DNA of 64,000 nucleotides from NCBI GenBank assembly GCA_964019335.1, contig OZ025733.1, positions 355,049 to 419,048 on the forward strand, written 5' to 3'. Both the position numbers and the translations under genes were made by a program. Under the pieces are notes generated by a model. That model was not told the DNA's origin and ran no database searches. It saw only the letters and a program-made list of their open reading frames with translations. Origin of the DNA: Diplonema japonicum. Its lineage: Eukaryota; Protista; Euglenozoa: Diplonemea. Shown piece after piece: positions 1 to 64,000 of this stretch. Position 1 is the first letter of the stretch, and each line of letters starts with the position of its first letter.

Positions 1-10867: not shown

Positions 10868-12193
10868 ATGAAAAAAATAAAATGGCTCCCCATAACAGTT
10901 CGAGTCAGGAAGAAGATCTCAGAAGAAGCCCTCGCAGCACTTCCTAAAGACCCCAAAAAACAACTTTCAACAGACGAGGAAAGCGCAGAGTTCTTCCGAA
11001 AAGAGTACGGGCAAACAGTGTCGGACACACTGCAGACAGGGGCGAACACGAAGCGCGACCATCTTCGTCTGGACATCGAGAGCTCCCTGAGAACAATATT
11101 GAAGCACCACCCGCAAGCGGTCGGCTCATCAACTCTGTACATCGTCCTCCACATGCTATGTTCCATTAAGGGACCCAAACGAGGCTCACAAATCTTCGCT
11201 AAGTGGAGGCTCATGCACCTCCCTGTCGACTCCGCATGCTATTCAGTTCTCATGTCCTACCAAAAAGGTGTGAAGGCCGACAAATTCTATCGACAGTCCA
11301 TCAACGACGGCCTCATCCCTGATGACACCTTTCTCCACGCATACCTAACATCTCAACGGGGGAAGGGGTTCGACAAAGGATCCAAGATCTACACCAAGAT
11401 CCTTCAGAAAACCCCGAAAACAGCGTTGCTGCTGCTTCAAACCTCAAGGAACAACTCAGAGTTCAACAAAGCCATGGCGAGCACAGGCGTCACCAAACAA
11501 CAAGTAATGACATCGCCTGCATTGTTAAAAGCCCTGGCAGACTGCGGACGTGTACAATCGGAAGTTGAGAAAATCATGAATCACTATTCAAAGCTCACCG
11601 GCGAGCCCATCGATGTATCATGGTGGGTGCGTGTGCTGATTGCCTCGTACAGAGAATCTCATGCCGCGTGCTGGAAAAGACATGGATCGTGGAACAGGTT
11701 TGAAGGTGCATGGGAGGTCTTGACCTCACGTGGGGGGGAGACTGTCATCCCGACAGCTGCCTTTATCTACGCCATGAGGGGCGCAAGCTCAGCTGCTAAG
11801 CATTGTGACCCTTCGATGTCGTCAAGTATTCTTCTGTTTGCTGAGAAGGCCCTTGCTCGTTCTCGGGCTACGTTGCAGCACTGTGATGCTAGGTTGTGGA
11901 CTGCCATGTTTAGTATATATAAGACGTATTCTCTCCCACATCGGGCACTCCGGCTTGGGCGCAGGCAGGCTGTGTCCCTTGTGCGTCCTACGAAACAGCT
12001 TTTGAAAGCTTTCGTATCTTCGACAGCAGCTCCCGTGAAGGGCGGGTTGCAGATGGTGCCTATTCCGCCCATCGCTCCTCGTCGTGAAAAAAAAAGATAT
12101 AGCGTGCCTTTACACAACGGGCCGCCGCCTTTGGAAGTGGTTCGTGTTGATGGTAGCATGCTGCCTTGGATTCCAGGGGAGCGGCCTTCTTAG
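10868..12193 (+). CDS. PPR-like helical repeat protein, possibly organellar RNA-binding
   Basis: Degenerate PPR-like starts VDSACYSVLMS, PDDTFLHAYLT, IDVSWWVRVLI and CDARLWTAMFS; basic N-terminus. The start codon is uncertain (10832 or 10868). Confidence 0.55.
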   Translation: MKKIKWLPITVRVRKKISEEALAALPKDPKKQLSTDEESAEFFRKEYGQTVSDTLQTGANTKRDHLRLDIESSLRTILKHHPQAVGSSTLYIVLHMLCSIKGPKRGSQIFAKWRLMHLPVDSACYSVLMSYQKGVKADKFYRQSINDGLIPDDTFLHAYLTSQRGKGFDKGSKIYTKILQKTPKTALLLLQTSRNNSEFNKAMASTGVTKQQVMTSPALLKALADCGRVQSEVEKIMNHYSKLTGEPIDVSWWVRVLIASYRESHAACWKRHGSWNRFEGAWEVLTSRGGETVIPTAAFIYAMRGASSAAKHCDPSMSSSILLFAEKALARSRATLQHCDARLWTAMFSIYKTYSLPHRALRLGRRQAVSLVRPTKQLLKAFVSSTAAPVKGGLQMVPIPPIAPRREKKRYSVPLHNGPPPLEVVRVDGSMLPWIPGERPS

Positions 12194-12426
12194 ATACCCT
12201 GATGGGTCGTCTCTTTTTTTTTTTGTTTTTTTTTTTTTTTTTGTTTTGTGATGCTCTAAAATTGTTAAAATAACACCTCAAGACGACCAGGAAAGAAAAA
12301 AAAAAGAGAGAGAAAGAAGGGGGGAAAAGAAAAAAAAAAAAAAAAAAACGACCACATGCCCAACATCGGTGTAAACGGTCGGGGATAAAAGAAAAGGAAA
12401 AAGAAAGAAGGAAAGAAGAACAAAAC

Positions 12427-14679
12427 ATGGCACATGGTGCCCAATGCATCATCGGGGAGAGGGATATTAAACCCGACGGGGAATATAGCTTCATCAATGT
12501 GCAAGGTATGACATCTGAGCGCGCTTACGCGTATTGGGCATGTCATAAAGAGAATAGGAAAGGGAAGTTGGAAGGAGTATGACAACAAGAATTAAAAAAG
12601 AAAAAGACCTACAGCCCCGGGCGCTAATTGTACTACGACACTTTATAGTGTTAATCAAGACGGACAGCGGTGTATTAAGCAGGGCCATCAAAATCGTTGA
12701 CATCCAAAACCTGTATGTTCTGGAAGACAAGGGACAGTATCGCGTTATCGTGAAGGTACCCCCCCTCCCCTCCTCCCCCCATTTAAACCTTCCTCAGGTC
12801 GGAGCCAAGGAGCCAACGCTAGTTCTGCGGATGGATCACAACTTAAAGAATATAGCAGGAACGGAGAAGCGAGATGTATGTAACGTGAGGGGGAAGAAAG
12901 AATAAAATGAAAACAAAAAAAAACCCCCTTTTTTTTTTCTTTCCCCAGCCCACTTCAGTGCTTCGCGTCATCAACTACTTCAAAGAGATGTACAGTGGGG
13001 CAGGTATCAGGTGCTATAACGTTGTTCCTGGTACAGACATCCGAAGCAAGCAGGACATCTTCGGTGGGTTCACAAAGTCTAGTGGGTACGTCAGCCCACG
13101 GGAAAAATTGAAGCAATGGAAGACACAGAAGCACCCTACCCCCGTGCCACGGCCCCCTGTTCCGGAACCAGAAAAAGTAGATGACCAAGTTGTAGTTGAG
13201 GACGCCAACAAGGATGAAGCTGCGGATGTCTTCCCCCCTGTGAACGATGCCGCGCCTGTCGATGCTGTGCCTGATGCTGCACCTACTGACGCTGAGATGC
13301 TTGCCCAGCACGTCAACGACGAGATCCTCCCCATAGAGGAGGAGGTGGACCTTGGGACTGATGGTATCCCAGGTGATGACGATGAGGATTATGAGGATGA
13401 TTACTATTACGATTACCCGCCGCCTGTGCACCACAGGCCGCCGCCGCCACCGCCGCTTGATGAGTCGGCGCTTAAAAGCGAAAAGCCTGTTCAGCGGAAT
13501 AGCCAGTCATCAGGGGACCCCCCGCATGTGCACCTGCACTTGTTCATGCACAAGGGTGATCCAAGCGCCGCCTCTGTCGAGCAGAGGCCGCTCGAGATTG
13601 ACGACAACCTCCCGTCTGTGCATGCTGTGGATCATGAGAAGCCCCCGCCTGCCTACTCGCTCCCATCCAACCCACCCATCTCACAGCGGCCTCCTTCACA
13701 GCCTTCACACCCGCCGCCAAGGATCTCCGTGCCGGTTGCTCTGGGACCTGGTCCGGGCACACCTGCAGGCTCAGCACCTTGGGGCGAGGAAGTCGAGTTC
13801 GAGAAGTTCCCATTGCGCCGCAGCGAAGGGAAGCAGAAGAGCCACGCCACAAACCAGAACCGCAGCGGGACAGCGCAGCCGCAAGATGCCAGCGCCTTCA
13901 AGGAAGGCTTCATACAAGGCTTCGTGGCTGCTACTGGGGGTGTGCCTCTGGCGCAGAGCACGCAGAGGCATGACGAGGCATCGATACCGCCCTCCCCAGC
14001 ACCTGCTCCTGTGTCCGTGCCCATGCGGGCACAGTCGGTGTCCACAAACTACTCATCGCCTTCACCATCGCCGTCACGGAGGAGTGTTGTCGTGCAGCCA
14101 TATGCAGGGATACCTCGCAGGAACCTTCCGGAACCTGGACGGGAAGGGTCGCTGCCGAGGCAGCTTGCTCAGGAGAGGGTGGAGAGGGCACGGTTTGCGC
14201 AGAATAGGGCGCAGCTCACTGCAGACAGGGCAGCACAGGAACAACTGAGGGAGTCGGAACGCGAGAGGGTGGAGCTGGCGACGAGGCTGCAAGAGGCAGA
14301 GAGGCAACTGGGCAACAGGGAGCACAAGGGGAAAGGGGTTTACGAGAGGCACGACAGGAGCTCGCGGCGGCGCAAGCATCATCAAACACCAACACGCACC
14401 AACAGAGACACCACTGCTTCTGATAGAGAAGCGGCTTTGATGCGGTCTATTCAAAACGGGCAGGAGGCCGACAGGCGACAGAACCAGGAGCACTCCACAG
14501 TGAACTGGGCTGAAACACCTGTTTCGCCGAGAATGGGGCGGGGCAGGTCCACAAGGCAGGCAGCAGGCACAGCTGCTACGAGGTCGCCGAGAAGACATAA
14601 ACCGGAATCTGCAGCGCTTGGTAAAGGCAAGTACTGGAGCTCTTTTATCAACGAGTGGGACACGCAGTATAATTACTGA
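12427..14679 (+). CDS. Protein with an N-terminal PH/myosin-TH1-like domain and a long Pro-rich/coiled-coil tail; exons 12427-12576, 12615-12755, 12798-12875, 12949-14679
   Basis: Three GT-AG introns (12577-12614, 12756-12797, 12876-12948) join the frames. The motif KENRKGKLEGPRALIVLRHFIVLI...LSRAIKIVDIQNLYV resembles TH1-type PH folds. Confidence 0.7.
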
Positions 14680-15147
14680 AGAAACAGAAGTGGGAAAAAG
14701 AAAAAAGAGAAAAAAGATTGTACTTCTTCTCCCCCTCCCCCCATCCCCTTCCCCTTCCCCTTCCCCTTGTACAACTGTACTTTTTTTTCCCCTTTTCCCC
14801 TTTTTCTTGTACGCCCTTCCCACCTACCCACCTTCCTCATTTTTTTTTTTTTTTTTTTTTGCCGTTTTAACTCAAAAATCTTTACGTTCCGTTCATATTT
14901 TCTTTTTTGTTTTAATACTACTTGTTGGGCTGTGCAGAAAAAAAAAAGAAAGTCTTAGGTGAAACAATCCCCCCTGTGTGCACAAAAAAAAAAAGAGGGA
15001 AAAAAAAAAAGAAATGGAACGCCAGATGAGTTGTGAGGCAAGTGAAACAATTTTTTTTTTTGAAGAAAAAGAATTTATCCGGGCTTTGCTTTCGCACAAA
15101 TTTAAACCGGTTTTTTTTTGTTTTGTTTTGTTTTTTTTTTTTTTTAA

Positions 15148-15577
15148 CCCATAAAGGACCGCTATTTTTGGTCTAAAAAGTCGATTTTGAACTTTTCGTT
15201 CAAATACCAAAATAAAATGGCGAGGGTGGAGTTAGAGGGTGTGTACCTATATTATTTTCACTACCCCATTTCTGGAGCGCGAAGCGGCCTACATTTCAGC
15301 CCCAGACGCGCCCAAACTTTGGTGGTAGAGCAGCATTTGAGAGAAACAACTCTTGCAAAGGGCACATGCTAATGCTTATGGGGTGTAAAAAAAAAACAAT
15401 GTCTGTGCCACTATTTTTTTCTCCCCTTGCAGTTTGGATGCAAAAATTTACGGGCGATATAGCGTTCAGTATAAAAAAAGTCGCGCAATAAGGCCCCTCT
15501 TAAAGAGTGGGCATGCAGAGCACTAAAAATGCCTTAGCAGAATTTAAAAAAAATTTTTTTAGCTCCGGTCCTATGGG
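15148..15577. mobile_element. piggyBac-like MITE (430 bp)
   Basis: TTAA|CCCATAAAGGACCG ... CGGTCCTATGGG|TTAA: CCC/GGG termini, imperfect TIRs and TTAA on both sides (15144-47, 15578-81). No transposase ORF. Confidence 0.8.
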
Positions 15578-15696
15578 TTAAATAACAGAAAAGAGAAACA
15601 GGAAGAACAAAGGAAAAAAAAGAAGGGAGAAATAGAAAAACCTGTTGGTTCGGTCCAGTCATTGTCAGAAAGGGGAAAGGAAATATAAGGCGGGGG

Positions 15697-15735
<39 letters not shown>

Positions 15736-16818
15736 ATAAAGAGAACTTCCCCCCCCTTTTCCCTCTATTTTACTTTTTCTTCTTCTTCCTTTTTTTTTCT
15801 CTCTTTTGTTTGCTTTTGTTTCCCCCCTTTTCTTTACCAGCTATTCTGTCGATATAAAAAAGGGATGTCAGCACAAAGGAGGGGAAAAGTGTTTTCCCAG
15901 TGTGACCTTCTGTGGCCCACAGGGTAGTCCCATAGAAAGATGTAGCTCAACATGAGCCCATGGTCCTGGTTAGTGCAGCGCAAGAAACTTTAAGGTTTTT
16001 TTAATCAATAAGCTTTTTTTTTAAAACCCCCCCCCCCCCTTGTCATTCTTCCCTAGGCTAGTAATGATTATTCTACTATGACGCATTAACGCACAAATAT
16101 CAGCATCAAGGAGGCGAGGTTATTTGGAGACCTCCTCTGGAAGCCCACCGTCAGAGTCCCCATCGTAATGGGGAAGAAAAAAAAAAGAAAAAAAAACAAT
16201 TTCTCCTATCTCTGGCTTTTTGTGTCCACTCCCCCCCCCATAAATTTTCCCATACTTTTTTTTTCGAAAAAGAAAAAAAAAGAAGAAGAAACATCATTCA
16301 GCGAATCAAAAAAAAAGAAAATACAAAATCCGTACCTGAGGGGGGGGGGGGGGGGGGGGGGTGGAGAGAAGTAACAAAAAAAAAAAAGAAATGGGGCGGA
16401 GATTGCGGTATAACTTAAGACAATGCCTTTGTTGCGCAAAAACCCCGCATTTTTTTACTTGTTTTTTCCAAATAAAAAAAAAAAAAAAAAAAAAAAAGCA
16501 ACAGGGCGTTTTGGCTAGGTTTAAGGGATTGGGGTGGGGATAACGGGGTAGAATCTCCTCTCTTATTCCTTCCCCTCTTCTTCCCTTTTTTTTGTTTTCT
16601 TTTTTTTCTTCCTCTTTCCTTTGTCCTCCCCCCCCCCCCCCGTTTCATCCTGTTCCCCCTTTTCTTTATAAACGCCCCCCTTAGCAAAAAAAAAAATAGC
16701 CCCCCCGCACCCTGTACTTATCTAATTTTTATTCTTTTTTATTTGCTAATGTGAAAGGGATGTATGACGGCAAAAAAAAAAGAACTAAAGCAAAAAAAAA
16801 AAAAAAAAAGAAAGAAAA

Positions 16819-17448
16819 ATGACATTGCAGCACAGGCTCGATGGGTGGTGGCGGGGAAGCCAAGACAAGAGGACTAGCGTGGTGAGTTTTACGGAGTCTA
16901 CAGACAGTGGTGCGATGAAGTACAGCTTGAGCGTGTTTAACAATGAGAGCATAGACGAGAACAGAGGCACAAGGGAGGTGTACAGCGAAGCTGGCTACCT
17001 GAAAGGGGACCAGCTTTCCATCGCAACGTCTGATGGATTAGCGCAGGTTATGAAGTGCAAGAGGTACTTGGGGGTTGGGTAAAAAAAAAAAAATAATTCT
17101 TTATGACTATATGTCTTTGTTGTTCGCACGAGCAAAAAAGATTTTTAAAAAGCTGCGAAAGTTTTTTGCTCGGCACAAGTTGCATATAGTTATAAAATCA
17201 TTTTTTGAAAGATAAATATTTGTAACAAAAAAAAAAAAAAAAAAAAAAAAATCCAGCACATGGGGTCGAGATGAAGGATCACTGATGTGTTCCGAAGGCG
17301 AAACGAGCCGACAGTTTTTGGTGTCGAAATACAGCATGCAGGTAAAATAATTACAAAAAAAAAAAAAGAAATACAGTTTATCACACAACCAAACGGTCAG
17401 TCCCCTGTCAGCCTTAACAAGGATAACGTGAGTTGGAAGAATCTGTAA
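16819..17448 (+). CDS. Small hypothetical protein (~133 aa); exons 16819-17063, 17257-17341, 17377-17448
   Basis: GT-AG introns 17064-17256 and 17342-17376 give a continuous frame ending ...FITQPNGQSPVSLNKDNVSWKNL*. Confidence 0.55.
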
Positions 17449-17519
17449 GCCCCCCTTTTTTTTTTGTGCGAAGAAAATTATAAGAGCCGAAAAAAAAGAA
17501 AAAAAGGGAACAAAAAAAA

Positions 17520-18167
17520 ATGGATTTTAACATCCGAGTAGTTTTCAAGATACTCATTGCCATAGGTGCTGTGACAGGTGTGGCAGGGTGTGTTCTGGTA
17601 GCAGTCGGGAGTGGTGGCTCGGAGACGGAAGCACCGCAGCCGTCCTATGTTCTGCTGGGAATAGGTTTGGTGATGTGTCTCGTGAGCAGCTGTTGCTATA
17701 CAGCGTCATTTAAGAACGGGAACGGGAACGGGGACGGGGGGAGAAGACGGAGTGGAATTTCCCGGAAAGCTTCTGTGGCGTCCTTGGCTGTCCCGGAGAA
17801 GGGGTTTGCGAACCCCTTGCTAGATAACAAGGAAGCTACGGAAGTGTCCGAGTCTGAAAGGGCATTTAGCTGTGCAGAGGATACAGATACGTTGGACCTT
17901 CACCTCGCAGAGGGGTCCGAGCCGCCTTCGCCGTCGCCGCTTGCTCCTATAACTTCGTTCCTTGCCTTCCCTCCGCCGCCTGTTAAAAAGTCTTCCACTC
18001 CAAACCCTTCTTCACTGCAGCCTTTGGGCGTCTTTGACCCAGCTTCCAGGCGTTCACGTGGACGCGGAGCAAGGCGGTCGACCCTTCCCCTCACTAAGGG
18101 TGTCGTCTACCAGCACCCCGAGCCTGCCCACTTTGCTGTTACAAAAAATGGCGACATTGCTCTGTAG
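17520..18167 (+). CDS. Hypothetical protein with two N-terminal TM helices
   Basis: Two hydrophobic segments followed by a disordered Ser/Pro-rich tail. Confidence 0.7.
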   Translation: MDFNIRVVFKILIAIGAVTGVAGCVLVAVGSGGSETEAPQPSYVLLGIGLVMCLVSSCCYTASFKNGNGNGDGGRRRSGISRKASVASLAVPEKGFANPLLDNKEATEVSESERAFSCAEDTDTLDLHLAEGSEPPSPSPLAPITSFLAFPPPPVKKSSTPNPSSLQPLGVFDPASRRSRGRGARRSTLPLTKGVVYQHPEPAHFAVTKNGDIAL

Positions 18168-18360
18168 AAAAAAAAAAAAAAAAAAATTAGATATTGTTTG
18201 GAAACTTTTTTGTTAGAAAAAAAAAAAAAAAAAGGAAAAATTCTCATATTTTTGTTATTGTAATAATATCCTGTCCTTCTCCCCCCCCCCTTTTTATTTT
18301 CTCAACCCTCTTTTTTCTTCTTCTTTCCCTTGTTATCTATTTTTTTTTTTAAAGAGAAGC

Positions 18361-19302
18361 ATGACGGCGAATGGGTGCTATAAGAAGCTGACGGCACACG
18401 ATGTGCAGTTGATCCTGTCGGGGTTGAACACCAGCAGGTCTTTGGAGAGGAACGAGAGTGACGAAGAGGACGGCGAAGCCAAGGGGCTGAGCACGAGCGA
18501 GATACAGGATCTCGCAGCCGACCTGAAGGCTTTGAAGAACACGGAAGGCGTGGCCGAGATGCGAAAGATCGTGCCAAGGCTGATGGCACTGGAGCACTCC
18601 GACAACGAAAGCGACGCGGAAGAAGCAGAGGAGTTCAAGAAAACCGCCGAAACAAGCATAACAAAACCGGATTTTCTAACACCAACAGCGGTGGAAGACG
18701 TGTTCTCTGGCCTCAGCACACTAGGAAGAGATGTTCATGTCCAGAAGGATACAGCTTGCGAAGAAAGTGTCTTCAAAATAGGCGGGGTCCCCATTACAAT
18801 GCAAGAACCATTCGTGTCCAGACTTGCAGAACTCATCAACACGCAAAAACATGAATCCAGCGAGACATTAATGCAAATCGAAGAGGAGCTCAGCTACGAG
18901 CAATGGGCCGCTGAACGGCACACGCGCTTCGCTGTATTGAACCCCAACAAATCTTTTTCGGATTCTGACATACTTTCGTACCCCAAGATGCGCGGTGCGG
19001 ATGGGAACGCTGCCCTTCCATGGGCTGAGCCTTCTAAACGGATGTCCCTTGCAGACAACTCTCCCGACTTCATTGAAGCTCGCTTCACCCAAGCGCCCAA
19101 CGAGCCGACAGAAGACTTCACATCAGACATGGAACTCATATACGAGTTACAACACCTCACAGCGAGGATATATGAGAACGCCGCTGATAGGTCTATCGAC
19201 GTGCAAAGGCGTCTTCGGCAGTGTGCTCACGTCTTTACAGATGGCCGGCCGCTGCCTAGCGTCGCGACCACAGGACCCTTTGTGAGTTCTCGGGTACACT
19301 GA
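18361..19302 (+). CDS. Hypothetical acidic protein
   Basis: 313-aa ORF with coding-like composition; no recognised motif. Confidence 0.7.
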   Translation: MTANGCYKKLTAHDVQLILSGLNTSRSLERNESDEEDGEAKGLSTSEIQDLAADLKALKNTEGVAEMRKIVPRLMALEHSDNESDAEEAEEFKKTAETSITKPDFLTPTAVEDVFSGLSTLGRDVHVQKDTACEESVFKIGGVPITMQEPFVSRLAELINTQKHESSETLMQIEEELSYEQWAAERHTRFAVLNPNKSFSDSDILSYPKMRGADGNAALPWAEPSKRMSLADNSPDFIEARFTQAPNEPTEDFTSDMELIYELQHLTARIYENAADRSIDVQRRLRQCAHVFTDGRPLPSVATTGPFVSSRVH

Positions 19303-19380
19303 TGGTACATTAATAGATTTCTTTTTTTCTTTTTAATTAGAAGAAGAAAAAAAAAGGGGGGGGGGAGGTAAGGAGTGTAA

Positions 19381-20079
19381 ATGGTCGCGCACCTCGATGA
19401 GGGGGTACGGGAACAGAACGAACACAATGAACTGGAGAAGCTCCTCCTGCAACATGAAGAAGATGGTTCCGACGAGGTAGCTGTGCAGGGTATGAACCAC
19501 CTGAAGGCGGTACACTGTGATATGAGCAAGCTTGGGAAGTGCAGAAGCCTGTGCTTGTCGTTCAACTTCCAGCTTCGTGAGGTGAGCAGCAGCATCTCGT
19601 ACTTGAGACTGAAGTCGCTGGACCTTTCTTACTGCGATTTCGTTGAGTTTCCCGAAGCCGTCACGGAGCTCACCATGCTTGAAGATCTCATGCTGAGCAA
19701 CAATAGTATCGTTAACATCCCCGACAAGGTCCACGGGATGAAGTACCTTAAGAACGTGTACCTTGACACCAATCTGGTGCGGTCCATCCCCTCCGCACTC
19801 GAGTCCCTCGGGCTTTCCACCCTTGAGCTCAGCAACAATCCTCTGTTTACGGAGGCTGCACAGGTGAAGTTGATACTGCCACCTTTGTTGGCCGACCTCC
19901 CGCTGTGTGCCATTTGCAAACTCGCCCTCACCGACTACCCCCCGCCTGTGACACACCTTGCGTTTCTGAACCATCACAACATCCACCGGTTGCCTGTGCA
20001 TTACCATGTCCACAGCACCGATGCCTGTAATGGGCTTCTGGAGACGGAACCTGTTCCTGGGCGAAGCTCGTTCTTTTGA
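19381..20079 (+). CDS. Leucine-rich repeat protein
   Basis: LxxLxLxxN repeats (LKSLDLSYC, LEDLMLSNNSI, LSTLELSNNPL) and a C-terminal CAIC...H..C cluster. Confidence 0.85.
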   Translation: MVAHLDEGVREQNEHNELEKLLLQHEEDGSDEVAVQGMNHLKAVHCDMSKLGKCRSLCLSFNFQLREVSSSISYLRLKSLDLSYCDFVEFPEAVTELTMLEDLMLSNNSIVNIPDKVHGMKYLKNVYLDTNLVRSIPSALESLGLSTLELSNNPLFTEAAQVKLILPPLLADLPLCAICKLALTDYPPPVTHLAFLNHHNIHRLPVHYHVHSTDACNGLLETEPVPGRSSFF

Positions 20080-20086
20080 TATTTCT

Positions 20087-20122
<36 letters not shown>

Positions 20123-20500
20123 GGAGGCGTAAGTTAATCCAACGAGCGAAAGAACGAAAAAGAGAAGAGGCGGGGGGGGGGGGGGGGGGGGGGGCTATGT
20201 TGGCAAGAAACGGGGGAACGTTTCCGTTTCCGTACTTCTTAAGGAAACTGCCCAAAAATAAGGAAACGATTCCGCGAAATTATTTTCAAAAAAAGAAACT
20301 TGGAAACGCGTTTCCTTGCCAACATAGCCCTAGGGGGGGAAGAAGGAAAAAACAAAAGACGCCCCTTCCGTGGCTGACACAATAACAGTATGGACTGCAC
20401 GCATTAGTTAAAAATGTGTACTTTCTGTCTTTCTTCTTCTTTTTTTTTCTTGCTTAGTGACCCCCCCAACAAGAAAACCAGTGACACACGCTTCAACGAA

Positions 20501-22115
20501 ATGAAGCGAAGCAACATATGGGATTCCGAGAGTTCTGAGGAAGAGATGGGAAAGAAGAAAAATAAGAAGAAGGGGCCGCAAAAAAAAGAGGGTTCTAAAC
20601 CAGGCTTTGTGGACAGCGAGAGCGACGACTGTGAACATGACAAGCCGGCGAGGCATGGTGTCGGCGAGAGAACGACCAAAAAGAAGAAACCCGGGAAAAA
20701 GAAAGACTTCGTGGACAGCGAAAGCGACGACTGTGCCTCTGCACCTGACCAAGCAAGCAGCCCCCACGACAGCAAGACATGCTGCGCGGCAGTGGCGCAG
20801 GATCAAAAGGAAGACCCTATCACGATGCTGCCACTACAGTTCGGGCGGACTGTGACAATCATCAGCCCCGACGGCACATCGCAGCTGACATACAACATCG
20901 AAACGCTGAAGATGGCGGCCGTGAGTAAAGGGAAGTGGATGCAACCACCCCATTTCAGAGAACCGATGACGGCAGAGCTCCTTCAGCTCATCCGGAGCAT
21001 CGACAAGCGAACTGTGGACAGCGTAGTACTGCAGGAGCCCAAGCGGAACCCTGAGGTGTCGGACCTTGACGCACACATCATTGAAGAGCTCATCCGTGGC
21101 GAAGACGATCCCTTCCACCAGCACAACGAGCGGTTCGCAGAGACACTCAACGCCTTCAACGGAGGAAGGGTCCAGCAGAAGAGTCTGTACTTCTGCCCTT
21201 ATTGTTGGGACGCAGCTGTCGACGACGCGAGGAGCGAGGCGACAAGCAGCGGGTCGGAGGCGAAGCAGTCCTCTTCCTCTTCCTCTTCTTCGCCAACCGA
21301 GAACCTCTTTGGAAAGAAAGTCGAAATCGACAGCGACTCTAGCGACGAATCTATCGAGATAGATATCGTGTCCTCATCATCTTCCGCCAAATCTTCGCGT
21401 CCCGCGTCTTCATCCACCTCCACTAGCTTTGCGGATGGACAACTTCTCAACACCGATATCATCGAAGGCCGTACGGTCGCCAAGCGTGGGGCCTCGTCAG
21501 ATGACTCAACAAGCATCGCAGCAAAGCGGAGCAAATACGGTGTTCTGAACCCCTTGCGTGCGCTGTGGCACCTCCCCAATCGTGAGGTGGCGTGGCGGAG
21601 CATTTTGTTCAAAGACCTCCGCCAGGCACACCAGCACATCAAGACCGCACATGGTGGGGACGGGAAGGAGAACGTGGACAACCTGAAGGATCAGGTCATG
21701 CGGTTCATCGAGTCCGGCAACAAACGGCTGCAGAGCAAGAAATGGTTCTCGTTCCTCAGGGAGCAAGACTACAACATGCTCCGCTCCACCACCCACTGCT
21801 TCTGGCGGAACAGCAGCCACTACAACACTATGCGGTACAACACAATGGTCGAGATTACCAACGCCCCCCTGCCAGAAGGGGTCACCACTACAATGGTATG
21901 TCACTCATACTTTTTACCCAAAGCAATGTTATACACAGTTTGTGCAGAATGGAAAGGACAACCAGGCGGCGGTTGAAGACGAACGGGCGTTCATTAAGGA
22001 TGAAAGCAGCGATGGAACCGAAGACAGCAACGATAAGAAGAGGAAAAAGGGTGAAGAGAGCAGCGAGGAGGAACCGGAATGGATCCAACGCAAGAAAAAG
22101 AAAAGAGCAAAATAA
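20501..22115 (+). CDS. Hypothetical, probably nuclear, protein with a U-box-like segment and possible Zn ligands; exons 20501-21895, 21939-22115
   Basis: Lys-rich NLS-like runs, DPITMLPL...YNIETL...PHFREPM, and CPYC...HIKTAH. Intron 21896-21938 adds an acidic/basic last exon. Confidence 0.65.
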
Positions 22116-22216
22116 TTTTTTTCTCTTGTACCCACCAAATTTCTTTCATTCATTCCCCCCCCCCCTTTTTTTCTTAAAAATTAAAAAAAAAAAACCACTC
22201 ACGTTATAGAGGTCCG

Positions 22217-23020
22217 ATGCGTGGCGATGGCTCGCTGGTGCTGGGGTACGGGGCAACGCAGAGGAGGACCGACACGCACCACGGGGCGAGGGCGTCGACA
22301 CCATCGGGGAGCCATCGGAAAGCGATTGTTCTAGCTTCGATGTACAAAAGGATACCGAACGCGTTCCTTGAGCGGGCGGAGGGGAAAAAACCTGCAAGCT
22401 GCGCAGTACAAAAAATCCCATGGAGGGAAGACGGCAAGCACACCTGGGAGACAGTCGGAAGGGGGAAAGGAGACGCTAAGTTCGCAATCTGGGAGAGGCA
22501 GCCTTTGAGAAAGGGGTGCAGCCTAGACGATGCATTATTCCAAGTCGAGAGCATGAACCTGGCAGAAGGCAGGATCTTAAAGTACCAAGTGTCCTTCGAA
22601 GACGGGTCGAGGATGAGGTTCGAACGCACGAACATCAATGACCCAGGAAGCCTCGTCTGTAAGGAGTTCTATAGTGCAGTGGGCCGTGTTGGTGCTGACA
22701 GACCTGTGAAGCCGATGAAATTTCTTGTGAATTCCCAAGGCCACCTCCTACGAAGACGGGCCCCGCACCCTGGCGCTAACAGCCTTACCTCTCGTATCGA
22801 TAGAACCGCTGAATCGGGCTCTAGCAATTTTTGCTTTACGCCCGTCGGCTTCATTCGTCATCAGGTACGTCAGAACATCAACAGACCTGGTGTCCGGCCA
22901 GGCTTGCGGGAGTCTTCTTCGCAAGCTACGCAGTTCCGTCCCCGTATGGGCAACCGTGCAAGTTTCTCTCCTGAGACGATGAGCAACCAGTTCTTCACAC
23001 CCACCCCCAAAGCCCCCTAA
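22217..23020 (+). CDS. Hypothetical protein
   Basis: 267-aa ORF in a GC-balanced island between homopolymer spacers. Confidence 0.65.
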   Translation: MRGDGSLVLGYGATQRRTDTHHGARASTPSGSHRKAIVLASMYKRIPNAFLERAEGKKPASCAVQKIPWREDGKHTWETVGRGKGDAKFAIWERQPLRKGCSLDDALFQVESMNLAEGRILKYQVSFEDGSRMRFERTNINDPGSLVCKEFYSAVGRVGADRPVKPMKFLVNSQGHLLRRRAPHPGANSLTSRIDRTAESGSSNFCFTPVGFIRHQVRQNINRPGVRPGLRESSSQATQFRPRMGNRASFSPETMSNQFFTPTPKAP

Positions 23021-23656
23021 GAAGTTTTATGAAACCGGGTTGGTTGTTTTATTGTGGCGAAATTTAAAAAAAAAAAAAAAAAAACAAAGGATGCCAGAAA
23101 ATACGAAGGACGTGAAACATCAAAAGAAAAAGATGAAAAAAGAAAGAAGAGAAAGAAAAAAAAAAAGAAAAGACACATTAACAGGGGTTTTGCTTTCCTC
23201 TTTTTCCGTTTTTTTTTTTTAAAGAAAAAAAAAAAAAGCGAAAAGAAAAGGAGGGGGGAGAAAAAAAGAACGTTCGCCCTTCCGTGTTTTTCTTCTCCTC
23301 CCTCCTCCTTCTGGTCCAGTTCAGTGTTCAGTTCCACTTACCCCTTTATTCCCGTATCTTCTTTTTCTTTCCCCCTTTGTTTGAGTTATTGTGATTGCAC
23401 CCAGATGATGGAGATAAACAAACAAAGTGAATACAGTCGTCACCTCCTAGCCTTGTAGTGGAAACGGACAGCCAAACTCCCTCCCACATAACTGTTTTGT
23501 CAAGCGCATTCTCTTAAAGAAACAGAAAACAGAAAAGTAGTTTATGGTGAAAACTTAAGTTACATCAAAGCGTTGTGGATACCGAGGGGAAAAAAAAGAA
23601 AAAGAAAAAAAAAAGTATTTTTCAAAAAAAAAAAAGAGAGAAAAAAAATAATAAAA

Positions 23657-24841
23657 ATGGAGCCCATCATGGACCGGTATGCGATGGGCTGCGATGCAAG
23701 AGCAGAGGTGGGAATGGTGCCCATCGACTGGGAGTTCTATGCGTTTTCAACCCTTGACGACATGACGAACACAGTGGTACCTGTTTTTCAAAACGCGGAG
23801 GGTGACGAGCTAGCACGAAGCTGGGAAGGGGACCTCTACCAGCTGCGGCGGGCAGTGCCGTACAAACTCATTGGAGACCGCGACAGCGAAGAAGGCGGAA
23901 GGTGCCAAATACAATCTCTTAATGACATATTCCCCTTTGACGGCCCCAGCCTGCAGTGGGACGCCCCGTATTGGGTGGAAGCCAAGCACCTCGACATCAT
24001 CCCTGTCCCACGTTTTTCCCCAACGGCCCTCCGGCTTGTGCTGGAACACGGCTTGCACAAACGGTTTCCTATCTATTCAGCTTACATCGCGAAAAACAAA
24101 AACGAGAAGAAAAAAGAGACATTAGTAATAGTCCTTGCGCCTACCTTTCTTCCCCTGAAGCAGAGCCATCTGTTGCTGTGCCATGAAAGCACGAAGGACC
24201 GGTATTCCGGTGATGACCTGCACGGCATTCAGGAGTATGAAGTCAAGGCATGGAACGCGAGGAATTTCGAAATCCTGTGGACCCCCGAGCACATGGCAGA
24301 GGGGTGCGTGAAGTACAGCACTGGTACCCCTTACCCCTTTCCCTTCACCCCAGAAGAGGTGACTCGTATACTAGGGGAGGCGACCAGGCATAGGGTTGTG
24401 CAAATAGTAGGGCGCTACCCCCGCATCATGCACACTGCTCCTACTGCATGTGCCAACTGCTGGCTTCAAACAGGCTCTTTTTCTGTTTTACTGCGCGAAG
24501 ACGGGTGGGCTGTTGGCATACCAGTACATCACCAAACTACAGTGCAAGGGTACTGGGTGGCTGCTGCTGGTGTGGACGGGTCCCGGTTAGGTTGGGTGCT
24601 TGTCACTGATGACCTGACGCCCACTCAAAGGAGGGTGCTGGAGTCCGTCGTGCCGGGGTTGATCGAAATGTTGAATAAGCCTCAAAAGGCAAACAGCAAA
24701 GGTCGGAAAAAGAAGGGGCCGGTTCCGACTGCGAAACCGTTCCCTTTGTGCGAGACTGTTGAGGATGCTGACGACGTGCCGCCCCGTCTTCTAGACCCGG
24801 AGGCTGCTGAGGTGTGGGCACCTTGGAACTGGAGGCCTTGA
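23657..24841 (+). CDS. Hypothetical globular protein (~394 aa)
   Basis: Long Trp/Tyr-rich ORF; first ATG after the poly(A) leader is at 23657. Confidence 0.7.
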   Translation: MEPIMDRYAMGCDARAEVGMVPIDWEFYAFSTLDDMTNTVVPVFQNAEGDELARSWEGDLYQLRRAVPYKLIGDRDSEEGGRCQIQSLNDIFPFDGPSLQWDAPYWVEAKHLDIIPVPRFSPTALRLVLEHGLHKRFPIYSAYIAKNKNEKKKETLVIVLAPTFLPLKQSHLLLCHESTKDRYSGDDLHGIQEYEVKAWNARNFEILWTPEHMAEGCVKYSTGTPYPFPFTPEEVTRILGEATRHRVVQIVGRYPRIMHTAPTACANCWLQTGSFSVLLREDGWAVGIPVHHQTTVQGYWVAAAGVDGSRLGWVLVTDDLTPTQRRVLESVVPGLIEMLNKPQKANSKGRKKKGPVPTAKPFPLCETVEDADDVPPRLLDPEAAEVWAPWNWRP

Positions 24842-25566
24842 TATTTTCGATTCGGTTTTTTTTCTCTTTTTTTTTTGTTTGGAATAAGAAGAAGGGTGAG
24901 AGGGAAAGGGAAAAAAAAAGGAAAAAAAAAGTGTGGAAAGAGGAGGGGAAAAAAAAGAAAAAAGAAAAAAAAAAAAAAAACTAACTTTTTTTTTTCCTCT
25001 TCTATTCCCTTTTTTTTTTTCTGGCGGGCCGTAGCTAAAAACACATCCCCCACCAAACGAATTTGTGAAATCCCTTGTTCTTTTTTTTTTTTTTATTATT
25101 CATGTATTTTCTTCAAAGATTCAAAAGTCTCGTTCACCTATGTTTCCCCCTTTTCCGCCCTTCTCTTAATTTCTTTTTGAAACCCTTTCACCCTACTCCC
25201 TTATAGTATTTTTGTACTTTCACTTCTTTCTTTTTTTTCGTTTTGGCCTTTCATTTACGTTTCATATTTCTAATCGTTTTCTTCTTCTTTGTTCCTAGTT
25301 TCAGAACACAGAAATTGGCATTGACACCAACCTGGCACCATCTCAGATAGCTGTTTGATGAGGTGAAATGAAGTGGTAGTGGGCCAGCTCAGAATATGAA
25401 AAAGGTTTTTTTTATTATTATTCTCTTCTTTATATTCATTAAGAACGTAAAGGGGGGCTTATGGGGGAGTTGATTTTTTTTTATTTATTTATTTCTCCCC
25501 CCTCCCCCCCCCCCCCCCCCCCACTCCTAACTCCACATTTTTACTTGTCATCGTGTCGTTATTTCT

Positions 25567-25619
<53 letters not shown>

Positions 25620-26130
25620 AACTTTTTTTTTTTGTTCAATCGTTAAAGTAGCTGTATTTAAGGAAAATCACACGAAGTAAATTGAAAAATATTTAAAGAT
25701 TTCTTTTTTCACATTTGTTCAAAATTAGATTCAGCTTGCTTGGAGGGCACCGGGACAAAAGATACAAAAATGCTGCAGGTTTTTTTTTGCGTGTCTGTGC
25801 AAGAGTAGCAAAGAGGCCTCACGCTGGCTTATTAGGACAGCAAACATATTGAGATGTGTACCATGGTTGCATTTTCGATACAACTCCACAGCATGAGAAT
25901 CTAGCATTATTTACTTGGATGTTCACAACTTAACGTATTTTTTCTTTTTATTACATTTCTACATCGGAAAACAAACAGTATAGGTACACTAATGCTTTTT
26001 TTTTTCTTTTTTTTTTTTTTTTTTTTCTTCCCTATGTCAAGCTTAGTGTTCGCCGACGATTTTTCTGTTTTGTTTTCACTTTCTACATATTTCTAAAGGG
26101 AAGCCCCATGGATCTCTTTTTTTCTTTCTT

Positions 26131-26167
<37 letters not shown>

Positions 26168-26290
26168 GCAGCCTTTTTTTTTTTTTATCTATATTCATAT
26201 GCCATTCACGGACATTTGTGCTTTCTGTAGTGTTGGGAAATTATTTTTTTTCATGCTTCATGAAATGTTAATGTAATGTTTTTTTTTTCA

Positions 26291-26546
26291 GGTGGTGGGG
26301 ATAACATGAAAATGTAAGAAAAACATCAGATGTGTTGTTCGCTGTTGACCTCCTCGTCGGTCATCACCGGTAGCGCCCGAGTGGAAGAACATAATGCAGA
26401 TGCTCAGGGTGACGAATAGGCAGCAAACTGCACGAGCGCAAAATCTTGGTTACCCGGGACGCACCGGCTGGGGTTGAGCTGTACACCGCACGCATTAGGA
26501 CGAGTAGACACGTTCTTGTGCAGGGCGCCGCCAACACCGGCCTCCT
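26291..26546 (+). mobile_element. Kolobok-like MITE, copy 1 (GGTGGTGGGG family)
   Basis: TTCA|GGTGGTGGGGATAAC...CCGGCCTCCT|TTAA; clearly homologous to 29802-30087 and 63284-63583. Confidence 0.75.
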
Positions 26547-26649
26547 TTAACTCATTTTTTTTTTTTTTTTTTTTAAGTGTCTTACAAATTGCTGCCTCCG
26601 TAGATATCCATATTTTTTTTCTTTTCCAAAAAAAAAAAGAAGAAAGAGC

Positions 26650-27195
26650 TATTTATTGCCAACAAATTATGAGTCATTATTTAGCTCGAGTTCCCGAATT
26701 TTTTGCACGAGGGCCCGCAGGGCCCTCGTGCAAAAAAACGGTAACGAGAGTTAAATAATGGCTCATTTGGCGGCAAGTAAGTCGTTTTATTTCACTCTTC
26801 GTCATTTGAGTCACTCACTCTTCACTGCTTTCACTGCTGTTTTTTTTTCACGCAGGTCAGCCTTTTTTGGGATTTTCCTAAGGTAATATGGGGTAGCTAT
26901 TTCGCCGTGGCATTTAAAGGGGAAGTAAAGCACTTATTCCCACTTTTAAGGGCTGGAATGGCCTCAGATGGCCAAAAATAGTCAAAATACCCCGTCCCCA
27001 AAATAAGATTTCAGGGGGTTGGGTACATTTTTTCCACGACAAGACCCATTTTTTTCACTCTGAAGCCCCATAATTTAACTCCAAAGTCTCATAATTAACT
27101 CGAAAGTCTCATAAGTTAACTAGTTAATTATGGCGATTTCGCGTTAAATAATGAGGCCCCTAGTGAGTGAAGAAAATGACGAAGAGTGAAATAAA
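26650..27195. mobile_element. Nested palindromic element(s), Crypton-like and non-autonomous
   Basis: Perfect 18-bp stem 26699-26716/26720-26737 within ~65-bp imperfect arms; perfect 22-bp inverted repeat 26786-26807/27174-27195; second hairpin centred on AACTAGTT (~27121). Confidence 0.55.
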
Positions 27196-28369
27196 GAAAA
27201 AAAAGGCTTAATTCGGACTGTCTTATCGAAGGGACGTAGGCATATTTTTTTTCTTTTCCAATGTCTTTTGTTTTATTAAACTATACTTATATATGAAAAA
27301 AAAAAAAGAAAACAAATATCATTCTCCCTTGCCCCCTCTTCTTTCTCTCCCTTCCTCTCTTAATTCTCTTCTTTTTCCCTCCATTTTTTTTTAATGGCGA
27401 CTCTTACGTAACAACTCCTCGAGATCCATGAGTTGGAACAATCTAACCATTCTTTCTTTTTTTTTTTTTTTATTATTATTTTCTAAAGGGAGAAAAGAGA
27501 GGAATAAAAAAAGGAAAATAATCTTCGTTGCCAAATTTTATATTTTTTTTGGAGAAATTATGGAGATTACAATTTCTTCTATGACCTCCTATACTGTAAA
27601 AGTAATCGTCAAGAAAAGGCAATTCTGGCGGCCGGAGATTGTGGGTTTCAGGTCAACTTTGAGACGAATTATTTTCATTCCACAGAATATGTTTTAAAAA
27701 GAAAAAAAAAAGAAGAAGAAACTTTATAATTTAAAGCAGTCAGCGTCGATTTGTGTTTTTTCTTGGATTTCGTGTTTTCCTTGTTATTTTTTTTTTTTCT
27801 CCCTTCGACTTTACAAGTGGCTGTTTTTTTTTTTTTTTTCTTTTCTTTTTCTATCCTAGCAAAGTAAACGAAGAAAGTCGAAGGAAATTTAAATGAGAAA
27901 AAAAAAAAAGCCTGATTTTTTTTTTTTTTTTTTTTTCGGAAAGGAAAAGAAAGAAGAAGAAACTGACACCCTTGCTACAACAGAAATACTTTTTTGTGTA
28001 GATTATACAATGGGGGGGAGAAATTAAAAGAATCCACCTCTCAGGTGATCTAAGCACAAAGCAGAAAACTGATTCCCCTTCCTTTAATTTCAGATAAAAA
28101 TGTCCCAAAAGGAAGAAAAAAAAGAAATCTATCAAAGGCACAATATACAGTAATTTTACAACAAATTATAAAAATGTCGGACTGGCAAAGCCCGGACGGC
28201 ACTTCCGACTAACAATTTTCCCTGAGAGAGAAAAAAAAAACAAAATTCCGGACACCGGTCTCAGCACTTTTTCAGTTTAAATTTTTAAAAAATTAAAAAA
28301 AGAAGAAGAAAAACGGGATCAGTTGAGTAAAAATGGTAATAATACTCAGTTTCCTTTTTTTTTTTTCCC

Positions 28370-28405
<36 letters not shown>

Positions 28406-29801
28406 CCTACTCGTATCTAGAACTGTAACGCAAAGAGAAAAAGAAAAACAAAATTATTTTTTTCTCAAATTTTGGTCGATTGTCCTCTGGAGTCAAAAAA
28501 GAATTTTTTTTCAAACTTTTTTCACGGTGCTACAGTGGCGCAAGAAGGAGTCCTGCTTTTTTTTTCCTTTTTTTTTTTTCACCGATTAGTGAATTTCTTT
28601 CTGAACAGTGGGCACCCATGCACACTGAAATTTTATCGAGTTTTTCTTCGAATTGCGAGCTGTGATGCACCAGAGAGAAAGAAGAAAAAAAAAAGGGGGA
28701 AAGAAAAATGTGTTCTTCCTTTTTTTGAAGGATCTAGCCTTTCGAACATAAAAGAAAACCCTCTTTGAGCTGACATCCCATTATATCTTTTTTTTTTTAA
28801 ACCATTGTGCGCAAACAAAGAATCTTGTAGCTTTTCTTTGCATGAACTTGGACCCTTTACTCAATACACCTTCTTCCGTGTGCTGTACAAAAAAACAGGG
28901 TGTTTTTTTTTCCTTCTTTTTTTTTTTCTCTCCTTTTTTTTTTTCCGATCCAAACTTCCTTAAATCCATAAATACTTCCTTAAACCCTTTGCTACAAGGT
29001 TTCGCTTGATTTTAACTTCTTCATCTCATTTTTTTTTTTGTTTTTTTTTAATTGGTCGATCAGTTCTCATGAGGCACAGAAACTTTAAAAAAGCTTTTTT
29101 TAACTTCTTATATATATATTTATTCTGACAGCTGGGTCGATTTTCTCACAGAAAAAAAAAAAGAAACCTCCTTTTTTTAACCTCATATACGTTCGTGTGT
29201 GATTGCAATTAGTTAAACCTAGGAGGAGGGAGAAAATGAAACCTTCCTTTGAGCCAGATATCCCAGTTACTGTAAAACCCTCTTAGTCTTTTTTTTTTTT
29301 TTTTCTTGTGGGAGAAAATATAAAAATTAAGAGAGCAGTTCGCAGTTTGTTTTTTAACGTGTTGCTTATTTTGTTTTTACAATATTATTGTCGAGACGAA
29401 AACTAGTGTGATGGCAGCGTAATGAGCTATTTTATAGGTAAAATCCCGCTCGTGCGCAAATGAAGCGCCAAATTGGTTTTTTTTTTTCTCTTCCAGACCA
29501 AAGAGAGATATGGCGTGTTCTTGTCTTTTTTTTTTTTTTTTTTTTTTTTTTTGAAGCCGTTTGTTTTCAAATATGCGAACTCGAATGATCCTATTTTTTT
29601 TTTTTTTTTTTTTTTTCGTTCTGTTCCTTTACATGTATTCCTTCAATCACAAAAAAAGAAGAGGGGGGAAAAAAAAAGAGAGAGAAAAAGAGAAAGAAAG
29701 GAGAAAAAAAAAAAAAAAAAAAAAAGAAATGTGTTTTTTTTAAATTTCTTTTTCCTCCCATCTCGGTCATCGAAAGAAAAAAAAGAAACTCGATGATTTA
29801 A

Positions 29802-30087
29802 AGGTAGCCGGTGGGGGCACCCTGCACAAGCACCATTTACTTGATTACAGGGGCGCACCTCGGCCTAGCTGTAGCGTCGTGTCCTTAATGCGTGCGGTGT
29901 TCAGCTCAACCCCAGCCGGGGCGCCCCGGGTAACCAAGATTCTGAGCCCGTGTAGTTTGCTGCCTGTTCGCCACCCAGAGCATCTGCTTCTTCCACTCGG
30001 GCGCTACCGGTGATGACCGACGAGGAGGTCAACAGCGAACAACACATCTGATGTACTTCTTTATATTTCCATGTTATCCCCACCACC
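29802..30087 (-). mobile_element. Kolobok-like MITE, copy 2, inverted relative to copy 1
   Basis: TTAA|AGGTAGCCGG...TATCCCCACCACC|TGAA. Confidence 0.75.
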
Positions 30088-30964
30088 TGAAAAAAGAAAA
30101 AAACCACTGCCGCAAGTATTGCCTTTTGCCGTAAGATTTCGCATTTCCGGGCCAGCCCACTTCAACCCTGGCTCCCCACCTTATTGAGGTGCACTCGCGA
30201 AGGAGTTTCTGGGGATAGAATTTTTAAGCATATTATTTGCGGTGCATATTGAAAAGAAGAAAAGACCAAAAGAGAGATGAACGAGAACCTTGGGAGAAAA
30301 AAGAATTCAAAGAATAAAAAAACCCGTTTTTTTTTTCCTTTTTTTTTTTTATATTGTTCCGTTCTTTTTTTCCCCCCCTTCTTTTTTTCTTTTTTTTTTT
30401 TTTTTACCGGAAATACTGGAAGATCTCCGCCTGGAAAGAAGATCAAAAAAAAAAAGAAATGTCTTTTTTTCCGCGCGAAGGTATTTCCAACGAAAAACGG
30501 TAATTTCAAAAAAGAAATATTTTCATTCATCCCTTGCTCACTTCACCCTGCCTTTTTAATCTCAGAATTTCCACGTCTACCACCCCCTGAAGCCCCCATC
30601 CTTCTTTTATTCACCTCAACGAGACGACAGGCTCTTTTTTATTGTTAGAAAAGGAAGAACGAGAAAAAAAAAAAAAAAAAGCTGAAGAGGATGTGAGGGG
30701 AAAGATTTAATTTTTCTTCCCACCACCTTATTCTCCCCAACGCACTCTTTTTTTAACTTTCCTTCGACTACTAACTTTTCTTTTTCTTTTTCTTTTTTTT
30801 TCCCCCCACCCTTTACCCACCCCCCCCTCCATCGTATTTTTTTTTTCCTCCTTTTTCCCCCCACAATTATTATCAAACCAACACCACAGGGTCATCACCC
30901 CTCTCGCCCCTCCCCCACAAAAAAAAAGGGGAAAGAAGAATAAACCAAAAAAAAAAAAAAAGAA

Positions 30965-32592
30965 ATGTCTAACGAAAGAGTAATAGCAAAATGGCTCACA
31001 AAGGACACAGAAAAAGGGAAAAAAGCAAAACCGGTTGGGGGTGACAGGGTGACGGTAGGCGTCAGGGTGCGACCGATGCTCGGTACCCCAGATGGAGAAG
31101 GGGCCATGGCGAAAGAAGCAGTAGCAGGCCAGTCCGGCTGCAACACAGTGGCCATCAACGACGGCAAGACAAAGAAAAAGGAATACCCCTACGACTACGT
31201 ATTCACCAACAATCAGTACGAGATCTACGACTGCATAGGCAAGGACATGCTCCGGGAGTCCTTCAACGGCTACAACGTCTGTCTTTTCGCATACGGCCAA
31301 ACAGGTAGCGGTAAGACATACACTGTCCAGGGTCTTCCAGGAGCAGGGCTACCGTCAGACCGTAAACTAGAAATAGAAAACGAAGGCATCCTTCCAAGAC
31401 TGATCAAGGATCTCTTCAACGTTGTGGAAGAAATGCTTGAAGACGACTCCAACCTGAACATCAAGGTCACCATGTCGCTTGTGGAGGTGTACAATGAAAA
31501 GGTGCGTGATCTGCTCCCGCAGTCCGTGTTGCAAAAAGGCCAGGAACCGCCTTCATTGGACATCATTCAAACACCCGACAAGAAAATCGAGGTTCTCGGG
31601 CTCACAAAACACACTGTACTGAGCGCGGAAAGAGTGCGCCAGCTTCTGTCGCAGGCGAACAAAAACCGGCAAGTTGCGGAGACAAAAATGAACGAATGCT
31701 CCTCCCGATCGCACACCATTATCCAGCTGTACCTTGTGCAGCAGTATGAAACCCCAGCCCTGCATAACAAGGACTGCGAGTCGTGTATTACCATTGTTGA
31801 CCTCGCGGGTTCGGAAAGACAGTCGAAGACCGAGGCGCAAGGCAGCGCGTTCAACGAAGCAAAGCACATCAACAAATCCCTGCTGCAGCTCGGGATGGCT
31901 TTGAACTCGTTCTCGAGTAAAGGTCAGACACAGCACGTCCCTTTGCGCGATTCTAAGCTAACAAGGCTTCTATCGGAGTCCTTCGGCGGGAACAGTAAAA
32001 CATGGATGCTTGCCACGGTCGCGCCTTCGCTGTACAACTGGAGTGAGAGTGTGTCCACACTGAACTACGCGTCGAATGCGAAGTTTATCACAAACCACGC
32101 GAAACAGAACCGATTGGAGCGTGCGATGGAGATGAAAGATCTTAAGGAGCGGAACAAGCATCTTGAAGAACAACTAGATTTGATGAAGAAGAAAACGGAA
32201 ATGTTGAAAACACAAATCGCAAGCTTGCAAAAAGAAAACGACACGCTTGCCGGTACCGCACAACCCCTCGACTCTGCCAGGCTTATCAAAGAAGAAAGAA
32301 CGAAGCTGTTGTCCTTAAAGAACCAGCTGTCCACTGAACTAGACATGCTCCACAATGAGGAGGAAATTGTGTCGGCCCGGCCGGAGAAGGCGCTCACGGC
32401 ATGGCCTGCGGACTCGCATGAAACAGCAAACAACACGTTCATTGGGAGGGCGAAGGTCTCCTTGAAAAACATCATTGAGCAATCTTCAAAGTTTTTCGAG
32501 CTGCCTCTGAGCAACGAATCAGGGATCAACAAGGGGGACAACGCCACCCTCATGATCAAGATATACCCTGTGGATGCTAAGGTATGTGGGAG

Positions 32593-32631
<39 letters not shown>

Positions 32632-33031
32632 CAAAGGGCGCCCCGGTAACGTCTGCTCCCCCCTCTACCCTCCTTGGCCAGCGGGTTGATTTTGTTGTGC
32701 ACATTATCAGCGCTGCAAATATTCCCGAAGTATTTTTTTTTTTTTTTTAAATTTTACAAAAAAAAAAAAAAAAAAATTGCAGGATTATAGCCGTAAGGTG
32801 TATTGTAAATATGTGTACAAGTGGGCTGAAAAGGATACTTATAAGACTAATGATTCGATTGGGATCAACCCGGAATTTGATTTTAGAAAAAGGTTTGCGT
32901 TTTCAAAGGTGTGTGAGCTTTTCTTTTTGTTTTTTCAAAAGAAGAATAAAAAAAAAAATCAGATGAATGTTGGACTGGTGGAGTATTTCAGAAGCGACAA
33001 TGTCATCACTTTTGAGGTGATTGGTGTTTAG
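30965..33031 (+). CDS. Kinesin motor protein (kinesin-3/KIF28-like) with coiled coil and C2-like tail; exons 30965-32581, 32637-32729, 32783-32908, 32963-33031
   Basis: P-loop AYGQTGSGKT, switch I NECSSRSH, switch II DLAGSE, and VPLRDSKLTRLL. Three GT-AG introns give a C2-like tail (RVDFVVHIISAANIPEDYSRKVYCKY...NPEFDF). Confidence 0.92.
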
Positions 33032-33073
33032 ATATTAAAAAAAAAAAAAAAAGAAAAAGTGATCTCCGAAGAG

Positions 33074-33110
<37 letters not shown>

Positions 33111-34535
33111 TTTTCACCCCTCCTTTCCCAGATTGTTGTTGCTGTTTATTATGGTTTTTTTTTTTTTTTCCTCTCGTTTCCCCCCCCCCCCTTCCCCTGT
33201 CTCTCCCTGAGGAAAACTAAATGGAAATAATCTGGGAGCGGAATGTACGTCTTTCTTGATAGGTCGTGTTTCTATCCCTTTTTTTCGAAGATAGAAGAAG
33301 GGGGGAAAAAGAGAATGCCTGTGCTTTGGGGGGGGGGGGGGGGGGAAAGAGGGGGATATTGCTTTTCTTTATTTAGATTGTTTTTATGATTTTTTATGTG
33401 TTCTATTACCCCCCCCCCCCCCACCTGTCCAGCTTCCCACTTTAAAAAGAAAGCGCAGAAATGAAAGATAAGTGACCCCCCCCCCCCCCAGAAACAAAAC
33501 TTGAATCATAGTATCCAGAGTTAATCGATCCAACTGGTTCTTAAACCTTGAAAACATGGCCACAGGACAGTTATAGTGCATTCAATAAGGCTCTATTTTG
33601 GGTTCGTCAAAAAAGAGGGATAATGTTTTTTTTTTCCTTTTTTTTTGCCAAACATGGGTTTTAGAACGATCACTGTGATTTCTCGGGGGGGGGGGGGGGG
33701 GGGCAGGAATTCAAAACCCGAGGTGATTGGTTATTCCTGGATACTATGTTTAAAATGTAAACGAATTTCTTTTTTCTTTCCCCCCCCCCCCTTCTTCCAT
33801 ATGGCAGCTAATTTTGCCCCCCCCTTTCCTTCGTTCCGTTATTCATCTTTTCCCCCCTTTCTTCTGCCTGTTGGAGGGGGGGGGGGGGGGGAGATTTTTA
33901 TTTCTCTTTTTGTTTCAAGACAGTTTTTTTTTTTTTGGTATTCGATCATTGTAAAGCAGCAAGCAGTAAGGTAGAGAGAAAAAAATGGGGGGAGGGGAGG
34001 GGCTTCGGAAATAGAAAAAGAATGTGTTTTATGTTCTCCTTTCCAGCTAAAAGGAAAGGGAAAGAAGAAGAAAAAGAAGAAGAAAAGAAAAGGATTTTAA
34101 AAAAAGAAGTGAGTACTACTTTATTTATCAGTATAATCTGTTATTTTTGTTTTCTTCTTTTTTTTTTTCCTTTTTTAATTATTCTTCCCACTACGCAGTA
34201 CAGTATTCGGACAGAACCCCCCCTCCGCCTTGATCGGCGAAATTGATGAAGGAATTAATTCCAAAAAAGAAGAAAAGGCAAGGAAATGAAGCTGAGGCAA
34301 GGCTACGATCTTCCACAACAGCCTCACCCTTGAAATTGCACCGGGGGGGGGGTGAAAATATAATTTTTAGAAAGAAACAGCGGCGAGAAAATATATTTAC
34401 GGGGGGGGGGGCATATTTCCGAACACGGTATTTTTCATTTTCTTTTACCCCATTTCTTTTCTTATTCTTTTTCTCCTTCCCCCCTCACATTCCTCAAAGA
34501 GAAAGAAAAAAAAAGAAAAAAAAAAAAAAAACCAC

Positions 34536-35777
34536 ATGCGCTGCATCACTCATGAGGAGCTCTCTCAACACAAAACGGCAGCGTCCTGTTGGCTTCTGAT
34601 CGAGGGTCAAGTCTACGATGTAACTTCCTTCCTAAGCAAGCACCCAGGCGGATCTGGGTTGCTGGTGGAGCTGGGGGGGCTCGATGCAACAGAGGACTTC
34701 CTTGGAATGCATCCCCGAGACTATTTAAAGCAGTACTTAGGAGAATCAATTGGACAACTGGGAGAGAAAGAGAATGAGAAAGAGAAAGAAGAAGAGGAAG
34801 AAGAAGAATCAGCACCCGAACTCATCGCAGCTGAACTCGAAATCGAAACGGCGCAAGAAAACGAAGCGTGCGAAGAAGAAGAAGAAGAAGAAGATAAAAG
34901 CGAACACCACCCACCTTCCACCACCTCCAACATGGTTCTACTCACACAAGTAAGAGGCACCCTGGCGTATAGGAACCTGGCACCCTTGGCAACATCACTC
35001 CTCACACCTTATGAAGCGTTCTACAGCAGAAAGAAACACTGGGCAGCAAAAAGACGGCCTACCAGCTCCGCATTCACCTTCAACCTAACCTTGAAGGGAA
35101 AGGACATCCTGACGCATAACACACTTCGACTAGTCTTTCAGTCTGACAAAGAGCTCCGTCTCGATCCAGGCCAGCACGTGTACCTGTGCGGGGCTGATGT
35201 GATGCGGCCCTACACACCAGTCGAGGTTGCAGAACATGGCCAACGGGTAGTGTTGGTGATTAAGGTATACGATCAAGGATCGCTTACCCAGTATCTAAGC
35301 AAGCTGAACGTGAACTCTATAGTGGAGGGGGAGGTCAAGGACTTTGACAAGTTCAGGTATTTCAACAATGGTGTGTACGATGCTAAGGGTGAGGAGAAGT
35401 GGTGCGCCAACATGGCGATGGTGGCGGGTGGGACAGGCATCACACCTATGTACAGCATCATTAAGAAGGTGTTGTCAGACCCCTTCGACACAACCAGGAT
35501 CTGGCTTCTTTACGCCAACCAGACGCCTTATGACATCCTGCTTAAATCTGAGCTTGACAGCCTTGCGAAGATGCACCCCCATCGCTTCCACATCTGGTAC
35601 ACCATCGACTCGAAGCCCAGCACACCCTGGGCGTTCTCCACTGGATACATCAATACACGACACTTGTCCTTCCTCCCTTCAACACAAGCTACCGTGACCC
35701 TCCTCTGCGGCCCCCCACCCATGTCGGCATCGGTGGCGAAGCTTCTCAACACACATGGGCAGGTCATTGTTCTGTGA
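34536..35777 (+). CDS. Cytochrome b5 - NADH:cytochrome b5 reductase fusion
   Basis: Heme motif VYDVTSFLSKHPGG...DATEDF..MH, acidic linker, FAD motif RPYTP, and NADH motifs GGTGITP and CGPPPM. Confidence 0.9.
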   Translation: MRCITHEELSQHKTAASCWLLIEGQVYDVTSFLSKHPGGSGLLVELGGLDATEDFLGMHPRDYLKQYLGESIGQLGEKENEKEKEEEEEEESAPELIAAELEIETAQENEACEEEEEEEDKSEHHPPSTTSNMVLLTQVRGTLAYRNLAPLATSLLTPYEAFYSRKKHWAAKRRPTSSAFTFNLTLKGKDILTHNTLRLVFQSDKELRLDPGQHVYLCGADVMRPYTPVEVAEHGQRVVLVIKVYDQGSLTQYLSKLNVNSIVEGEVKDFDKFRYFNNGVYDAKGEEKWCANMAMVAGGTGITPMYSIIKKVLSDPFDTTRIWLLYANQTPYDILLKSELDSLAKMHPHRFHIWYTIDSKPSTPWAFSTGYINTRHLSFLPSTQATVTLLCGPPPMSASVAKLLNTHGQVIVL

Positions 35778-36144
35778 TCGGGAGGGGGGAGGGGGGGGGG
35801 ATAGGAAAGAACTGGAAGGATACAATAAAATAAAAAAAAAGAGAATACCCCCCCCCCCTTTAAGAGAAACTATTAGTGTTTATTTTTTTAAGGATTTTTT
35901 TGAGTTGAGCTTAAGGGCGTGTTGCACGGCAAACTTTCTTTTTTTTTTTCCTTTTTTGGTAGTTTTCTTTTTTCTTCTTCTTGTTCCTATCCCACGCTTT
36001 TTACTTGATCCCAATTCTTTTTTTTTTCCTTTGTTCTTTGCTTCCCGTTTTTTTGTTTTGTTTGAATTAATGAAAAGGAGGAAAGAAACACGACATGTTC
36101 TGAAGAGGAAGTGAACACAAACACAACACCCTCACAGGACGCAC

Positions 36145-36531
36145 ATGCCTACCTTCAAGTGCACTGCGTGCCACGATGTGCTGAATGTCAGTGAGCTGCC
36201 GTCCCACAGCAGACGCTGCTTAAGTGAGATTCTATGCTGTTTGGGGTGTTCTTGTGAGGTGAGCATGATGGAGAGCACCCTGCATACCTGCGCAGGACTA
36301 CACACCGAGGTGAACCGGCAGCGACTGGAGAGGGAAAAGGCTGAGGCACAGCCCCCACGGAGGAAGAAGGCTCAACCTGACCAACCAAACTTCTCCTGCA
36401 ATTCTTGTAACGCTGAATTGTCACGACGCGAACTCCAAGGCCATAGTAGGGGATGCGACTACGACTCGCTAAAATGCTTACACTGTGACATACGGGTTGG
36501 GGTGGAGGATTCCATGTCCCATGTGTGCTGA
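36145..36531 (+). CDS. Small zinc-finger protein with two LYAR-like (C2HC x2) modules
   Basis: FxCxxC-x11-H-xxx-C...CxxC-x11-H-x-C occurs twice. Confidence 0.7.
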   Translation: MPTFKCTACHDVLNVSELPSHSRRCLSEILCCLGCSCEVSMMESTLHTCAGLHTEVNRQRLEREKAEAQPPRRKKAQPDQPNFSCNSCNAELSRRELQGHSRGCDYDSLKCLHCDIRVGVEDSMSHVC

Positions 36532-36872
36532 TGGTGTTAGAATATACGTTTTGTTTCTGTTTTTTTTTCTTTTTGTTTTGGAAAGAAAACAAAAAGAAAA
36601 ACGGGGAAAATCTAAGGGGAGAGCGAAAGGTGTCTCATAAAAGCAACACACAAAAACTAACCTTTTTTTTTGATATGCAGGTAGTGAATGAGAACAAGGG
36701 AACGTCTCACAATGACCTCCAGTAAACTCACATATTCTTTTTTGTTCCCGCCACTTATGTTACTTTTAAAAGTTTTCTTTTTTGATCTTTATCTCATTTT
36801 CCTTGAGGGGAAAAAAAAAAGGAAAAAAGAACAAAAGAACCAGGGTCCCGTGAAGGGGAAGGGGAACTAACC

Positions 36873-38271
36873 ATGACGAACGAAGTGGTGGAGACAGACA
36901 CCATGGTGAAGGGTGAGGACGACGACGGCAACAAAACAATCAACAAGTACGCAGTCATACAAGAGATAGGGCGGGGCGCGTACGGAAAAGTAAAACTTGT
37001 GGTGCACCTGGAGACGGAGCAGTTCTTCGCACTGAAGATACTTGATAAGACCTTCTTATCGAAGATGCACAAAGGGAAGGACAAGACACGCCTAGACGAC
37101 GTGGAGTATGAGATCGCAGTGATGAAAAGGTTTTCCCACCGCAACGTGGTGTCCCTGCACGAGGTCATCAACGACCCGACCTGCCACAAGGTGTACCTCA
37201 TCCTAGACTACGTTGCGCAAGGCTGCATATGGAAGATAGGCATGCCGCCCCTTTCCTACGACACACTTCGCAAGAGCATAGTCGGCATGTGCCACGGACT
37301 TGACTACATCCACCTCAACAACGTGCTACACAGGGACGTGAAGCCCGACAACCTCCTTGTCAATGAAGGTGGTGTCGTTAGGTGGTGCGACTTCGGAGTC
37401 AGCTCCGCTCGTGACGCAGACCACGACGGCATCGACGACCTCGTCCAGGACACGGAAGGAACACCTGCCTTCCTCACACCGGAACAGATTAAGAACGAAG
37501 CCATCCAAGGCACCATGACCGACATATGGGCCCTTGGCGTTACCATATTCTGTGTCGCCATCGGACGGCTCCCCTTCACTGGCTCCACCATCCAGGAGAT
37601 GAACGACTCCATTGTGCATGGTGAGCTCGACTTCGGTGGATGCCGTGACATACTTCTCATGGACCTTTTGAGCAAGCTTCTGGACAAAGACCTCATGAAG
37701 AGAATGGGGTCCATCAATGGTGTGAGGGAGGTGTTGAACCACCCATTCCTCGAAGGCTGCGAGGGTGTTGATGATTTTGCAGACCACCAGCTCATCAAGG
37801 TCACGGACGCTGATGTGGCGACTGCCGTGCGTACCGGGCACAACATCAAGCTGAAGCTTGCCAGCACTGTGAACGCGGCCATGAAGGTGCAGAGCTTCAA
37901 GTTGAAGCTCATGAAGAAGCGGCAGGAACGTCTGTCGATGAACTCAGCAGACGCAGCAACGGGCATCGACCCGACGTCCCCTTGCCACGATGAGGAGTTC
38001 CATCCATGCATGTCACCAACGTGCCCTGACATTAACCCTATGCGTGCCAGCCCCCTCAGATCGAGACCCAATTCGAAAAAGGAGAAGATGGACCCTGCAC
38101 TGTACTTCAAAGTCAACGACGTGCCACAGCTAGTCGACCAGGTGTGATAAAAAAAAAGTAAAAAAACCAAAAAAAAACGCGCAGGCGGTCCGGCAGCTGG
38201 TGATGGCTCGGCCGGATAACCCTGCTGTTTGGCTCAGCGAGTACTTTTCCTCCCTGTCTACTTCACTATAG
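36873..38271 (+). CDS. CAMKK/SAK1-like Ser/Thr kinase with a C-terminal Dpy-30/RIIa-like docking domain; exons 36873-38141, 38185-38271
   Basis: GRGAYGKV, ALK, HRDVKPDN, DFGVS, GTPAFLTPE and DIWALG motifs. Intron 38142-38184 adds AVRQLVMARPDNPAVWLSEYFSSL. Confidence 0.9.
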
Positions 38272-39453
38272 TTTTATATTTACGCACAAAAAAAAAAAAA
38301 AAAAAAAAGAAATGCGTGTAGAAAAAAAAGAATGGAGGAAGAGAAAAAAAAAAAAAAAGAAGGAAATAAGAAAAAAAAAGAGGGAAAAAAAAAAAACAAA
38401 ACACTGTATATTATCGCTCCCCCATTCATCCCCTATTTTTTTGTGTGACCCAAACATCCTTTTTTGTTTCGAGTTTTGTAGGGGCCAATGTTTCCAACCT
38501 CCCTGTCCTGGTAATTGTGGTTTTGAAGTGGCGCCAGTAAGCATCGCCAATGGAGAATACCTTCTTTTACCACGCCTGGCAACCTCTGCGGCCTTGTGCC
38601 AGTCTCCAGCTGGTGTTAATTGCTTCTGTGGCCCTCTCCCTATTCAAAGCCAAGCTTTCTAGCACAGGGGACTTGAGAGGCTTCGGGGCGAAGCTTCACA
38701 AGGGTGACACATACTGCATGGCTCCACTAAGATCAAGACATTTTTTTTTTGTTTCTTCTTCCAGTTCAGTTTGTCAAAATATGTTCATTATTTTTTTTTT
38801 TTATGTTCCTCAATGCAACGTGAAGAAGAAGAAAGAAGAGGTAGAAGAAAATAGCAACTTCAACAAAAAAAAGGATGGTTTTAATCCTTTCTGTTCGTTT
38901 TTCTTTTGCGTGGTTTTTTTTGTGTCTGTTTGTTTACGTGTGTTCTTCTTCTTCTTGTGCACGGTCCAGCTTGGAAAGTGTTGTTTGGAAGAGAACACAG
39001 CATTTTTTTCCTATCTACTCAACCAATATATCCCAGTTCATTTCTAATTTTCCAATACCTCAACACTGATCTGGAGGGGGTTGAAAAGTAAGAACAACGG
39101 AGGGGGGGGGAACAAAATGGGGAGAAAACAAAAAGGGCGAAAGAAAAACCAGAACGAAAAAAGAGAAAAAAGAACTGATTTTTTTCTAACTTTTTTCCCC
39201 TCTCCTCCTTTTTCTCGTTGCCCCTCAAAAAGAATTGCAACAAAGATCCAGAGGCCCGAGGGGGATCACGACTATGGATGTATTCTTTCGGTCTTCTGTC
39301 CCTCCACGGTGATCGAAAAATGGGTGCAAACAAAAGATAAAAATAAAAAGATGCTCGTCTTTTTCTCTCTTTTTTTTTTTTTGGCACCATCGTTGTGATA
39401 ATCCTTGAATGCTATAACACAACACAACACACAGGATGCATTGATAAAGGAGA

Positions 39454-40615
39454 ATGTCGGCAGTGCTGATTGCGAGTGAGCGTTTGAAGAAGTTCGAAGG
39501 CATTCTTGAAGATGGTGTGTGGGAGGAGGAGCAGCAGAGGAAGCAAGCGACGCCAAGTGACACGGAGAAATGGGTGACTCGTAGAGAAGTCGCAGACAGC
39601 GGTTTGCAGGTGTGGGGTGTGGGTGAAAGCCACGTACCCATTGTGCCGTTACCTTTCCTGCTCCCAAGGCGGGATCCGCAGGTGAGAAAGCAAGAGCCCA
39701 CTCCCGAAGAAGCCCCAGCACCTCTCCCCGTTCCTGTCCCTGAGCCCCACCCGGCCCCGCACATCCAACAGGACGACACGGAACCCACCGCAGAGGACCT
39801 CTTTACACCCTATCCAGACATCAAGCCACTCAACGAACCCACACACCCAGACATCTCCCCGATTGCGCATATATCACAAGCCACAGAAGCGTTGAAGGCA
39901 AAGCTGGGGATGCTGGTTGAGGCGCTTGACTCGAAGGACGTGTCGCCAGATAAGAAACTAGAGTACGAGACTTCCCCGGAGAAGAAGGCAGACGGGGAGA
40001 TGGTGACGTGCCCAAGGTGCCGCCATACGTGGGACACTTCGCAGGAAGAGGTACAAATGACGAAGCCTGAGGCAGAGGCGCACATGGTGACAACACCCGA
40101 ACCAGGTGTTCCTGAAGCCATAGGCGATGGAGAAGACACAGTGGAGCAGGAAGCGAAGGCCGTGGAAGCAGAGCCCTTAGAGGAAGTGTGCACAGGGTTC
40201 GATGTCATCTCACTATACGAAACAGAGGTGGGGCGGAATGCCTACGGAACCGCCCTGCACTCACCGCCCAGGCTTCAAGACACACAGATACAACTTGCGT
40301 CAGCAGCAGTTACCCCGTCAGGATACATCCCTACTACGCCCTTCCCTACTGTAGAGTTCAACAGGTCCAGCTCTGGTGGTACTGACCGTTCAAGGCATAG
40401 CAGTAAGAAGCTTCTCGTGTCGCCGCCGGCTGCTATTCCTTCTTCAGATGTATGTGCAGGTCATTTACCTAATCACCTTACAGGCATCTTACGTGGTAGA
40501 AGACCCCACAGAGGCAGTGCCTCCTACACACTTCCAGCATGCCTACCCCGCTGACAACACACTGGCTGCAGTCTTCAGCTTCATCGAAAAGGGGTCGACC
40601 ATCGCCACGACGTAG
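39454..40615 (+). CDS. Hypothetical Pro/Glu-rich protein; exons 39454-40449, 40484-40615
   Basis: Long ORF with a 34-nt GTATG..CCTAAT..CAG intron (40450-40483) and a single CPRC knuckle. Confidence 0.65.
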
Positions 40616-40929
40616 AAAAAGACGGACGGTGGAGGGAAGCATCTCAAGTCTTAAAAAGAGTTGTTTTGCGTTTTTGAGTGCAGAACAAAAGGGGGGAAGA
40701 AGGGAGGTTCCTACAATGAAAATATAAATAGAAATTACAGAAAGGAGAACAACAACAAAAAAGAAGAAAAAAAAGGGGGATAAAAAAAGACTCTGTTCCC
40801 ATCCCCGTAACCGGATATCCATCCATCCTGCCCCTGTAACACCTCCCTTCCCTGTAACTCAGTGTCCGCCTTTATTGTGGTCTTCGTTTCCTTTTTCCAT
40901 TTTCTTGCAAATGTCAACCTGCAGGCACG

Positions 40930-41875
40930 ATGGTTGCGAAGACGGGGTTTGTGTATGGCTCGCAGACGGGCAATGCAGAGGCGATCTGCAAAGATATGTT
41001 CAACGAGGCGATGAGCAAAGACTTGGTGTGCAAAGAGGGCAGCAGGTGCATGGCGATGAATAAGCTAGCCGAGGTCGGGTTCACAGAGTATGATGCGCTA
41101 GTGGTATGTTGGGGAAGAACAGAACATAATAAAAGGGTACATTATCTTTCTTATCCAGGTGATCGCTGCGACGACAGGCGACGGCAGCCCTCCTGACAAC
41201 GCGAAGAAACTGTGGCGCCACCTGCAGAAGGCTGAGAAGGGGTGTTTGAAATCCGTAAAATTCGCGGTGCTGTGTCTTGGTGATCAGAACTACGAAGACT
41301 TCTGCGGGTTCGGTGTCAAGGTCGACGTGAGCATGGGCGAGCTGGGCGGCATGCGCTTCATTGAACGAGGCGAAGCCGATGACGGTGTTGGCTTGGAGAT
41401 CGTCGTCGAACCGTGGAGGGAAAAGCTCATGAAGCTCTTGCCAGAAGTGGCCACCTCTGAGAATGTATCCTACTCCCACACATCCACCCCCGCCGTTCCT
41501 ATCGGGAAGAACACCAGAGCGACTTCCTCTTCAAAGAGGTGCTTCATCACCACTGTAAAGAAGGACAAAATGGCTGACTACCTGAAGTACACCGCAGCCA
41601 TCCACCCCCAGGTCATCAAGGGGCTCAGGGTGTACGGTATCACATCCCTTTCGATCTTCCGCGTTCCGTCCACAAACCAGGTCATCATGACTCTGTCGCT
41701 CTCTTCAAGAGACCTTGACTACGCCAAGCTGTACGGCGATGGGTCTGAGTACAGGAAGGACGAGAGATGTGCAGCTTGGGAGAAGGCGCAAAGCGAGTAC
41801 CACAGCGGTTGGGAAGCCTGCGAAGAAGTCCATTCATCAGAGCACGACTGGGACAAGATCCTGCTTGGGCTCTGA
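40930..41875 (+). CDS. Flavodoxin-like (FMN-binding) domain fused to an L-rhamnose mutarotase (RhaM)-like domain; exons 40930-41103, 41159-41875
   Basis: FMN loops YGSQTGNA, ATTGDGSPPDN and LGDQNYEDFC. The C-terminal KRCFITTVKKDKMADYLKYTAAIHPQVIKGLRVYGITSLSIF...CAAWE...EEVH follows the RhaM pattern. Intron 41104-41158. Confidence 0.8.
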
Positions 41876-42408
41876 GCGTGGGGTTGTCGGTCTGGTCTTT
41901 AATACACGGGCATATCTCTCATAGTTCTCTATTTTGTGTTTAAAAAAAAAGTGTTGTCTTCTTTTGTGCCGTCCTGCCCAGCGACATAAATGGAGGAAAC
42001 CCAACGGGGTGTCACTAAGTGAAAGTACAGCAGGCATCCACCCTCTACGCCCTCTTGATGACTAGCTACCCCGATGTCCTCCTCGTCAGCCTTTTGACGT
42101 GTCGCCCATCCGATCTCTTTTTCTTTGTTTCTCTTTTCCCCTTTCTCTTTTTTTTTAAATTGTGTCTGTGAGAAAAATATAATAAAAAAGAAGCCCAGCA
42201 GTGGCACCTCTAAAAAAAAAGTTATTTCCTACCGTGGTTAAATAAATTGTAGTGAGTCACCTTTGCTGTTAGTTCTATCCCCCCCCCCCCATTTTAGCAT
42301 TTTCTTTTTGTCTTGCGTTAGTGCCTGCAGCATTGCGGCGCACATTGCAGTAATCCATAACTTTCGTCGTCGACCTTTGTTGAAAACCATAGTACCAACA
42401 GGCACGAC

Positions 42409-43326
42409 ATGAATTACGACCCGACATCAGTGCTGGGGTGCCACATTGTGGAAGAGAAATCCCGATGGTTAATAGGGAAGGAAAAACTGGATTATGATCT
42501 TGGTGATGAGGTTCCAGAGATAGCCGTGGACCCCGGAAGTGGTGTGGTGTCTATGGTGAACAACAAAAGTGTGGAACGGGAGTTCATTGTGTCGATCAGA
42601 GGAAAGGCTGCAGAGGGAGTGAATGGAAAGAAGGGCGTGAAGCTAGCGTACGGGGCCACAACAGGGGAGGACGGAGAAACAATGCCGTGCATTACTTTTA
42701 TCGCACTGGTGCCGAAGAATACTATTTATGACATCTGCAGGCTGCCTAGCCCAGACCTCGAAACCCTCGACCTCGACTCCGATATCCAAGATGCCCAGCG
42801 CCACCCGTCTCCTGAAACGGCTGTTCGGGACTGCCATCAGCACCTCGGCTTTCCTCTCGAAGGTGGTCCCTTCATGTGCACCCAAACAGCAGGCGGCATG
42901 TTCACTCACCACTTTGCTGGGAACTACCATGCTGTTGACTTCCGTTGCCCTACAGGCACCCCTGTGCTTGCCATTGCAGACGGGGCTGTACTGGAGGCCA
43001 GTGATGACAACACCACATCGGGCATCCACGTTTCGTGTCTATTCAAATGGAACAGCATCATGCTCCAGCTGGAGGATGGTAGCGTAGCCGAGTACGTGCA
43101 CATCGCCCACAAGTCCTCCCGCGTCCAGAAGGGCGACATCGTCAAGAAGGGCGACGTGCTGTGCATGTCCGGCGCTGTCGGGTTCTGTCCCGAGCCGCAT
43201 CTCCATTTTCAGCTTCTCGAAAGCCCTGATCCCAAAGCAGTTTCCCTCCCGTGCAGATTCGGTGCGTCCTCCTTCCAGCCAAGCTGCGGGAAGCACTTTA
43301 CGAGCGAAGGGGAGCAGGACTCGTAA
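42409..43326 (+). CDS. Peptidase family M23 domain protein
   Basis: HAVDF..PTGTPVLAIADG, YVH, V.KGD.V.KGD, and SGAVG...PHLHF (HxxxD plus HxH zinc ligands). Confidence 0.88.
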   Translation: MNYDPTSVLGCHIVEEKSRWLIGKEKLDYDLGDEVPEIAVDPGSGVVSMVNNKSVEREFIVSIRGKAAEGVNGKKGVKLAYGATTGEDGETMPCITFIALVPKNTIYDICRLPSPDLETLDLDSDIQDAQRHPSPETAVRDCHQHLGFPLEGGPFMCTQTAGGMFTHHFAGNYHAVDFRCPTGTPVLAIADGAVLEASDDNTTSGIHVSCLFKWNSIMLQLEDGSVAEYVHIAHKSSRVQKGDIVKKGDVLCMSGAVGFCPEPHLHFQLLESPDPKAVSLPCRFGASSFQPSCGKHFTSEGEQDS

Positions 43327-43402
43327 AATAGTTCTTTTCTTTTGCTGCATGTGTTGCTCTCAGTCGCACCATTTTTGTGTTGCACGCACCACAGTTGGGG
43401 GA

Positions 43403-45514
43403 ATGATGGATTTGTGCAGTTTGGACACAACACCATTGCTGAAAGTCATCAAGCGCCTTGAGGAAAGGAATGAAGGCATTGAGAAGGAGCTGGTGGAACT
43501 GAGGCAGAGTGTGACTGCCAACGAAAGGAAGATCGAAGACACAGGGAACAGAATTAGCAGGAAGGTAGACGAGGCTGTCGAGATCGGGGGTGTAGAAAGG
43601 AACTTGATGGAACAGAAGACACAGCAAATGCTGGAACATGAGAGGGCAAGCACCACGGAAGGGTTGCTGCGGCTGCAGAACACAGTTATCGACATGTTTC
43701 GAAGGGAGATGGAGGAGGTCAAAGCCTGCATGCTAGGAAGGGTCTCGAATGCTGCAGAAGACACTTCTAGGGTGGCCAAGGAGCTTTTGCAAACAAAGGA
43801 AGAGCTTACGGCACTTGTAGCAAACAGCAGTACGAAGGTGACTGTTAAGGTCTCAGAAGACATATCAGCGGTGCGGTTGGAGGTACATGAGGTTACAAAA
43901 CTCGCTGCGAACGAAGCTCAGGCAAGGGACACTTCCCTGCGACTGCTGAAGAATGCGATGACACAAGCGCACGACACTCTTGATAGCAAGATGAAGAAGC
44001 AGGCCGCCCAGCAGCACGCTGAGAACACGAGCACCATGCAGCACTGCAGGTCGTTGCAGTGCATGACAGAAGACATCAACGCAACACAAAATACCATGCA
44101 ACTCTCGTTGGGGGAGGTCGACAAGAAGATCAAAGACCTTGAGGATAGTTTGGTCGCTAAGATAAATAACGCTCACCATCAGCTGGTGCAAGTAGCTGAC
44201 GCTAGTAATACCGTTGAAGAGGGTTGCAAGGCTGCGGTTCTGGCTGAAGAAAAGGCACGCACAATAGCAATACAAGAGCAGGCAGCTGTTTTGAAGGAGG
44301 TGTTTGGCAATTTAGTAGAAGACACGAAAGTTAGCCTTGCAAGCAGAATGGAGCAGGTGAGCCGCACGAATACCGAAAGACTGAGTCGCATGGAAGCCGA
44401 TGTCACGGGTGAGCTAGCAAAAGTACGCCAGGTGGTCAGCCATGAGACGACCGAGAGGGACAGCAGCATAAAAGCAGTCAAGAAGAGTGTGGTCCAGGTA
44501 GAAGATGACATCGCTGCTGTGGGTAACAAAGCACAGGTGTTGAAGACGACACTAGAAAAGCAGCTCATGGAAACTAACGAGGCAGCCAAGCGCGACGCTG
44601 CTGATCTCGACAAAGCCATCAAGCTTCTTGACTGTGGTCTGCACAACGAGATGCACACTTTGAAGAAGTGCACCACCGAAGCGCTGTATGATGCTTCAGA
44701 GAAGGCCAACCGCAGTGCTGTCGAATTAGAAAAGAAATGCAACACCAAAGCAGAGAGCGCTGTCAGAACAGCAGAGGAGCGGTCTCAGAAGCAGACACGG
44801 GACCAGGCATTGGATTTCACCATGCAGGTAAACCACCTGAGCAACATGGTAGATGACAAAGTAAAGAAGGTTTATGACATGTGCGAGAAAACAACGACAG
44901 TGGTAGATAGCTTGAAGAACAGCTGCAAGAATGACAATGAGCTGATGCAGAAGTGTTTCTTAGAAGAGATGAGCGCACATGGAGTAAGACAAGGCGCAGA
45001 AGCGGCAGCGTTGAAGAAGGAGGTGCAGGAGGTAAGAGGCAAGGTTACCGACTGGTATTCTTTGTGGTCGCTGCAAGAAACAAGCAGGATGAGGATGATG
45101 CCACTGTCCGAGAAGATAGAACTGTTGCTCGCCACCCCCGCGCTCAATGCGATCAAGCAGCTGTGCCTTCCGGCTGCAGCTATACCAAAGCCCGTCCCGA
45201 GCACACCGTTCCGTCCGGTGCAGAGGGCGTCACCCTATAACGCCAATACCTCGTTAGGCCTAGCAGTTAAGGGTGAGTACGGGCGCAGAGGGGCCGAGGT
45301 CACTACCGTGCATCCTGGTGGCCCCGCAGACATGGCGGGCTTGCGGAAGGGGGACAAGATCTTGTACATCAATGGGAACAAGATTAACACCAACGCTGAC
45401 ATTGATGCTACCCTCTTAGCCTCCACCACCGACTTGCACGTCACAAGATTGCCTTTGGGCAGCGAGACGCCACTGACCTCGGAGATCCCGACGAGTCCCG
45501 TGAGCCCCTCTTAG
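43403..45514 (+). CDS. Long coiled-coil protein with a C-terminal PDZ domain
   Basis: ~550 aa of heptads, then SLGLAV...VTTVHPGGPADMAGLRKGDKILYING. Confidence 0.85.
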   Translation: MMDLCSLDTTPLLKVIKRLEERNEGIEKELVELRQSVTANERKIEDTGNRISRKVDEAVEIGGVERNLMEQKTQQMLEHERASTTEGLLRLQNTVIDMFRREMEEVKACMLGRVSNAAEDTSRVAKELLQTKEELTALVANSSTKVTVKVSEDISAVRLEVHEVTKLAANEAQARDTSLRLLKNAMTQAHDTLDSKMKKQAAQQHAENTSTMQHCRSLQCMTEDINATQNTMQLSLGEVDKKIKDLEDSLVAKINNAHHQLVQVADASNTVEEGCKAAVLAEEKARTIAIQEQAAVLKEVFGNLVEDTKVSLASRMEQVSRTNTERLSRMEADVTGELAKVRQVVSHETTERDSSIKAVKKSVVQVEDDIAAVGNKAQVLKTTLEKQLMETNEAAKRDAADLDKAIKLLDCGLHNEMHTLKKCTTEALYDASEKANRSAVELEKKCNTKAESAVRTAEERSQKQTRDQALDFTMQVNHLSNMVDDKVKKVYDMCEKTTTVVDSLKNSCKNDNELMQKCFLEEMSAHGVRQGAEAAALKKEVQEVRGKVTDWYSLWSLQETSRMRMMPLSEKIELLLATPALNAIKQLCLPAAAIPKPVPSTPFRPVQRASPYNANTSLGLAVKGEYGRRGAEVTTVHPGGPADMAGLRKGDKILYINGNKINTNADIDATLLASTTDLHVTRLPLGSETPLTSEIPTSPVSPS

Positions 45515-45605
45515 TTTCATGCCTGCTGCCTTTACCAGGGCATGCTGCATTATTGCGCTTTTTCTTTTTTTTTTTTCACCTTACCAATTCTTACTGTAAC
45601 ACAGG

Positions 45606-45851
45606 ATGGACACAGAATGGACCGGACATACAGGGTTCAGCCAGTCGCAGCAAGGTTCGAGCACAGAAAGAGCTGCTGAAGCTGCAGGAAAACTGTCCGC
45701 CAACGATATTGAAGGCATGGATGCGGTGCTGAGAAACTACGCCGGGTGCGAAAGAAGCCAGCGCATACTGGTAGAGCCCTTAGGACACACGTCTCTAACA
45801 GCTACGTTGACCGAGTATATTGTGAAGAAGCGCAACAGCGCTAGCACGTAG
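45606..45851 (+). CDS. Small hypothetical protein (81 aa)
   Basis: ATG directly after a pyrimidine tract and CAG acceptor-like site; coding-like composition; same strand as neighbouring genes. Confidence 0.45.
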   Translation: MDTEWTGHTGFSQSQQGSSTERAAEAAGKLSANDIEGMDAVLRNYAGCERSQRILVEPLGHTSLTATLTEYIVKKRNSAST

Positions 45852-45942
45852 ATTTATATTATTCGTCTCCCGTGTCTCACTTTATTGCACATTCACTTTA
45901 CAGGCTTTTACACTTATTCTTCTACAAAAGAAACAAACAAAA

Positions 45943-48900
45943 ATGTCTGACCGTAAGGAAAAGGCGTTGTTCTGCTACACGAACGCTACTCGCGGCGACC
46001 TCATTGTGAAGTGGCTCGTTGAGCAGGCTTATGAGGTGGTGGGACTTGTGGTGGATGTCGGCGGGCATGCAGACATCAGTAGAGTGTCGAAGGAACTCAA
46101 GGAAATGGGGTGCAACCAGGTCATTATCGAAGACATGAGGTGCTCCTTCATCACGGAGTTTGTGTACCCTGCTGTTCAAGCAAAGTGTGCGTTGGGAGTA
46201 CCTTTAAGCGCCCCTTGCGTCGCAAAGATGCAAATGCAGGTTGCAGCTCGGGAAGGCATCAGCACCGTTGTCCATGGAGTTCGGGGTGACGTGCAGATCC
46301 AATTCGAGCTTGTCTATTACGCCCTGCAACCCCAGATCACGGTCATCACCCCTTGGCGTGACTCTGCCTTCGTGGCTGCTGCCGAGACGCAAGGCGTTCC
46401 CGTGTCGCCGTCTGCAGAGCACCACTACGACGGGATCACCGACCTAGACCTGCAGTATCTCAACGATGTTGACAGTGGAACGCCCACGCCCGACCTCGAG
46501 CCCGAGACCATAAGCATCGAGTTTAAGAATGGGATCCCTGTGAAGATAATCTCGCTGACAGGCACTCACGAAGGCACCATCCACACGAACCCTTTGGACA
46601 TTTTCTCTTTCTTGAACGAGATCGGCACGGAGCACGGGGTGGGCATCATCGACAGGATCGAAGACTTCGAGCTCACCGTGAAGGGCAAGATCACCGTTGC
46701 ATCACCGGGGCACACAATCCTTGCCGTGGCGCACACCGACATTGAGGGCATCACCATGGACAGGGAGGTCAGACGGTTGCGTGACATGCTGCAGTCTAAG
46801 TTCACTGCACTCGTGAAGGGCGGTTGCAGGTTCTCTCCAGAAATGGACTTTATCACAGCTGCAATAAACAAGTCACAGGAGTTCATTGACGGCATTGTGA
46901 CGCTGCAGGTGTGCGCCGGAAACGTCTTCCCAACATCACGCACATCGGAGAAAAGTCTTTTCGATAAGGAGCTCTCAAGCATGTCAATCTCTGACGCCGT
47001 CGACCCACAAGACGTTGAAGGGTTTATTAAGGTACACTCCATGAGGTTAAGCGCGCATCACGCGATCCTCACGAAGCACTCTCCGAAGGACCCTTCTAGG
47101 TGGCCCGCAGGAACGCTTACAATGAGCGATGGCAGCTCCTTCGAGGGGCGCGTGTTTGGGCAGCAGATATCCACGGCTGGTGAGGTTGTGTTCACCACGG
47201 GAATGGTGGGATATCCTGAGTCCCTCACCGATCCTTCATACCGCGGGCAGATCCTAGTCCTCACGTACCCCATGATCGGGAATTACGGCATCCCACCTAT
47301 GACGAAGGACTCGTATGGCATCATGGAGCACTTTGAAAGCTTCGGTGCTGAGATCCACGTTGCGGGGCTGATTGTGTCGGAGTACTGCGAGGAGCCGAGC
47401 CACTGGAATGCGTCGAGCAACCTGTCGCAGTGGTTGAAGTCGCAGAACATCCCTGCTATGATGATGGTGGATACACGTGCTTTGGTGAAGAAGATCCGCG
47501 AATCTGGAAGCCTTTTAGGAAAGATCACCTGCAACTACGACGTGGAGTTCAAAAACCCTAACCTAGTGAGTCTCACAAAGGAGGTGTCCCTGAAGCGCCC
47601 CATCACATATGGCAACGGGGACCTCACAATCCTGTGCATTGATATGGGTGTGAAGCTGAACACCATCCGTTTGTTCTTAAAGCATAACGTAACGCTGAAG
47701 GTGGTGCCGTGGGACTGGGATATTAGGAACGAGGAGTACGATGGACTCTTTATCTCGAACGGGCCCGGTGATCCGTCGCTGCTGCAGGCGACCATCGACA
47801 ACTTGAAATGGGCCATCCAGAGAGACACGCCGATCTTTGGCATCTGCATGGGAAACCTTGTGTTGGGACTGGCAGCAGGGGCAACGTCGTACAAGCTGAA
47901 GTACGGAAATAGAGGCCAGAACCAGCCTGTGATCAATCACATGACCAAAAAGTGCATTATCACGACACAGAACCACGGCTATGCCATTGATAACAATACT
48001 CTCCCCGATGACTGGGAGGTCTACTTCACCAACGCAAACGACAAGTCGAACGAAGGTATTAAGCACAAGACCAAGCCGTTCTTCAGCGTGCAGTTCCACC
48101 CCGAGGCGAGGTGCGGCCCCAACGACTCGGAGTACCTGTTCACCGACTTCATCGACAATGTTAGAGACTACAAGATCGAGTGTTACATCCTCAACAAGCC
48201 TCGCAAGGTGCTCGTTCTCGGCGCGGGTGGCATCACCATCGGACAGGCTGGCGAGTTCGACTACTCTGGCAGCCAATGTATCAAGTCCATCAAGGAGGAG
48301 GGCATCGAGACTGTGTTAATCAACCCTAACGTTGCCACCGTGCAGACGGCGGTGGGCCTTGCTGACCACATCTACTACACGCCCATCACAGTGCCGTACG
48401 TAGAGGACGTCATCAAGAAAGAGAAGCCCGACGGCATCATGCTGGGCTTTGGCGGACAGACAGCACTTAACTGCGGGCTTCAGCTTCAAAAGCAAGGCAT
48501 CCTCCGTAAGTACAACGTGCGCGTCCTCGGCACACCCACCAAAGCCATCGAGATCTCGGAGGACCGCGAGATGTTCGCAGAGACACTGAAGCAAATCCAC
48601 GAGAAGCTAGCTCCCTCGCAAGCAGTGTCCTCCATCGAGGAGGCAGTGGCAGCTGCGGCCACCATCAAGTACCCTGTCATGGTACGTGCAGCCTTTGCTC
48701 TGGGGGGGCTTGGGTCTGGTATTGTGAACAACGAAGAGGAGTTACGTACACTTGTTGCGAAGGCTCTTGCAAATTCACCTCAGGTGCTTGTCGAGAAGAG
48801 TGTGAAGGGGTGGAAGGAGGTGGAGTACGAGGTGGTAAGGGACGTACGTGACAACTGCATCACGGTGTGCAACATGGAAAACTTCGATCCTATGGGCGTG

Positions 48901-51483
48901 CATACCGGGGAAAGCATTGTAGTCGCCCCGTCGCAGACACTTACCAACGACGAGTATCACATGCTGCGCACAGCCTCCATCAAGATCATTAGGCACCTTG
49001 GTATCGTGGGCGAGTGCAACGTGCAGTACGGCCTTGACCCAGAGTCTATGGAGTATATCGTCATCGAGGTAAACGCCAGGCTCAGCAGATCGTCGGCCTT
49101 GGCCTCCAAGGCAACAGGGTACCCCTTAGCAGCAGTGGCCGCGAAGCTGGCCTTGGGTATTGAGCTCCCTGATGTTATCAACTCGGTGACGAAGGGTACC
49201 ACGGCGTGCTTCGAGCCGTCTTTGGACTATGTGGTGGTGAAGATGCCCAGATGGGACCTGTCCAAGTTCAACATGGTTTCTCAAAAGATCGGCTCTGTCA
49301 TGAAGTCTGTTGGTGAAGTCATGGCTATTGGGAGGTCTTTTCAAGAAGCTTTTCAAAAGGCAGTGCGCATGGCTGATCTGTCTTACAAGGGTTTCGACGA
49401 CAGGCATCTCAGCACCACCGATCTTGAACACCTGGAAGAAGAAATCAGGAATCCCACGCCGTTGCGTGTCTTCCACATCGCGAAGGCCCTCAAGCTGGGC
49501 GCCACAGTGTCGGACATCCACACGTGGTCTAACATAGATATTTGGTTTCTCGAGAAATTGAAGGACATCAGCATGCTGGGCACCTTTATTGAGGAAGAGT
49601 ATGGTTGCAAGCTGACGTCAATCCCCGCAACCACCATGTGGGAGCTCAAGGCTATGGGCTACTCGGACATCCAGATCGCTGAAAGGGTGGGTTCAACAGA
49701 GAAGCTTGTGCGAGAACGCAGGAAGTCTCTTGACGTGCTGCCGTTCGTGAAGCAGATCGACACTGTAGCTGGTGAGTTCCCTGCTGACACCAACGCCAAT
49801 TACTTGTACCTCACGTACAATGCCTCATTCGACGACATCAAGCCGAGCGACAACCCCGTTGCCGTCCTGGGCTCGGGAGTGTACAGGATTGGAAGCTCTG
49901 TCGAATTCGATTATTGCGGTGTGATGTGCCTCAGGAACCTGCATTCTTTGGGACACAAGACAGTTATGATCAACAGCAACCCCGAGACCGTTTCCACCGA
50001 CTACGATGAGTCTGACAGGCTGTACTTCGAGGAGCTGTCGCTGGAGAGAATTCTTGACATCTGTGACAAAGAGACACCCAGCGGAGTTGTAGTGTCAGTA
50101 GGAGGTCAGATTTCGCAGAACTTGGCTATGCCCCTGCAGCTCAGCTCAGTGAACGTGCTAGGCACAGACCCGTTGATGATCGACCAGGCTGAGGACAGGT
50201 CAAAGTTCAGCACGCTGTGCGACGAGATTGGAGTTGATCAGCCGAGGTGGTCCTCGCTTACCAGTGTGAGCGAGGCCGCTGCCTTCTGCTCTCAGATTGG
50301 GTACCCCGTGTTGCTCCGCCCCTCGTACGTGCTGTCAGGTAGCGCGATGAACGTCGTGTGGCGCGAGGAAGACCTCTCCACTCTACTCGAAGAGGCAGCT
50401 GCCGTCAGCACGGAGCATCCTGTCGTCATCTCAAAGTACCACACGGACAGCATGGAGCTGGACGTCGACGTCGTTGCCGACCAAGGCACCCTCGTGACGT
50501 GGGCCGTTTCACAGCACTTGGAAAATGCTGGTGTCCACAGTGGTGACGCTACTATGGTGTTGCCGCCGCTCCTTAAGTCTGAGGACGTGGAAACCGTGAG
50601 ACAGGCAACGGAAAGACTGGCAGCGAAGCTACGTGTGAGCGGCCCTATGAATGTACAATATCTCCGCCTCCCCGACGGCTCTGTGAAAGTGATCGAGGCT
50701 AACGTAAGGTGCAGCAGGAGTGTGCCGTTCGTGTCGAAAACAACGGGTGTTGACTTCTGCAGAAAGATGGTGGAGGTTTTGACAAGGCCTTTTGTTAGTG
50801 GCACAGTCGTGGAGGCGATTGACATGGTGGCTATGCGCCGTGGGCATATGGGTGTGAAGGCGCCAATGTTCTCGTTCTTGAGGCTGACAGGCGCCGACCC
50901 TATACTTGGGGTGGAGATGTCTTCTACTGGTGAGGTAGCGTGCTTCGGCCATGATTTTGACGAGGTGTTCCTGAAGGCCATGCTGTGTGCAGGGTTCAGG
51001 ATGCCTAAGAGGAACGTCTACGTGAACATCGAGTCTGCTGACTTGCATGACGAGTTTTTCCCTAGTGTGGTTGCCCTGGCAAAGTGCTACGAGCTCTTTG
51101 CGTCACCAGAGACAGCCAAGTACCTCATGAGCAAGGGCGTCAGCAGCACTGTGCTTGCGAACCCACGTGACCGTGCTTCATCCCACACGAGTTACCTTGA
51201 GGCGATCGAGAGGCGAATCTTGCACATGGTCGTAAACCTGAGAGACCCGTGTCTTGATTGGCAGCTAAAGGCAGCGACTCCCGAAACTGTGCAAGACGGG
51301 TATCTCATCAGAAGGAACGCCATCGACTTCAATGTTCCTTTGCTGACTAACTTACAAATCGCCACCCACGTGGCAAGGTATGAGAAGGAGGAAGTAAAGA
51401 AAAAAACAATCATATACCCCAACAGAGTGATCACAAAACCGTGCGGGCTGGACATTAGCTCTTACAATTCGTATTTTGCTTGA
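45943..51483 (+). CDS. Glutamine-dependent carbamoyl-phosphate synthetase (fused GATase and synthetase) with an N-terminal degenerate argininosuccinate-synthase domain; probable 48-nt intron 51378-51425
   Basis: aa ~1-375 align with ASS. The GATase part has GEVVFTTGMVGYPESLTDPSY, SNGPGDP, GICMG and QFHPE. The large subunit has IGQAGEFDYSG, NMENFDPMGVHTGES, IEVNARLSRSSALASKATGYPLA, RPSYVLSG and an MGS-like tail. No DHOase or ATCase domain. Confidence 0.95.
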   Translation: MSDRKEKALFCYTNATRGDLIVKWLVEQAYEVVGLVVDVGGHADISRVSKELKEMGCNQVIIEDMRCSFITEFVYPAVQAKCALGVPLSAPCVAKMQMQVAAREGISTVVHGVRGDVQIQFELVYYALQPQITVITPWRDSAFVAAAETQGVPVSPSAEHHYDGITDLDLQYLNDVDSGTPTPDLEPETISIEFKNGIPVKIISLTGTHEGTIHTNPLDIFSFLNEIGTEHGVGIIDRIEDFELTVKGKITVASPGHTILAVAHTDIEGITMDREVRRLRDMLQSKFTALVKGGCRFSPEMDFITAAINKSQEFIDGIVTLQVCAGNVFPTSRTSEKSLFDKELSSMSISDAVDPQDVEGFIKVHSMRLSAHHAILTKHSPKDPSRWPAGTLTMSDGSSFEGRVFGQQISTAGEVVFTTGMVGYPESLTDPSYRGQILVLTYPMIGNYGIPPMTKDSYGIMEHFESFGAEIHVAGLIVSEYCEEPSHWNASSNLSQWLKSQNIPAMMMVDTRALVKKIRESGSLLGKITCNYDVEFKNPNLVSLTKEVSLKRPITYGNGDLTILCIDMGVKLNTIRLFLKHNVTLKVVPWDWDIRNEEYDGLFISNGPGDPSLLQATIDNLKWAIQRDTPIFGICMGNLVLGLAAGATSYKLKYGNRGQNQPVINHMTKKCIITTQNHGYAIDNNTLPDDWEVYFTNANDKSNEGIKHKTKPFFSVQFHPEARCGPNDSEYLFTDFIDNVRDYKIECYILNKPRKVLVLGAGGITIGQAGEFDYSGSQCIKSIKEEGIETVLINPNVATVQTAVGLADHIYYTPITVPYVEDVIKKEKPDGIMLGFGGQTALNCGLQLQKQGILRKYNVRVLGTPTKAIEISEDREMFAETLKQIHEKLAPSQAVSSIEEAVAAAATIKYPVMVRAAFALGGLGSGIVNNEEELRTLVAKALANSPQVLVEKSVKGWKEVEYEVVRDVRDNCITVCNMENFDPMGVHTGESIVVAPSQTLTNDEYHMLRTASIKIIRHLGIVGECNVQYGLDPESMEYIVIEVNARLSRSSALASKATGYPLAAVAAKLALGIELPDVINSVTKGTTACFEPSLDYVVVKMPRWDLSKFNMVSQKIGSVMKSVGEVMAIGRSFQEAFQKAVRMADLSYKGFDDRHLSTTDLEHLEEEIRNPTPLRVFHIAKALKLGATVSDIHTWSNIDIWFLEKLKDISMLGTFIEEEYGCKLTSIPATTMWELKAMGYSDIQIAERVGSTEKLVRERRKSLDVLPFVKQIDTVAGEFPADTNANYLYLTYNASFDDIKPSDNPVAVLGSGVYRIGSSVEFDYCGVMCLRNLHSLGHKTVMINSNPETVSTDYDESDRLYFEELSLERILDICDKETPSGVVVSVGGQISQNLAMPLQLSSVNVLGTDPLMIDQAEDRSKFSTLCDEIGVDQPRWSSLTSVSEAAAFCSQIGYPVLLRPSYVLSGSAMNVVWREEDLSTLLEEAAAVSTEHPVVISKYHTDSMELDVDVVADQGTLVTWAVSQHLENAGVHSGDATMVLPPLLKSEDVETVRQATERLAAKLRVSGPMNVQYLRLPDGSVKVIEANVRCSRSVPFVSKTTGVDFCRKMVEVLTRPFVSGTVVEAIDMVAMRRGHMGVKAPMFSFLRLTGADPILGVEMSSTGEVACFGHDFDEVFLKAMLCAGFRMPKRNVYVNIESADLHDEFFPSVVALAKCYELFASPETAKYLMSKGVSSTVLANPRDRASSHTSYLEAIERRILHMVVNLRDPCLDWQLKAATPETVQDGYLIRRNAIDFNVPLLTNLQIATHVARYEKEEVKKKTIIYPNRVITKPCGLDISSYNSYFA

Positions 51484-51647
51484 GTGTGGCATGCTTTTCT
51501 TTTGATTGGTTTTCCCGTCATAGTGAAAATTCTTTTTTATTCTTCCTCCCTTTTTTACAACCCGTATTTAAGAAAGAAAAAACTACGAGAACAAAACATA
51601 TTTGGTCTCCTTTCCTTCCTACAAAGAGTGATAGTTACTGGCCTTAA

Positions 51648-52138
51648 AGGTAAATGTCTTTGTTTCCTCTTTCCCCCTTTAACTGGAGCCTTAGAAGTAT
51701 TACCTGAGCACCACTTGAGGGTGCCTCAGTTGCGCGGCCACTCGATGGCGCCGACTCTGTCCAATCCTCTGCTGTGTAAGTGATGAGCTAACTTTTTGCG
51801 ACAGTATGCTTCTGCTCTTCCCCTTTTTTTCCAAAAGAACTTTAACGAAAAAGCCCCCTGTTCTTTCTCATTTTGTTTATTTAACATGGGCAGCAAATGT
51901 GCACGGGTTCCGGCTTCAAGGCTTGCCTGCCTGCCTGCCTGTAGCACTGCTCCCGTACGATTCTGTTTAACATATTACACGTACTTTTATTTCTGCTCAA
52001 CATCGAAGGCTTGCAGGTTCCTATCGCTGACCGCGACAGGCTGCCGCAGTCTGACCACCGCTGTTGGTCCGCCGGAGCCCTCAGAACGGGTGCGACGGGA
52101 CTAAACCCAACTAGGCCGGTGACTCAAAAACGCATACC
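51648..52138. mobile_element. Possible second Kolobok-like non-autonomous element
   Basis: TTAA|AGGTAAATG ... CGCATACC|TTAA bounds a complex, non-coding ~490-bp block. Single copy in the window with very short TIRs. Confidence 0.35.
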
Positions 52139-52205
52139 TTAAAAGAATAGTTTATTTTCTACTTCAGTTTACTTTTTCTTTGAGTTATATCAAATCAGCA
52201 GGGTC

Positions 52206-53600
52206 ATGATGCCTCTCGTGCAGCTAGGTTTGTCGTTGTTTCTGGTGCTCGTGCCGTTTTGGGGGATGCAGAGCTATGCAACCAGCCTTGGTGGGTGCAC
52301 AGACTGCACGTTGTACTGTTCCACGTCGAGCAACGAATGCGTGGCGAAGGGACATGGCGAATTCAGGCCCCAAGAGGCAAAGTGCAGCTGGCGCAGCGGG
52401 AGTAAGACGTATTGCACGCAGTTCAGCAGTAACGAGGACTTGACATGTCCTGCAATAAGCATCACGAATCGTTCTGGCACATTCACGCCTGTGCTCGATC
52501 GCTGCAGCAATGACACAATGGGCACGTTCATGCTTGGTGTGCTGTACCTGACAGCTGCCCTGTGCTGTGTTACGGGGTACATCTTCAACCTCGAATATGC
52601 TATACGGTCGCTCGCCAAGAGAAGTGTGATTTTTGTGTGCTTCTCCTTCGCCTTGCTCAGCGTTGTCTGGTGCATTACAAGCAACACATCTTCCGAGACA
52701 TTGCAGTACTTTCTGCTTTTTCCCAGCGCCGTCCTTGCGGGCGGCTCCTTATCGTTTGTGTGGAAGGCTAAAGAGGTCTACATTGACTGTGAGTGTCGCA
52801 GCCTCCCCGACAGTGCAAAGTCTGTGTGGTTCAGTGGCTTTCTTCTTGCGCTGTCGCTCAGCCAGGTGGTGGGCAACCTGGCTGCATCGCTGTCGGTGTA
52901 TAGCACGATGGCGATGGTGATGACCTTTGTATTGGCGCCGTGTCTTGGCTTCCTGCTCTCTGTGTTCCTCGAGGACCACAGCGATTCCAGCGACGAAGGG
53001 GACGGTGACATGTGCGGCCAAGATGTCCACAACACTAGCGGGACCCCCGACTCCCTTGTCCTGGTGTGCATGGTGTATTGTGGTATCGAGCAGGGCTTTA
53101 CGTACGGGAAATTCACACAAACAATTGTGTATGAATCTGTGGGGTTAGAAGGGATCGGATTGATAATGGCAGCTTACGCACTAATTCACGTGTTCACTTC
53201 AGTTGTCATCCCGTGGCATAGCATCTTCCCCAGGTTATTGGCAGACCTCACGCGTCCTTTGGTAAGGTTCGTGGCCATTGTCATTCACCGCTGGGCCTTT
53301 GAGGCTGCAACCGACGCGATGGACCCCTCGTTAGTGCCAGAACGCAGCATCATACTGCAAATAACCCTGTACCTCGCTATGGGTGACGCGCTCCTCTCCA
53401 TGTACATCACAGAGCACCTTCAGGGCCTGTGCCGTGAGTGGTTTAATGTTTATAAGATATTACAGTATCTTGCCATGGCCTTCATGTTCTTGACGGACTG
53501 CCAGTTTGTGGACAGCATTCTCATAAACATGTTCCTCTACGGTTTCATCTACGTCCTGCTGCTTGACAGTGTCTGGAGCTTCAAGCAGCGGTTTTTCTGA
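52206..53600 (+). CDS. UNC-93-like MFS membrane protein, copy A
   Basis: About 10-12 TM segments, SQVVGNL, YCGIEQGFTYGKFT, LAMGDAL, and a Cys-rich first loop. Confidence 0.75.
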   Translation: MMPLVQLGLSLFLVLVPFWGMQSYATSLGGCTDCTLYCSTSSNECVAKGHGEFRPQEAKCSWRSGSKTYCTQFSSNEDLTCPAISITNRSGTFTPVLDRCSNDTMGTFMLGVLYLTAALCCVTGYIFNLEYAIRSLAKRSVIFVCFSFALLSVVWCITSNTSSETLQYFLLFPSAVLAGGSLSFVWKAKEVYIDCECRSLPDSAKSVWFSGFLLALSLSQVVGNLAASLSVYSTMAMVMTFVLAPCLGFLLSVFLEDHSDSSDEGDGDMCGQDVHNTSGTPDSLVLVCMVYCGIEQGFTYGKFTQTIVYESVGLEGIGLIMAAYALIHVFTSVVIPWHSIFPRLLADLTRPLVRFVAIVIHRWAFEAATDAMDPSLVPERSIILQITLYLAMGDALLSMYITEHLQGLCREWFNVYKILQYLAMAFMFLTDCQFVDSILINMFLYGFIYVLLLDSVWSFKQRFF

Positions 53601-53672
53601 GATCCTGCTTGCTTACGATCGAATTCCATTTATTTTGTATTGTTAACCTTCAATGGCATTCAGGGTGAAAAA

Positions 53673-55290
53673 ATGCAGCTGAAGCTTGAAGAGTATTCGT
53701 ACAGCCTTGTCACGTGCTACGTGTTCGCCTTCGCGTGCATCTTAGTGCCGTTTTGGGGGATACAAACATACGGTACCATCATGCTGGGGACTTGTGGAGA
53801 CTGCACGTTCTACTGCTCCAGCACGAGCCGTTTCTGCCATGTGTCGAAGGATGTGTCTGGCGAACCGATGATGTGCAGTTGGACCGGCACTAGGGGCACC
53901 TACTGTGCTGCATATGACGGTGCAGGCTGCCCGAACAGCAAGGCAGGCTATGTGGCCAACATCACTGTGGGATCCACTGTGACTGCGCCTTCCTTCAGCG
54001 CCTGCAACAGGGACAGAAACATCGGCTCTCTTGTATTTGGTGTTGTATATCTCACTGCTGCGTTATGCTGCTTAACTGGGCGGTTCATAAGTCTGAAGGG
54101 CAATTTTGTGCCAATTGTGTGGCTTTCGCTACCTTTGTTCACTACTGTATGTTACATGTCAACCACCTTTACACCAACCATGCTGCTCTGCCTGCTGCTG
54201 CCCTGTGCAGTGATGGTAGGCTGCTCGCTGCCTGTCATATGGAAGCTACACGCCGACGCCACGAGCCACCAGTGCGATAGCTGGAAGTCCATTTGGTTCT
54301 CGTCTATTATTCTTATGTATTCGTTCAGTCAGGTGTGTGGTAACCTGCTTGGTTTCACCCCGTCGGTCACCTTGGTCATCGCTGCCTGCGCGCCCTTGTG
54401 GCTATTGGTCGACAGCTGTGCTGGTGTTTGTGACGTGGAGCATGCAACGACGAGGTGTGAGGGAGAGGCACCTGCAGAAGAGTGCTTGGAACTCGTGTGG
54501 GATGCACCCCGAAACACCAGCAACAGACCCCTCATGATCATCCCGTACATGCTGTACTTTGGCATCGAGCAGGGCTTTACATACAGCGATTTCACCTATC
54601 GGTGGATGCGGCTGCTACCAGCAACATTGGAGGAGATAAACTGGGTGATGGGGGTGTCGTATGCACTTTTCGTAGCTGTGGTGTCAGGCATAGTGCCTTT
54701 GAGCAACATAATCTTGCCTGGGTACCTGAAGGATCTGTTTTTTACAATCTATCCATGGGTGGTTATCGTGCAACATACATTCGTAGTGCATAAGTTGTAT
54801 ACTGGGTCTTGGGATCCGAAGGTCACAGCAAGCTTTCTCGCGATTGGAGATGCCCTACTGGGCATGTACATCATCGCAAGGCTACACCGCATGCACGACT
54901 CAGCGAAGTGGGTGAACACATTTAAGACAGTGCAATGCCTTGCAATGTCTTTCATGTTCTTGACAAACTATGACACCAGGTATGAGGGAAGAACAATTAG
55001 AACATCGTGCCTGCAGGATTTTCAGCAACGAAGGACGCCTAGTCATTATGGCCTGCGGTATCGCGATGCTCCTCGCGGTCCACACGGCAGAGACAATCTT
55101 CTTCCTCAACACGAAATACTTCCCCAGCATCTCCGTTCGTACCTTCGTAATAGGCATCTTCGTCCTGACTGTATTAGTGTCCCCCTTTTACAACGTCATT
55201 TACAAGTTCTCTTACAACATCGCTTACTACACGTACGTAGGTTTCTCTCTTGCAGTCACCTTCTGCCGGTTCCTCCTTGGCATCGCGTGA
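53673..55290 (+). CDS. UNC-93-like MFS membrane protein, copy B; exons 53673-54979, 55017-55290
   Basis: Paralogous to copy A (VPFWG.Q.Y, GIEQGFTY..FT, LAIGDALL). A 37-nt intron at 54980-55016 adds extra hydrophobic helices. Confidence 0.75.
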
Positions 55291-55392
55291 CGCGTCATCT
55301 TTGTATCTTGAGTAACGGTTCAGGGGGTCGGATTTCCGCCCTAAGAAAGTTTTTTTCCAAGGCATTCACGTGCTGCATAGTCACACAGCAGG

Positions 55393-56820
55393 ATGAATCC
55401 ATGGCAAGAATACTTCGGTCACTACCAAGAAACTGCAGATAAACATGGGAGACAAAAGTCAAGGGCCGTGAGCGAGGAGATCTTGCAGTTCTTCGAGGAT
55501 GTTAGCATACACGCGAAGGAGGTGTGGCGGGTGTGGGACAGTGACTGCAGCGAGCAAGACAAGCGGTACAGGCTACAGAGTTTCAACAAGTGGTTTAAGC
55601 TGAATGAGTTGAGGCTGGCCAGCCATCCTTTTGAAATGACAATGACTGGAACGTGGAGGCCTTTATGCTGTTCCATCACGATGCTACTTAGAGTGTTGCA
55701 GCTGTCTCTTATAGATAATAGCAGCAGCGACCCGCTCATCTACTTCAACAACACACACCTGTACCGTGTAGTGGCATGTCTTATGATTAAAATGGTGGCA
55801 TGCCGCGACGAGGACCTCTGCAGAGATGCCCATGAGATGCATCAGATGATCAACTTCGGGATGGCCATGGGCAAGAAGCCTTACGAGTTGCGCATCCCTA
55901 GCGTGTCATCGGCGGACCACATCGTGCTGACAGAAGGGATCAAACTCGTGGGGTCAGATGCATGGTACATCGAAACAATCCGTAATGCACCTGGCAACTT
56001 GCTACGGTACCCTTTGGGTTGGATAGAGTTCTTTGCTTCGCCAGAGAAGGTGAGCGAAAACAACTTCACAACACCAAATATGCTGCTTGACGCCGCACGG
56101 TACAACAGCATAGTTCTTGAGCTCGAACAGAGTGTGTTGGCCAACAAAATACTTGAAGATGATGATGTGCAGAAGATGGTGGACTGCATACAAGTACAGC
56201 AGTGCAGGGTGATCGAGACGGGACGTGGTTCGCATGCTTTGCTGTGGATTAGTGCACTTGCTGAGATGCTGACGTTCACGCGAATTGTTGTCGATGAACC
56301 GGAAAACGAGGCTGGCCAAGTACCCAGCACAGATAGTGTGGATGGTGTGCTGTACCAGAAGATTCCACCCCATCACGATTCCACTGGAGTAGTTGCCTTC
56401 CCCGAGAAGATCAAGACCACCATACGTGACTGTCTCTCGGATCTCATAGCTAAGTCGATAATGTTCGATCCCCTCCGTAACGTACATTGTTGGCACATTG
56501 CTGATAGAGCCCTGCTCGTATACCACGAAGTCCCCGCCCTTGGCAAGCCACCACGCGAAGTCCGATCTGACTATCTCGTTGCCCAGCAGATGTACGAAGT
56601 TATGAGGGAGTTACATGGAAGCTACTTTGGGCTTTCATTGAAAACACAAGAGCAGCAGTACAAAGAGAAGCTGATTGGCCTTCTGGACGAGCCGCATACC
56701 CAGGAAAGAATTCAGGGCTGCGTGAAGGAACTGAAAGGCACACGTGCCATCGTTGGGGCTACCTTATTGCTCGCTGAGAGCAGCTATAGAAACACGATGA
56801 AGAAACATAGGAGTAGCTGA
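55393..56820 (+). CDS. Hypothetical helical protein, tandem paralogue 1
   Basis: Shares WQ...GHYQ, KWFKLNELRLA, NNTHLYRV.A.LM.KMVAC and HALLWI..LAE.L with the next gene. Confidence 0.8.
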   Translation: MNPWQEYFGHYQETADKHGRQKSRAVSEEILQFFEDVSIHAKEVWRVWDSDCSEQDKRYRLQSFNKWFKLNELRLASHPFEMTMTGTWRPLCCSITMLLRVLQLSLIDNSSSDPLIYFNNTHLYRVVACLMIKMVACRDEDLCRDAHEMHQMINFGMAMGKKPYELRIPSVSSADHIVLTEGIKLVGSDAWYIETIRNAPGNLLRYPLGWIEFFASPEKVSENNFTTPNMLLDAARYNSIVLELEQSVLANKILEDDDVQKMVDCIQVQQCRVIETGRGSHALLWISALAEMLTFTRIVVDEPENEAGQVPSTDSVDGVLYQKIPPHHDSTGVVAFPEKIKTTIRDCLSDLIAKSIMFDPLRNVHCWHIADRALLVYHEVPALGKPPREVRSDYLVAQQMYEVMRELHGSYFGLSLKTQEQQYKEKLIGLLDEPHTQERIQGCVKELKGTRAIVGATLLLAESSYRNTMKKHRSS

Positions 56821-56869
56821 ATAGTTACATTTCTTTCCGTGCGAAGTACGAGCTTTTTTCAGCGACAAG

Positions 56870-58312
56870 ATGAACATTGGACTATGGCAGCACAGTTATG
56901 GCCACTACCAAACAGTGATTGGCATGATGAGTGGTGAGGCTCCGGAGAACGAGGCAGAAGTGCATTTTACAGAAGACCTTAGAGGGCAAGCTGAGCAGCT
57001 GGAACAAGTGTGGGATAGTGATACGAGCATGCTGGACAAGCAGCATAGTCTCCAGGGTTTTGTGAAATGGTTCAAGCTGAATGAACTTCGCCTAGCTGGC
57101 CAGCCACTGGACACAAGCACAGAAATGCCATTGTGCGCCAGTCTTTGCATGCTTCTCAAAGTGTTGCAGCAGTCCCTTCTCGATAGTGCCCATGATAACT
57201 GCAGGTTGCTCAAACTATGCAACAACACACACCTGTACCGTGTCATTGCACGACTTATGTTCAAAATGGTGGCATGTGGCGAGGTAGACAGGTGCAATCT
57301 TGCAGACCTGAAATGGTTTGCTAAAAACCTCCAAAGGGACAAGTACAAATCACGAATGCCCAGTGTATCGGCTATCGATCACAATATCATTACGGAAGGG
57401 GCTCAGGCAACAGGGACTTCGATCTCAGATCTCCGAGCATTGGCCAACGCAGCAAAGGTGTTCTTAAAATTCCCTGTTAACAAGCAAGAGCTCGTTAGTT
57501 TCGCAAGTACAAAAACAGGTGCGAACAAGGAGGTATTCCTTGGAGCAGCTGTACATGATACATTGGCCCTGAAGCTCAAGCAAGAGCTACGGAACACTGG
57601 TGATGCACGCGCGAAATGCATGATAAGGGATGTGCATGAGCACCATGGGCGAGTGATGGGGACGGAGTCAGATAAAATGATTCAAAAACAACAGCGAGCA
57701 CATGCTTTGCTGTGGATAAATGTTCTTGCAGAGCTACTGGTCTTCTCAGGTGCTGCGAGTGATGAGGGTAAGCATGAATGCGCGTTTCCTGAGGTGGTAA
57801 AGGACGTGCTATTACATTGCTTAGCAGATATCCTCAGACAAGAAGGACCTTTCGATTGCAGGAACATGGAGGACATCAACGATACCGGTCTAGTGAAAAT
57901 AGGGACAATTGCAAGTGTGCGTTACAGAGCAGCCATAGCGTGTCACGATGTGCAGGTCAATGGCAAGCTCAGTTGTGATCAGTCACGACGGATGGATGAC
58001 ACATGGGAGAGGATGGTTGCCTGCAAGCACTGCACAGGAATGATGCAAGCACTAGACAAAGTGAGAAAAGATACGGAAGATACTGAGAAGATATACAGAG
58101 ATTACTTCAACCTCACTCTAAAGAAGGAAGCCCAAGAATGCAAGGAAAAGCTGATGCGGCTGCTTGACGAAGTGGACGAGACCACAGGGCCCATCGATGG
58201 TAAGCTTCAAGAAATCAAAGAGTGTGTAAGGAAACTTAACTGCGAAGTAACTGAACGGGAAGTTACGATGCTGTTGATGCAACGCAGCCTCAAATACAAC
58301 AGCGCCTGCTGA
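56870..58312 (+). CDS. Hypothetical helical protein, tandem paralogue 2
   Basis: Same motifs as 55393..56820; only 49 bp downstream of it. Confidence 0.8.
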   Translation: MNIGLWQHSYGHYQTVIGMMSGEAPENEAEVHFTEDLRGQAEQLEQVWDSDTSMLDKQHSLQGFVKWFKLNELRLAGQPLDTSTEMPLCASLCMLLKVLQQSLLDSAHDNCRLLKLCNNTHLYRVIARLMFKMVACGEVDRCNLADLKWFAKNLQRDKYKSRMPSVSAIDHNIITEGAQATGTSISDLRALANAAKVFLKFPVNKQELVSFASTKTGANKEVFLGAAVHDTLALKLKQELRNTGDARAKCMIRDVHEHHGRVMGTESDKMIQKQQRAHALLWINVLAELLVFSGAASDEGKHECAFPEVVKDVLLHCLADILRQEGPFDCRNMEDINDTGLVKIGTIASVRYRAAIACHDVQVNGKLSCDQSRRMDDTWERMVACKHCTGMMQALDKVRKDTEDTEKIYRDYFNLTLKKEAQECKEKLMRLLDEVDETTGPIDGKLQEIKECVRKLNCEVTEREVTMLLMQRSLKYNSAC

Positions 58313-58686
58313 AGTGTTACGGATGCTCACTTTTCTTTTCTTTTCAGTGAGCACCCCCATGCACACTGAAACTTTATCGAATTTCTTTTTTTTTTTACTG
58401 CACTTTATTGGTCGCTCCCTGTGACTGATAAAGTTTCTAAAGGAAGTTGGGATCTTTGCTTCCTATTTAACGATCAGTGTAAGTGGGTTCACCGAACCAA
58501 CCTTGAAAGGGGCCAACACCCATTCTCGAATTGACAGAGCACTTCTGAACCCTTACTGCACAATTACTGGTACCGCTCGTGCAATAAGCAAGTTTTTTTA
58601 CTGTTTCTCTTTTTTTCCTTGCGATCCCGCTAGGGAAGTAGGTGCATTTCAGGTAATTTAGAAACATAGAAGTAGAAAAATAAAAC

Positions 58687-61224
58687 ATGCTGCAGCCCAA
58701 AAGTCCTTCCGTAATGCCTAGAGCCCTCCCAACTTCTCCGTACAAAAAACAAGCGACCAGCAAGCAAGCAACAGTTGTGTCTTCAGACCGCGTGGCGAGC
58801 ACTGTGACAAGCGAAGTAGGTTTCACCCCCGTACCTCCAAGCTGCTCATTGTCAGGTCCCGTAACATGGGTAGCGCCGCCAGTGGTGCGTGCAGTGAACA
58901 AAAACGAGAAAGAGATGAGCGAGGGGTTTAACCAGTTTCGGAACACGCTTTACCATTTGCTTGAGAAGATCGAAGCCCCGACATTGCAGAGTAAATGGGA
59001 AGCTGTGCGCCATCACCTTGAGACCTACGATAACGAGGAAGTCGGCGAGCAGATCAAAGAAAACATTAAGAGTCTCCTTCATGCCCATTCAGCGTCGCCC
59101 CCAGTGCCTGATCTCTTCACATGCTTTCATTGGCTGTTGGGCTTGCTGCTGCGGTACAACATGGGTCTGGCTCCGTACCTAGCTCAGATTGAGGCGTATC
59201 TCTTGGATTGTGTCTATGTTATGCCCCCAAGGCCTCCTGAGCTTGGCTACGAGGCTCCTGATGTGGAACAACTGCGCAGTGTATTTGGTGAGAAGACCTA
59301 CGCCCAGGCACTTAAGCAGTACTCTACGAAGATGGCACGCGACATCAATGACGCTGAGAACGATATCAAAAAGCGTATAAAGCTCTCAGCAATCCTCAAC
59401 AAGGTGATCTCGTACTGGCAGACTGCATTCCTGGGGAAGATTCTCTGCTCGTGGAATAACTACATAAAACACTCAAAGAACTCTAGCCAGCTCAATAAAC
59501 AGATCGAGCACCTTGAGAAGTCAATCGGCACTGCAGAGGCACAGGTAGTCAGCCTCACGAACAAGGGTGAGGAGGAGGCGGCGGCAGCCGCAGAGAAGCT
59601 TCGGACGACGCAGATTCAGCTAGAGGTAGAGATCAAGAAACGCAAAAAGGATAGCGATAATTATGAGGAGCAGATCAGAGAGTTGGAGACACAGGTGAAG
59701 CACTTGATAGCACAGCGTAATGAAGCAGAAGCACGAGCGGCAGAGGGAGAGAAGCTGAACACTATTTTGACAACTGCAACGAAGCTAGATACCACTGACC
59801 ATGAGACAATGCTGCAGAATAAACTGCTTGCAGCAGGAGGGGGCCTTGTCGCATGGTGCAACGCTTTGCTGGAGTCTTCTGACACCTACAAGGAATCCAA
59901 CCTCCCTCCCTTTACAGATGAAAGCCTCTATGAAGGAAGTACCTCTAAACACCTCTTAGTGCTGCTCAAGATCATGGCTCCGAAGTTGATATCTGACACT
60001 ACTTTCCGAGCTGCTATGTCTCACACGAATCCCGTGAAGGTATGCGAGGCTGTCATGGAACTGGGCCACGTAATGGGTCTCACAATGACCCTCTTTACGC
60101 CCACTGGACTGGCTTCGGACGGTGTTCCCGGGCGGCGCTCAAGGATGTGCTTGCTTACAGTGCTTGGAGTCCGAGTGCTCGCAGGACGTGCCGAGGGCCA
60201 GGATTCTTTCTACGGCAATACCGTCGTTGGGGGGTGGTTTAAGTCAACAGTACGGCCAAGCCCGACCGAATGGACACAAACGGTTACCACCTTGCAGGAA
60301 AGGCAGAAGCAGTTGAAAAGCTTGCTGCAGATGAATCTTGTGCCCATCTTGAAAGAGTATGTTCAAACTGAAGGTGGGTCTGCCTTGTCCAAGTGCGAAG
60401 TACGCGATAAAGGTGAGTTCGTTGACGGTGTGGACCCCGAGTCGTATGATGACCTGCTAGAGGAGGGCTGCAACAAAGATGAGGAAACGCTGAAGATCCG
60501 CTCAGTACTAGATGACAACTACCGTGTGCTGCGCAACGTGTACCTCTATTATGGAGCGACAGACACGAGCTCCAGCAACACAGAGATAGATAAAAAAGAG
60601 TTCGCGAAGCTCATGAAGGACTGTGGACTGAAGTCCAGTGCGAATAAGATCTGGGCGACGGCGAATACCGACAAAGAAGACTCCATGCTGACACCCTCCG
60701 AGTACAGCACAGCACTGATTCGGTGCGTCGCTGTTGCGGGTGACACGAAGAAGCCCCTCTCTGAGAGATTCGGAGATCTCGTGAGCAAGGTGATCATACC
60801 CAAAGCAAACTACACCAGTATAGAGGAGTTCAAAACACAGCTTAGTGCAGCTACAGTCCAGAACGCACTTCTAACATACACATCTCCTGTTCGCAGGGTT
60901 TTCAAGTATTATGCGAAGAAAGGTGGTTTGGAGAAGGAAGCCGCCCTGAGCTACCCTGAATTCCAGCACTTCTGCAATGATATCAGAATCATTGACACTA
61001 ACTGCACGCATCTCTCCCTGAAACACATGTTCCTCGCGCTGCAAGATGACGTACAGACAACGCGAGACCCAACACTGGACATGCAGGAGTTCAAGAGCAT
61101 CCTCGTTGGCCTTGCTTGCTTCAAGTACCCTGCCCCTTATATCCCTTTGTACCAAAAAGCCAAGAATTTCTTGCATTCTGTGTTCGCCTCAAGCGGAAAC
61201 CTTGCCGCGATTGTCAAATTTTAG
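58687..61224 (+). CDS. Coiled-coil, CH-like and EF-hand-like protein (cytoskeletal/flagellar type)
   Basis: Coiled coil at aa ~260-360, LVAWCNALL (CH-like start), and EF-hand-like pairs (IDKKEFAKLMKD, LTPSEY, LSYPEFQHFCND, LDMQEFKSIL). Confidence 0.7.
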   Translation: MLQPKSPSVMPRALPTSPYKKQATSKQATVVSSDRVASTVTSEVGFTPVPPSCSLSGPVTWVAPPVVRAVNKNEKEMSEGFNQFRNTLYHLLEKIEAPTLQSKWEAVRHHLETYDNEEVGEQIKENIKSLLHAHSASPPVPDLFTCFHWLLGLLLRYNMGLAPYLAQIEAYLLDCVYVMPPRPPELGYEAPDVEQLRSVFGEKTYAQALKQYSTKMARDINDAENDIKKRIKLSAILNKVISYWQTAFLGKILCSWNNYIKHSKNSSQLNKQIEHLEKSIGTAEAQVVSLTNKGEEEAAAAAEKLRTTQIQLEVEIKKRKKDSDNYEEQIRELETQVKHLIAQRNEAEARAAEGEKLNTILTTATKLDTTDHETMLQNKLLAAGGGLVAWCNALLESSDTYKESNLPPFTDESLYEGSTSKHLLVLLKIMAPKLISDTTFRAAMSHTNPVKVCEAVMELGHVMGLTMTLFTPTGLASDGVPGRRSRMCLLTVLGVRVLAGRAEGQDSFYGNTVVGGWFKSTVRPSPTEWTQTVTTLQERQKQLKSLLQMNLVPILKEYVQTEGGSALSKCEVRDKGEFVDGVDPESYDDLLEEGCNKDEETLKIRSVLDDNYRVLRNVYLYYGATDTSSSNTEIDKKEFAKLMKDCGLKSSANKIWATANTDKEDSMLTPSEYSTALIRCVAVAGDTKKPLSERFGDLVSKVIIPKANYTSIEEFKTQLSAATVQNALLTYTSPVRRVFKYYAKKGGLEKEAALSYPEFQHFCNDIRIIDTNCTHLSLKHMFLALQDDVQTTRDPTLDMQEFKSILVGLACFKYPAPYIPLYQKAKNFLHSVFASSGNLAAIVKF

Positions 61225-61512
61225 TACAGGAACAACAAGTTAGCAAGAGTGCAAATGATGCGCGAGAAACCTTAGTCCCATGGCAAGAGATCCATATTCT
61301 TGTCGACCCAAACGCTCCTTACTTGGAGAGGCCACTGATGTTCCCTCGCTCAAACACCTTCTTCTTATCCAGAAAAGCCCATAGACCCTTATCGTTTTTT
61401 TAGGGAAGTTACATTTACAAGAACGAGTGACAGAGAAATTTCCATTTTCTCGGCTCTTTTTCTCCGCGAGTTCTTCTTTGCTTTTCTATTATCAAGGTTT
61501 ACGTCGTACAGG

Positions 61513-62223
61513 ATGTCTAATAGTAAGGCAGATGACGAGGAGCGGAGGATGAAGCTTGCCGAGGAGATATACGAGCAGCTGTTGCAGGAGGCGGGTATCG
61601 ATGACAATGTGCCACAAGAAGATGAAGGAATGGATTCAGTAAAGAGCGCAGGGGCCGCTGCGAATGAAATCAGCGAGGTCAGCGTGACGGCAACCAAGCC
61701 GTCTGCCCAGAATAAGAGCCATGTAAGTCACGGGCAGTCGGAGTATTCTCCAGAGGCGTCTGCGCCAAAACACGATTCTCAAGCCCATGCCACGGTAGGG
61801 CCCGTTCCCAGCCCCGCGTCAATCACTCCTGCGCCTACTCCGCCTGCGCAACCGATCTCGCGCCAGCACGTATCTGAACTAGTTGCTGTACAGCACAGCC
61901 AGCATAGCAGACGGAGTCAAAAAAGCCAGAAGGAAGAGAAAGCTAAGTGGGAGCGCCGTTTGCAGCGTGCTGCTGAGCAAAAGCGGCAGAAGCACCTAGC
62001 CAACAAGGTTGAGTTTCTCCAGAACGAGGTCATGCAGCTGAAAGGCAGAATGAAGGAGATGCGGCATATCACGTATCCACTCATCATGCCGCGCCCCGCT
62101 CAGGCTTATCCCCCCCAGCCGCACTATGCTCCAAGTCAGTACCCCCCCAGTCAGAGCCTTCAGGGACATAACGGTTCGGGCTGCCCTCAGCAGTATGCTG
62201 CCGAACCGATATTCAATGTCTAG
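61513..62223 (+). CDS. Hypothetical protein with a short basic coiled coil
   Basis: 236-aa ORF; KWERRLQRAAEQKRQKHLANKVEFLQNEVMQLKGRM is loosely bZIP-like. Confidence 0.65.
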   Translation: MSNSKADDEERRMKLAEEIYEQLLQEAGIDDNVPQEDEGMDSVKSAGAAANEISEVSVTATKPSAQNKSHVSHGQSEYSPEASAPKHDSQAHATVGPVPSPASITPAPTPPAQPISRQHVSELVAVQHSQHSRRSQKSQKEEKAKWERRLQRAAEQKRQKHLANKVEFLQNEVMQLKGRMKEMRHITYPLIMPRPAQAYPPQPHYAPSQYPPSQSLQGHNGSGCPQQYAAEPIFNV

Positions 62224-62312
62224 AACCTTCCTGTATTGTACTGTATCTGTACTGTTTTTCTTTTGCTTCTACACACGCTTTCATCGCCTTCGTAAGACGC
62301 AAGCATATAAAA

Positions 62313-62873
62313 ATGGCAGCCTTTGCGCGGCATCAGGAGACAATGGCGCAAATCGCTAAAGCACAGGAAGAGGGCCTGATACTTAAGGATAAGCAGTACG
62401 CCCCAAGGAAAGCGGTTTTGCAAAACAACTTGTTGTATGGAGATATGGGTGTGAAAGCACTGTGCAAGAGGAACGGGGAAGGGAGTGAGCTGCGAAAGCT
62501 TGGTGTTCAAGGGAACGAGCTGAAAGATGTGCAGAAGGTGCTGTGGCACTACAAGGAGTGGTGCAGTGTGTTGTGTAACTCTAAGAACTCCAGCCAGCTT
62601 ATCAAAGAACTGCGGGACATGCCGTCAACAAAAATAACAGCAGCAGCGAGGGCTGTTTTTGACCTTAATAACATGCCTGAGCCACAGCAGCAAGCACATC
62701 CAGAGACTAACCAGCCAGCACCTGCACCTGTGCCTGTACCTGAACCTCAAGCCGCCCCCGTTGCTGTCCATCAAATTAACTTTGAGGACATTGTAGATGA
62801 GACAGGCGGGGAGTACGACATAGACGACATTGGTGATATGATGGACATGGCAATCGATGCCGATGGATTTTAG
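62313..62873 (+). CDS. Hypothetical protein with an acidic C-terminus
   Basis: 186-aa ORF on the same strand as its neighbours, with coding-like composition. Confidence 0.6.
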   Translation: MAAFARHQETMAQIAKAQEEGLILKDKQYAPRKAVLQNNLLYGDMGVKALCKRNGEGSELRKLGVQGNELKDVQKVLWHYKEWCSVLCNSKNSSQLIKELRDMPSTKITAAARAVFDLNNMPEPQQQAHPETNQPAPAPVPVPEPQAAPVAVHQINFEDIVDETGGEYDIDDIGDMMDMAIDADGF

Positions 62874-63283
62874 ATTGTTATTATTATGTATTCTGTTTAA
62901 GACTCGTTTGCGCACAGAGCTTCGTTCTTGATTTACACAGTGTTCAAATATGTAAAGAAGTTGTCCGGGAAGAGGCGTTCATATTTTTTCGTCACGCCTG
63001 TACGAAAAGGCGGCGAAAGTTGAAAGGAGGTTCAAACTGGTTTGGGTGGGGAAGGTGCTGAGCAAGTTCAGGATGGACATGGGCGGCAGGCGCGAGGAGC
63101 TCGTCAGACGAAGTGGTGCGCATTGGAGAACGAGGTCTCGACGAGAAAAGAGGATAGAAGAAAAAAGAAAATAAGGCACCCATCAAGACGCCGTTGCGGC
63201 AACTGAGCACAAGACAGTAGAAGGGGGAGAAGAAAAAAGAAAAAAAAAGTTGTACACTCAAAAAACACGTGGAAATAAATACT

Positions 63284-63583
63284 AGGTGGCGTTAAGCGTG
63301 CAACGAAGCACGAACTATTTACTTGATGACAGGGGGCGCTCTTCGGCAGTAGCTTCTTCTGCGTTCCGCGTCGTGTCCTTCATGCGTGCGATGTGCAACC
63401 CTAGCCGGGGGGCATCTAGGGTAACCAAGATTCTGCGCTCGTGCAGTTTGCTGCCTGTTCGTCACCCTGAGCATCTGCATTACGTTCTTCCACTCGGGCG
63501 CTACTGGTGATGACCGACGAGGAGGTCAACAGCGAACAACACATCTGATGTACTTCTTATATTTCCATGTTATCCCCACCACC
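63284..63583 (-). mobile_element. Kolobok-like MITE, copy 3
   Basis: Shares TGATGACCGACGAGGAGGTCAACAGCGAACAACACATCTGATGTACTTCT with copy 2 and ends CCCCACCACC|TTAA. Confidence 0.75.
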
Positions 63584-63705
63584 TTAATAAATATAATAGC
63601 TATTACTGCCAAGTAATTCTTCGGGCTCTAGATGGTAAAATGCGGAGCCGAGAAGCGGTAAAGTCATTCCTTGGATAAGTAAGTGGTTTTATTTCACGAC
63701 TCCAC

Positions 63706-64000
63706 AACCCGCAAACCCGCAAACCCGCAAACCCGCAAACCCGCAAACCCGCAAACCCGCAAACCCGCAAACCCGCAAACCCGCAAACCCGCAAACCCGC
63801 AAACCCGCAAACCCGCAAACCCGCAAACCCGCAAACCCGCAAACCCGCAAACCCGCAAACCCGCAAACCCGCAAACCCGCAAACCCGCAAACCCGCAAAC
63901 CCGCAAACCCGCAAACCCGCAAACCCGCAAACCCGCAAACCCGCAAACCCGCAAACCCGCAAACCCGCAAACCCGCAAACCCGCAAACCCGCAAACCCGC
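63706..64000. repeat. Perfect 8-bp tandem array (AAACCCGC)n, ~37 copies, running off the window edge
   Basis: Directly visible; no variant units seen. Confidence 0.97.

What the first reader, a model, noticed from the sequence alone, without database searches (positions are those of the whole stretch)
45943..51483. Carbamoyl-phosphate synthetase fused to a pseudo-argininosuccinate synthase
Seen: one ORF joins a ~375-aa ASS-fold domain to an intact GATase (Cys in GICMG, His-Pro-Glu) and a CPS large subunit. Known: ASS needs the PP-loop AYSGGLDTS, the aspartate loop HGATGKGNDQVRFE and citrulline-binding motifs (S.DEN...SYE, K.RGIYETP). Here these read CYTNATRGD, HGVRGDVQIQFE, apparently deleted, and KGKITVASP. 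The C-terminal oligomerisation helices are well preserved (TMDREVR...FSPE...KSQE...SLFDKELSSM...GFIKVHSMRL). The usual eukaryotic CPS fusions are C-terminal (CAD/URA2). Inference: a dead ASS domain reused as a tetramerisation scaffold, as a docking module that co-assembles CPS with active ASS into an arginine-pathway metabolon, or as an allosteric sensor partitioning carbamoyl phosphate between arginine and pyrimidine synthesis. I cannot tell whether this architecture is already present, unremarked, in other euglenozoans.
Basis: partly seen in the sequence, partly recalled or inferred. Interest (0 to 1): 0.88.

Follow-up and report, generated by a model that had tools for sequence, protein, structure and literature searches.

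The report
Dead ASS domain fused to CPS
In the marine protist Diplonema japonicum, the enzyme that makes carbamoyl phosphate carries at its front end a catalytically dead copy of argininosuccinate synthase that keeps the residues known to hold that enzyme's four subunits together; trypanosomes and Leishmania carry a second, independently acquired dead copy at the back end, so it looks like a repeatedly recruited assembly module that I found described nowhere.

Summary
Window 45943-51483 (+) is one gene of Diplonema japonicum, a diplonemid. It encodes an ASS-like domain (residues 1-378), a short conserved linker, then an intact glutamine-dependent CPS. One correction: a 48-nt GT..AG intron (51378-51425) is spliced out, so the protein has 1830 residues, not 1846.

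The ASS-like domain has the ASS fold (1vl2, E 1e-80; model TM 0.74). It has lost the PP-loop and 8 of 9 aspartate/citrulline contacts, partly through deletions shared by all six orthologues. All eight checkable residues that a human ASS1 study names as probable subunit contacts are identical in all six.

The same N-terminal fusion occurs in four named diplonemids, one unnamed contig and the prokinetoplastid PhM-4. Trypanosoma, Leishmania and bodonids instead carry a more degenerate ASS-like domain at the C-terminus. It derives from a different ASS paralogue; a single origin is rejected (AU p = 4e-6). So there were two independent captures, or a replacement.

The genome also holds an intact ASS, OTC, ASL and a second, unfused CPS.

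An oligomerisation scaffold is the best-supported function. A canonical substrate sensor, and docking to the intact ASS, are disfavoured. I found no description in the searchable literature.

The parts
45943..51483 (+). Whole gene from ATG to stop: ASS-like domain, linker, GATase and CPS. The ORF has 1846 codons read through the intron; the mature protein has 1830 residues.
   Evidence: transcript model P0001 is identical apart from the intron
45943..46371 (+). ASS-like nucleotide-binding subdomain (residues 1-143). The PP-loop AYSGGLDTS reads CYTNATRGD. A 6-residue deletion removes the Tyr87 equivalent. HGATGKGNDQVRFE reads HGV--RGDVQIQFE.
   Evidence: Pfam PF00764, 80 bits; alignments
46372..46497 (+). 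Degenerate middle stretch (residues 144-185) that replaces the S.DEN...H.S.E.G substrate loops. It is shortened and only 14-42% identical among orthologues. Model confidence is below 50 for residues 157-179.
46498..46968 (+). ASS-like synthetase subdomain (residues 186-342). It is the best conserved ASS part: 44 positions are invariant in all six N-type domains and in at least 11 of 12 real ASS. It holds contact residues D237, D266, R274, E275, E300, F303 and R333. The citrulline Tyr282 equivalent is Val.
   Evidence: Pfam PF20979, 146 bits
46969..47076 (+). Extended loop and C-terminal ASS helix (residues 343-378), including the Arg398 equivalent R368. The model gives a helix at 358-378.
   Evidence: domain definition from PMC13289927
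47077..47115 (+). Short Pro-rich linker HSPKDPSRWPAGT (residues 379-391). The core KH[ST]P[KR]xP[ST]RWP is conserved in diplonemids and PhM-4. There is no stop or conserved Met at the junction.
47116..48156 (+). CPS small-chain part: CPSase_sm_chain (residues 392-528) and class-I GATase (565-738), with Cys in GICMG and the His-Pro-Glu motif.
48202..51348 (+). CPS large-chain part (residues 754-1802): two preATP-grasp/ATP-grasp halves, an oligomerisation domain (1166-1247) and an MGS-like allosteric domain (1715-1802).
   Evidence: same clade as kinetoplastid CPSII in the CPS tree
51378..51425 (+). 48-nt in-frame GT..AG intron with 25 of 48 bases A, absent from the transcript model.
   Evidence: a contig of a near relative stops at 51377; typical D. 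japonicum intron (PMC12621601)
45603..45855 (+). Not part of the gene. A separate small upstream mRNA: spliced-leader acceptor AG at 45603-45604, an 81-codon ORF at 45606-45851, and a contig that ends at 45855. This bounds the CPS 5' UTR to 45856-45942.
   Evidence: SL-joined contig and a 252-nt contig in RNA run X7; sequence; no Pfam match

Best explanation
The gene encodes one polypeptide. A catalytically dead but structurally intact short-type argininosuccinate synthase (ASS) domain is joined by a short, conserved Pro-rich linker to a complete glutamine-dependent carbamoyl-phosphate synthetase (CPS). This CPS falls in the same clade as kinetoplastid CPSII (pyr1).

The dead domain cannot adenylate citrulline or bind aspartate. 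It has kept the residues through which ASS subunits are thought to form their dimer-of-dimers tetramer. It therefore most likely acts as a homo-oligomerisation core that holds CPS protomers in a fixed assembly. This resembles the inactive dihydroorotase-like module in some pyrimidine-pathway complexes.

The fusion predates the split of diplonemids and kinetoplastids. In Metakinetoplastina (bodonids, Trypanosoma, Leishmania) it was lost. A second dead ASS domain, derived from a different, bacterial-like ASS paralogue, sits at the C-terminus instead.

Shown: the architecture, loss of the catalytic residues, conservation, the phylogenetic distribution and the two origins. Inferred: the oligomerisation role.
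For: One polypeptide. The ORF is continuous. The species' own spliced transcript model runs from Met1 to the stop. Transcript models from D. ambulator, Flectonema, Artemidia and PhM-4, and one gene model on an unnamed ENA contig (P0003), have the same architecture. The linker is conserved.

Dead. PP-loop, Y87, T119, N123, D124, R127, S189, E191 and Y282 are lost; only E270 is kept (residue list from PMC13289927). The domain scores below the NCBIfam equivalog cut-offs, 229.7 against 334 and 209 against 268.2.

Fold kept. 1vl2 E 1e-80. AF2 model pLDDT 76, TM 0.74 to 1vl2 and 2nz2.

Contact residues kept. D267, D296, R304, E305, E330, F333, R363 and R398 are identical in 6 of 6 domains.

Selection. 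74 positions are invariant in all six domains and in real ASS, 44 of them in the synthetase subdomain. The ASS C-subdomain is 49-77% identical among orthologues, at or above the CPS allosteric domain at 24-61%. Against a roughly 97%-identical relative there are 5 synonymous and 1 non-synonymous differences in the ASS part.

Two origins. N-type domains score 278-321 bits against short-type ASS and 66-93 against L003. C-type domains score 161-229 against L003 and 65-106 against short-type ASS. In the ML tree each type is monophyletic (100/99 and 100/100) in a different ASS clade. The AU test rejects one clade, delta lnL 153, p = 3.8e-6.

Same CPS clade as kinetoplastid CPSII: support 100.
Against: No oligomeric state was measured or modelled; no multimer prediction was available. 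The contact residues are also invariant in active ASS. Their retention could reflect fold stability: R363-D296 is proposed as an intramolecular contact too. That paper words the contact roles as likely, not demonstrated.

The C-terminal domain of Metakinetoplastina lacks the ASS C-terminal helix and ends in a different conserved tail. The two dead domains may therefore not act identically.

No RNA read or contig was laid across the domain junction (one search left 46441-47812 uncovered). The single-mRNA claim rests on transcriptome assemblies and conservation.

The ancestral-fusion inference depends on the PhM-4 transcript being truly prokinetoplastid. The CPS tree was a quick search and leaves PhM-4 in an open fork.
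Confidence: 0.55

Rival explanations
1. Hetero-oligomer docking module. The dead domain co-assembles with a free short-type ASS subunit, tying carbamoyl-phosphate synthesis physically to an ASS-family partner. In this genome that partner would be the paralogue L001 on contig C38.
For: L001 is the sister of the N-type clade (92/99). It carries the same residues at all eight contact positions. It passes the NCBIfam ASS cut-offs. The genome has OTC and ASL, so an arginine pathway exists.
Against: L001 is itself degenerate: PP-loop SGGLVGV, Tyr282 equivalent Leu. The only intact ASS (L003) matches the short-type residue at only 1 of the 8 contact positions. The L001 sister relation joins two long branches. 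The analogous C-type domain persists in kinetoplastids that cannot convert citrulline to arginine (PMC7052976).
Confidence: 0.15
2. Platform for a non-covalent CAD-like complex. The dead ASS domain recruits the separately encoded aspartate carbamoyltransferase and dihydroorotase to CPSII.
For: In T. cruzi, CPSII co-immunoprecipitates ATCase and DHOase although the three are separate proteins (review PMC5803862). These CPS proteins lack the ATCase and DHOase domains that organise CAD. Two independent captures imply a strong selective benefit.
Against: Nothing here bears on binding. No N-type-specific conserved surface patch was identified beyond 10 derived invariant positions. This reading is compatible with, rather than exclusive of, the oligomerisation scaffold.
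Confidence: 0.15
3. Allosteric sensor. The former ASS pocket binds a metabolite such as Asp, citrulline, Arg or a nucleotide, and tunes CPS activity.
For: The domain sits directly upstream of the GATase through a conserved, probably rigid linker. Pseudoenzyme domains often become ligand sensors (general knowledge).
Against: The ATP, citrulline and aspartate contacts are lost apart from G117 and E270, and even those are not conserved among the six orthologues. The substrate loops are deleted, 14-42% identical among orthologues and modelled with low confidence. The CPS keeps its own MGS-like allosteric domain.
Confidence: 0.08
4. Two proteins or a non-functional relic. Either an internal trans-splice site yields separate ASS-like and CPS products, or the domain is a decaying remnant with no role.
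For: No RNA contig was laid over 46441-47812. A shorter D. ambulator isoform model exists (P0005).
Against: P0005 starts at Met438, inside the CPSase small-chain domain, so it is a 5'-truncated model. Full-length transcript models exist in five taxa. The linker and 74 positions are invariant across the diplonemid-prokinetoplastid divergence. The differences from a close relative are mostly synonymous.
Confidence: 0.04

Closest known systems
Kinetoplastid CPSII (pyr1 of Trypanosoma cruzi, T. brucei, Leishmania donovani)
   Same: Same CPS clade (support 100). GATase and CPS are fused and there are no ATCase or DHOase domains. These proteins also carry a dead ASS-like domain, total length about 1830-1850 residues.
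   Different: There the ASS-like domain is C-terminal (about residues 1465-1800) and much more degenerate (Pfam 28-47 bits). It lacks the ASS C-terminal helix and descends from a different, bacterial-like ASS paralogue, sister to D. japonicum L003. The accessible reviews describe these enzymes as GATase plus CPS only.
CAD (animals) and URA2 (fungi) multi-enzyme CPS fusions
   Same: A eukaryotic glutamine-dependent CPS fused to further pathway-related domains. In URA2 the dihydroorotase-like domain is catalytically inactive and structural (my own knowledge, not tested here). That makes it the closest functional analogue of a dead enzyme used as an architectural module.
   Different: Here there are no ATCase or DHOase domains. 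The extra domain is N-terminal. It comes from the arginine pathway, not the pyrimidine pathway.
Canonical short-type argininosuccinate synthase (Thermotoga TM1780 1vl2, human ASS1 2nz2)
   Same: Same fold and domain order: nucleotide-binding subdomain, synthetase subdomain, C-terminal helix. About 40% identity. The probable contact residues are identical.
   Different: The PP-loop and substrate contacts are lost, substrate loops are deleted, the score is below the equivalog cut-offs, and the domain is covalently attached to CPS.
Bacterial ATCase complexes that need an inactive dihydroorotase homologue (PyrC' of Pseudomonas)
   Same: A dead enzyme homologue kept only for assembly of a carbamoyl-phosphate-using enzyme (my own knowledge, not tested here).
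   Different: That partner is a separate subunit, from a different fold and in a different host enzyme.

Membership tests
Argininosuccinate synthase (EC 6.3.4.5; Pfam PF00764 + PF20979) | Homology and fold: nucleotide-binding, synthetase and C-terminal-helix parts | tested here: met
   Pfam 80 and 146 bits; 1vl2 E 1e-80; Foldseek TM 0.74 to 1vl2 and 2nz2
Argininosuccinate synthase (EC 6.3.4.5; Pfam PF00764 + PF20979) | PP-loop ATP-pyrophosphatase motif (A-Y-S-G-G-L-D-T-S) | tested here: not met
   It reads C-Y-T-N-A-T-R-G-D. No N-type orthologue keeps it.
Argininosuccinate synthase (EC 6.3.4.5; Pfam PF00764 + PF20979) | Citrulline and aspartate contacts (human Y87, T119, N123, D124, R127, S189, E191, E270, Y282; list from PMC13289927) | tested here: not met
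   Only E270 is kept in the window protein. Y87, T119, S189 and E191 fall in deletions. N123 is D, D124 is V, R127 is Q, Y282 is V.
Argininosuccinate synthase (EC 6.3.4.5; Pfam PF00764 + PF20979) | Score above the curated equivalog cut-offs (NCBIfam NF001770, TIGR00032) | tested here: not met
   229.7 against 334 and 209 against 268.2. L001 and L003 from the same genome pass.
Argininosuccinate synthase (EC 6.3.4.5; Pfam PF00764 + PF20979) | Homotetramer (dimer of dimers) | not testable with these tools
   The eight probable contact residues are identical in 6 of 6 N-type domains. No multimer model or measurement was possible.
Glutamine-dependent carbamoyl-phosphate synthetase (CPSII type) | CPSase small chain plus class-I GATase with the catalytic Cys and the His-Pro-Glu motif | tested here: met
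   PF00988 164 bits and PF00117 172 bits; GICMG and HPE in the translation
Glutamine-dependent carbamoyl-phosphate synthetase (CPSII type) | Two ATP-grasp synthetase halves, an oligomerisation domain and an MGS-like allosteric domain | tested here: met
   PF02786 371 bits in 2 stretches, PF25596 in 2 stretches, PF02787, PF02142
Glutamine-dependent carbamoyl-phosphate synthetase (CPSII type) | Same clade as the genetically defined pyrimidine CPSII of kinetoplastids | tested here: met
   One clade, support 100, in the CPS tree, a quick search. The genome's second CPS and the Euglena CPS lie in the other clade.
Glutamine-dependent carbamoyl-phosphate synthetase (CPSII type) | Supplies the pyrimidine rather than the arginine pathway in this organism | not testable with these tools
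   Two CPS genes, OTC, ASL and an intact ASS are all present. The division of labour is unknown.
CAD / URA2 fusion | ATCase and (pseudo)DHOase domains C-terminal to the CPS | tested here: not met
   No PF00185, PF02729 or PF01979. The protein ends after the MGS-like domain.
Pseudoenzyme scaffold domain (functional class, not a sequence family) | Catalytic residues lost, fold kept, purifying selection maintained | tested here: met
Pseudoenzyme scaffold domain (functional class, not a sequence family) | Required for assembly or activity of the host enzyme | not testable with these tools
   Needs deletion and complementation, and biophysics.

The most novel reading that the evidence does not exclude
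CPSII captured a dead argininosuccinate synthase twice, from two different ASS paralogues and at opposite ends, in sister lineages. This would imply that an ASS-fold oligomer is an obligatory assembly core of the euglenozoan pyrimidine CPS. The C-terminal version would then be a parasite-specific, host-absent structural module in an enzyme reported to be needed for normal growth of T. cruzi amastigotes. The pattern might also record an ancestral physical CPS-ASS partnership at the arginine/pyrimidine branch point.
Probability: 0.35. Interest if true: 0.85.

Novelty: new variant of a known kind. Interest (0 to 1): 0.74.

Why it matters
CPS sits at the branch between arginine and pyrimidine synthesis. 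How eukaryotes organise it, in CAD, URA2 or separate enzymes, is a classic case of pathway fusion. Here a third solution appears: an arginine-pathway enzyme stripped of catalysis and welded to the CPS. It is conserved across diplonemids, which are among the most diverse marine eukaryotes. An independent version occurs in all sampled trypanosomatids.

Two independent captures are strong comparative evidence that the ASS fold does something useful for CPS. That makes the function directly testable by domain deletion in Leishmania or T. brucei CPS complementation, by SEC-MALS and by cryo-EM.

The host CAD protein lacks any such domain, so the kinetoplastid version would be a parasite-specific feature of the pathway's first enzyme.

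It also corrects metabolic reconstructions. A Pfam ASS hit in these genomes need not mean ASS activity.

Tried and rejected
1. I first took the organism for a kinetoplastid. All large ORFs lie on one strand, and the spliced-leader 3' part CAGTTTCTGTACTTTATTG has 251 copies in the genome. An exact transcript match to EukProt Diplonema japonicum corrected this.

2. I first labelled L003 and the C-type domains 'E. coli-type'. The PDB search shows L003 about equally distant from 5us8/1k92 and from 1vl2. It is 61-64% identical to Myxococcota, Kiritimatiellota and Verrucomicrobiota ASS. I now call it 'bacterial-like L003-type'.

3. RNA evidence across the junction. The single read-laying run gave no contig over 46441-47812. 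The DNA runs that hold the stretch also showed nothing there, because a filter drops some records, so a hole proves nothing. X7 proved to be RNA, with an SL-joined contig and a spliced CPS2 contig. It covered only the upstream small gene and the paralogue.

4. The shorter D. ambulator isoform P0005 was considered as evidence for a separate CPS product. It was rejected because it begins inside the CPSase small-chain domain.

5. Gene neighbourhood: no pathway genes nearby, only a Peptidase_M23 protein, a PDZ protein and unannotated ORFs.

I used per-domain identities and 24 differences from a near relative instead.

7. Literature: ten full-text searches found no description of an ASS-like domain on any CPS. 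The primary kinetoplastid CPSII papers I tried to open (Nara et al. 2000 and Wilson et al. 2012) are not held; earlier ones such as Gao et al. 1999 I did not try. Prior mention there cannot be excluded.

8. The spliced protein model was never sent joined to any search tool. The two exons were checked separately against P0001.
Full report
**What is there**

Window 45943-51483 (+) is one open reading frame of 1846 codons. Pfam finds, in order:
- Arginosuc_synth, residues 18-143, 80 bits
- Arginosuc_syn_C, residues 186-369, 146 bits
- CPSase_sm_chain, residues 392-528
- GATase, residues 565-738
- two preATP-grasp/ATP-grasp halves of the CPS large chain (PF02786, 371 bits)
- the CPS oligomerisation domain, residues 1166-1247
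- an MGS-like allosteric domain, residues 1715-1802

The first 385 residues match solved ASS structures at E 1.1e-80 (Thermotoga 1vl2) and 2.7e-70 (human 2nz2). An AlphaFold model of them has pLDDT 76 and pTM 0.74. Its best PDB matches are ASS structures at TM 0.74.

**Organism and gene model**

All large ORFs of the window lie on the + strand, and the genome holds 251 copies of the spliced-leader 3' part. I first read this as kinetoplastid.

The protein is identical to a EukProt transcript model of Diplonema japonicum, P0001 = EP01064. The genome (62.5 Mb) fits the published D. japonicum YPF1604 assembly of 62.3 Mb (PMC13598402). So this is a diplonemid.

P0001 is 16 residues shorter than the ORF. 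The missing stretch is a 48-nt, in-frame, A-rich intron, GTATGAG...CAACAG, at 51378-51425. I checked the two exons separately against P0001, without joining them. Exon 1 gives residues 1-1811. The split codon AG|A gives Arg1812. Exon 2 gives the remainder. Such introns are typical of this species: median 41 nt, 98% GT-AG, A-rich tract (PMC12621601). The D. ambulator orthologue also lacks the 16 residues. The mature protein has 1830 residues.

**One protein or two?**

Evidence for one protein:
- The spliced transcript model spans Met1 to the stop.
- Transcript models of D. ambulator (P0123), Flectonema neradi (P0002), Artemidia motanka (P0004/P0122) and Prokinetoplastina sp. PhM-4 (P0008), plus an unnamed 583-kb ENA contig (P0003), have the same N-terminal architecture.
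- The ASS C-terminal helix runs through a conserved Pro-rich linker, KH[ST]P[KR]xP[ST]RWP, straight into the first strand of the CPS small chain in all six. There is no conserved Met at the junction.
- A shorter D. ambulator isoform (P0005) begins at Met438, inside the CPSase small-chain domain. It is a 5'-truncated model.

Nothing was laid on 46441-47812, and the tool warns that a filter drops some records.

The call did show that run X7 is RNA. An SL-joined contig marks an acceptor at 45603/45604. A 252-nt contig covers 45604-45855. This is a separate small mRNA with an 81-codon ORF. It confines the CPS 5' UTR to 45856-45942.

**The ASS part is dead**

The contact residues of human ASS are listed in PMC13289927. 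I mapped them through the HMMER alignment and my multiple alignment.

| Human ASS feature | Window protein |
|---|---|
| PP-loop AYSGGLDTS | CYTNATRGD |
| Tyr87 | removed by a 6-residue deletion |
| Thr119 | removed by a 2-residue deletion |
| Asn123 | Asp |
| Asp124 | Val |
| Arg127 | Gln |
| Ser189, Glu191 | in a deleted stretch |
| Tyr282 | Val |
| Glu270 | kept |

The two deletions and Asn123-to-Asp are shared by all six N-terminal domains, so the loss happened once, before they diverged.

The domain scores below both NCBIfam ASS equivalog cut-offs: 229.7 against 334, and 209 against 268.2. The genome's other two ASS homologues pass.

The model's low-confidence segments are 157-179, 237-252 and 343-354. 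The first two are the former substrate loops.

**It is nevertheless conserved**

The human ASS1 study names residues that probably contribute to dimer or tetramer formation: D267, D296, R304, E305, E330, F333, R363 and R398. All eight are identical in all six N-terminal domains. C337 is Ala, as it is in the real short-type ASS checked.

Seventy-four positions are invariant both in the six domains and in at least 11 of 12 real ASS. Forty-four of them lie in the synthetase subdomain. Forty-five positions invariant in real ASS are lost, including the ligand contacts.

Identity to the window protein, by region:

| Region (residues) | D. ambulator | Flectonema | P0003 | Artemidia | PhM-4 |
|---|---|---|---|---|---|
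| ASS C-subdomain (186-375) | 77% | 68% | 64% | 60% | 49% |
| CPS oligomerisation domain | 77% | 59% | 66% | 43% | 55% |
| MGS-like allosteric domain | 61% | 49% | 46% | 24% | 35% |
| Former substrate-loop stretch (144-185) | 42% | 14% | 19% | 29% | 16% |

Contigs from a roughly 97%-identical relative (run X1) differ from the window at 24 listed positions. In the ASS part, 5 are synonymous and 1 is not. In the CPS part, 13 are synonymous and 5 are not.

This is selective retention of fold and subunit contacts with abandonment of the active site.

**Distribution and origin**

A search of the CPS part across the 5.8-billion-protein collection showed an unexpected pattern. CPS proteins of Trypanosoma, Leishmania, Leptomonas, Strigomonas, Phytomonas, Herpetomonas, Parabodo and Neobodo also carry precomputed ASS Pfam hits. 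Yet they begin directly with the CPS small chain.

Pfam places their ASS-like domain at the C-terminus, about residues 1465-1800, with weak scores of 28-47 bits. It lacks the ASS C-terminal helix and ends in a conserved tail...EEVFQPGNGSFSDVQW.

The two kinds of domain come from different ASS paralogues:

| blastp bit scores | vs short-type ASS | vs L003 (intact ASS of this genome) |
|---|---|---|
| N-terminal domains | 278-321 | 66-93 |
| C-terminal domains | 65-106 | 161-229 |

In a careful ML tree:
- The N-type is monophyletic (100/99) inside short-type ASS. It is sister to the D. japonicum paralogue L001 (92/99), but both branches are long.
- The C-type is monophyletic (100/100) and sister to L003 (99/94).
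- That pair nests among Myxococcota, Kiritimatiellota and Verrucomicrobiota ASS, which are 61-64% identical to L003.

Forcing all dead domains into one clade costs 153 log-likelihood units (AU p = 3.8e-6). I named this group after seeing the blast result, which weakens the formal test.

The CPS parts of both kinds form a single clade with support 100 (quick tree). The genome's second CPS and the Euglena CPS lie outside it.

The simplest reading has two steps. An N-terminal dead short-type ASS was present in the common ancestor of diplonemids and kinetoplastids. It was lost after Prokinetoplastina branched off, and a dead L003-type ASS was captured at the other end in Metakinetoplastina.

Related proteins without any ASS domain:
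- Unfused environmental relatives (P0009-P0012) end exactly where the C-type domain begins.
- P0024 starts ...SPLRWPVAELVL, which looks like a remnant of the N-type linker.
- Their organisms are unknown.

An exhaustive phmmer search of 1.84 billion representatives found only two proteins over 1000 residues among the best 150 matches, both diplonemid fusions. No free-standing protein was closer than ordinary ASS at 41% identity or less. Short fragments of 143-270 residues reach 49-58% identity over the C-subdomain.

**Context in this genome**

Three loci match the ASS C-domain:
- the fusion itself
- L003 on C9, with all motifs intact (SGGLDS, HGATGRGNDQMRFE, KSRGVYEAPG)
- L001 on C38, a short-type paralogue with PP-loop SGGLVGV and KCRRVLECPAG, so partly degenerate

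OTC (333 bits) and ASL (586 bits) are present.

A second, unfused CPS lies on C9. It is 55% identical to the window CPS, has several small introns, and corresponds to transcript P0063. It is expressed in run X7.

So the organism needs carbamoyl phosphate for both pathways and has two CPS enzymes. Only the one in the kinetoplastid CPSII clade carries the dead ASS. Which pathway each enzyme feeds cannot be decided here.

**Function**

The best-supported mechanism is that the domain keeps ASS-type self-association and so fixes the quaternary structure of CPS. I put this at about 0.55.

It is inferred from the differential conservation, the rigid conserved linker, and the fact that these CPS proteins lack the ATCase and DHOase domains that organise CAD.

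The weaknesses:
- No oligomeric state was measured or modelled.
- Contact residues can also be fold residues.
- The cited paper words these contact roles as likely, not demonstrated.
- The C-type domain lacks the C-terminal helix.

The rivals:
- **Co-assembly with L001.** L001 has the same contact residues, so this is possible.
- **Co-assembly with the intact ASS L003.** This is unlikely. L003 matches the short-type residue at only 1 of the 8 contact positions. Most kinetoplastids with the C-type domain cannot make arginine from citrulline (PMC7052976).
- **Recruitment of ATCase and DHOase.** T. cruzi CPSII co-precipitates both (PMC5803862). This is compatible with the scaffold idea.
- **A sensor using the old pocket.** This is disfavoured by the loss and poor conservation of that pocket.
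- **Separate proteins or a relic.** Both are disfavoured by the evidence above.

**Novelty**

The domain hits exist as precomputed Pfam annotations. I found no description in ten full-text searches.
- A 2018 review describes Leishmania CPSII as GATase plus CPS.
- A 2020 comparative study of euglenozoan metabolism lists CPS, ATCase and DHOase as separate genes, without comment on CPS architecture.

The primary kinetoplastid CPSII papers I tried to open are not held, so earlier mention cannot be excluded.

In kind, this is a new variant of a known theme: CPS multi-domain fusions, and dead enzymes used as architectural modules. The independent second capture is the surprising element.

**Limits**

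- The PhM-4 assignment rests on the EukProt label.
- The CPS tree was a quick search, and Artemidia is a long, compositionally odd branch in it.

Noticed in passing
window 51378-51425: A 48-nt, in-frame, A-rich GT..AG intron with 25 of 48 bases A. It has no stop codon, so the ORF reads straight through it and any ORF-based model gains 16 false residues. This fits the published A-rich short introns of D. japonicum.
   Followed up: yes
window 45603-45855: A separate small mRNA between the PDZ-domain gene and the CPS gene. The spliced-leader acceptor AG is at 45603-45604, after a long T-tract. An 81-codon ORF at 45606-45851 has no Pfam match. A 252-nt contig has depth about 173 in RNA run X7.
   Followed up: partly
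L001:1312-2730 (-) = G000:C38, about 6943-8361: A third ASS homologue of 472 residues, short-type. It is sister to the fused dead domain in the tree, though both branches are long. It passes the NCBIfam ASS cut-offs. Its PP-loop reads SGGLVGV, with the Asp, Thr and Ser replaced. The Tyr282 equivalent is Leu. It has extensions of about 50 residues at each end. It may be a second pseudo-ASS or a partner of the fused domain.
   Followed up: partly
L010:2539-7300 = G000:C9, about 585538-590299: A second, unfused CPS gene, 55% identical to the window CPS and split by several small frame-changing introns. Its transcript is P0063 (1495 residues). It groups with Plasmodiophora and chlorarachniophyte CPS rather than with kinetoplastid CPSII. 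It is expressed in run X7.
   Followed up: partly
G000, many contigs (one search list): The spliced-leader 3' part CAGTTTCTGTACTTTATTG occurs 251 times. Many copies lie within a few kb of contig ends, mostly on the minus strand near contig starts and the plus strand near contig ends. This suggests subtelomeric SL-RNA genes or SL-derived repeats.
   Followed up: no
P0024 (unnamed Logan/ENA protein, 33-kb contig), N-terminus: An unfused CPSII relative, sister to the C-type clade. It starts MSRKPSSALEIIGELPERSPLRWPVAELVL. The SP.RWP motif matches the linker that follows the N-terminal dead ASS domain in diplonemids. This may be a remnant of a lost domain, or an upstream exon missed by the gene model.
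   Followed up: no
L003:925-2190 (+) = G000:C9, about 688458-689723: The only intact ASS of the genome is 61-64% identical to ASS of Myxococcota, Kiritimatiellota and Verrucomicrobiota and nests among them in the tree. This is consistent with a bacterial origin of the euglenozoan active ASS. It is also the closest relative of the dead C-terminal domain of kinetoplastid CPSII.
   Followed up: partly
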